NCBI GenBank assembly: GCA_039800465.1
Contig: JBDLQQ010000386.1
Span: forward strand, 1 to 37,447
Direction of reading: 5' to 3'
Length of the DNA stretch: 37,447 nt
From: Verrucomicrobiota bacterium
GTDB lineage: Bacteria > Verrucomicrobiota > Verrucomicrobiia > Limisphaerales > UBA9464
The notes below the pieces were generated by a model. The model did no database searches. It saw only the letters and a program-made list of their open reading frames with translations, and had not been told where the DNA came from. Position 1 is the stretch's first letter, and every line of letters starts with the position of its first letter. The position numbers and the translations under genes were made by a program. Positions 1 to 37,447 of this stretch are shown here, piece by piece.

Positions 1-100
1 CGCCGGGAAGCATTCCATCCGGATCAATGACCAATGGAGACTCTGCTTTCGTTGGGGAGGAACTGACGCAAGCGAGGTGGAGATCCGTGACTACCATTGA
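1..100 (+). CDS. higB: HigB-type (RelE/ParE superfamily) toxin, C-terminal fragment cut by the window edge
   Basis: Frame 2 reads AGKHSIRINDQWRLCFRWGGTDASEVEIRDYH with a stop at 98-100. RINDQWR(I/L)CFRW ... (V/I)DYH is the hallmark C-terminus of HigB 'plasmid maintenance system killer' toxins. A HigA-type antitoxin gene starts 9 nt downstream. Confidence 0.8.
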   Translation, partial: AGKHSIRINDQWRLCFRWGGTDASEVEIRDYH

Positions 101-109
101 CACGGACCC

Positions 110-424
110 ATGACGCCGTACGTTATGGCCATGAAGCCCGTAACACCCGGTGAGATCCTCCTTGAGGACTACCTGATCCCGCTCGGCCTTTCCCAGAATG
201 CCTTGGGCCGCGGCATCGGCGTCTCCCCGAGGGCCATCAATGAGATTGTTCTGGGGAAGCGCTCGATCACCCCCGAGATGTCCCTCAAACTGGGCAAGTT
301 TTTTGGTCAGACCCCAGAATTCTGGTTTCGCATCCAGAGCAATTGCGACTTCCGTGAGTTGCAGAAACGGGAGCCAACCCTGACCGCCAAAGTGCGCCCC
401 TTATCGCTGCAAAAGGCCGCCTAG
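110..424 (+). CDS. higA: HigA-type antitoxin, XRE-family helix-turn-helix
   Basis: 104-aa [71 protein letters not shown] matches the HigA/VapI HTH pattern as I remember it. It lies directly after the higB fragment, in the toxin-first order typical of HigBA. The start may instead be ATG 125 or ATG 131. Confidence 0.9.
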
Positions 425-540
425 ATGCGGCGTGGTCTCAACGCCATTTCCACGCCGATCGCCCCCCTCTCACCCAAAGTCTCCGATCACGGCCAACTCA
501 GCCCTCGGATTCCCCTCAGCGCACGGCTAGCCTTCGCCAC

Positions 541-3500
541 GTGCGTCCCCTCATCGCGTTCCTCGTCGGCATCGCGGGGCTGATGGCCCACGCCCAGAAC
601 CCCCGCGGCTATTACCGGTTTCCCACCCTCCACAAGGACACCCTTGTATTCACCGCCGAGGGTGACCTCTGGAAGGTCGGGATCCAGGGCGGCGCCGCCC
701 AGCGCCTCACCTCGCACCCGGGAACCGAACAGGACGCTGTCTTCTCCCCAGACGGTCAGACCCTCGCCTTCGTCGCCGAATACGAAGGACCCAACGAGGT
801 CTACACCATGCCGGCGTCAGGTGGACTCCCCACCCGGCACACGTTCGACGGCAGCGAGCCCTCGATCGCCGGATGGACGCCGGACGGTCGGATCCTATAC
901 CGGACCACCCGCCACTCCACCCTACCCAATTCCCAACTGGTCGAGCTGGATCCGAAGACCGGCCAGCAACGCATACTCCCCCTCGCCCAGGCCTCAGAAG
1001 GCGTCTACGGCGGGGATCGTCAGACCCTCTTCTTCACCCGGCTGCCGAAGCAGAACAGCAGCACCAAGCGCTATGAGGGCGGCTGGATCGAGAACCTCTG
1101 GCGGTTCCGCGCCGGGGATCCCGAGGCGACCCCGCTGGCCACCGACTTCAAAGGCACCAGCCGGAATCCCATGTGGTGGGACGGACGCGTGTACTTCATC
1201 AGCGACCGGGACGGCATCATGAACCTCTGGTCGATGAGTCCGACCGGGACCGATCTCCAGCAACTGACCCGTCATGCGGGATACGACATCCAGACCGCCA
1301 CCCTCGAGGGCGGACGTGTTGTCTACGCCCGGGCCGGGGATATCCACCTGTTCGAGATCCGCTCGAAGGCCGACCGGGTCGTGGACATCTCACTGGTCTC
1401 CGACTTCGACCAGACCCGGGAACGCTGGGTGAAGCGTCCGCTCGACTACCTGACCTCGGCCCACCTGTCCCCGACCGGTGACCGGCTGGCCCTCACAGCA
1501 CGCGGCCAGGTGTTCGTCTGCCCGCTGGAACTCGGTCGACTGGTCGAGATCCCGCGCAAGAGCGGGGTCCGTTACCGGGACGTCCGGTTCCTTCCTGGAG
1601 GGACCAACCTCCTGAGCCTCTCCGATGAATCCGCCGAGCTCGAGTTCTGGACGCTGCCGGCGAATGGGGTGGGATCCCCAGCGCAACTGACGACCAACGG
1701 GACCGTGTTCCGTTTCAGCGCGGTGCCCTCACCCGACGGCAAGAGGATCGCGTGGGGCGACAAGGATCAGCGCCTCTGGATCCTCGACCGCACAACCGGG
1801 ACCACCACGCTGGTCGAACAGAACGCGAACGATGAGATCACCGAGTACACCTGGTCCCCCGACAATCGATGGCTGGCCTACGTCTCCACGGCCACGAATG
1901 GCTATCCCCAGATCATCCTGCACCAGGTCGAGACCGCGACCCGGATCGTGGCCACCAGCGACCGGGTGGACAGTGGGAGCCCCGCATGGTCACCCGACGG
2001 CAAGTGGCTGTACTTCCTGACCGATCGACAGCTCCGTTCCCTCGTGGGCAGCCCCTGGGGCCCGAGGCAGCCGGACCCCTTCTTCACCGACACGACCCAG
2101 GTGTTCGCCATCGCCCTGAAGCGCGATGCCGAGTGGCCGTTCCGCAGCCCCACGGAACTGGTCACCGCAAAGCCCTCGAAGGATGAAAAACCGGACGACG
2201 CCAAGGAATCCTCCGGCGAGAAGCGCAAGGACGGCAAACCTCCGGGCGAGGGTTCCGACAAGAAGGAAGAGGCCTTGGTGATCGATGTGGACGGACTCCA
2301 GGCCCGTCTCTACGAGGTGCCCGTCCCCGCGGGCAACTACCGTCAGCTGATCGCCACGAAGAAGCACCTGCTCTGGATCTCCAAGGAGACTGGGTTCGAC
2401 TCGAAGTCACAGCTCAAGCAGCTCGAGATCACGAACAAGGACCCGAAGCCCAAGACCTTCGTCGAGGACGTGACCAGCTACGAGCTCTCCGGCGACGGGA
2501 AGAAGCTGCTGATTCGGAAGGGCGACGCCTTCCACGTGGTCGCAAGCGATTCCGGGGCGCCGGCAAAACTGGACGACCGCTTCCCGCTCGAGGGCTGGAC
2601 CTTCTCCGTCGTGCCCCGCGAGGAATGGCGCCAGATCTACACCGAGTCCTGGCGGATGCTCCGGGACTACTTCTACGACCGTGGGATGCACGGCGTCGAC
2701 TGGCCCGCGCTCCGCGACAAGTACCTGCCGCTGGTGGACCGGGTCAGTGACCGCTCGGAATTGAGCGAGGTGATCGCGGAACTCGCGGCAGAGCTCTCCA
2801 CGCTCCACATCTTCGTCCGCTACGGCGATGAACGGGATGGTCCCGACCAGATCCGTCCTGCGGCGCTGGGTGGACGGTTCACCTTCGACCCCAACGCCAG
2901 CGGCTGGCGGGTCGACTCCATCTACCAGAGCGACCCGGACTATCCCCGAGGCCTCTCCCCATTGCTGCAACCCCAGGTCGACCTCAAGGTGGGCGATGTC
3001 ATCACGTCCGTGAACGGACGTCCCACCACCGCCGGCGTGCCCCTGGAGGCCCTGCTGCGCCAGCAGGCGGGGAAGCAGGTGCTGATGGAGATCCGGCGGA
3101 TGGATACCAACGCGCCGAAATCCATCGTCGTGAAACCGATCAGCACCGAACGGGAGGCGGACCTCCGCTACGACGACTGGGAGTACAGCCGACGACGGAC
3201 CGTGGAGGCCCTGGGCAAGGGCCAGATCGGCTACGTCCACCTGCGGGCGATGGGCACCGACAACATCGCGGAATGGGCCCGGGAGTTCTATCCGGTGTTC
3301 CAGCGGCAGGGCCTGATCATCGACGTCCGCCACAACCGGGGCGGCAACATCGATTCGTGGATCCTGGGCAAGTTGTTGCGGAAGGCCTGGTTCTTCTGGC
3401 AGCCGCGCGTGGGGAACCCGACCTGGAACATGCAGTACGCCTTCCGGGGGCACATGGTGGTCCTCTGCAACGAGCGGACCGCCAGCGATGGCGAGGCGTT

Positions 3501-3831
3501 CTCGGAGGGATTCAAGCGGCTCGGCCTGGGGAAGGTCATCGGAACCCGGACGTGGGGCGGGGAGATCTGGCTCAGCGCCCGCCGCTGGCTCGTGGACAGC
3601 GGCATGGCCACGGCCGCGGAGCTGGGCGTCTATGGTCCGGAGGGCCAGTGGTTGATCGAGGGTCACGGGGTGGATCCGGACATCGTCGTGGACAACCTGC
3701 CGCACGCCACCTTCAACGGTCGGGACGCCCAGCTGGAGGCCGCCGTGAAACATCTGGAGGAACTGATCCGGAAGGATCCCAGATCCATCCCCCCCCGCCC
3801 GGCCTATCCGGAAAAGAAGTTCCCGAAGTGA
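541..3831 (+). CDS. Tricorn protease homolog (S41 family; beta-propeller + PDZ + C-terminal peptidase), secreted
   Basis: 1096-aa ORF with a GTG start. The N-terminus is signal-peptide-like (MRPLIAFLVGIAGLMAHAQ). YYRFPTLHKDTLVFTAEGDLWKV is the typical tricorn-homolog opening. TolB-like repeats follow (FSPDGQTLAF, WSPDNRWLAY, WSPDGKWLYF). A PDZ-like segment is present (LKVGDVITSVNG). The S41 core is visible at the C-terminus (IIDVRHNRGGNID ... CNERTASDGEAF). Confidence 0.9.
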   Translation: MRPLIAFLVGIAGLMAHAQNPRGYYRFPTLHKDTLVFTAEGDLWKVGIQGGAAQRLTSHPGTEQDAVFSPDGQTLAFVAEYEGPNEVYTMPASGGLPTRHTFDGSEPSIAGWTPDGRILYRTTRHSTLPNSQLVELDPKTGQQRILPLAQASEGVYGGDRQTLFFTRLPKQNSSTKRYEGGWIENLWRFRAGDPEATPLATDFKGTSRNPMWWDGRVYFISDRDGIMNLWSMSPTGTDLQQLTRHAGYDIQTATLEGGRVVYARAGDIHLFEIRSKADRVVDISLVSDFDQTRERWVKRPLDYLTSAHLSPTGDRLALTARGQVFVCPLELGRLVEIPRKSGVRYRDVRFLPGGTNLLSLSDESAELEFWTLPANGVGSPAQLTTNGTVFRFSAVPSPDGKRIAWGDKDQRLWILDRTTGTTTLVEQNANDEITEYTWSPDNRWLAYVSTATNGYPQIILHQVETATRIVATSDRVDSGSPAWSPDGKWLYFLTDRQLRSLVGSPWGPRQPDPFFTDTTQVFAIALKRDAEWPFRSPTELVTAKPSKDEKPDDAKESSGEKRKDGKPPGEGSDKKEEALVIDVDGLQARLYEVPVPAGNYRQLIATKKHLLWISKETGFDSKSQLKQLEITNKDPKPKTFVEDVTSYELSGDGKKLLIRKGDAFHVVASDSGAPAKLDDRFPLEGWTFSVVPREEWRQIYTESWRMLRDYFYDRGMHGVDWPALRDKYLPLVDRVSDRSELSEVIAELAAELSTLHIFVRYGDERDGPDQIRPAALGGRFTFDPNASGWRVDSIYQSDPDYPRGLSPLLQPQVDLKVGDVITSVNGRPTTAGVPLEALLRQQAGKQVLMEIRRMDTNAPKSIVVKPISTEREADLRYDDWEYSRRRTVEALGKGQIGYVHLRAMGTDNIAEWAREFYPVFQRQGLIIDVRHNRGGNIDSWILGKLLRKAWFFWQPRVGNPTWNMQYAFRGHMVVLCNERTASDGEAFSEGFKRLGLGKVIGTRTWGGEIWLSARRWLVDSGMATAAELGVYGPEGQWLIEGHGVDPDIVVDNLPHATFNGRDAQLEAAVKHLEELIRKDPRSIPPRPAYPEKKFPK

Positions 3832-3955
3832 TCGATCCACCCTGCTGGCCCCGCCCGGACCAAGGGCGTGGAGCCCCCCCATCTCACCGCTGGGAACCTT
3901 CCGGAGGCTCGCCGGGATGCTTCCAGCGGCATGGAGGTTGAACCACCTCGGGATC

Positions 3956-6900
3956 TCAGGGCTGCCGAGGTGATGTCTTGGGATCGGGTCCCTGGAAGAC
4001 CCCCTTCAACAGTCTGAAGGGCCGGAGCGGCGCCAGGAGGAACGAGGGCACGTGTCTCAGCTCCGCGTCCGGCTGCCCCAGGGTCCCTCCGATCTTGTAC
4101 TCGAACAGCTTCGTGAACGGCGCCAGGACCACGTCCAGGATCGCACCCAGGACCGGGACATCGCGCAGGGGACGGGCCTCCAGCAGGAGGTCCAGATTCC
4201 CGTCGAAGTCGACCCCACCCTTCATGTCGAGACGCATGGCCGAGGAGATCAGCTCCACCTTCTGGAAATCGACGGTGTTGTTGGTGAGGGTGAAGGTCGC
4301 GTTGCCCGCATTGAACTGCGCCTTCCCCATGCCCGGGGCCACCGCATCGAACACCGGTGACAGCAGACCGAAGAGGGGAAGCCCCCAGAGCACGCCATCC
4401 CGGATCTCGGCATCGCCCCGCCCCTTCCAGGGCATGCCCTTCCGGCTCTGCCCCTGCTCCACCAGGACCTGACCGCTCAGCAGGCCTCCCAGCTGGTTCG
4501 TCCGCGTCACCAGGTCCTCCATCAGCAGATCGACCCGGACATCCCTGAACCTCGGGTCCGCCGTGAAGCGGGTGTTCCGCGCCTCGGTGAGGTCGAGCTG
4601 GATGTCCGTCTCCAGCGAACCGCCATAGAAGCCCGAGGTGACGTTGGTGATGGAAAGCCGATCACCCTTCCAGCCGACGGTCGCCACGAGGTTCGTGAAC
4701 TTGAAGTACCACCACTCGAAGGCCGGGGCCCGGGTCTTGAAGACCACATCCGCGTCGGCCTCGTCCGCGGTCGGGATCACCCCGTTGACCTCGACCTCGG
4801 GCGGCACCGGGAAATGGTAGGGCCCCAGCGTGTCCGCCGTCCTCGGGCCGATCACCCGGGCCAGCGACGCCAGGTCCACCCTCGCGGTCGCGTTCGTGAA
4901 CCAGAGGAGGTTGGCCTTCGGATCGAACCGCATCCACGGCGCCAGGATCCGGTTCGTGGATTGGAGCAGATCCGTCCCCGTGAAGAAGACGTTGCCGTTG
5001 GTGTACTGGACCGTGGTCCGCAGTTCCGTCACCGGCTCCAGTCGGTAGACGGCATTGGTGATCGCCACACGGGCCGTGCCCGTGAGGTCCGCCATGCTGT
5101 GGGTGTTGCCCCGGACTTCGGCGAGGATCTCCGGACGGGACCCCAGCCGGATCATGTCGAACTGCCGGGCCAGTCCCGGGGCCCGGATGATGGGTCGGAA
5201 CACCAGGGGATCCAGGGTGCTGGAAACCCGGGCCTCGAAGTCACCCGCGGTCCAGTCGCAGGTCCCATCCACCTCCACCCTGCCGCAGCCCTGCGCGATG
5301 TGGAGGGAATCCAGCCGCAGCCGTTCCCGTCTCCACGACGCCTTCAACCCCACCTCATCCAGGGTCACTCCACTCCAGGAGACGGGTGCAGCCTCGACGC
5401 CACCCTCCAGGGAGATCTCCCGGCGGAGGGGCTCCCTCCACTCCCGCATGGGGACCGTCCACTCCGGCAGCCGCCCACTGGCCGACACCGTGAGCTGGAC
5501 CCGGGAATTCGTCCCGATGTCGTTGCGGGTCCACACCTGCCAGAGGTCGTCGGGAAGCACCGCGGCAAGGCCCCTGAGCTGGGCCTCCGCACGGAGGATC
5601 GCACGGGTCTCCCGCGACCGGGCATCGACCGTGGCCGTGGCCACCACGGTACCCTCCTCGAAACGCGCCTCGAGGTTGGTGAGCGATGCCCGGCCGTCAG
5701 CCCAATCGACGAGGGCCCCCAACGAGTCGAGCCGCGTGCCGGTGGACAGCTTCGGATGGTCGAGTCCCGCCTCGAGACGAAGCCGCCACGGGGCGAGATC
5801 CGTCCAGAATCCCGACAGGGCCGGACCGGTGTTCGTCAATGCCGGAAGGACGCTTCCCCGGAGCATCAGCCCTGCCGCCTCATGACCCTGGACCCGCATG
5901 CCTCCGGACTCCATCGCAAGGTCGAGACCCCGCGGGCTCCAGTCGTTCGTCGCATTCCAGATCCGGGCCAAGACCGAGGCGTTGGTCACCGCACCCCAGG
6001 GCGCCTGGAGATCGTGGAAGCCCAGTTCCACAGTGCTGAAATACCCACCGCTCAGGTCGAGACCAGACCGGGCCATGGCACGGACCCCCTCCCCGGCCGA
6101 CACCTCCGGGAAGCGGTTGGTGGACAGCGTCACGCCCTGGGCGCGGATCCGCCCGATGTTGAACCCGTCCCGTTCGAGCGAACTTCCCGTCAATTGCCAG
6201 TCCAGATGGGAGGGCCGGGCCTCGTTCGCGAGCACTTGGAACCCCATCTGCCAGCCCAGTCCAGCAACCGATCCCATCGAAGTCCGGACGGCATCGGAAT
6301 CCAGACGGAACACCCCACGGAGCGTCGGGGGTTCCTCGGTGTCCGGCGACACACTCAGCCGGAGCCGCAATCCGTCGAAGGTCCCGATGGCATTGGTGGC
6401 ACCCGCCGCCTCCATCCGGAACTCGACGAGGGACCGCTCCAGCCTCTCACCGTCGATGGCAAACGCGAGGTCCAGCTTCGGGGGGGTCCGGAAGCCCGTC
6501 GCCTCCAACTCGTTCAGGATCCGGGCCAAGGGACCGCTCCTCACCGAGAGGACCGGGGTTGCGCCGTCCCGAGGCCGCGGGGACCGGTTGGCGAACAGAT
6601 GGGACGTCGCACGCAGACTCCCCATGGCCTCGAATGTCAGGGTGTGGATCCTCGCGAAGAGCCCGACGAGCCGCCAGGTGTCGAACCCCTCGAACTCGAG
6701 GTCACCCGAGATGTGGTTGAGCTTCAGCAGCGCCGCCGACTCGTCCGCCCCCCCCTCGACCGGGAGAGACACCTCGCCACCGACGAGTCCGAGCGACTCC
6801 ACGATCGGAAGCTCCGGATCCCGCAGCGCGAGGAGGTTGATGCGGAGCTGGATCTTCTGGAAGTAGGCGAACTGGCTGTCGGGGCGGCCCCGGAAATGGA

Positions 6901-7195
6901 CCAGCACGTTCTCGGCGAACAGTCCTTCCCCCCACTCGAGATGGATCCGGCTGTACTCCAGCCTCAGTCCCTGCGCCTCCAACTGGGCCACGAGCGGCTC
7001 CCGGACAAAACCCGGCAGGCCGACCTGATGCAGATGGACGGCCAGATAGAGCAGGATGGCGGCAGGGAGATAGGCCAGTCGGACCCCCCACTTGAACCCC
7101 CTCCAGCACCTCTGCAGGAACCGTCCCCCCCTTTCCTCTGGGACAACCGCCCCGGGATCCGACCCCGGGACCTCCGGTGGCGGGGATGGCTTCAC
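3956..7195 (-). CDS. Large membrane-anchored envelope protein with AsmA-like C-terminal region (AsmA/TamB-like family)
   Basis: 1079-aa ORF. The GTG start overlaps the upstream stop as GTGA (7192-7195). There is one N-terminal TM helix (LAYLPAAILLYLAVHL). The body is long and beta-rich. The C-terminal stretch GDAEIRDGVLWGLPLFGLLSPVF...FNAGNATFTLTNNTVDFQKVELISSAMRLDMKGGVDFDGNLDLLLEARP resembles the AsmA_2-type C-terminus from memory. The family call is unverified. Confidence 0.6.
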   Translation of the reverse strand: MKPSPPPEVPGSDPGAVVPEERGGRFLQRCWRGFKWGVRLAYLPAAILLYLAVHLHQVGLPGFVREPLVAQLEAQGLRLEYSRIHLEWGEGLFAENVLVHFRGRPDSQFAYFQKIQLRINLLALRDPELPIVESLGLVGGEVSLPVEGGADESAALLKLNHISGDLEFEGFDTWRLVGLFARIHTLTFEAMGSLRATSHLFANRSPRPRDGATPVLSVRSGPLARILNELEATGFRTPPKLDLAFAIDGERLERSLVEFRMEAAGATNAIGTFDGLRLRLSVSPDTEEPPTLRGVFRLDSDAVRTSMGSVAGLGWQMGFQVLANEARPSHLDWQLTGSSLERDGFNIGRIRAQGVTLSTNRFPEVSAGEGVRAMARSGLDLSGGYFSTVELGFHDLQAPWGAVTNASVLARIWNATNDWSPRGLDLAMESGGMRVQGHEAAGLMLRGSVLPALTNTGPALSGFWTDLAPWRLRLEAGLDHPKLSTGTRLDSLGALVDWADGRASLTNLEARFEEGTVVATATVDARSRETRAILRAEAQLRGLAAVLPDDLWQVWTRNDIGTNSRVQLTVSASGRLPEWTVPMREWREPLRREISLEGGVEAAPVSWSGVTLDEVGLKASWRRERLRLDSLHIAQGCGRVEVDGTCDWTAGDFEARVSSTLDPLVFRPIIRAPGLARQFDMIRLGSRPEILAEVRGNTHSMADLTGTARVAITNAVYRLEPVTELRTTVQYTNGNVFFTGTDLLQSTNRILAPWMRFDPKANLLWFTNATARVDLASLARVIGPRTADTLGPYHFPVPPEVEVNGVIPTADEADADVVFKTRAPAFEWWYFKFTNLVATVGWKGDRLSITNVTSGFYGGSLETDIQLDLTEARNTRFTADPRFRDVRVDLLMEDLVTRTNQLGGLLSGQVLVEQGQSRKGMPWKGRGDAEIRDGVLWGLPLFGLLSPVFDAVAPGMGKAQFNAGNATFTLTNNTVDFQKVELISSAMRLDMKGGVDFDGNLDLLLEARPLRDVPVLGAILDVVLAPFTKLFEYKIGGTLGQPDAELRHVPSFLLAPLRPFRLLKGVFQGPDPKTSPRQP

Positions 7196-8961
7196 GGGGC
7201 CGAGAGGTCGCGGTACACGTCCTCGTAGAGCGCCAACGGGAACTCGATCAACAAGGGATCCGAATCGGTGTCGAACCGGACGAGGGCGAACATGTTGTTG
7301 GCCGGGTTCTTGCCTCCGAATTGGAACCTCAATGAACCCGGTCCGCTCCCAGGACGGAACTTCAGGTCGACGCTGTGATCCACCTCCTTGAACTTCAGCA
7401 GCCCCAGCTGCTCGTCCTCAGGAGTTCGATAACGGGTCGACTCGACACGACCCAGCCGGAACAGGGTCTCGTTCACCGTCTCGTCCAGGAACGAGGCCGG
7501 TGACCCCGACGACGCGGTCCAGCGTCCATTCGATCCCCGGGTGAGCACCCGCTTCCGTCCCTTCTGCTCGATGGCGATCTCGACGACGTTCGTGGGGTCG
7601 AAGCGCATGAGACGGATCTGGTCCGCCACCTCCGGCAGGCGGAGCAGCTCGCCCAGTCGGGTCGCGTAGATGCTCGGCTCGTCAGCCCGCCGGACGTACA
7701 CCTTGTCGTCGGTTCCCACCTGGGATCCGAAGTCCAGCCGGGCCAGCTCATTGGTGCCAGCGAGGACCACGAAGCCACGCTCGGGGCGCTGGAGTCCGTA
7801 CCGACCGAGGTCGGCCGGGACATCATTCGGGAACTCGACGATGGTCATGCCCCCCAGCTGGCGGAGGAGCTGGTCCATCAACGTCGGATCGGCCGCGAAG
7901 CGCCTGGGCTCGACCACCGTCCAATTGGTGCCCTGACGCTCGACCCGGACCCAGCCGCCGTCCGACCGGAAGCGCACCTCGGAGACCCCCTCGAGACGGG
8001 GCGCGAGGCTCCGGTCCCGGAAATTGGGGAGCGGGAGCCGCAGGAGCATTCCAGCCTGGACGGGGGCCAGGACGACGTTGGTCGTCGCCATGCGGCGGAC
8101 GAGCACATGTTCCGGGGAATTGGTCGGCACGCGGCCGAACTGGAGATGGACCAGGTCGTTCGTGCCCCGGCCGAGGACGAATTCGGACTCCGGTGGCTGG
8201 AAGCCATAGGCGGCGAGGTCGACCAGCGGTGAGTCCGATACGAACGCCGCCACGGGCGTCACCTGGAGCGCGTTGATGAGCGCCTCGATCCGCTCCGAGT
8301 CCGCACGGGCAGCCAACGGCTTCACCAGACGCCAGGACCCGTTCGTGGATTCCCGGACCGCGGTGAAAGCGGTGGGACCCCGGATCTCAAGCCGATCGAA
8401 GGACTGTCCCCGGAGATCGAACAAACTCCGGTCCCGCCAGTGGTCGGGCGTCGGGGGAAGGTTTCCGAGGAAGGCATCATCGCCGGTGAACACCCCATCC
8501 GCCCCGACCTGCTTGAAATAGAACTGGGCTCCCAGGGGTGTCGGGCCGCCGATCTGGTAGAGCAGGGGTGACCCCGAGGCCATCTCCAGCTTGACCGTGA
8601 GCGGCTCGGCGTCGAACCCGAAGGCCTTCAGGCTGTTCGTCCCACCCCCGACCGAGAGCTCGGACGCCGAGATCACCCGACGGGGCTGGAGTTCCGACAA
8701 CGACTTGAGGAAGCCCTCGACCGCGGTCTTCTGGGCGCCGTAGACCACCGGGAGGGACATCCTCCAGCCTGATCCCGCCCGATCCACCCGGACGATCCCG
8801 TTGGAGCGGAGCAGTTCGATGCCCTGCACCTGGGAGGGATCGAAGGTCGTGAACCGGACCGCCACCGCTCCCGGCAACCCCGCCGGACGCTCGGTCAGAT
8901 AGGTGTATCCCCCGAGGGCCAACGCCAGCAGGACCAGAATCCAGGTGGAACGGGTGTTCAT
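7192..8961 (-). CDS. DUF4340 domain protein (partner of GldG-type ABC auxiliary proteins)
   Basis: 589-aa ORF with an N-terminal TM anchor (WILVLLALALGGYTYL) and a repetitive beta-rich body. Its position immediately after a GldG-like gene is the usual DUF4340 context. Confidence 0.75.
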   Translation of the reverse strand: MNTRSTWILVLLALALGGYTYLTERPAGLPGAVAVRFTTFDPSQVQGIELLRSNGIVRVDRAGSGWRMSLPVVYGAQKTAVEGFLKSLSELQPRRVISASELSVGGGTNSLKAFGFDAEPLTVKLEMASGSPLLYQIGGPTPLGAQFYFKQVGADGVFTGDDAFLGNLPPTPDHWRDRSLFDLRGQSFDRLEIRGPTAFTAVRESTNGSWRLVKPLAARADSERIEALINALQVTPVAAFVSDSPLVDLAAYGFQPPESEFVLGRGTNDLVHLQFGRVPTNSPEHVLVRRMATTNVVLAPVQAGMLLRLPLPNFRDRSLAPRLEGVSEVRFRSDGGWVRVERQGTNWTVVEPRRFAADPTLMDQLLRQLGGMTIVEFPNDVPADLGRYGLQRPERGFVVLAGTNELARLDFGSQVGTDDKVYVRRADEPSIYATRLGELLRLPEVADQIRLMRFDPTNVVEIAIEQKGRKRVLTRGSNGRWTASSGSPASFLDETVNETLFRLGRVESTRYRTPEDEQLGLLKFKEVDHSVDLKFRPGSGPGSLRFQFGGKNPANNMFALVRFDTDSDPLLIEFPLALYEDVYRDLSAP

Positions 8962-8973
8962 CGGGCGTGCAGA

Positions 8974-10497
8974 TCAGATCCGTCGTCGGTACCAGATCGC
9001 CAGACCCATGAGCAGGATGGCTCCAGGGAGGCCCGCGATCACGGTCCAGCTCAGGACCTGGCGTTGTCTCGAGGTCAGGACGAGCCGGTACTCCCGGATG
9101 CGACGGGGGCCAATGGCGAGGGACTGGGGACGATCGAGCAGCCAGCCGACCACCATGTTTGCGAAATCCCGGTTGCCGGCCAGTTCGCGGGGCTCATCGA
9201 GCGTCTCGTTGGTCATCATGGTGGAATCGCCGATCGCCACGATGCGGGTTGTTCCGCGTCCAGCGGCGATTCCCGACACCCCGCCCTTTTCGGCCGCCAC
9301 GGCGATGGGGATCTCCTGGTTGCGGACATCGCGTGCCGGGTCGAAGGCGGCGTTCCCATCCTTCACGTTGGAACGGGTCATGCCCGACGCACTCGTCTTG
9401 ACCAGCACGTCGGCCTTCGGCGCATCGGCCGGCATCTGCTGGGCCGGCATCGGGGCGACGACCCGTGGCAGGGGGAAGTAGAGAGCCCCGCCGGACCTCC
9501 GGAGCGGGGAGACGATCGCATGGCCGCCGAAGTTCTGGCTCAGCACGTCCAGCTTCGTGTAGCTGGTGAACTGGTCGTCCCCCGCGTAGGCCGGGGGTGC
9601 CGCGATGCCCCATCGGGCCAGGAGCTCCTCCAGTCCGGTCGACTTCTCGACCGTATAGGGATGGAGCAGCACGAGGAGTCGACCGCCCCGTTGCAGGAAC
9701 GCCTCGATCTTCTGCAGCTCCCCGGGAAGCAGGGGGGCGGTCGGCCCCGCCACCACCAGCAGCTCGCAGTTCTTCGGGATCTGATTCGTCGCCCCCGCCA
9801 GCCGGATCACGTCGACCGTCAGGTTCTTCTGGCCCCGCAGCAGCTCGAGGAAGGCGGCATAGCCCACGCCCTTGTCCTTCCCATCCGGTGGATGCTCCCC
9901 ATGGCCCAGCAGATAGCAGGCATGGGTCTCGCCCGCGTCGACCAGCGCCGCGATGGCCGAGGTGAAATGATACTCCCCCGTGAATCCCACCCGCCGGACA
10001 TCCCGTTCCTCGCCCGACACCAGGGCCCGGAGGTTGCCCGTGTCGTACACCGACAGCTCGCCCGACGTGACGACCCGATGCCGGTTGCCGGACTCGAACA
10101 CGACGAGGTCCTTGGCCCCGGCCCCGAGCTGGAATTGGCCCGCCACCTTGAGCCCCGCCGCCGGGTCCCGGAGGTAGTCGATGGTCTGGACCCGGATCCG
10201 CGGCGAGAGCGCCTCGTAGTCCCGGAGAAGTCCCATCACATGCGGATAGAGATCGCTCGAGGGATCGAACAACACGGTCACCCGGACCTCGTTGGTCTGT
10301 GCCGCCAGCGTCTGGCGCGTCAGGTCCGACAACGGCTCCGACCGCGCCGTCGAGAGATCGACCCGCCACACGCGGCGGCTGACCGACAGGTGGTTCAGGA
10401 GTCCGACCACCACGACCAGGGCCATGACGGCGACGATGACATTCATCGCGGTCCGCATGCGGCGTCCGGGCTCGAAACTGGAACGGTCTGGATTCAC
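8974..10497 (-). CDS. GldG-like ABC-transporter auxiliary protein (ABC_transp_aux family)
   Basis: 507-aa ORF with an N-terminal TM (VIVAVMALVVVVGLL) and a C-terminal TM plus basic tail (VIAGLPGAILLMGLAIWYRRRI). The periplasmic body sits between them. It follows the ABC-2 ATPase and permease genes, as gldA-gldF-gldG-type modules do. Confidence 0.8.
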   Translation of the reverse strand: MNPDRSSFEPGRRMRTAMNVIVAVMALVVVVGLLNHLSVSRRVWRVDLSTARSEPLSDLTRQTLAAQTNEVRVTVLFDPSSDLYPHVMGLLRDYEALSPRIRVQTIDYLRDPAAGLKVAGQFQLGAGAKDLVVFESGNRHRVVTSGELSVYDTGNLRALVSGEERDVRRVGFTGEYHFTSAIAALVDAGETHACYLLGHGEHPPDGKDKGVGYAAFLELLRGQKNLTVDVIRLAGATNQIPKNCELLVVAGPTAPLLPGELQKIEAFLQRGGRLLVLLHPYTVEKSTGLEELLARWGIAAPPAYAGDDQFTSYTKLDVLSQNFGGHAIVSPLRRSGGALYFPLPRVVAPMPAQQMPADAPKADVLVKTSASGMTRSNVKDGNAAFDPARDVRNQEIPIAVAAEKGGVSGIAAGRGTTRIVAIGDSTMMTNETLDEPRELAGNRDFANMVVGWLLDRPQSLAIGPRRIREYRLVLTSRQRQVLSWTVIAGLPGAILLMGLAIWYRRRI

Positions 10498-10516
10498 GTG
10501 GTCATTCCCCGGGCGG

Positions 10517-11269
10517 TCATTTCCAGCGGCGGCTCTCCACGACGCGTTGGGTGAGGAACAGGAACAGGAAGGTCACCGTCACATGGAGGACGATGTGACG
10601 GGAGTCGAGGATCCCACGGGCGAAGTCGTCCATGTGCCGCAGCAGCGAGAGCTCATCCAGGAGCCGCGCCCACCGCCCATCGCCCATGTGGGTGGAGACG
10701 GGGCGGAGGCTGACGATCCACAGCCCGATGCCGAGGAGGAACGACACCATCGCGGCGATGATCTGGCTCCGGGTCAGCGAGGAGGCGAAACAGCCCATCG
10801 CCATGTAGACCGACCCGATCAGCATGACGCCGAGGAATGCCCCCGCCGTCGCCCCCGGATCCAGCAGCCCCGCCTCGCCGGTGACCTGCCTCAGGATCAG
10901 CAGCACCCCCAGCAGCGGCAGCCACACGAGCCCGAAGAACAGCATCGATCCCGTGTACTTCGCCAACACCACCTGCCAGTCGCCCACCGGGGTCGTCATC
11001 AGCGCCTCATAGGTCCCGGAGGACTTCTCCGCCGCGAAGGTCCGCATCGTGATCACCGGGGAGACCACGAGGAGGATCACCCAGAAATAGGCGCTCTGGT
11101 AGAACAGCTCGGTCACCGGCGAGTCGGTCGGCCGGTCCGACAGCTTCGTGACCATGTCGACGATGGAGATTCCCGTGAGGAGTGCGGTGGCCGCCATGAC
11201 CACCCACCCGGTGAGGGCGTTGAAGGCCCCCGCCAGTTCCCGTCGGACCAGTGCCATGAAGACCCTCAT
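10517..11269 (-). CDS. ABC-2 type transporter permease
   Basis: The start was trimmed to the internal ATG at 11269-11267 (MRVFMALVRRELAGAFNALTGWVVMA...). This ATG overlaps the ATPase stop as ATGA. The product is 250 aa with about six hydrophobic helices. The upstream part of the 445-aa ORF is Arg/Gly/Pro-rich shadow overlapping the ATPase gene. Confidence 0.8.
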   Translation of the reverse strand: MRVFMALVRRELAGAFNALTGWVVMAATALLTGISIVDMVTKLSDRPTDSPVTELFYQSAYFWVILLVVSPVITMRTFAAEKSSGTYEALMTTPVGDWQVVLAKYTGSMLFFGLVWLPLLGVLLILRQVTGEAGLLDPGATAGAFLGVMLIGSVYMAMGCFASSLTRSQIIAAMVSFLLGIGLWIVSLRPVSTHMGDGRWARLLDELSLLRHMDDFARGILDSRHIVLHVTVTFLFLFLTQRVVESRRWK

Positions 11270-12225
11270 GGATCCTCCCTCCGTCCGCGGGTCAGGTGCA
11301 CGAAGATGTCCTCCAGCGTGTGCCGGCTCCGGGTCAGCTCCCGCAGACGCCACCCGCGCTGGCCCACGAGGTCGAAGACCACGGGACGCAGGTCGACTCC
11401 CGGACGCGGGGTGAGAGCCACCCGATGGAATCCACCCTCCAACGGGCTGAGGTCGAGCCGCTCCAGGTCCGGAAGATCCCGGAACGCATCCCTCAGTTCC
11501 GATGCGGAGGCCGCCACCTCGGCCACGACCTGTCCATCGAGGCCCAGGTTGCGCTCGAGATTCGCCGGGGTGTCCACCGCGAGGATCTCGCCCCGGTTCA
11601 GGATCAGCACCCGCGAGCAGGTCATCTCCACCTCGCTCAGGATGTGGGTCGACAGCAACACGGTGTGGCGACGGCCCAGCTCCTGGATCAACGCCCGCAC
11701 GGAACGGATCTGATGCGGATCGAGCCCGATGGTGGGTTCGTCGAGGATGATCAGGTCGGGCTCGTGGATGAGCGCGTCGGCAAGACCCACCCGCTGGCGG
11801 TAGCCCTTCGAGAGCTGTCCGATGATCCGCTTCTGGACGTCGGTAAGCCCGCACTGCTGGAGCACCGTGTCCACACGCTCCCGGCTCCGTCCCCAGCCCA
11901 TGCCCTTCAGCCGGGCGCGGAACTTGAGGTATTCCCGCACCCGCATGTCGAGGTGGAGCGGGTTGTTCTCCGGCATGTAGCCGATCCGGCGTCGGACCTC
12001 GTCGGGCTCATGGAAGACGTCGTAGCCAGCGACCCGCGCCGTCCCGCTGGTGGCCGGCATGAATGCCGACAGGATGCGCATCGTGGTGGACTTGCCGGCC
12101 CCGTTGGGACCGAGGAAGCCCACGACCTCCCCACGCCCCACGGTGAACGAGATGCCGTTGACCGCGGTGCGTCCGGGATAGCGCTTGGTGAGCTCCCTCA
12201 CCTCGATCATTGGCGCGGCTTCCAT
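11266..12225 (-). CDS. ABC transporter ATP-binding protein (ABC-2 / GldA-like subfamily)
   Basis: Walker A is GPNGAGKST. The signature is LSKGYRQRVGLADAL and Walker B is LIILDEPTIGLD. The ~100-aa C-terminal domain is typical of ABC-2 ATPases. Confidence 0.95.
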   Translation of the reverse strand: MEAAPMIEVRELTKRYPGRTAVNGISFTVGRGEVVGFLGPNGAGKSTTMRILSAFMPATSGTARVAGYDVFHEPDEVRRRIGYMPENNPLHLDMRVREYLKFRARLKGMGWGRSRERVDTVLQQCGLTDVQKRIIGQLSKGYRQRVGLADALIHEPDLIILDEPTIGLDPHQIRSVRALIQELGRRHTVLLSTHILSEVEMTCSRVLILNRGEILAVDTPANLERNLGLDGQVVAEVAASASELRDAFRDLPDLERLDLSPLEGGFHRVALTPRPGVDLRPVVFDLVGQRGWRLRELTRSRHTLEDIFVHLTRGRREDP

Positions 12226-12309
12226 GACGTGCGGGCGAGCCTACGTGGACCGGGCGAGTGTCCAAGGAGAAGTTCAGAAACATCCCCCATCGTCCCGCGT
12301 CCACTCCGC

Positions 12310-13668
12310 TCAGCGCACCCCCACCTCCGCCTCACCCTCCGTCCGATAGACCACCAGGCCGCGCCGTTCCCCCCAGACCAGGCCCAGCTTCAGGGTCTCA
12401 CCCACCCCCTTGGCGAAGACCTGACGCGCGAAGGCAACGATCGAGTCGAGACGCTCCCCGTCGACAGCGGAGAGGAGCATGCCCACCCGGATGTCCGCCC
12501 GAGCGGCCGGACCGCCCTTCTCCACCGACTCCACCAGGAACCCTCCGGAGTCGGCCGCCTTCAACCGCAGTCCCAGCCGTTTCCAGAGGAGATCGTTGTT
12601 GAAGAACACCCGTTCATCGATGAGACGCAGCCGGAGCACCTTTCCCTCGCCCTTGCGGGACACCTTCAGCACGACATCACGGTCGGCCTTCGCCTGGACC
12701 AGGTCCCGGTTGAAGTCGATCAGGCTGTTCACGGCCTTGCCGTCGATCTGGAGGATGGAGTCACCCACCTTGAGTCCACCCTGGGCGGCGGGGCTCCGGG
12801 GCTGGACGGCCTCGACCACGAGCGGAGGTTTGAGCCCGCTCAACTGGGCCCCGAACCAGAAGCCCCCGACGGTCACGCCGCTGAGGGTCTCGGCCAGGGC
12901 GGCGCTGATCTGCTTCACCGGGATGGCGAACCCGATGCCCTGGCTGTAGGAGGGATTGAGCACGGCCACGTTGAGGCCGATCAGTTCTCCCCGGAGATTC
13001 ACCAGCGGTCCCCCGGAATTCCCCGGGTTGATCGAGGCATCCGTCTGCAGCCAGTCGGCGATGTCGAGCGACTCGCCCAGACCGACCTCGGAGGGCGCAC
13101 GACGCGACTTCGAGCTCAGGATCCCCCGGGAGACCGAGGCGCCCAGGTTGAAGGGGTTCCCGAGCGCGATGACGGTCTCGCCGAGCAGCAGATCGTCATC
13201 CCGGGCAAAGGGGACCGGACGGAACTTCCGGGGGATCTTGGGACGGAGCCTCAGGACGGCGACGTCCTTGGCCTTGGAGAGGACGACCCGCTCGGCCGGG
13301 ATGGGATCCTCCTCCTCGGCGAACTTCACCCAGATGTCGTCGGCATCCGCCACGACATGGGTGTTGGTGAGGACGTATCCATCCTCATTGACCACCACGC
13401 CCGATCCCCGGCTGTAGGTGGCCTCGGGCTTCCGCTGGTACCCATAGTACTGGCGCCAGAGCCGTTCATAGGGGTGCTCCCGCTCGACCCACGTCCGGGT
13501 GGCGATGTTGACCACGCTCGGCATCACCCGCTCGACGGCGACCACGGTCGCATCCCGGCGCGGATCGAGGGCCAACGCCGCGGGTTCGGCGCCAGCAACC
13601 GCCCCGATTCCATGGAAGAACACCCAGCACCGGAGGACCAGTGATTTGAGAAAGCCCGTTCTGTTCAT
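12310..13668 (-). CDS. HtrA/DegP-family periplasmic serine protease (S1C) with two PDZ domains
   Basis: The start was trimmed to ATG 13668-13666 (MNRTGFLKSLVLRCWVFFHGIGAVAGA, signal-like). The catalytic triad contexts are TNTHVV, DVAVLRL and GNSGGPLV. Two PDZ-like segments are present (LKVGDSILQIDG and IRVGMLLSAVDG). Confidence 0.92.
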   Translation of the reverse strand: MNRTGFLKSLVLRCWVFFHGIGAVAGAEPAALALDPRRDATVVAVERVMPSVVNIATRTWVEREHPYERLWRQYYGYQRKPEATYSRGSGVVVNEDGYVLTNTHVVADADDIWVKFAEEEDPIPAERVVLSKAKDVAVLRLRPKIPRKFRPVPFARDDDLLLGETVIALGNPFNLGASVSRGILSSKSRRAPSEVGLGESLDIADWLQTDASINPGNSGGPLVNLRGELIGLNVAVLNPSYSQGIGFAIPVKQISAALAETLSGVTVGGFWFGAQLSGLKPPLVVEAVQPRSPAAQGGLKVGDSILQIDGKAVNSLIDFNRDLVQAKADRDVVLKVSRKGEGKVLRLRLIDERVFFNNDLLWKRLGLRLKAADSGGFLVESVEKGGPAARADIRVGMLLSAVDGERLDSIVAFARQVFAKGVGETLKLGLVWGERRGLVVYRTEGEAEVGVR

Positions 13669-13983
13669 GAGGAGGTGCCCCAGTGGACGCAGGGTCCCAG
13701 GGACTCGTTCAACCGGATCAAACCCGGAACCGACCCGGGAGTTGCAACAGAAGTTTCCGGGTCCGACCCCAACCCCGGGAAAACCCTCCAGCCTGGGTCC
13801 GGGAAACCCCTCATCCAACCCCCTAAATTTGGTGTTCCGGGATCCTTGTCCGGAAAACCGACGGTTGGGCAAGGAAGAGGCGTGAAGACAACACCGACCA
13901 ACCCCACGGGGAACCCAACGCCTGAAGCCCCGATCCGGATCCCCGCAGCCGGATCCTCCAACACACCCCCGCCGGAACGCTGG

Positions 13984-15306
13984 ATGCAGCAGCTCTGGCG
14001 ACACCAGCGTCTGCGGCGCACAGGGCTCCGCCTCACCGACGAACGCCCCCTCCGTGTGCTCCATCCCGGATTCTGGAACCGCGAGGCCGGACCCGACTTC
14101 CGCCGGGCCATCGTGCAGATCGGCGACGCCCCACCGGTGACGGGTGACATCGAGGTGGATCGTCATCCCAGCGCCTGGTTCCAACACGGTCATGCCCGGA
14201 ATCCCGCCTACCGCGATGTCGTGCTCCATGTCGTCTGGAACACCGCACCCGTCCACCCCGAGCTGCCCACGCTGGCCCTCGAGCCCCATCTCGAAGGCCC
14301 TCTCCCCGAGCTGATCCCCTGGCTCGACACCGGCTCGCTCGTCGCAATCCCCCCCGGCACCCTCGGCCGCTGCTACCCCTCCCTCCAGGGATTGGCCACG
14401 GGACCGCTCACGGAACTCCTGACCGCGGCGGCACGGAGACGTCTCGACCAGAAGACACAGACCCACCGGATCCGCGCCCGCGTCACGAACTGGGATCAGG
14501 CCCTCTGGGAATCCCTCTTCACCGCCCTCGGATTCCAACACAACCGCTGGCCTCTCCAACGCCTCGCCGAGATCGTCACGGACGAGCCCTGTGGCGACCC
14601 ACGCCTCTGGGAGGCACGACTGTTCGGACTCTCTGGACTCCTCCCCGTCGACCCTCCGACCACCTTCGACGCGGCGCGCCTGTTCCGGGACCTCTGGGAC
14701 AACTGGTGGCGGGAACGGGCCCGGTGGTCCGACGACATCCTGCCCCGACTCGTCTGGCGCTTCGCCGGAATCCGACCCGCGAACCATCCCCAGCGTCGCC
14801 TCGCCCTCGCCAGCCGCTGGAGGGCGGACGCAGGCCTGCCGGACCGCCTCCGGGAATGGATGGAACGCTGCACCACCGGGGACATCCCGCCCGGTGTCCT
14901 GTTGCGACAGACCCTCGAGACCGGCCTTCCCAGGGATTCCTTCTGGAACCACCACTGGACCCTGCGGTCCGACGCCCGGACGACCCCCCTTCCTTGGCTG
15001 GGGGAATCCCGGACGACCGACATCGCCATGAACGCCGTCCTTCCCTGGCTCCGCGCCCAGGCCGAGACCACCGGCGATGCAGGGGCCCTGCGACGCGTCG
15101 AGACCCTCTACTTCCAGTGGCCCACAGGACAGGACAACGGCCGTCTCCGCCAGATCCGCCAGCGCCTCTTCTCCCTAACCCGCCCCCGTCTGCCCCAGAG
15201 CGCCGCGATCCAGCAGGGACTCCTCCACATCGCCCAGGAGTTCTGCGAACCCGGTGGCTCCCTCTGCGAGTCCTGCCGGTTCCCCGAACTCATCCCGCCT
15301 CCCTGA
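13984..15306 (+). CDS. DUF2851 family protein
   Basis: From ATG 13984 the product reads MQQLWRHQRLRRTGLRLTDERPLRVLHPGFWNREAGPDFRRAIVQIGDAPPVTGDIEVDRHPSAWFQHGHARNPAYRDVVLHVVWN. This fits the DUF2851 N-terminal pattern as I remember it (W..q.l....L.t..G..l.v...G..N...GPDF..A.i.i......G.vE.H...S.W..H.H..d..Y..V.LHVV). The ORF upstream of 13984 is Pro/Gly-rich and probably not translated. Confidence 0.75.
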   Translation: MQQLWRHQRLRRTGLRLTDERPLRVLHPGFWNREAGPDFRRAIVQIGDAPPVTGDIEVDRHPSAWFQHGHARNPAYRDVVLHVVWNTAPVHPELPTLALEPHLEGPLPELIPWLDTGSLVAIPPGTLGRCYPSLQGLATGPLTELLTAAARRRLDQKTQTHRIRARVTNWDQALWESLFTALGFQHNRWPLQRLAEIVTDEPCGDPRLWEARLFGLSGLLPVDPPTTFDAARLFRDLWDNWWRERARWSDDILPRLVWRFAGIRPANHPQRRLALASRWRADAGLPDRLREWMERCTTGDIPPGVLLRQTLETGLPRDSFWNHHWTLRSDARTTPLPWLGESRTTDIAMNAVLPWLRAQAETTGDAGALRRVETLYFQWPTGQDNGRLRQIRQRLFSLTRPRLPQSAAIQQGLLHIAQEFCEPGGSLCESCRFPELIPPP

Positions 15307-15342
15307 GAGACCCGCGGCCCCAAGACCTCCCGTCTCGGTTTC

Positions 15343-17157
15343 TCACCGCACGAATTCCGCGTGGAGCCCCGCGTAGACACCCCCCGCCGCCACCAGCTGG
15401 TCGTGGGTCCCCCGCTCCACGATGCGACCATGGTCCAGGACCAGGATCAGATCGGCATGCCGCACCGTGCTGAGTCGATGGGCGATCACGAAGCTGGTCC
15501 GGCGCTGGAACAGCGTGGACAACGCCTGCTGGATCACCCGTTCGATCCCGGGATCCACCGCGCTCGTCGCCTCGTCGAGGATCAGGATCCTGGGATCCGC
15601 GACCATCGCTCGGGTGATGGTGATGAGCTGGCGTTCCCCGGCGCTCAGGTTCCCACCCCGCTCCCGGACCTCGGTCGCATACCCCCCCGGCAGCCGCTCG
15701 ATGATCTCGTGGGTGCCCAGCCTCCGGGCCGCCTCGATCACCTCCGCATCGCTCGCCTCCGGTCGCCCGAACTTCAGGTTCTCCAGGACCGTCCCGGTGA
15801 ACAGGAAGCTCTCCTGGGTGACGATGCCGATCTGACGGTGCAACGACCCGAGCGTATGGAGCGCCGTGTCGTGTCCATCCACGAGGATGCGTCCGTCCTG
15901 GGGTTCGTAGAACCGGGCGAGAAGACTGATGATGCTGGTCTTGCCGGATCCCGTCGGCCCCACCAGGGCGACCATCCGTCCCGGCTGGACCTCGAAGTCG
16001 ATGCCATCGAGCACCCAGACCTCCTTCGGGGTGGTGTCGTACCGGAACCGCACCCGCTCGAAGACGACCCCGCCCTCCAACCGCTCCAGATCCACGGCCT
16101 GGGGGCGGTCCCGGACCTGCGGCTCGGTGTCCAGCAGGCCGAAGATCCGCTCCGCACTGGCCGCCGCCGAGAGCGCCGCATTGTAGAGGTCGCCCATGAT
16201 CTGGATCGGCCCGAAGAAGAGCCCGAGATACAGGACGAACGCCGCCAGCTGTCCGACGGTCAACACCCCCTCCATGACCCGCCAGCCGCCGTAGCCCAGC
16301 ACGACCGCGGTGGCCCCGCCCGCGAGGAGGTTCACGAACGGCATGTAGGTGTGGAACACCCGGGCCGAGGCCACCCACCGGTCGGTGAATTCACCCTGGA
16401 GATGCTCGAACCGACGGAGGTTCTCGTCCTCCCGGACGAAGGCCTGCACCACGCGGACGCCCGTGATGTTCTCCGCCATCGCAGCGGTGATCCGCGACTG
16501 CGTACCCCGGAGCCGTCGATGCGCCTCACGACCCCGGTGATGGAACCAGAGCGTCAGACCCACCAGCGGCGGCAGGACCACCCCGACCGCCAGGAAGAGG
16601 CGCAGGTCGTATCGGACCAGCACGATCACCACCCCGACCAGGGTGATCAGGCTCGACAGCGCCTGCGAGGCACCCCAGGTCAGGACCCGGTCCAGCGCAT
16701 CCACGTCCGAGTCCGCCCTCGCGATGATCCGACCCTGATGGGTGCGGTCGAAGTAGTTCAGCGAGAGACGCTGGATGTGCTCGAACACCGCGAGGCGGAG
16801 GTCGTTCATCGCCCCCTGCCCGATCGTGATCGAGGAGCGGACCTGCCAGACCGACAGGCCCCAGCCCACGAGGAGATTGATGAGGTAGATCGCACTGACC
16901 AGACCCACCCCGCGGAGCGCCGCTTCGGAGGACTCCCCTCCCGCGATCAGTGCCGGCTCCAGATACCGGTCGATCCCGACCTGGACCAGCTTCGGTCCGA
17001 GGAGGGTCGAGGCCGTCGCCAGCACCGTCAGGAACAGGTTCGCCATGAACAGCCGCCGATGGGGTCGGGTGTAGGCGAAGAGCCGTCGGAACACCGACCC
17101 CTTCATCGGGGCCTGTGCGAACTCCTCGTCCAGGGCGATGTCGTCGTGGGTGGCCAT
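15343..17157 (-). CDS. ABC exporter, fused permease/ATPase half-transporter (subunit with consensus Walker B and degenerate signature)
   Basis: 604 aa with a six-helix type-I exporter TMD. Walker A is GPTGSGKTS and Walker B is ILILDEATSAVD. The signature is degenerate (LSAGERQLITITRAM). The ATG shares one nucleotide with the upstream stop (TGATG at 17155-17159). Confidence 0.92.
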   Translation of the reverse strand: MATHDDIALDEEFAQAPMKGSVFRRLFAYTRPHRRLFMANLFLTVLATASTLLGPKLVQVGIDRYLEPALIAGGESSEAALRGVGLVSAIYLINLLVGWGLSVWQVRSSITIGQGAMNDLRLAVFEHIQRLSLNYFDRTHQGRIIARADSDVDALDRVLTWGASQALSSLITLVGVVIVLVRYDLRLFLAVGVVLPPLVGLTLWFHHRGREAHRRLRGTQSRITAAMAENITGVRVVQAFVREDENLRRFEHLQGEFTDRWVASARVFHTYMPFVNLLAGGATAVVLGYGGWRVMEGVLTVGQLAAFVLYLGLFFGPIQIMGDLYNAALSAAASAERIFGLLDTEPQVRDRPQAVDLERLEGGVVFERVRFRYDTTPKEVWVLDGIDFEVQPGRMVALVGPTGSGKTSIISLLARFYEPQDGRILVDGHDTALHTLGSLHRQIGIVTQESFLFTGTVLENLKFGRPEASDAEVIEAARRLGTHEIIERLPGGYATEVRERGGNLSAGERQLITITRAMVADPRILILDEATSAVDPGIERVIQQALSTLFQRRTSFVIAHRLSTVRHADLILVLDHGRIVERGTHDQLVAAGGVYAGLHAEFVR

Positions 17158-19037
17158 CAGTGCCCCTCCTCCCCGGTCTGACCGCCGAACAGGGAGCGGT
17201 AGAGTTCATGGGTGCGCAGGAGAACCTCATGCGTGCCCAGCCCCACGACCCGGCCACGGTCGAGCACCACGATGCGGTCGGCCCGGCGGACCGTGGCGAG
17301 GCGATGGGCGACGACCAGGGTTGTGCGTCCGCGGCACAGCTCGCCGAGGGCGTCCTGGATCTCGTGCTCCGTGCGGGGATCGACCGCGCTGGTGGCATCG
17401 TCCAGCAGCACGATCGTGGGATCCACCAGGAGTGCCCGCGCGATGGCCAGCCGCTGGCGCTGCCCTCCGCTCAAGGACACCCCGCGCTCGCCGATCACCG
17501 TGTCATAGCCCTCGGCGAGTTCGCGGATGAACCCGTCGGCACGGGCGGCTCGGGCGGCACGTTCAACCTCCTCACGCGTCGCCTGCGGACGTCCGAACGC
17601 GATGTTGTCGGCGACCGACGCGCTGAACAGGAAGGTCTCCTGGAAGACGATCGCCACGCTTCGCCTCAGCCATGCCGGATCGAATTCCCGGACATCCACG
17701 CCATCGATGAGGAGCCGCCCCCGGCTGGGTGTGTGGAACCCCGGCACGAGGGAGAGGAGCGTCGTCTTGCCCGCGCCCGTGGGGCCGACGATTGCCACCG
17801 TCTCACCCGGCCCGACCTCGAACGACACGGCCTCCAGCGCCATGACCTGTCCCCGGGGACTCTCCGGTCGACCTGGGGGCGGCGCCGCCGGTTTCTCGGA
17901 TTCCACCCGCAGCGAAGGGTTGGAGGTGTAGTCGAATCCCACCTCCTCGAGACGGATCGCGCCCCGGAGGGGCCCCGACCCGGAAGGTCGGCCGGAATCA
18001 GCAGCACGTCCGTCCTGCAGGATCTCGCAGATCCGTTGGGCGGCGGAGCTCGCATTCTGGAGGATGTTGGTGATCTGCCCGATGATCCCGATGCGTCCGC
18101 CCAGTCCGAGGAGGTAGAAGACCACCTTCACCAGGTCCCCGAGTGGGATCTCACCGCGGACCACCTGCTGCCCCCCCACCCAGAGCACGAGCGGCAGGCC
18201 GAGTCCGAACAGGAACTGGGCGAACGGCACCCGGGCCGCCCAGTAGTTCACCGTCTCCGCCACCTCCCGGAGGAACTCCTCCCGCCTGCCCCGGAACTTC
18301 TCGATCTCGGCCGACTCCCGGGCGAATGCCTTCACCACCCGGACCCCGGCGATGTTCTCCTGGATCACCGTGCTCATCGCCCCGTGGCGATCGTGGACCC
18401 GTCGCCATCGCGGCTGGAGACGGACCGCGAAGTATCCCATCGCCAGCACCGTCGGAAGCATGGAACCCAGGGCGATCCATCCGAGGGGCATGCTGACCAG
18501 GAAGACCAGGACCAGGGTCCCGGCAAGTCCAGCGATGACATCGACGCTGAACAGGAGACAGACGAAGAGGAGTTCCTGGAGACGACCGACATCGGTCACC
18601 GCCCTTGAGATCAGTTCGCCGGTCCGGGCGTTGTCATGCCAGGCGAAGCTCTTCCGTTGGAGGCTGTCGTAGACCGCAGCCCGGAGGTCCCCGAGCGTCG
18701 TGATCGCGGTGCGGTTGCGGATGGGACCCAGGACGAGACCAACGAGGGTCCGGAGGAGGACCAGGCCCGAGAAGAGCGCCACCGACCAGGCCAGCGGGAA
18801 TTCCCGTGCGGCGGTGGGATCCTGAAGCCGGGTGATGGCATTCCCGAGGAACTGGGGGAGAGCGAGCTCGATGCCGATGTTGACCAGCAGCAGCGAGATC
18901 GACAGCGCCACCCAGCCCGGACGGCGACCGAGAAAGGTGAGGACCGTCCAGAGCGCCCGGGGCGCACTGGGAACATCCGGGGAGGTCGCTGGGGGCTGTG
19001 GAGGCATCAAGACGTCGTGCAGTCCCGTGGTCTCCAC
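17157..19037 (-). CDS. ABC exporter, fused permease/ATPase half-transporter (subunit with degenerate Walker B and consensus signature)
   Basis: 626 aa. Walker A is GPTGAGKTT and the signature is LSGGQRQRLAIARAL. Walker B is IVLLDDATSAVD, with Asp in place of the catalytic Glu. There is a Pro-rich insert (NPSLRVESEKPAAPPPGRPESPRGQV) near the start of the NBD. Confidence 0.92.
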   Translation of the reverse strand: METTGLHDVLMPPQPPATSPDVPSAPRALWTVLTFLGRRPGWVALSISLLLVNIGIELALPQFLGNAITRLQDPTAAREFPLAWSVALFSGLVLLRTLVGLVLGPIRNRTAITTLGDLRAAVYDSLQRKSFAWHDNARTGELISRAVTDVGRLQELLFVCLLFSVDVIAGLAGTLVLVFLVSMPLGWIALGSMLPTVLAMGYFAVRLQPRWRRVHDRHGAMSTVIQENIAGVRVVKAFARESAEIEKFRGRREEFLREVAETVNYWAARVPFAQFLFGLGLPLVLWVGGQQVVRGEIPLGDLVKVVFYLLGLGGRIGIIGQITNILQNASSAAQRICEILQDGRAADSGRPSGSGPLRGAIRLEEVGFDYTSNPSLRVESEKPAAPPPGRPESPRGQVMALEAVSFEVGPGETVAIVGPTGAGKTTLLSLVPGFHTPSRGRLLIDGVDVREFDPAWLRRSVAIVFQETFLFSASVADNIAFGRPQATREEVERAARAARADGFIRELAEGYDTVIGERGVSLSGGQRQRLAIARALLVDPTIVLLDDATSAVDPRTEHEIQDALGELCRGRTTLVVAHRLATVRRADRIVVLDRGRVVGLGTHEVLLRTHELYRSLFGGQTGEEGH

Positions 19038-19317
19038 GGACGAAGGAGACTGAACCTGTCATCCGCCCCGATCCCGGCAAGCGGAAGTCACGCGACAGCG
19101 GAAGGCAGCCCGTCATCGCCTGCCCGCAGAGGTCTCCCTGACGGTCCAGACCAAGGCTATCGACCAGGTCCTCTGTTGACTCTCCAATGCGGCGTCGAAG
19201 CCTCTTGATCCGACAGGCCCACAAGAACGTCCGCGTTTTGAAGACCCAACACCCGGGTTGCCACACCGGTATGGGACTAGGAGCCTGACTCTCGGGTTGG
19301 GAAGGGTCCAACCCCAC

Positions 19318-19770
19318 ATGAACGCCATCCTGAACAGCCTCTTCAGCGCCTCCCTCTTCCAGCGGCCGCCAGGAATCACCAACGCCTGGCAGACCATTGG
19401 CTGGTGGGAAACTCGTCGGGTTCCCTTCAACCTGATCGTCGGGATCGTGGGAATCATGACCATCGCCACGGGCACCCTGGCCATGAGCGTCACAAACGCC
19501 TACCTAGAGACGCCCATCCACCGCCCCGATCCACCGCTCTTCTTCTTCGTGCTGGCCTACGCCGTCGTGGTGAACCTCTTCTACACCGGCGGCTGGGTGG
19601 TCGAACTGGTCTGGCGCCAACTCTGGCCCACCACGGAAGACGCACTGCCCGCGCTCGCGTTCCGGCTCGGACTCGTGCTCTCGATCCTGGTGACCACGCT
19701 GCCCGCCGTCCTGGCCACGGCCTTTGCGGTCCACGCCATCCTGACGCGGAGGCCGCTGATCTCTCCGTGA
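19318..19770 (+). CDS. Hypothetical integral membrane protein
   Basis: The 150-aa product from ATG 19318 has 3-4 hydrophobic helices (FNLIVGIVGIMTIATGTLAM, LFFFVLAYAVVVNLFY, LGLVLSILVTTLPAVLATAFAV). I recognise no family. An earlier ATG at 19258 is possible. Confidence 0.5.
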   Translation: MNAILNSLFSASLFQRPPGITNAWQTIGWWETRRVPFNLIVGIVGIMTIATGTLAMSVTNAYLETPIHRPDPPLFFFVLAYAVVVNLFYTGGWVVELVWRQLWPTTEDALPALAFRLGLVLSILVTTLPAVLATAFAVHAILTRRPLISP

Positions 19771-20338
19771 TCCCCAGCGCCGAGCCGCGCTCTGCCCCCC
19801 AAGGGCTGTGGTCCCTCACGGCCCCATCTCGATCCAACCGAGGCGAAACACGGAGGTGAATGGGCACGCGGAGACACGGAGGAAAAGCCGGGAGGTCGTT
19901 GGTAAATCCGATTCCCCACGGCACCACGCCTTCCATTCCCTCTTCTCCGCGCCTCCACCCCTCTGCGGGAGTCCTGTCTCCGTCTTCCTTGGCCTCGATT
20001 CTCCTCCGCGTCTCGGCGTCTCCGCGTACCGATCACCTCCCGACCACCCAACAGCTTCGCTTCAGCGTTGCGGCATGGATGGGGACGAGCGGCACCTCGT
20101 CCCTCCCATTCGTTTCCCATCTCAGCGCCTTTGCGCCTCCGCGGGAATCCCTGGTTCCCTCCCAGACAATCGAAGGAAACACCTCCAGCCAACTTGGCGT
20201 TGGCAGGTGTGGAGTTCCTCGGCACACTAAACATGTTGTTGGCGTTGGACGGGCGTCAGTTGGTAGTTTTTTGTTAGGCATTACGCCCGTAAACTCTTCA
20301 GCGAATCCGTCACACAGTGTTGATGGATAGATACTTAG

Positions 20339-20413
20339 GCCGGCTTAGCTCAGCGGCAGAGCAACGGTTTTGTAAACCGTGGGTCGTCGGTTCAATCCCG
20401 ACAGCCGGCTCCA
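20339..20413 (+). tRNA. tRNA-Thr (anticodon TGT), CCA encoded
   Basis: Folded by hand. The acceptor stem GCCGGCT/AGCCGGC has 7 perfect pairs. The D stem is GCTC/GAGC. The anticodon stem is ACGGT/ACCGT with loop TTTGTAA, giving anticodon TGT. The variable loop is GGGTC. The T stem is GTCGG/CCGAC with loop TTCAATC. The discriminator is T, followed by CCA. Confidence 0.95.
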
Positions 20414-20419
20414 CTCAGG

Positions 20420-20440
20420 AACCCCGTTTTTGTTGGGGTT
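20420..20440 (+). terminator. Possible hairpin terminator after tRNA-Thr
   Basis: AACCCC-gtttttgtt-GGGGTT forms a 6-bp stem with a T-rich loop, 7 nt after the tRNA. Only a short T run follows, so the call is weak. Confidence 0.3.
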
Positions 20441-20582
20441 TCCCCCTCCAAATGGAATCAGGTTGATCGGGTGGCCGGTGATGACCAACGACGCATCTCA
20501 GGTAGTGCGCGCCTGCTGAACTCCGCATGAAACCGAGGCGCAACCGCGCAGGCGCCTGCAGACGCCTCGTTCGCCGGCGGGG

Positions 20583-20972
20583 TCATGGCGACCGTCTCCA
20601 ATCAATCGACTCATCACTCCACGTTCCCAGCCCGTCGTAAGCGTTGAAGGAACGCTCAATGTCCGCGTCTTCCCCAGAGCCTCCCCGAACGCCATCTCGG
20701 CCGAGACTCAGCAACGTGACGATCCCTGCTGAGTTGGTCTGGTAGGTCAACGAACGCTTCCATCCATCCACAATGCTCGTATCGAACCCGCTCATCGGGG
20801 GAAGTGAAGCCAGGTCCGGCGGCAACTGATTGTGAGCGCGCGCGTATTGGAGAATGCGCCGTTTGGTGACGTGCATGCGCGTTTGGGTCAGCGACTTCGG
20901 TGGGATGCGGTCCAGACACCCAGAAATCATGCCTGCGGCCAGGACTGAGAGAATGGAATGTTGAAAACGCAT
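20583..20972 (-). CDS. Lipoprotein with type II secretion pseudopilin (GspG-like) globular domain
   Basis: From ATG 20972 the product reads MRFQHSILSVLAAGMISGC, with a lipobox (ISGC). ILQYARAHNQLPPDLASLPP...DGWKRSLTYQTNSAGIVTLLSLGRDGVRGGSGEDADI then follows. This matches the GspG C-terminal pattern as I remember it (Y....g.yP..L..L....D.WG....Y........l.SlG.DG..GG.g...Di). Confidence 0.6.
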   Translation of the reverse strand: MRFQHSILSVLAAGMISGCLDRIPPKSLTQTRMHVTKRRILQYARAHNQLPPDLASLPPMSGFDTSIVDGWKRSLTYQTNSAGIVTLLSLGRDGVRGGSGEDADIERSFNAYDGLGTWSDESIDWRRSP

Positions 20973-21198
20973 GACGTGCTCCGTGGCCGAACGATGTCGA
21001 GGTCCCCTCACCTTAGCCTGACGAAGTGGAACTTGTGACTACCACCGAAGTGGCTTCGGCCACGACCACCAATCAATTCAAAATCTCGCCAGTCGATGCG
21101 AGCAGCCGCCACTCCACTTCCTGGGACGAGGATCGCATCCGTGATGTCCCCAGTGCGGGAACGGATCCGCCACAACGCAGGGTGAGACGACACCCGCA

Positions 21199-21501
21199 TC
21201 AGTCGTTGAATCCGAACAACCGGGTGACCCACCCCGTAATGACCCGGATCGACGCGAGCATCCCCACATACATCACCGGATGCCACCACTCCAACTTCGG
21301 ATACATCGGCATCAACCCCAACATCGTGACACCCATCAGGGCGATGGCGACCACCTCCAAAACCACCACATGAAACCAGCCAAAAGCACACCCCGTGCGC
21401 TCGCTCAACCACTCCAGAACCTTGTCGGGGTAGACAATCGCTGCAGCCAGTGCCACCAGGACGATGTCATACCAATTCATTCTCCCGCGTCGTAAAGCCA
21501 T
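21199..21501 (-). CDS. Hypothetical small membrane protein
   Basis: 93-100 aa, starting at ATG 21501 or 21480. It has three hydrophobic segments (YDIVLVALAAAIVY, FHVVVLEVVAIALMGVTMLGLM, VMYVGMLASIRVITGWV). The gene is in the lower-GC islet. No family recognised. Confidence 0.45.
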   Translation of the reverse strand: MALRRGRMNWYDIVLVALAAAIVYPDKVLEWLSERTGCAFGWFHVVVLEVVAIALMGVTMLGLMPMYPKLEWWHPVMYVGMLASIRVITGWVTRLFGFND

Positions 21502-21733
21502 ATCGTGCGTGCTGCCGTCTCAACGTTCCTCGGGCAGCTTACCGCAGCCGAATCCTCCCAGCCTTCCCAAAATCTTCCGTGACCCGGGGGGCGGGAGAAC
21601 GAAGCCGAGATCCAAGCCGGTCTCGTTCCACGGACCCACTGCACCGTCTCTGGGAATCAGGCTTCGAATCCGATGCTTCCATGGCTCCTCTCCCGGGGAT
21701 GCAGGAGATTAAGTCCGAAGCGGTCGCCCCACT

Positions 21734-22207
21734 CTAATCCATTGCCGATGGTCTGGACCGAATGGGGTCCCGATGCCCTCGGATCCGCAGGATACGGGAG
21801 AGGTTGTACTCACGGACACCCCACCATACCTCCCGTGTTTCTGGGTTCTCAACTCGGCAGAGAAGCCAGCCCGGCGCGAATTCCAGGCGGTTCATTCCAC
21901 CGCTGCCCGTTGGCTGTGACCACTCGAATGAGTGCCAACCGGTGCGGCGATAGGAGCCAGCGGGTCTGGTCGAGATCTCCTCGCTGCCACCGGGAGCCCC
22001 TGATGGATCCGGCCAGGGATCCAAGTGGGTCATCACCTGCCCGTCACGGAATTCGGCGACAAGATTCGCGCTGCAGAGACATGTAAAATAGCCACCTCGC
22101 CAGAAGCCTCCCGCACTGTGCGGCGTGCCGAACCAAACGAGCGCCATGGAGGCCCCCAATCCCGCCCACCACGCGCGAGACCTGAGATGATGCCGACTCA
22201 TTTCCAA
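21734..22207 (-). CDS. Hypothetical protein, possibly secreted
   Basis: 157-aa ORF with a signal-like N-terminus (RAWWAGLGASMALVWFGTPHSAG). It is Trp-rich. I recognise no motif, so coding status is uncertain. Confidence 0.35.
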   Translation of the reverse strand: MEMSRHHLRSRAWWAGLGASMALVWFGTPHSAGGFWRGGYFTCLCSANLVAEFRDGQVMTHLDPWPDPSGAPGGSEEISTRPAGSYRRTGWHSFEWSQPTGSGGMNRLEFAPGWLLCRVENPETREVWWGVREYNLSRILRIRGHRDPIRSRPSAMD

Positions 22208-22269
22208 AGCGGCTGAATTCGTCGATACGAGGCCATTGTCCGTCTCCGAAGGTGGTTTTGATCGGGACG

Positions 22270-22317
22270 TCAGCGATTGAATCCGTGGAACAGGATGTTG
22301 GTGTCGATGGACAGCAT
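22270..22317 (-). pseudogene. Remnant of a PIN-domain (VapC-like) toxin gene, truncated after 15 codons
   Basis: An ATG lies 3 nt after the antitoxin stop and reads MLSIDTNILFHGFNR then TGA. (L/I)DTN(I/V)L is the classic first acidic motif of PIN toxins. None of the three downstream frames continues a PIN-like sequence. Confidence 0.6.
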
Positions 22318-22320
22318 GGC

Positions 22321-22590
22321 CTATTTCCTTCCACCCCGCCTCAACGACACCTCAACAGTAGTCCGCTGCGCTTCAACCTTGATTCCCTCATCGGTCAACC
22401 CCTTCCAACCAAGCAGGCGCGGCTTGGGCGGGTGCCACTCCCGGTTCGCATCCGAATCCGAAGCGTACACGCTGAGGATGTACTCGATCCCACGTCGTGC
22501 GAGCTCGGCCAGAGGTATCTCACGGGCTTCGCAAAGCCTCTTCGCGCGAGCAGACGTCTCATCCGCGAGTTGGATCCGGGTTCTCGTCAT
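22321..22590 (-). CDS. Ribbon-helix-helix (CopG/VapB-like) antitoxin
   Basis: The 89-aa product from ATG 22590 reads MTRTRIQLADETSARAKRLCEAREIPLAELARRGIEYIL. A beta-strand followed by two helices at the N-terminus is the RHH pattern. It is immediately followed by the PIN remnant. The longer 176-aa ORF N-terminus is Arg/Gly-rich shadow. Confidence 0.7.
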   Translation of the reverse strand: MTRTRIQLADETSARAKRLCEAREIPLAELARRGIEYILSVYASDSDANREWHPPKPRLLGWKGLTDEGIKVEAQRTTVEVSLRRGGRK

Positions 22591-22726
22591 GCCATTGCTT
22601 TGACAGCAGTCGTGTATGCCGTCAATGCAACGGCTTGGATCCGACGGACCCCACCCGGATGCGGCGCCAGAGGCCCCGGATCCGGGAAAGGTTTGGCGTC
22701 CCAACCGCCCGCGATAGCATCCACCT

Positions 22727-24046
22727 ATGCCCCACGCGCTCCGCATCCTGGTCGTGACCCTGGCCCTCTGGGGACACCTCCTCGGCACCCACCTCCTGGG
22801 CGCCGAAGGGCGACCGGGTCCGGAGTCAGACGACGCCTTCCTCGACCGCATGGAGCGGGCGGCCTTCGACTACTTCTGGAACGAGGCGAACCCCAAGAAC
22901 GGACTGATCCGGGATCGGACCACTCCCGAATCCAAATGCAGCATCGCCGCCGTAGGATTCGGTCTCAGCGCCCTGAACATCGGGGTCGAACGCGGATGGA
23001 TTCCCCGCGCTGCGGCACGGGGACGGGTCCTGACCACGCTCAAGACCTTCGCCGAGGGACCCCAAGGGGATCAGGCCGAGGGCACGATCGGGCATCGCGG
23101 CTGGTTCTACCATTTCCTCGAGATGGAGTCGGGCCGACGCGCCTGGAAGTGCGAGCTCTCCTCCATCGACACCGCCCTGCTGCTGGCCGGGGTGCTCGAT
23201 GCCCGGGAGTTCTTCTCGGGACGGGACCCCGAAGAGAGGGCGATCCGGGACCTGGCCGATCAGATCGTCTCTCGCGTCGACTGGGCCTGGATGACGAACG
23301 GCAGGGATACCTTCACGATGGGGTGGCATCCGGAGAAGGGGTTCCTGGCGTCGCGCTGGGTGGGCTACAACGAGGCGATGATCCTCTATCTCATCGCGCT
23401 GGGGGCCACTGACGGGTCAGGCCACCCCGCCCCGGTCCGCTGGGAGGCCTGGACCGAAGGGTACCGTTGGCGCCCACACCACGGCTTTGAATTCGTGGAG
23501 TTCGCCCCGCTGTTTGGTCATCAGTACTCCCATTGCTGGGTGGATTTCAGAGGCCTCGTCGATGCCGCGATGCGCCCCCACGGCATCGACTACTTCGAGA
23601 ACTCGCGTCGCGCCACCCTCGCCCAACGGGCCTACTGCATCGCAAACCCGGGTGGGTTCCCGAACTACGGCCCCCTGGAGTGGGGCTTGAGCGCGTGTGA
23701 TGGACCGAAGGGATACGCCGCCCGCGGGGCACCCCCGGCGGAGAACGATGACGGCACCCTCGCGCCGACAGCCGTCGGCGGATCGATCCCGTTCGCGCCC
23801 GAGGTCTGCATCCCGACTCTCCGTCACTGGGAACGGACCTACGGGAAACAGCTGTGGGGACGCTATGGGTTCCGGGATGGGTTCAACCGGAAGGAGGACT
23901 GGTGGGCAACCGACACACTCGGCATCGACCAGGGGGCGATCCTGATCATGGCGGAGAACCATCGGACCGGATCGGTCTGGCGCCGCATGAAGTCGAGCAG
24001 CGTGATCCGCAGAGGTCTGGAGCGGGCGGGCTTCCGTCCGCTGTGA
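22727..24046 (+). CDS. Secreted 'putative glucoamylase' (PF10091-type; GH144 endo-beta-1,2-glucanase-like) protein
   Basis: 439 aa with a signal peptide (ILVVTLALWGHLLG). The motifs FDYFWNEANPKNGLIRDR, SIAAVGFGLSALNIGVERGWI and GWFYHFLEMESGRRAWKCELSSIDTALLLAGVL match this family as I remember it. Not searched. Confidence 0.65.
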   Translation: MPHALRILVVTLALWGHLLGTHLLGAEGRPGPESDDAFLDRMERAAFDYFWNEANPKNGLIRDRTTPESKCSIAAVGFGLSALNIGVERGWIPRAAARGRVLTTLKTFAEGPQGDQAEGTIGHRGWFYHFLEMESGRRAWKCELSSIDTALLLAGVLDAREFFSGRDPEERAIRDLADQIVSRVDWAWMTNGRDTFTMGWHPEKGFLASRWVGYNEAMILYLIALGATDGSGHPAPVRWEAWTEGYRWRPHHGFEFVEFAPLFGHQYSHCWVDFRGLVDAAMRPHGIDYFENSRRATLAQRAYCIANPGGFPNYGPLEWGLSACDGPKGYAARGAPPAENDDGTLAPTAVGGSIPFAPEVCIPTLRHWERTYGKQLWGRYGFRDGFNRKEDWWATDTLGIDQGAILIMAENHRTGSVWRRMKSSSVIRRGLERAGFRPL

Positions 24047-24064
24047 CGAAGCGGCTCCGCCCCG

Positions 24065-26572
24065 TCACTGGGGCGTCAGCGTGTCGTGTTCCCCGGCACG
24101 GGTCGACCACTCCAGGAGTTCCCCGGAGAGCCTCTGCTCGCCACCGGCCGAACGTCTCAGGAGCACGGATCGGCCGGGCCATGGGTTGACCAGCCGACAG
24201 GTCCTTCCCCGCTCGCTCTCGATCTCCACCGGCCCGATCTCCCCGTCGCGGATCTCGCCGCTGACCAGGAACGCACCGGGCGCCCTCAATCGGCCGAAGG
24301 AAGCGGCCTGGTCCCGAGGCCAGACCGGAAAGACCCGGAGCTTCCCCCGATGGCCCTGCAACAGCATCTCGTTAATCGTCGCTGGCACGCCGGCGCAGTT
24401 CTCGATGCCGCCGCCGCCGGTGAAGACCATGAGGTTCGGGAATCCGAACGACTCCAGCTGCTGCCGGAGCTTCGACAGGATGTCCCGGGGATCATGGCCC
24501 ACCCGGACCGCCCCCGGGAATGTCATGCTGAAGCCGTTGAAGTGGCCGATCCATTCCGACCGGGCCCATCCCCGGACATCGTCCTGCAGGACCTTGAGCA
24601 GTCCTGGATCGGAATCGAAGCCGACAACGGTCGAGGGCCAGACCATGCCCATGAACTCCACCCGGGTGTTGTTCCGCTTCGGCCCGATGCGGGACGCAGC
24701 CGGTCCAGCCTCCGCCCCCCGGAGCCGACGGACGCCATCGACCTCGACCGTCGGGAACTCACTCAACCGGTCGAGGATGTCCTGCCAGCGACCCCGTCGA
24801 TCGGCATCCCTGCCCAGCTCGCCACTCACCTCGATCATGCCGCGGAACAGGTTCCGGACGAGTCCGAGGGACAGGCAGTTGTTCTGGTCGCTGCCCCCAT
24901 CCCCAACCTCCCCTGAGGCGTCCCGGGTGATCACATAGCGCCCCCCGTCGAGCTTGAGATAGGATTCCCAGAACCGGGCCGTCTCCTGCAGGAACGGATA
25001 GACCTTGCGGGCGTAGTCGAGGTCCCAGGTGTGTTCGATCCGCTGGAGCATGTTGACCGCTGCGAACGCGGCATTGCTCTTCTGTCCGAGGAACATCCGG
25101 CGTCCCTCCCCGGGGATGCTGTGCCCGTCGGGCATGAAGGCGGTCTCGAGCCCCTGGGGACCGATCCCGACGTCGTAGTACACACCCGGGACCTCCAGGA
25201 ACTCCCGGGCGTTGGCCTTCGCGGTTGGGAGATACTCGAGGATCGGCGTGTCGTAGGGCTCTGCCAGCTCGGGATGGTTGGACGAGAACACGGCCCACCA
25301 CGGAGCCTCATGGTTGTAGTTGAGGTGGTAGTCGGCCTGCCACGACGGGCCGTCCATCGTGATCCAGTTGCCGTAGAGGGACGGGGCGAACCGCGGGTTC
25401 CGGGAACAGGAGGCCATCAGGTACTGGGAACCGTAGTAGTAGCGTTCGATCAACGGATCCCCGATGCGGACGAAGGATCGCGACCAGAACCCGCGCCACC
25501 AGGCACGGTGGCGCTCCTTCAGTTCAGTGATCCGCTCCAGGGTCAACGCGGCCACCCGGCGCCGCGCCTCCCCGAGCGGCTGCGCGGATTCCTCCCCCGT
25601 CACCACCGAGGCGACGAGGTGCACCACGCGACCGGGTTGGAGCACGAAACGATCTGCGGACCAGCCATCGCCCCGACTCCACGGGAGCCCCGGTTGTCGA
25701 TGGCCCAGCAGCCGGAGGGCCACGGCCGCCTCCGTGGTCTTGGCCGACGGCTTCTGCTCCAACGCGATCGAGTTGGTGATGCTGACAAACCGGCGCACGG
25801 CCCAGTAGCCGTCCGGGAGATTGCCCGACGCGGTCTCCGATTCGTTCCCGGTCATGGGCGAGAGTCGGACATCGACCCCGGTCAGTGCCGTCGGGGCGAA
25901 GGGATTGGCATCGGCCGGATCGCCAGCGACGGAGAGCTCGATGACCAGGAGGTTCTCCGTGGCAGCCACCCACGATCGCATCCGCACCTCCGTGCCCGGG
26001 CGGGTGAAGGGCGGGGGGTCCTCCATCCGGTGGGCGGTCGTGAGGGTGTGCACCACCTCGGCCGTCTCGAGGATCTGCTCGACCCGGAACACGCCCCCGT
26101 TGAGCGCGGGAATCGACACGTCGATGAAACCGATCGGCGCGGGGTGGGCGTTGGGATAGATCGTCTTGGTCTTCCAGAAATCGTTCTTGGACAGGTGGAA
26201 CCGATGGAGTTCCGGACACGCGGTCGGGGCATTGGTCCGCCGCGTGACGTTGGCGCCGCCCTCCTCACCGAGGCCGAAGAATCGACGGCGTTCGGCCACC
26301 GCCCCCACGGCCACACCGAGGTCTCCGTTCCCGAGCAGGGGACCATCCGGGACCTTGCGGGTCGGCATGGCATCGGGGGCGGCATCCCAGACTCCCCGAT
26401 GTTGGGACACGATGGAGAGCGCCTCCCGGGCAATACGGTCTGTGGAATCGGATCCGTCCGCCGCCTCGAGGGAACCCTGGAGACGGGCGGCAAGCCCGAG
26501 TTGCAACACCCATCCCCAGCACCCCAGGACCTTTCGACGCCGTGACATCCGTCGAGCCTTTCGGAGACGCAC
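24065..26572 (-). CDS. GH95-like (alpha/alpha)6 glycoside hydrolase family protein
   Basis: 835 aa. The N-terminus is basic (SRRRKVLGCWGWVLQLGLAA), which could be a Tat-like signal. PLLGNGDLGVAVG resembles the GH95 N-terminal LPxGNGxLG motif. The C-terminal INEMLLQGHRGKLRVFPVWP...FGRLRAPGAFLVSG resembles the GH95 (I/V)xEMLLQSH...LLPALP...GLRARGGF motif. The family call is from memory. Confidence 0.55.
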   Translation of the reverse strand: MRLRKARRMSRRRKVLGCWGWVLQLGLAARLQGSLEAADGSDSTDRIAREALSIVSQHRGVWDAAPDAMPTRKVPDGPLLGNGDLGVAVGAVAERRRFFGLGEEGGANVTRRTNAPTACPELHRFHLSKNDFWKTKTIYPNAHPAPIGFIDVSIPALNGGVFRVEQILETAEVVHTLTTAHRMEDPPPFTRPGTEVRMRSWVAATENLLVIELSVAGDPADANPFAPTALTGVDVRLSPMTGNESETASGNLPDGYWAVRRFVSITNSIALEQKPSAKTTEAAVALRLLGHRQPGLPWSRGDGWSADRFVLQPGRVVHLVASVVTGEESAQPLGEARRRVAALTLERITELKERHRAWWRGFWSRSFVRIGDPLIERYYYGSQYLMASCSRNPRFAPSLYGNWITMDGPSWQADYHLNYNHEAPWWAVFSSNHPELAEPYDTPILEYLPTAKANAREFLEVPGVYYDVGIGPQGLETAFMPDGHSIPGEGRRMFLGQKSNAAFAAVNMLQRIEHTWDLDYARKVYPFLQETARFWESYLKLDGGRYVITRDASGEVGDGGSDQNNCLSLGLVRNLFRGMIEVSGELGRDADRRGRWQDILDRLSEFPTVEVDGVRRLRGAEAGPAASRIGPKRNNTRVEFMGMVWPSTVVGFDSDPGLLKVLQDDVRGWARSEWIGHFNGFSMTFPGAVRVGHDPRDILSKLRQQLESFGFPNLMVFTGGGGIENCAGVPATINEMLLQGHRGKLRVFPVWPRDQAASFGRLRAPGAFLVSGEIRDGEIGPVEIESERGRTCRLVNPWPGRSVLLRRSAGGEQRLSGELLEWSTRAGEHDTLTPQ

Positions 26573-26660
26573 GGGAATGCAAGCAGGGGGCGGGCGGCAG
26601 TCGGTCCGTCAACCCACCTCTCAACTTCCGCCACGGGCTCCTTTGAGGAATCCTTTCCCC

Positions 26661-27836
26661 GTGAAGCTCACCCACGGACTCCATCTGGCCTATTGCACCA
26701 ATGTGCATCGGGGCGGTTCCTGGCAGGAGACCCTCGCCAGCCTCGAGCGCCACACCCTTGCCGTGCGCCGGGCCATCTGTCCCGACGCTCCCTACGCCAT
26801 CGGACTCCGGCTCAGCGACGCCGCTTCCCGCGAACTGGCCGTCCCGGCGGTGCTCAAGGATTTCCAGCGGTGGCTCGAGCGGAACCGTTGCTACGTCTTC
26901 ACGATCAACGGATTTCCCTTCGGCAACTTCCATGGCACCCGCGTGAAGGAGCAGGTCTGCCAGCCCGACTGGACCTCCCCTGAACGCCTCGCCTACACCA
27001 ATCGACTGTTCGACATCCTGGCCGAGCTCCTGCCCGAAGGGGTGGAGGGTTCCGTCAGCACCGTGCCGGTGAGCTTCAAGCAGTTCCGTCTGGGAACCCG
27101 GGAACTCGCCGTCGCGCGGAACCACCTGTGGCGCTGCGTCGACCACCAGGAGCAGCTGACGCGCAGAACCGGCCGGAAGCTGCACCTCGGACTGGAGCCC
27201 GAACCGTTCGGAACCGTCGAGAACACGGCGGAATTCATCACGTTCTTCGGACAGCTCGAGGCGGATCGACCCGGTGATCTCCGCCTCCGCGAACATCTGG
27301 GCATCAACTACGACACCTGCCATTTCGCCCTCCAGTTTGAGCACCCGGGGGAAGCGCTCCAGCGGCTGCACCGTCGCGGGATCCGGATCAGCAAGATCCA
27401 CCTGAGCAACGCGCTCCGGGTCCATCCCACCCATGAGGTCCGGGCCGTCCTGCCCTCGTTCGACGATGGCGTCTACTTCCACCAGGTGATCGAGCGGCGG
27501 GCCGACGGGGAACTGGTCCGGCATGCCGACCTCGACGCGGCGTTGGCGACCTCCGAGAGCGACGGACCCCAGTTCGACCGGGAGTGGCGGATCCACTTCC
27601 ACATCCCGCTGCATGCCCCGGAGACGGCCCTGATCGGCACGACGGTCGATCACCTCCGTGGGACCCTCGATGTCCTGAAGCAGAACCCCCGGCTCTGCTC
27701 CCATCTGGAGATGGAGACCTACACCTGGGAGGTCCTGCCGCGGGAACTGAAGCAGGCCCGGGTCGAGGACATGCTGGTCAGCGAGTATCGATGGATGCTC
27801 GGGGAGCTGAAGTCGCGCGGTGTCGTTCCCCTATGA
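26661..27836 (+). CDS. Xylose-isomerase-like TIM-barrel protein, EboE-like
   Basis: From GTG 26661 the product reads VKLTHGLHLAYCTNVHRGGSWQETLASLERHTLAVRR...YVFTINGFPFGNFHGTRVKEQVCQPDW. The AYCTN(V/I)H and INGFP(F/Y)G blocks are what I associate with EboE-type TIM-barrel proteins. The ORF upstream of 26661 overlaps the GH95-like gene. The start is uncertain (ATG 26575 is possible). Confidence 0.6.
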   Translation: MKLTHGLHLAYCTNVHRGGSWQETLASLERHTLAVRRAICPDAPYAIGLRLSDAASRELAVPAVLKDFQRWLERNRCYVFTINGFPFGNFHGTRVKEQVCQPDWTSPERLAYTNRLFDILAELLPEGVEGSVSTVPVSFKQFRLGTRELAVARNHLWRCVDHQEQLTRRTGRKLHLGLEPEPFGTVENTAEFITFFGQLEADRPGDLRLREHLGINYDTCHFALQFEHPGEALQRLHRRGIRISKIHLSNALRVHPTHEVRAVLPSFDDGVYFHQVIERRADGELVRHADLDAALATSESDGPQFDREWRIHFHIPLHAPETALIGTTVDHLRGTLDVLKQNPRLCSHLEMETYTWEVLPRELKQARVEDMLVSEYRWMLGELKSRGVVPL

Positions 27837-27866
27837 CGCGCGTGGGGTTCCCCCACCCTGGCGTCA
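27834..27866. terminator. Possible bidirectional hairpin between convergent genes
   Basis: TGACGC-gc-GTGGGG-ttc-CCCCAC-cctg-GCGTCA gives two stacked 6-bp stems. It overlaps the stop of the EboE-like gene and lies 64 nt from the stop of the 27930-29252 gene. There is no U-tract. Confidence 0.3.
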
Positions 27867-27929
27867 CCTCGCAGCTCACTGCCACAGGCCAATTCCCTGG
27901 GCAGCAACCTGATCCCGGCTCCCGACGGT

Positions 27930-29252
27930 CTACTCCGCCACCACCCGATAGAAGGCCTGGGAGGGCGGCACCGGCGGATCCGTCAGGCGCTGCTCCACGA
28001 ACAGCGCACGACCCGGAGTCGGGTACGTCAGGCTGCCCTGTGCCGGCCACCACGACTGGTGATCGTGACTCGTCTCCACCTGGTAGCTGCGGCTCGGGGC
28101 GGTCGGGAACCCGAGGGTCGCATTGCGGTCCCCGTCCAGCTTCAGCGTGTCGATGCGGAGATAGCTGCCCGACGACGTCGGATCGGTCCCGGTCTGGTAT
28201 TCGGTCAGCTCCGTCGACTGGTCCTGGTCGGTGTCGTCCGTGGCCCCCTTGGCGAGGGATCTGAAATAGAAGCGTTCCCAGTCGTCTGGAAGCCCATCCT
28301 GATCCGTGTCGTCCGCGCCGACCACGACGCCTTCCAGAAGGAGCCTGGGCGGATCAAACAGAAGGTTCTCGCGGGTCGCCCATTGCGGATAGGCGCCCGC
28401 TCCACCCCCTCCGGTGCCGCCCGGGGTGACCTGGTTCGCGGGTGACAGCGAGGCGAGGATCAGACGGAGCCGACCCTCGTGGAGGGCGGATTGGAGGTAT
28501 CCGACGATCTGGGGATCCTTCAGATCGAGATCGAAGGTGAACACGGCATCCTCGGGAACCAGCTCCCCCGGCGGCACGTTGGTGGTGGTGCCAACGGCCC
28601 AGGGGCGGACCTCGAAGGGCGGCTGGGTCCACTCGGGATTCGCCTGGCCGACATTGTTGGAGACGTCGACCAATTGTCCCTGATCCCCGAACATCGCCGC
28701 GAAGGCGTTGCGGGTGCCGATGGAGATGTTGGCCGAGTTGATCGGGTTGATCCGGCCGTAGGGGGAGTTCTCCAGGAAGGTGGCCGACGTGAACCCATTC
28801 CGGAAGCCGGCGCCATAGAGCTCCACGGGACGTCCGGGATCCGCATCCGGGACGTATCCCGGCTGGTTGGTCGCGTAGGTCAGGTAGGGATCGAAGGTCG
28901 CGTCATAGATGAACGCGTTGTTGACCGAGTTCCGGAGCTCGACCCGGGCGCGCCGCAGGAGGTAGCGGGTCGGACCGGCGTTGGTCGACACCTGGGTGTC
29001 GGTGTTCCATCCCATCAGATACTGGGCGTCCCGGGTGTCGAACCGGGGGTCGAACGAGGCGAAGGACGGAGCGACCGAGCGGTCCCCCAGGAAATCGCCG
29101 AAGGGGTACACCCACCGGTCCATCGACGGTGCCGGCGGCGTGATGGAGAACTCTCCCCCCAACGCCTGGGCCAGGATTCCCAGCCCGATGCAAAGCCCCC
29201 AGACCCGGTTCCGGGTATAGCTCAGGACCCAATCCCATCCCGATTGTTTCAT
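27930..29252 (-). CDS. Secreted hypothetical protein with Asp-rich thrombospondin-type-3-like calcium-binding motifs
   Basis: 440 aa with a signal/anchor segment (VWGLCIGLGILAQALGG). It carries DDTDQDGLPDDWERFYF and DDTDQDQSTELTEYQTGTDP motifs. The C-terminal beta domain ends in FYRVVAE. Confidence 0.6.
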   Translation of the reverse strand: MKQSGWDWVLSYTRNRVWGLCIGLGILAQALGGEFSITPPAPSMDRWVYPFGDFLGDRSVAPSFASFDPRFDTRDAQYLMGWNTDTQVSTNAGPTRYLLRRARVELRNSVNNAFIYDATFDPYLTYATNQPGYVPDADPGRPVELYGAGFRNGFTSATFLENSPYGRINPINSANISIGTRNAFAAMFGDQGQLVDVSNNVGQANPEWTQPPFEVRPWAVGTTTNVPPGELVPEDAVFTFDLDLKDPQIVGYLQSALHEGRLRLILASLSPANQVTPGGTGGGGAGAYPQWATRENLLFDPPRLLLEGVVVGADDTDQDGLPDDWERFYFRSLAKGATDDTDQDQSTELTEYQTGTDPTSSGSYLRIDTLKLDGDRNATLGFPTAPSRSYQVETSHDHQSWWPAQGSLTYPTPGRALFVEQRLTDPPVPPSQAFYRVVAE

Positions 29253-29323
29253 GATCCAAAGCTAGCTGTCGGATCCCGGAAAGCACCCCCGGGATTCCGG
29301 GAATTTATTCAGCGAAACCCCGA

Positions 29324-29989
29324 TCAGCGGCGACGGCGCAGGCCGGTGACCACGAATCCGGCACCAATCGCGAGGAGGGCCAGGGTCCCGGGCTCCGGAA
29401 CCACCTGCACATCCACCATGGCGGAGTCGAAGCTCAGGCTGTGCTCCACCGCATTGAAGGAGATGGAGTACTGGCTGACGTTCCGACCCGAGAGATCCCA
29501 CTGCCAGGCCGAGGACACATAGACGCCGCTGCCCGGGGTGCCGGGTTGGCCGACCTGGACGCGGTCGGTCTCCGTCCGGGTGGCGGTCAGGAAGCCTCCG
29601 TCGTAGTTGAGGCGGACGCTGTTGTAGTCCAACTCGGTGCCGAACGTCCGGGTCTGGAGCACCACCAGTCCGAGGGGATTGGAGCCCGACGCGTAGCTGA
29701 TCGTGAACGCGCTCGTCTCGGCCATGTTGTAGATGTTGCCCGTGCCCGTGATCAGGGCCCCGGGGGTCAGCTGGGTCAGGACCGGAGAGAGATCGTTGCC
29801 AAAGTTCGGCCGATTGCCCGGGGCGCCCACCGGAACCGTGAAGCTCTCCCAGAGCGACGAGGTCGATCCAGGCTGGGCCCGGAAGGTCGGGACATAGAAG
29901 CCATTGGTACCCGCCGTTGCGGTCGCCCACATCGAGGCCACTACCACACCGACCACGCTGATCTGCTTCAGGATGTTCATAGGATTCAA
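29324..29989 (-). CDS. PEP-CTERM sorting-domain protein
   Basis: 221 aa with a signal peptide (ISVVGVVVASMWATATA). The C-terminus VPEPGTLALLAIGAGFVVTGLRRRR is a textbook PEP-CTERM motif: PEP, a TM helix, then an Arg cluster. Confidence 0.8.
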   Translation of the reverse strand: MNPMNILKQISVVGVVVASMWATATAGTNGFYVPTFRAQPGSTSSLWESFTVPVGAPGNRPNFGNDLSPVLTQLTPGALITGTGNIYNMAETSAFTISYASGSNPLGLVVLQTRTFGTELDYNSVRLNYDGGFLTATRTETDRVQVGQPGTPGSGVYVSSAWQWDLSGRNVSQYSISFNAVEHSLSFDSAMVDVQVVPEPGTLALLAIGAGFVVTGLRRRR

Positions 29990-30369
29990 ACATTAGACGG
30001 GTTTCTCAAAACCGCCAACGTGAGATCAGCGCAGGTTGACATCGGGGATCCTCTACGACGGATTCCCTGCGCCCTGAGGGCGGTCTCCACGTCAACCGGA
30101 TAGGCACTCCGGCTCCAGGACCCACACTTCGCTGGATGCCGGATTCAAGGGCGGCATCCGCAGTGAGGAGTGGTGGGAGTCCCGTCCCTGACCCGAGTTC
30201 ATTCGGCACATCAAGAGAGACAGGATCAGGGACAACCTGGGACGGGCGTGTCGAAAAACCTCTCAAAAGTACCAAACCCGTCGCCGGCATTGGTTCTGCT
30301 GCACCCTCAATTGTCCAAGGGGAGAGGATTTCACGCCTCCACCAGCCAAGCCTCTGCCCCGGACGCGCC

Positions 30370-31152
30370 ATGACCCGAAGACCCCAACACAATCCAGTCC
30401 CCATCCATGGGCAGCATGCGCTGGTTGCCGGGGTCCTCGCGCTAGGTCTCCTCGCTCCATCGGCAGCCATGTCGATGGACCTGTATGTCCTGGATCCCAC
30501 CTATTCCACATTCCTGTTGGATGTTGAGCCTTCGGACACAATCGAGAATGTGATGGCGAAGATCCAAGATTCCCAAGGGATCCCACCCGACCGTCAGTAT
30601 CTCTATTTTGGGAGCCGGTTCCTCGAGTCGGGCCGGACCGTGTCCGACTACAACATCCTGAGGAACTCCACCCTCAACTTGGTCGGCATTACCGCCTACG
30701 CCGGAACCCCCCTGCCCCATACGACCTGGAATTTCGGGGTTGCCGACATGACCGCTGGACCAGGCAACGGATGGACCCTGTGGCAGCACACGGGGACGCT
30801 GGACCTGTCCACCTACACACCCGGAGCGATATCCCTCGTCATCCACGGCTACAACGGGACGGCGGAGGGCACGCCCACCGGATACGATCCAACGGTGTCC
30901 TATTCCCTGACGCTCCTCACAGCATCTGGAGGGATCACCGGGTTTTCATCGGGTCAGTTCCATCTCTCGGGAACCTTCTCCGGGACAGCGTCCCTCTCGC
31001 AGGTTGGCAATACTCTGGTGCTCTTGGTTCCGGCTTCGGCAACACCCGTTCCCGAACCCTCGCCTGGGGTTCCTACGTTGGGCATGACCCTGCTCCTGGG
31101 GGCCCACGAGCTGCGCCGCAGGAAAGCTGCAGGGACCCTGAGAGCCCCTTGA
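30370..31152 (+). CDS. Secreted ubiquitin-domain protein with PEP-CTERM anchor
   Basis: 260 aa from ATG 30370. It starts with a signal peptide ([18 protein letters not shown]). Residues 36-105 are a ubiquitin-like domain. A ~120-aa Thr/Gly-rich domain follows. The tail is [26 protein letters not shown] (PEP-CTERM-like, from nt 31048). Confidence 0.85.
30475..30684 (+). other. Eukaryote-type ubiquitin fold domain (PF00240-like) within the 30370-31152 CDS
   Basis: The domain reads [70 protein letters not shown]. It aligns without gaps to ubiquitin residues 1-70, with about 43/70 identical by my hand count. Identical blocks include [25 protein letters not shown] and STL. Confidence 0.85.
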
Positions 31153-31233
31153 GCGGCCTGTAGAAACGGGAGTCTTCCCAACCGCACAGGGCCCGACGCT
31201 TTCCCTTCCAGGAACCCGCGGTACCCTGAACCC

Positions 31234-32757
31234 ATGGCGTTCGAATCCTTCCGTGACTGGGTCCAGCATCTCGACGAGGCCGGCGAGTTGCGGCGGATTT
31301 CCGAACCCGTCGCCACCGAGCTTGAGATCACCGCGATCGCCGATCTGGAGATGAAGAAGCCCGGGGGCGGCAAGGCGCTCCTGTTCGAGAAACCCACCAT
31401 CCAGGGCCGCATCTCCCCATTCCCCGTCGCCGTCAACACGCTCGGTTCCTGGAGGCGGATGGCCCTGAGCATGGGACGCGACTCGGTCGACCAGGCCGCC
31501 CAGGAGCTCGGATTCCTCATGAAGGCCAAGCCCCCGGCGACGATCCGGCAGGCCATGAAGCTGCTCGGGACCGCCCTCGAGCTGCGGCATGCGCGTCCTC
31601 GGACGGTCAACTCCGGGCCCTGCAAGGACGTCGTCCATCGGTACGACGCCCCCGCGAGCCGCAAGGAATCATGGCCCGAGGCGCCGGATTGGCAGCAGGG
31701 CACGGATCCGTTTCCTCCCACACTCCAGGACATCCCCATCCTCAAGTGCTGGCCGCTCGATGGGGGACGGTTTGTCACGCTGCCATGTGTCGTGACCCAG
31801 GATCCCGACACCGGGGACCGCAACGTCGGCATGTACCGGATCCAGGTCTACGACGACCGCTCCACCGGTCTCCACTGGCAGCTGCAGAAGGTGGCGGCCC
31901 GACACGGTCGCCGCTACTACGAGACCGGCCAGCGGATGCCGGTCGCCATCTTCCTCGGCGGCGATCCGATGTTCCCCTTCGCCGCCACGGCTCCGCTCCC
32001 GGATGGACTCGATGAGTTCCTGCTCGCCGGGTACCTCCGGAAGAAGTCGATCGACCTCGTGAAGTGCGAGACCAACGACCTGCTGGTCCCGGCCAATGCC
32101 GACTTCGTCATCGAGGGATATGTCGATCCCACCGAGCCGCTGCGGATGGAAGGCCCGTTCGGGGACCACACCGGATACTACACCCTTCCGGAGCCCTACC
32201 CGGTGTTCCATGTGACCGCCGTGACCCATCGTCGGGATGCGGTCTACCCGGCCACCATCGTGGGCATCCCCCCGATGGAGGATTTCTACATCGGTGCGGC
32301 CTCGGTGAAGCTGTTCCTCCCGATCTTCCAGATGAACTTCCCGGAGATCGTGGACATGGCCCTCCCGGCGGAAGGCACCTTCCACAACCTGGTGGTGGTC
32401 AGCATCCGGAAGACCTACCCGATGCAGGCCTACAAGATCATGCACGGCCTCTGGGGCATGGGGCAGATGATGTTCACCAAGTACATCATCGTGGTGGATG
32501 CCGACGTCGACGTGCACAACCTGAGCGAGGTGCTGTTCCATCTCTTCGCCGACACGGACCCCCAGCGCGACAGCCTCATCACCCGGGGACCCGCGGACGT
32601 GCTGGACCACGCGACCAGCGAGATCGCCATCGGCGGGAAGATGGGTTTCGACGCCACCCGGAAGATCCCCGGTGAAGGGTTCCGTCGCCCCTGGCCTCCC
32701 CTCATCCGGATGGACGAGGAGGTCCGGAAGCGCATGGCCGAACGGTTCGGGAAGTGA
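31234..32757 (+). CDS. UbiD-family (prenylated-FMN dependent) decarboxylase, probably menaquinone/ubiquinone biosynthesis type
   Basis: 507 aa. The N-terminus FRDWVQHLDEAGELRRISEPVATELEITAIAD is UbiD-like. Other family-like blocks are NVGMYRIQV, GGDPMFPFAATAPLPDGLDEFLLAGYLR and GPFGDHTGYY. Confidence 0.9.
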   Translation: MAFESFRDWVQHLDEAGELRRISEPVATELEITAIADLEMKKPGGGKALLFEKPTIQGRISPFPVAVNTLGSWRRMALSMGRDSVDQAAQELGFLMKAKPPATIRQAMKLLGTALELRHARPRTVNSGPCKDVVHRYDAPASRKESWPEAPDWQQGTDPFPPTLQDIPILKCWPLDGGRFVTLPCVVTQDPDTGDRNVGMYRIQVYDDRSTGLHWQLQKVAARHGRRYYETGQRMPVAIFLGGDPMFPFAATAPLPDGLDEFLLAGYLRKKSIDLVKCETNDLLVPANADFVIEGYVDPTEPLRMEGPFGDHTGYYTLPEPYPVFHVTAVTHRRDAVYPATIVGIPPMEDFYIGAASVKLFLPIFQMNFPEIVDMALPAEGTFHNLVVVSIRKTYPMQAYKIMHGLWGMGQMMFTKYIIVVDADVDVHNLSEVLFHLFADTDPQRDSLITRGPADVLDHATSEIAIGGKMGFDATRKIPGEGFRRPWPPLIRMDEEVRKRMAERFGK

Positions 32758-32861
32758 GGATGAACTCCTCCCACGGTTCCCTCACAGCCACCTGGAACCG
32801 TCGCGGTGGTGGCACAAAAAAGTCGATCCGAGCCGCTGGGCGCGGCTAGTTTCCCGGGGCC

Positions 32862-35189
32862 ATGGACCCTTCCCGCCCCAACCCGGACGCGCCCGAGATG
32901 GCGTCGGAGATCGTGGGGAAGATGGGTTTTGAACTCGCGTTCGTGGAGGAGGGTCGGGACAGCGGGTTGCTGCCGCTGAACAGTCTCCTGATGGATCTCG
33001 AGGAATTCACCGTCCCGGTGGCTCCTCCGGAACTCGTCCAAGCCATCGGAACCGCCCGCGGCTGGCTGGAGCGGATCCTCGATGGCACGGGGATATTCGG
33101 GGTCGAGGACATCCGGAACCTGAATGCCTGGCACGCCTGGATGACGGAGGCCCTCGGCGCCTGGACGAAGGGCACTGCACTGCCGGCCTGCCCCCCCGAG
33201 TGGGTCCCCAGCAACGCCCCTGCCGCTGCCATACCCCCAGCACCCAAACCAGCGGCGCCCACGCCACCGGTGACCTCCGCCCCGTCGGCGCCCACAGCTC
33301 CGACTGCCCCGCCGTCCGCCCCGAGTCCCAAGGTGGCACCCGCCGCCGCCGTCCCATCCGGGGACGAGCCCGCCATCCGACTCAACCTGAAGGATGACGC
33401 CGATCTCCTGCGGGAATTCCACGGGGAATCCCAGGAGCTCCTCCAGAACATCGAACAGGGTGTCCTCGTACTGGAGGAGCGTCCGACCGACACCAACACC
33501 ATCAATTCCATCTTCCGCGCCTTCCACACCTTCAAGGGCGGGGCCGGATTCCTCCACCTCGATGCCCTGCGGGATCTCGCCCACAACCTCGAGTCGCTCC
33601 TCGACGCCGTCCGGCGCTCCGAGCTGAAGATCGACAAGGGCATCATCGACCTGATCCTGGCCGGCGCCGACACGCTCAAGCAGTACACGGCCGAGATCGG
33701 ACTCCAGATCCAGGGCACCAACGCGGGGGCGCCGATCGTGGTGCCCACCCGACAGCTCACCCTACGTCTCAAGGCGGCGCTCCGTGGAGAGGCCATGCCG
33801 TCCCCGGCCGCCGTGGCGACCCCTACGCCCGCCGCGCCGGCCACCGCTCCCGCTACAGCGGCCCCCACCCCCATTCCGACACCTGTGGCCCCGGCCACAC
33901 CCGCAACGACCGCAGCGCCGGCCGCAGCCCCCAGGCCGACCGAGGGAACCACTCCCACAGTCCGGAAGGAGACCGCAGCGGCGGCGGCCGCCGAGGGCGC
34001 CTCCGGGTTCGTGAAGCTCGACACCCGGAAACTGGATGCCCTCGTCGATCTGGTAGGGGAACTCGTGATCGCCCAGTCGATGGTCGTCCAGCACCCGGAG
34101 ATCCAGAAGCTTTCGGACAGTGGCCTGTCCCGCAGCCTCCGGACCCTCGGGCGCATCACCTCCGAACTGCAGCGGAACGCCATGTCGCTCCGGATGGTGC
34201 CGATCCGCGGCACCTTCCAGAAGATGACCCGGCTGGTCCGCGATCTCGCCACCCAGCAGCAGAAACAGCTCCATCTGGTGCTCGATGGCGAGGAGACCGA
34301 ACTGGATCGGAACCTGGTCGAGGAGCTGGCGGATCCACTGATCCACATGATCCGGAACTCCGCCGATCATGGCATCGAGATGCCTGAGGAACGCGAGGCC
34401 GCCGGGAAGCCACGGCTCGGGACCATCCGCCTCTCGGCCGCGCACCAGCGGGGGGGCATCGTGATCCGGATCGAGGACGACGGACGGGGACTGAACCGCG
34501 AACGGATCCTCGCCAAGGCCCGGGAGCGGGGACTGATCGCCCCGGATGCCGTCCTCGAGGACCCCGAGATCTTCGCCCTGATCTTCGCACCCGGCTTCTC
34601 GACGGCGGAGAAGGTCACCGACCTGTCCGGTCGCGGCGTCGGCATGGACGTGGTCCAACGCAACATCGACAAGCTCCACGGCAAGATCGAGATCCAGTCC
34701 ACCCAGGGGAAGGGCACCTCGTTCGCCATCCTCCTCCCGCTCACCCTCGCCATCATCGACAGCCTCATCGTGGGGGTGGGTGACGAGCGCTTCATCATCC
34801 CGTCCCTCGCCGTCCGCGAATCCATCCGACCCGAACCCGGCACCGTGAAGACGATCCACGAGAAGGGCGAGGTGGTCACCGTGCGCGGACGCCTCACCCC
34901 GATCCTGCGCCTCGGACGCCACCTCGGCATCCCGACGCGCTCGAACGATCCGTCGGAGGGGATCGTCGTGGTGGTGGAGTCCGGCGACGACGCCCGGGGC
35001 CTGCTGGTGGACGAGCTGATCGGCAAGCAGGAGGTGGTGATCAAGAATCTCGGTCAGACCTTCCGGAACCAGAACCTCCTCGCCGGCGCCGCCATCCTCG
35101 GTGATGGCCGGGTGGGCCTGATCCTCGATGTCGACACGCTGGTGAAATGTCGTCCCCAGGGCGCCACCTCCCGCGCCCAGAACCCCTGA
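32862..35189 (+). CDS. cheA: Chemotaxis histidine kinase CheA
   Basis: The Hpt domain carries the phospho-His context SIFRAFHTFKGGAGF. The dimerisation segment is KLDALVDLVGELVIAQS. The kinase has an N-box (IRNSADHGIE), G1 (DDGRGL) and G2 (GRGVGMDVV). The C-terminus is CheW-like (ERFIIPSLAVRE...GRVGLILDVD). Confidence 0.95.
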   Translation: MDPSRPNPDAPEMASEIVGKMGFELAFVEEGRDSGLLPLNSLLMDLEEFTVPVAPPELVQAIGTARGWLERILDGTGIFGVEDIRNLNAWHAWMTEALGAWTKGTALPACPPEWVPSNAPAAAIPPAPKPAAPTPPVTSAPSAPTAPTAPPSAPSPKVAPAAAVPSGDEPAIRLNLKDDADLLREFHGESQELLQNIEQGVLVLEERPTDTNTINSIFRAFHTFKGGAGFLHLDALRDLAHNLESLLDAVRRSELKIDKGIIDLILAGADTLKQYTAEIGLQIQGTNAGAPIVVPTRQLTLRLKAALRGEAMPSPAAVATPTPAAPATAPATAAPTPIPTPVAPATPATTAAPAAAPRPTEGTTPTVRKETAAAAAAEGASGFVKLDTRKLDALVDLVGELVIAQSMVVQHPEIQKLSDSGLSRSLRTLGRITSELQRNAMSLRMVPIRGTFQKMTRLVRDLATQQQKQLHLVLDGEETELDRNLVEELADPLIHMIRNSADHGIEMPEEREAAGKPRLGTIRLSAAHQRGGIVIRIEDDGRGLNRERILAKARERGLIAPDAVLEDPEIFALIFAPGFSTAEKVTDLSGRGVGMDVVQRNIDKLHGKIEIQSTQGKGTSFAILLPLTLAIIDSLIVGVGDERFIIPSLAVRESIRPEPGTVKTIHEKGEVVTVRGRLTPILRLGRHLGIPTRSNDPSEGIVVVVESGDDARGLLVDELIGKQEVVIKNLGQTFRNQNLLAGAAILGDGRVGLILDVDTLVKCRPQGATSRAQNP

Positions 35190-35193
35190 CCCC

Positions 35194-35715
35194 ATGGCCA
35201 CGACCCCGGATCCCACAGCCCCAGCCGCCTCGGCCGCCAAGCCCGGCCGCTACCTCACCTTCACCCTGGGCGCCGAGTCCTACGGATTCCCGGTGCTCAG
35301 CGTCCGCGAGATCATCCGGCTCTGCCCCATCACCCCGGTGCCCCGCATGCCCGCCTACATCCGGGGCGTCATCAACCTGCGTGGGAAGGTCATCCCCATC
35401 CTCGACTTCCGGGCCAAGTTCCAGATCACCGCCGGCGACTACGGCGACCGGGCCTGCATCATCGTCGTCCAGGTCGGCGACACCCCCACGACCCAGACCC
35501 TCATGGGCGCGATCGTCGACGCGGTCGAGGAGGTCGTGAACCTGAACGCCGCCGACCTCGAGGCCGCCCCGGATTTCGGGGGGGCACCCGACACCCGCTA
35601 CATCCTGGGCATGGCCACGATCAAGGGTGGGGTGAAGACCCTGCTGGATCCCCAGAAGATCTTCCTGGAGGAGGGCACGCTCGCCCTGCCGCCCGCCGTC
35701 GAACCCCAGTCCTGA
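35194..35715 (+). CDS. cheW: Chemotaxis coupling protein CheW
   Basis: 173 aa. YLTFTLGAESYGFPVLSVREIIRL...IRGVINLRGKVIPILDFRAKF is the CheW signature region. The gene starts 4 nt after the cheA stop. Confidence 0.95.
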   Translation: MATTPDPTAPAASAAKPGRYLTFTLGAESYGFPVLSVREIIRLCPITPVPRMPAYIRGVINLRGKVIPILDFRAKFQITAGDYGDRACIIVVQVGDTPTTQTLMGAIVDAVEEVVNLNAADLEAAPDFGGAPDTRYILGMATIKGGVKTLLDPQKIFLEEGTLALPPAVEPQS

Positions 35716-35724
35716 CCGCCCGCC

Positions 35725-37365
35725 ATGCATTCCTGGACCATCTCACGCCGGATCGTCACCGGATTTGCCGTCCTCCTGGCCCTCACAGCCGCCCTCGGGT
35801 TGTTTGCACTGCGGCAGATCGACGGACTCCGGACGGACATCGGTGAATTCAACGCGAACACCCTGCCGAGCGTGATCGCTCTGGGTGAAAGCTCCTCGCT
35901 GATCCGTGACAATCTGTCCGCTGCCCTGCAGTTCACGATGGCCGATTCCGATGCCAAGAGGGCGGAGATCCAGCAGCGCATCGTCGCCAACCGCGCAGAG
36001 GTCGACCGGCTGTTCGCCAGCTACGAGAAGATGTTTTCTGACAGCGAGGATCAGCGCCTTTTCGAGGAGGTGCGACGGCACCGGAGCGATTTCAAGAACG
36101 GCATGGTCGAGCTCGCCAAGATTCCTCCGGGTCCCGAGCAGCAGAAGGCCCTCGGGGAACTCATCATTCCTGCCTACGAGCGGACCGTGGCCGCACTGCG
36201 GGCCAGCATCTCCTACAACCACAACCTGGGGAACAAGGACGCCGCAGACGCCCTGAAGTCGGCCGACCGGGCCATCCGTCTGATCCTCATCGCCCTCGTG
36301 CTGTCTCTGCTGGTGGCGACGGCTTTTGCCTGGAAGGTCTCGAGTTCGTCGACCCAACTCCTGCGCCTCATAGCGGACCAGCTCGGCCATGGCGCAGGCC
36401 AGACCGCCGCTGCTGCACAACAGGTCGCAACCACCAGCCAGTCCCTGTCCCAGGGCTCCAGCGAACAGGCCGCCTCGGTCGAGGAGACCAGCGCCTCCCT
36501 CGAGGAGATGTCGAGCATGATCAAGCTCACGGCCGAAAGCGCCCAGAAGGCCAAGCTGCTCGCCTCCGAGGCGCAGGCCGCAGCCCAGGCGGGGTCGGCG
36601 ACGATGGTCGAGATGACCCAGGCCATGTCGGCCATCGACGCCTCGAGCGCCGAGGTGGCCAAGATCGTCAAGAACATCGACGAGATCGCCTTCCAGACCA
36701 ACATCCTGGCCCTCAATGCCGCCGTCGAGGCCGCCCGGGCCGGGGAGGCGGGAGCGGGGTTCGCGGTGGTTGCCGACGAGGTCCGTTCCCTCGCCCAGCG
36801 CAGCGCCGCCGCCGCGCGCGAGACCGCAGAGAAGATCGAGGCCGCCATCGAGAGCAGCCGCAATGGATCCAGGAGCTCCTCCCGCGTCGGGGAGACCCTC
36901 CGGCAGATCGCCGACAAGGTCTCGTCCACCGACACCCTCGTCGGGGACATCGCCAATTCGGCCAAGGAACAGGCCCAGGGGATCCAGCAGATCCATCAGG
37001 GCATCGCCCAGGTGGACAAGGTCACCCAGAGCAACTCCGCGAGTGCGGAGGAGAGCGCCAGCGCCGCGGAGGAACTCCACACCCAGGCCGGCGCCCTCCG
37101 CGAGATCGTGGACCGGCTCCAGCAGCTCATCGGCGGCGCCGGTGCCGTCCAGGGCAACGGGAAACCCACCCCCCAGAGGCCGTCCGGAAAGGCCGCCCGA
37201 CACGTCGTCGTGGATTCCCCCCTCCCGTCCAGCACCCGGAGGAAGACGTCGACCCCGACCTCCTCCACCGCCAGGACCCTCCCCGCCTCGGGACGCAAGG
37301 CCATCCCGATGCCCGGCGATGGCCATGGCGGCGACGCCGAGGACAAGAACTTCCGGGATTTCTGA
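35725..37365 (+). CDS. Methyl-accepting chemotaxis protein with N-terminal four-helix-bundle sensor
   Basis: 546 aa. TM1 is [21 protein letters not shown] periplasmic helical region is followed by TM2 ([18 protein letters not shown]). The conserved signalling tip is [42 protein letters not shown]. Confidence 0.95.
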
Positions 37366-37395
37366 TCCCCCGACCCGTCTCGGCGGGGACCCTCC

Positions 37396-37447
37396 ATGGA
37401 CGCCTTCTCGCCAGTCCCCCTGTCCGACGACGCCTATCGGACCCTCT
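37396..37447 (+). CDS. 5' end of an ORF, possibly CheR methyltransferase (cut by window edge)
   Basis: ATG 37396 gives MDAFSPVPLSDDAYRTL. The position after an MCP gene and an LSD..(F/Y) opening fit a CheR N-terminus. Seventeen residues are too few to be sure. Confidence 0.3.
   Translation, partial: MDAFSPVPLSDDAYRTL

Follow-up and report, generated by a model that had tools for sequence, protein, structure and literature searches.

Ubiquitin is regarded as a eukaryotic hallmark, and its L8/I44/H68 patch is the site used by most ubiquitin-binding domains. The Bil, CBASS-associated, ThiS/MoaD, and Pup proteins of bacteria are cytosolic, have a Gly-Gly or similar end, and are encoded next to E1, E2, or JAB genes. 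Surface proteins sorted by PEP-CTERM signals and exosortases were reportedly described by Haft in 2006; examples include the PATR-repeat proteins and PepA of Zoogloea. The ubiquitins BfUbb of Bacteroides fragilis and BoUbb of B. ovatus are free 76-residue proteins with an essential C-terminal cysteine disulfide, which enter cells through ButCD and poison a PPIase in the periplasm (PMC11467351). These two were the only bacterial ubiquitin homologs in the literature that we searched, in which we found no paper linking ubiquitin to PEP-CTERM. Secreted ubiquitin domains are not mentioned in a survey of polymorphic toxins (PMC3482391).

Here, we analyze a gene from a 37,447-nucleotide stretch of Verrucomicrobiota DNA (contig JBDLQQ010000386.1), referred to as the window. 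The source organism, a freshwater-type Verrucomicrobium, carries a gene for a eukaryote-type ubiquitin fold that is exported and probably surface-mounted.

Domain organization and family of the putatively exported ubiquitin protein

The gene encodes four consecutive modules:

30370–31152, forward strand: whole gene, 260 residues plus stop codon, comprising a signal peptide, a ubiquitin domain, a β-rich pre-anchor module, and a PEP-CTERM-like tail
30370–30474, forward strand: predicted Sec-type signal peptide, residues 1–35, read from the sequence
30475–30684, forward strand: ubiquitin (β-grasp) domain, residues 36–105, equivalent to ubiquitin residues 1–70 (PF00240, phmmer, AF2, Foldseek)
30685–31035, forward strand: β-rich pre-anchor module, residues 106–222 (AF2, Foldseek, phmmer)
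31036–31149, forward strand: PEP-CTERM-like sorting tail, residues 223–260 (three-part layout read from the sequence, alignment with tails of relatives)

A longer open reading frame starting at 30136 is possible; the ATG at 30370 is favored by the family alignment and by the gene call of an orthologue. The signal peptide is composed of a basic n-region of 16 residues, a hydrophobic core of 14 residues, and the sequence SAAMS. Small residues occupy positions −3 and −1, and the predicted cleavage (A-M-S|M) falls immediately before Met1 of ubiquitin. The small-x-small site adjoins ubiquitin Met1 throughout the family alignment. The mature protein would comprise approximately 225 residues, including the stalk and tail, and the 260-residue protein contains no cysteine.

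The family of the gene forms approximately 55 metagenomic clusters at 90% identity, from genomes labeled Planctomycetota, Verrucomicrobiota, Gemmatimonadota, and others. We found no published description of the architecture in the literature searched, which agrees with the novelty originally claimed for it, but dozens of family copies are already present in public databases. Pipelines name such proteins 'hypothetical', as in the case of these copies, 'ubiquitin', or 'ribosomal protein L40e'. The automatic JGI names 'L40e' and 'ubiquitin' given to relatives are mis-annotations.

Ubiquitin domain has a eukaryote-type fold and lacks a conjugation end

In a gapless comparison with human ubiquitin, 43 of 70 positions (61%) are identical, including one identical run of ten residues, as counted by hand in the original prediction. 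The PF00240 profile matches residues 46–106 with 60.3 bits (E = 1.6e-16, cut-off 25.4), and phmmer aligns residues 36–105 to ubiquitin residues 1–70 of PDB chains with E~1e-21. PF00240 and PF11976 are the only Pfam profiles that match the protein at E ≤ 1, at which ThiS, MoaD, and Pup profiles give no match; PADLOC returned no defence-system Ubl. The AF2 model has a pLDDT of 94–97 over residues 36–106. Its predicted β-grasp fold superimposes on solved PDB ubiquitin structures with an rmsd of 0.5–0.8 Å over approximately 72 residues and a target TM-score of at least 0.9 (Foldseek). These results support the assignment of the domain to eukaryote-type ubiquitin rather than to the ThiS/MoaD/Pup or defence-system Ubl types, in line with what had been proposed.

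Six of the seven ubiquitin lysines are substituted (K6L, K11S, K27M, K33S, K48R, and K63R), and K29 alone is retained. L8P and I44Y are present, and V70 is conserved. The alignment reproduces each of these originally listed substitutions. The residues equivalent to ubiquitin 71–76 are GITAYA instead of LRLRGG and run on into the next domain, so that no free Gly-Gly end exists and the ubiquitin domain is non-conjugatable, as anticipated. The family consensus at this position is A-T-A-A-F-S.

The gene is real, under purifying selection, and probably of lateral origin

The identical protein is present on at least three other assemblies (three to four other contigs). An orthologue with 95% identity has the same downstream neighbor, ubiD. 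Between the two genes, dN/dS is 0.21 over the whole length; the ubiquitin part differs by six synonymous and no non-synonymous changes, and the stalk contains seven non-synonymous changes. The gene is thus real and under purifying selection.

It is extremely improbable that the gene is a decaying pseudogene or the product of a chimeric assembly with eukaryotic DNA. The GC content (0.61) and GC3 (0.72) of the gene are below the values of its flanks, and its PEP-CTERM tail, described below, is degenerate, as an artefact might be. Against this, the contig is bacterial, is 37 kb long, and carries bacterial genes to either side of the gene. Genuine contamination is exemplified by L059, a contig of 530 bp that encodes 100% identical ubiquitin fused to S27a. 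Recovery on independent assemblies, the syntenic and selected orthologue, and the in-frame fusion of ubiquitin to a signal peptide and a stalk module that are both bacterial refute the chimera and the pseudogene for practical purposes.

The gene was probably acquired laterally by this Verrucomicrobium from another bacterium, because it is absent next to ubiD in related Verrucomicrobia (within 4 kb in 80 of 80 related Verrucomicrobiota loci) and has atypical codon usage, with the GC3 of nine neighboring genes being 0.83–0.89. The insertion is specific to this lineage. At all loci compared, the window among them, the gene is GC-poorer than its surroundings, and therefore no donor can be named. 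Only short repeats at chance level flank the gene, and a search for promoter-like or terminator-like sites found none. The capture of a eukaryotic gene, as originally put forward, holds for the type of ubiquitin, but the bacterial family of approximately 55 clusters does not fit a one-off direct capture by this organism. A phage or virus as the vector was rejected: the ubiquitin matches in IMG/VR, which are mostly on contigs labeled as giant-virus MAGs (GVMAG), are canonical ubiquitins that end in LRLRGG and carry neither a signal peptide nor the stalk module.

The neighbors of the gene in the window are a PEP-CTERM protein, an unknown secreted protein, UbiD, CheA, and MCP. Partner genes are lacking. 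The window encodes no E1, E2, or JAB domains, and an all-against-all ORF BLAST of 11 loci (the window and ten family loci) found no shared neighbor, which leaves no partner-gene clue.

The lack of a conserved immunity-like neighbor bears on a second use envisaged for the protein, that of an antibacterial toxin similar to BfUbb, whose ubiquitin domain would be released to kill competitors through a periplasmic target. BfUbb and BoUbb provide a precedent for a secreted eukaryote-like ubiquitin as an interbacterial weapon (PMC5705921, PMC11467351), and the layout of a signal peptide followed by ubiquitin is common to both. However, the BfUbb and BoUbb toxins are free proteins of approximately 76 residues that depend on a C-terminal disulfide (PMC11467351), whereas the protein studied here lacks cysteine and continues into a stalk and anchor module. 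Furthermore, its host is not a Bacteroides, the genus whose ButCD importer is required for uptake. A BfUbb-like toxin is therefore highly unlikely.

The canonical binding face is remodeled across the family

The face that includes the L8/I44/H68 patch is replaced throughout the family alignment: R42Y and I44Y occur in 98% of members, Q49L in 93%, H68P in 84%, and L8P or L8S in 98%. The corresponding residues of the window protein are Y77, Y79, F84, N103, P43, and L41 (ubiquitin positions 42, 44, 49, 68, 8, and 6), of which F84 and N103 depart from the family consensus of leucine and proline, respectively. The family as a whole departs little from ubiquitin in the helix 15–32 and in the loop 50–59, which includes the D58 patch. 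Overall identity to ubiquitin ranges from 50 to 79%; L007, P0060, and P0042 combine the stalk of the window protein with more canonical heads (75–79% identical). The same subtype, with Y42, Y44, and either L49 or F49, is also joined to other C-terminal partners, namely in the TIG-type proteins P0061 and P0064 and in the larger protein P0101. The combination of the tyrosine patch with varied C-terminal partners argues, indirectly, for an exposed functional face.

The original prediction suggested that the domain could act as a decoy for the ubiquitin-binding machinery of eukaryotic hosts or grazers; one conceivable effect would be altered phagosome handling. Such mimicry would fit a domain derived from eukaryotic ubiquitin in which the helix and the D58 loop are preserved. 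Many other bacterial secreted ubiquitins are 85–97% identical to eukaryotic ubiquitin, which is most easily explained by constraint from eukaryotic partners. However, the family-wide loss of the canonical I44 face, including the change of R42 and Q49, weakens the suggestion and makes a classical decoy unlikely. The drift of the family to 50–79% identity also speaks against it, and the ubiquitin-binding machinery is cytosolic, whereas the protein would be tethered outside the bacterium.

The pre-anchor module is a predicted stalk followed by a PEP-CTERM-like tail

The module between ubiquitin and the tail had been described as a Thr/Gly-rich domain of approximately 120 residues. Such a domain is present, but it is predicted as a folded all-β module (AF2 pLDDT 91, pTM 0.83) and not as a low-complexity linker. 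Foldseek finds weak matches to β-helix passengers (E 0.03–0.18, query TM-score approximately 0.5), including Ssp (8e7f, E = 0.034), 7jvi, and IgA1 protease (3h09). Residues 106–222 may form a short β-helix or β-solenoid stalk. In phmmer searches, residues 106–225 match the C-terminal ~100 residues of P0136, P0139, P0148, P0150, and P0157 with E-values from 1e-5 to 1e-3. In these five proteins, which have no ubiquitin match, the module directly precedes a PEP-CTERM tail; PF07589 is found in all five and PF12951 PATR repeats in four. The shared GGITGF...F motif of the module can also be seen in P0109 and P0110.

The tail contains VPEP (residues 227–230, positions 31048–31059), a hydrophobic stretch, RRRK (residues 249–252, positions 31114–31125), and AAGTLRAP. 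Its pLDDT is below 50, as expected of a membrane-embedded signal. The proposed PEP-CTERM anchor is supported by this layout and by the aligned tails of relatives, which exceed the model cut-offs in P0019 (TIGR02595, 18.4 bits versus 16) and P0131 (PF07589, 26.2 versus 20.7) and reach it in P0060 (16.0 bits, cut-off 16). However, the tail of the window protein itself matches neither PF07589 at E ≤ 10 nor TIGR02595 at E ≤ 1. The hydrophobic stretch is short and followed by His-Glu, and no other part of the gene has a dN/dS as high as that of the tail (0.41, from small counts). The anchor may thus have lost strength or serve in another way. The adjacent gene (29324–29989) encodes a canonical PEP-CTERM protein (27.6 bits), which indicates that the organism uses PEP-CTERM sorting; no exosortase family match was found among the window ORFs scanned.

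Beta-helix proteins commonly require capping domains. Ubiquitin could thus be only a very stable, fast-folding N-terminal cap that binds no ligand itself and closes off the β-helix stalk of a PEP-CTERM protein involved in matrix or floc formation. In the full-length model, the linker from the last ubiquitin strand (up to residue 106) to the first strand of the stalk (109–111) is approximately two residues long. The pTM of 0.69, reached even though the ends are disordered, points to two domains held in a fixed arrangement, and the rebuilt hydrophobic face could form an interface between them. Nevertheless, a purely structural role is quite improbable. The Y42/Y44/L49-or-F49 subtype also occurs on unrelated C-terminal partners, and heads with 75–79% identity to ubiquitin sit on the same stalk. 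Non-synonymous changes are confined to the stalk in the comparison of the two domains with the orthologue (seven versus none in the head), and ubiquitin is essentially the sole passenger in the autotransporter versions found in other bacteria.

Proposed mode of display and binding

We propose, with a probability of roughly 0.6, that the protein is an exported non-conjugatable ubiquitin head on a short β-helix-like stalk, equipped with a PEP-CTERM-type sorting signal, that binds a new extracellular partner. The protein would be exported by the Sec system, and signal peptidase would cut directly before ubiquitin Met1, giving the mature protein the N-terminus of ubiquitin, which would read MDLYV. 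The VPEP, hydrophobic, and RRRK elements of the tail would retain it in the inner membrane until exosortase processing, by which the ectodomain of ubiquitin and stalk may reach its destination at the cell surface or in the exopolysaccharide layer. As a unit, stalk and tail would form a ready-made display cassette, also employed by large PATR-repeat surface proteins, with ubiquitin as its payload.

In this proposal, ubiquitin would serve as a binding head rather than as a modifier. Its core, helix, and 50–59 loop are retained, and the L8/I44/H68 face is rebuilt as a conserved aromatic-hydrophobic patch of Y42, Y44, L49, P68, P8, L6, and Y10. The likeliest role of this patch is to bind a new partner outside the cell, either a protein or a glycan. 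The gene would be a mobile singleton that represents a diverged branch of a wider bacterial set of secreted or surface-displayed ubiquitins.

Exported ubiquitins in other bacteria

Bacterial proteins that place ubiquitin outside the cell form a large set, hitherto undescribed, to which the product of this gene belongs. In other bacteria, ubiquitin is borne by other anchors, including autotransporter barrels, IPTL-type tails, and SLH domains. Among 83 ubiquitin matches in bacterial genomes, 74 have a signal peptide that ends exactly at ubiquitin Met1; bacterial ubiquitins with a signal peptide amount to at least 571 genomic matches in all. In a neighbor-joining tree of the 70-residue ubiquitin domains, which is coarse and has no bootstrap, the family forms a long-branch cluster, and BfUbb is set apart on a separate long branch.

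Tentatively, extracellular eukaryote-type ubiquitin could be a widespread bacterial strategy across phyla (Pseudomonadota, Verrucomicrobiota, Actinomycetota, Bacillota, Bacteroidota, Planctomycetota, and others). Hundreds of species would combine a signal peptide fused to Met1 with the anchor of their lineage, be it an autotransporter barrel, PEP-CTERM, an IPTL-type tail, or SLH. The 85–97% identity of most copies to eukaryotic ubiquitin would then reflect selection that eukaryotic partners, for instance protist grazers, algae, or hosts, impose, and the window gene, as a diverged 'YLY' branch, would have turned to a new ligand. If this is true, BfUbb is just one special case within a new class of surface effectors that act between kingdoms. 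The gene, its family, and the wider set indicate that ubiquitin was captured by bacteria of many phyla, where it became exportable, lost the end needed for conjugation, and was attached to surface-display modules. This raises the questions of what extracellular ubiquitin binds, why many bacterial copies are nearly identical to the eukaryotic protein yet the main binding face is rebuilt here, and whether displayed ubiquitin helps environmental bacteria to cope with grazers, hosts, or one another.

Comparison with known systems

The protein shares PF00240, the β-grasp fold, and the position of ubiquitin at the N-terminus of a fusion with eukaryotic polyubiquitin, Ub-L40, and Ub-S27a. In contrast to these cytosolic fusions, it has no LRLRGG processing and conjugation site, has lost six of seven lysines, has a rebuilt I44 patch, and is predicted to be exported. 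The β-grasp fold is also common to the bacterial Ubls, namely the Bil, CBASS-associated, and ThiS/MoaD proteins, with Pup as the exception. Unlike all of these, the gene has no E1, E2, or JAB neighbors and no PADLOC match, and its product resembles eukaryotic ubiquitin far more closely in sequence.

The PATR-repeat PEP-CTERM proteins have in common with the window protein the predicted N-terminal signal peptide, the β module preceding the anchor, and the tail with VPEP, hydrophobic, and Arg-rich parts. They differ in that their payload consists of long β-helix repeats and not of ubiquitin, and the tail of the window protein is below the model thresholds. With BfUbb and BoUbb, the protein shares a eukaryote-type fold that is about 61–63% identical to human ubiquitin, a position behind a Sec signal peptide (predicted here), the absence of a usable Gly-Gly, and a site of action outside the cytoplasm (also predicted here). 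In contrast to them, it comes from Verrucomicrobiota, contains no cysteine, and combines a rebuilt I44 face with a fused 117-residue stalk and a PEP-CTERM-like tail.

A eukaryote-type ubiquitin domain in a putatively exported bacterial protein

The gene under study is the following.
30370–31152, + strand: ubiquitin-domain gene, ORF with a 260-aa product

Residues 36–105 of the product form the ubiquitin head and are identical to human ubiquitin at 43 of 70 positions without gaps, including the run [10 protein letters not shown]. The original prediction had counted the identities by hand; its quoted residues match the window translation exactly, and a gapless recount gave the same number. The protein matches Pfam family PF00240 with 60.3 bits, above the gathering cut-off of 25.4 (E=1.6e-16), and the related Rad60-SLD is the sole further Pfam family matched. 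In a phmmer search of PDB sequences, residues 36–105 align to ubiquitin 1–70 (E~1e-21). The alignment also bears out the residue changes that had been described: the head carries K6L, K11S, K27M, K33S, K48R, K63R, L8P, and I44Y, retains K29 and V70, and has GITAYA in place of LRLRGG. An AlphaFold2 model, computed from 59 family sequences, has a pLDDT of 94–97 in the head region and the order β-β-α-β-β-3(10)-β. Foldseek superposes the predicted model on solved ubiquitin chains with 0.5–0.8 Å across ~72 residues and a target TM of at least 0.9. The original observation on this ORF is confirmed as real and accurately described. Conjugation features and partner genes were absent from the window ORFs, the 11 family loci, and the PADLOC results.

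Signal peptide, stalk, and tail

At the N-terminus, basic residues are followed by a hydrophobic core of 14 residues ([14 protein letters not shown]) and by SAAMS. Throughout the family alignment, a small-x-small site abuts ubiquitin Met1 (for example, TATA followed by MTIYV, and VASG followed by MPISV), and by sequence rules the mature protein should begin at Met1.

The stalk, residues 106–222, had been read as a Thr/Gly-rich stretch. Modelled alone, it is predicted to be a folded all-β module and not low-complexity sequence (pLDDT 91, pTM 0.83). Its best Foldseek matches are weak and are β-helix passengers (Ssp 8e7f, E=0.034; 7jvi; IgA1 protease 3h09; TMq ~0.5). A phmmer scan of all 1.84 billion representative proteins returned 61 stalk relatives. 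Outside the ubiquitin family, the module is located at the extreme C-terminal end of large proteins. Five of these were scanned (P0136, P0139, P0148, P0150, P0157): all have a PF07589 PEP-CTERM end, four contain PF12951 PATR repeats, and none has a ubiquitin match. The clusters P0109 and P0110 share the motif ...Y(S/T)(W/F)...TA.GGI(T/S)GF....F..., followed by PVPEPS. Stalk and tail therefore form a reusable pre-anchor cassette, which in the window protein has ubiquitin as its cargo.

The tail contains VPEP (residues 227–230), [13 protein letters not shown], and RRRK (residues 249–252). The proposed PEP-CTERM anchor stands in its VPEP/hydrophobic/RRRK layout and in the aligned tails of relatives, which pass (P0019, 18.4 bits against 16; P0060, 16.0; P0131, 26.2), but the window tail matches neither PF07589 nor TIGR02595, even when isolated at E≤10. 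Among the closest relatives, many have the tail variant VPEIDP...LLERRRLKAA (P0003, P0005, P0008, P0010, P0012, P0017, and others), including the Planctomycetota-labelled loci L001 and L002. The window tail end, ...HELRRRKAA, resembles this variant.

Genomic locus and selection

Both flanks of the ubiquitin gene are bacterial and encode a tricorn-type protease, an HtrA-type protease, ABC transporters, GH95, UbiD, CheA, and MCP. The following features adjoin the gene or lie elsewhere in the window.
29324–29989, − strand: PEP-CTERM protein of 221 aa, canonical PEP-CTERM (27.6 bits), no further domain
27930–29252, − strand: signal-peptide protein of 440 aa, no Pfam match, Asp-rich DTDQD repeats
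20339–20413: tRNA-Thr (TGT)

The 221-aa protein gene is directly upstream of the ubiquitin gene and divergent from it, and the 440-aa protein gene lies beyond. Both have native codon usage (GC3 0.85–0.87), unlike the ubiquitin gene. The canonical PEP-CTERM of the adjoining 221-aa protein implies that the organism uses PEP-CTERM sorting; there is no exosortase gene within the window. After the tRNA-Thr, ~2.3 kb (20400–22700) have a GC of 0.59–0.62, compared with ~0.66, contain short ORFs only, and may be what is left of an element that had inserted at the tRNA.

The window UbiD is 84% identical to that of Verrucomicrobiota MAGs, and most of its 80 best matches are labelled as Verrucomicrobiota, among them Limisphaerales and Pedosphaera. 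UbiD proteins 72–81% identical to it occur in L086, L093, L102, L111, L132, L147, and L161, MAGs labelled as Akkermansia muciniphila, Klebsiella, or Bifidobacteriaceae; these taxonomic labels look unreliable. The spacer between the ubiquitin gene and ubiD is 81 bp long (31153–31233), and no terminator-like site was found. Co-transcription of the two genes is possible.

Contigs from at least three further samples encode the identical 260-aa protein. In a 95% orthologue, P0001 (locus L083), ubiD likewise lies downstream, and the arrangement is the same. Comparison of the two genes gave dS 0.118, dN 0.025, and omega 0.21, with six synonymous and no non-synonymous changes in the ubiquitin part. 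The gene is under purifying selection, which is strongest in the ubiquitin head. The bacterial flanks, identical copies elsewhere, syntenic orthologue, and omega therefore exclude a chimera, and an artefact of any kind is exceedingly improbable.

Family distribution and probable lateral transfer

A word-indexed search with the window protein returned 111 proteins. About 55 clusters (P0001, P0003–P0053) have 65–100% query coverage, 46–60% identity (95% for P0001), and lengths of 195–331 aa. All members originate from metagenomes or MAGs, and those with names are called 'hypothetical protein'. The full architecture is present in about ten genomes of the GTDB species set. The labels are Planctomycetaceae, Planctomycetia, Kuenenia, two 'Pseudomonadales' MAGs, three Verrucomicrobiota, one Gemmatimonadota, and one Halothiobacillus. 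No neighbor is common to the 11 family loci, and the gene therefore works alone.

The GC3 of the ubiquitin gene is 0.72, compared with 0.83–0.89 in nine neighboring genes, which suggests that it arrived laterally. Within 4 kb of ubiD, the gene is missing from all 80 related Verrucomicrobiota loci examined. In L001–L011, L083, and the window, the GC of the family gene is 0.7 to 7 points below that of its own locus at any host GC, which agrees with a gene that is often transferred or that has its own constraint on composition. GC was rejected as a means of naming the donor, because this deficit is seen in all the loci compared. The window protein belongs to an undescribed family and is a new, putatively surface-anchored version of the known secreted bacterial ubiquitin homologue. 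Its novelty is tempered by dozens of unannotated public copies and by a function that is putative.

Remodelled ubiquitin face

Conservation was counted across 56 family members. The core residues L15, V17, I23, V26, L43, L50, L56, L67, and L69 are those of ubiquitin in 82–100% of the family, as are most of stretch 15–32, including K27 and K29, and of loop 50–59, including D58 and Y59. The β-sheet face is rebuilt in a conserved manner.

Substitutions of the β-sheet face and their share of the family
R42Y, 98%
I44Y, 98%
L8P/S, 98%
Q49L, 93%
H68P, 84%
Q40S, 82%
G10Y, 79%
K6L, 66%

The window copy departs from the consensus at three face positions: Ub 49 is F, Ub 68 is N, and Ub 40 is R. The rebuilt face is the surface bound by canonical ubiquitin-binding domains. 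The original prediction had offered a decoy for eukaryotic ubiquitin-binding proteins, and the retained helix and D58 loop, together with the 85–97% ubiquitin identity of other bacterial secreted ubiquitins, fit such a role. However, the I44 face is rebuilt family-wide, which makes it unlikely that this family acts as a classical decoy.

The 'YLY' subtype of the head (R42Y, I44Y, Q49L/F, often with L8P and H68P) is conserved in the PEP-CTERM family. Its Y42/Y44/(L or F)49 signature is also found with other C-terminal partners, namely the actinobacterial TIG type (P0061/P0064) and the 415-aa P0101, and in L007, P0060, and P0042 the same stalk carries heads closer to ubiquitin (75–79% identical). 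These combinations argue that the Tyr-rich patch is probably an exposed functional surface and not merely a domain interface. The subtype suggests a distinct binding specificity, independent of the anchor. A purely structural head capping the stalk would agree with the 2-residue linker and a pTM of 0.69, but the lack of non-synonymous changes in the head and the other partners of the Y42/Y44 subtype make this quite unlikely.

Proposed mechanism

We propose that the ubiquitin-stalk protein is exported by Sec and cleaved by signal peptidase right before ubiquitin Met1. The C-terminal signal would retain the protein, and an exosortase would process the tail. The head would be shown on a short β-helix-like stalk, at the surface or in a polysaccharide layer, where its Tyr-rich face may bind an extracellular partner. 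We assign this mechanism as a whole a probability of roughly 0.6. Its topology and architecture are highly probable, and the binding role of the head is tentative.

Relation to other bacterial ubiquitins

A scan of GTDB species genomes matched at least 599 stretches, at least 571 of which encode ubiquitin relatives. The best 80 of these loci hold 83 ubiquitin matches, with a median identity to human ubiquitin of 89%. A signal-peptide-like segment ends exactly before ubiquitin residue 1 in 74 of the 83, and LRGG is kept in just four. A Sec-type signal peptide followed by eukaryote-type ubiquitin appears to be widespread in bacteria of many phyla. The C-terminal partners include autotransporter barrels (PF03797), IPTL-type tails (Rhodoferax, Burkholderiaceae, Paracidovorax), PEP-CTERM, S-layer homology (SLH)-like tails called by eye only (Saccharibacillus, Cohnella), a possible LPXTG-like end (Coriobacteriaceae), and a TIG domain with a Cys-rich tail (Actinobacteria-labelled MAGs, one Candidatus Planktophila). 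In Dyella species there is no partner, and the ORF stops after ...LVLRL.

Two ubiquitin matches per locus occur in L028, L034, and L053 (Rhodocyclaceae, Nanopelagicales, Acidimicrobiales). Neither copy of L053 nor that of L056 has an evident signal peptide. Locus L059, a 530-bp contig of Paracoccus marinus NBRC 100637, was rejected as a eukaryotic contaminant; its product is canonical ubiquitin (100%) joined to ribosomal protein S27a. Matches in the virus collection are canonical (...LRLRGG), lack signal peptides, and come mainly from contigs with a giant-virus MAG label.

The searchable literature yielded no bacterial ubiquitin homologues besides BfUbb of Bacteroides fragilis and BoUbb of B. 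ovatus, and no signal-peptide ubiquitins across many phyla. A 2018 paper still called B. fragilis the sole bacterium with a ubiquitin homologue (PMC6194340). The window gene points to a far broader, unreported pattern of secreted bacterial ubiquitins. The BfUbb sequence used for comparison scored 166.7 bits against PDB 8hm3_A/8hm1_A, named 'Putative ubiquitin', with residues 1–76 aligned.

The original interpretation was partly right: the eukaryote-type ubiquitin domain holds, but the decoy and the BfUbb-like effector are disfavored. Both BfUbb and BoUbb occur as free proteins of 76 aa, require their C-terminal disulfide, and are taken up through ButCD (PMC11467351). The window protein has neither the free form nor the disulfide and probably lacks ButCD import, which makes a BfUbb-like toxin very improbable.
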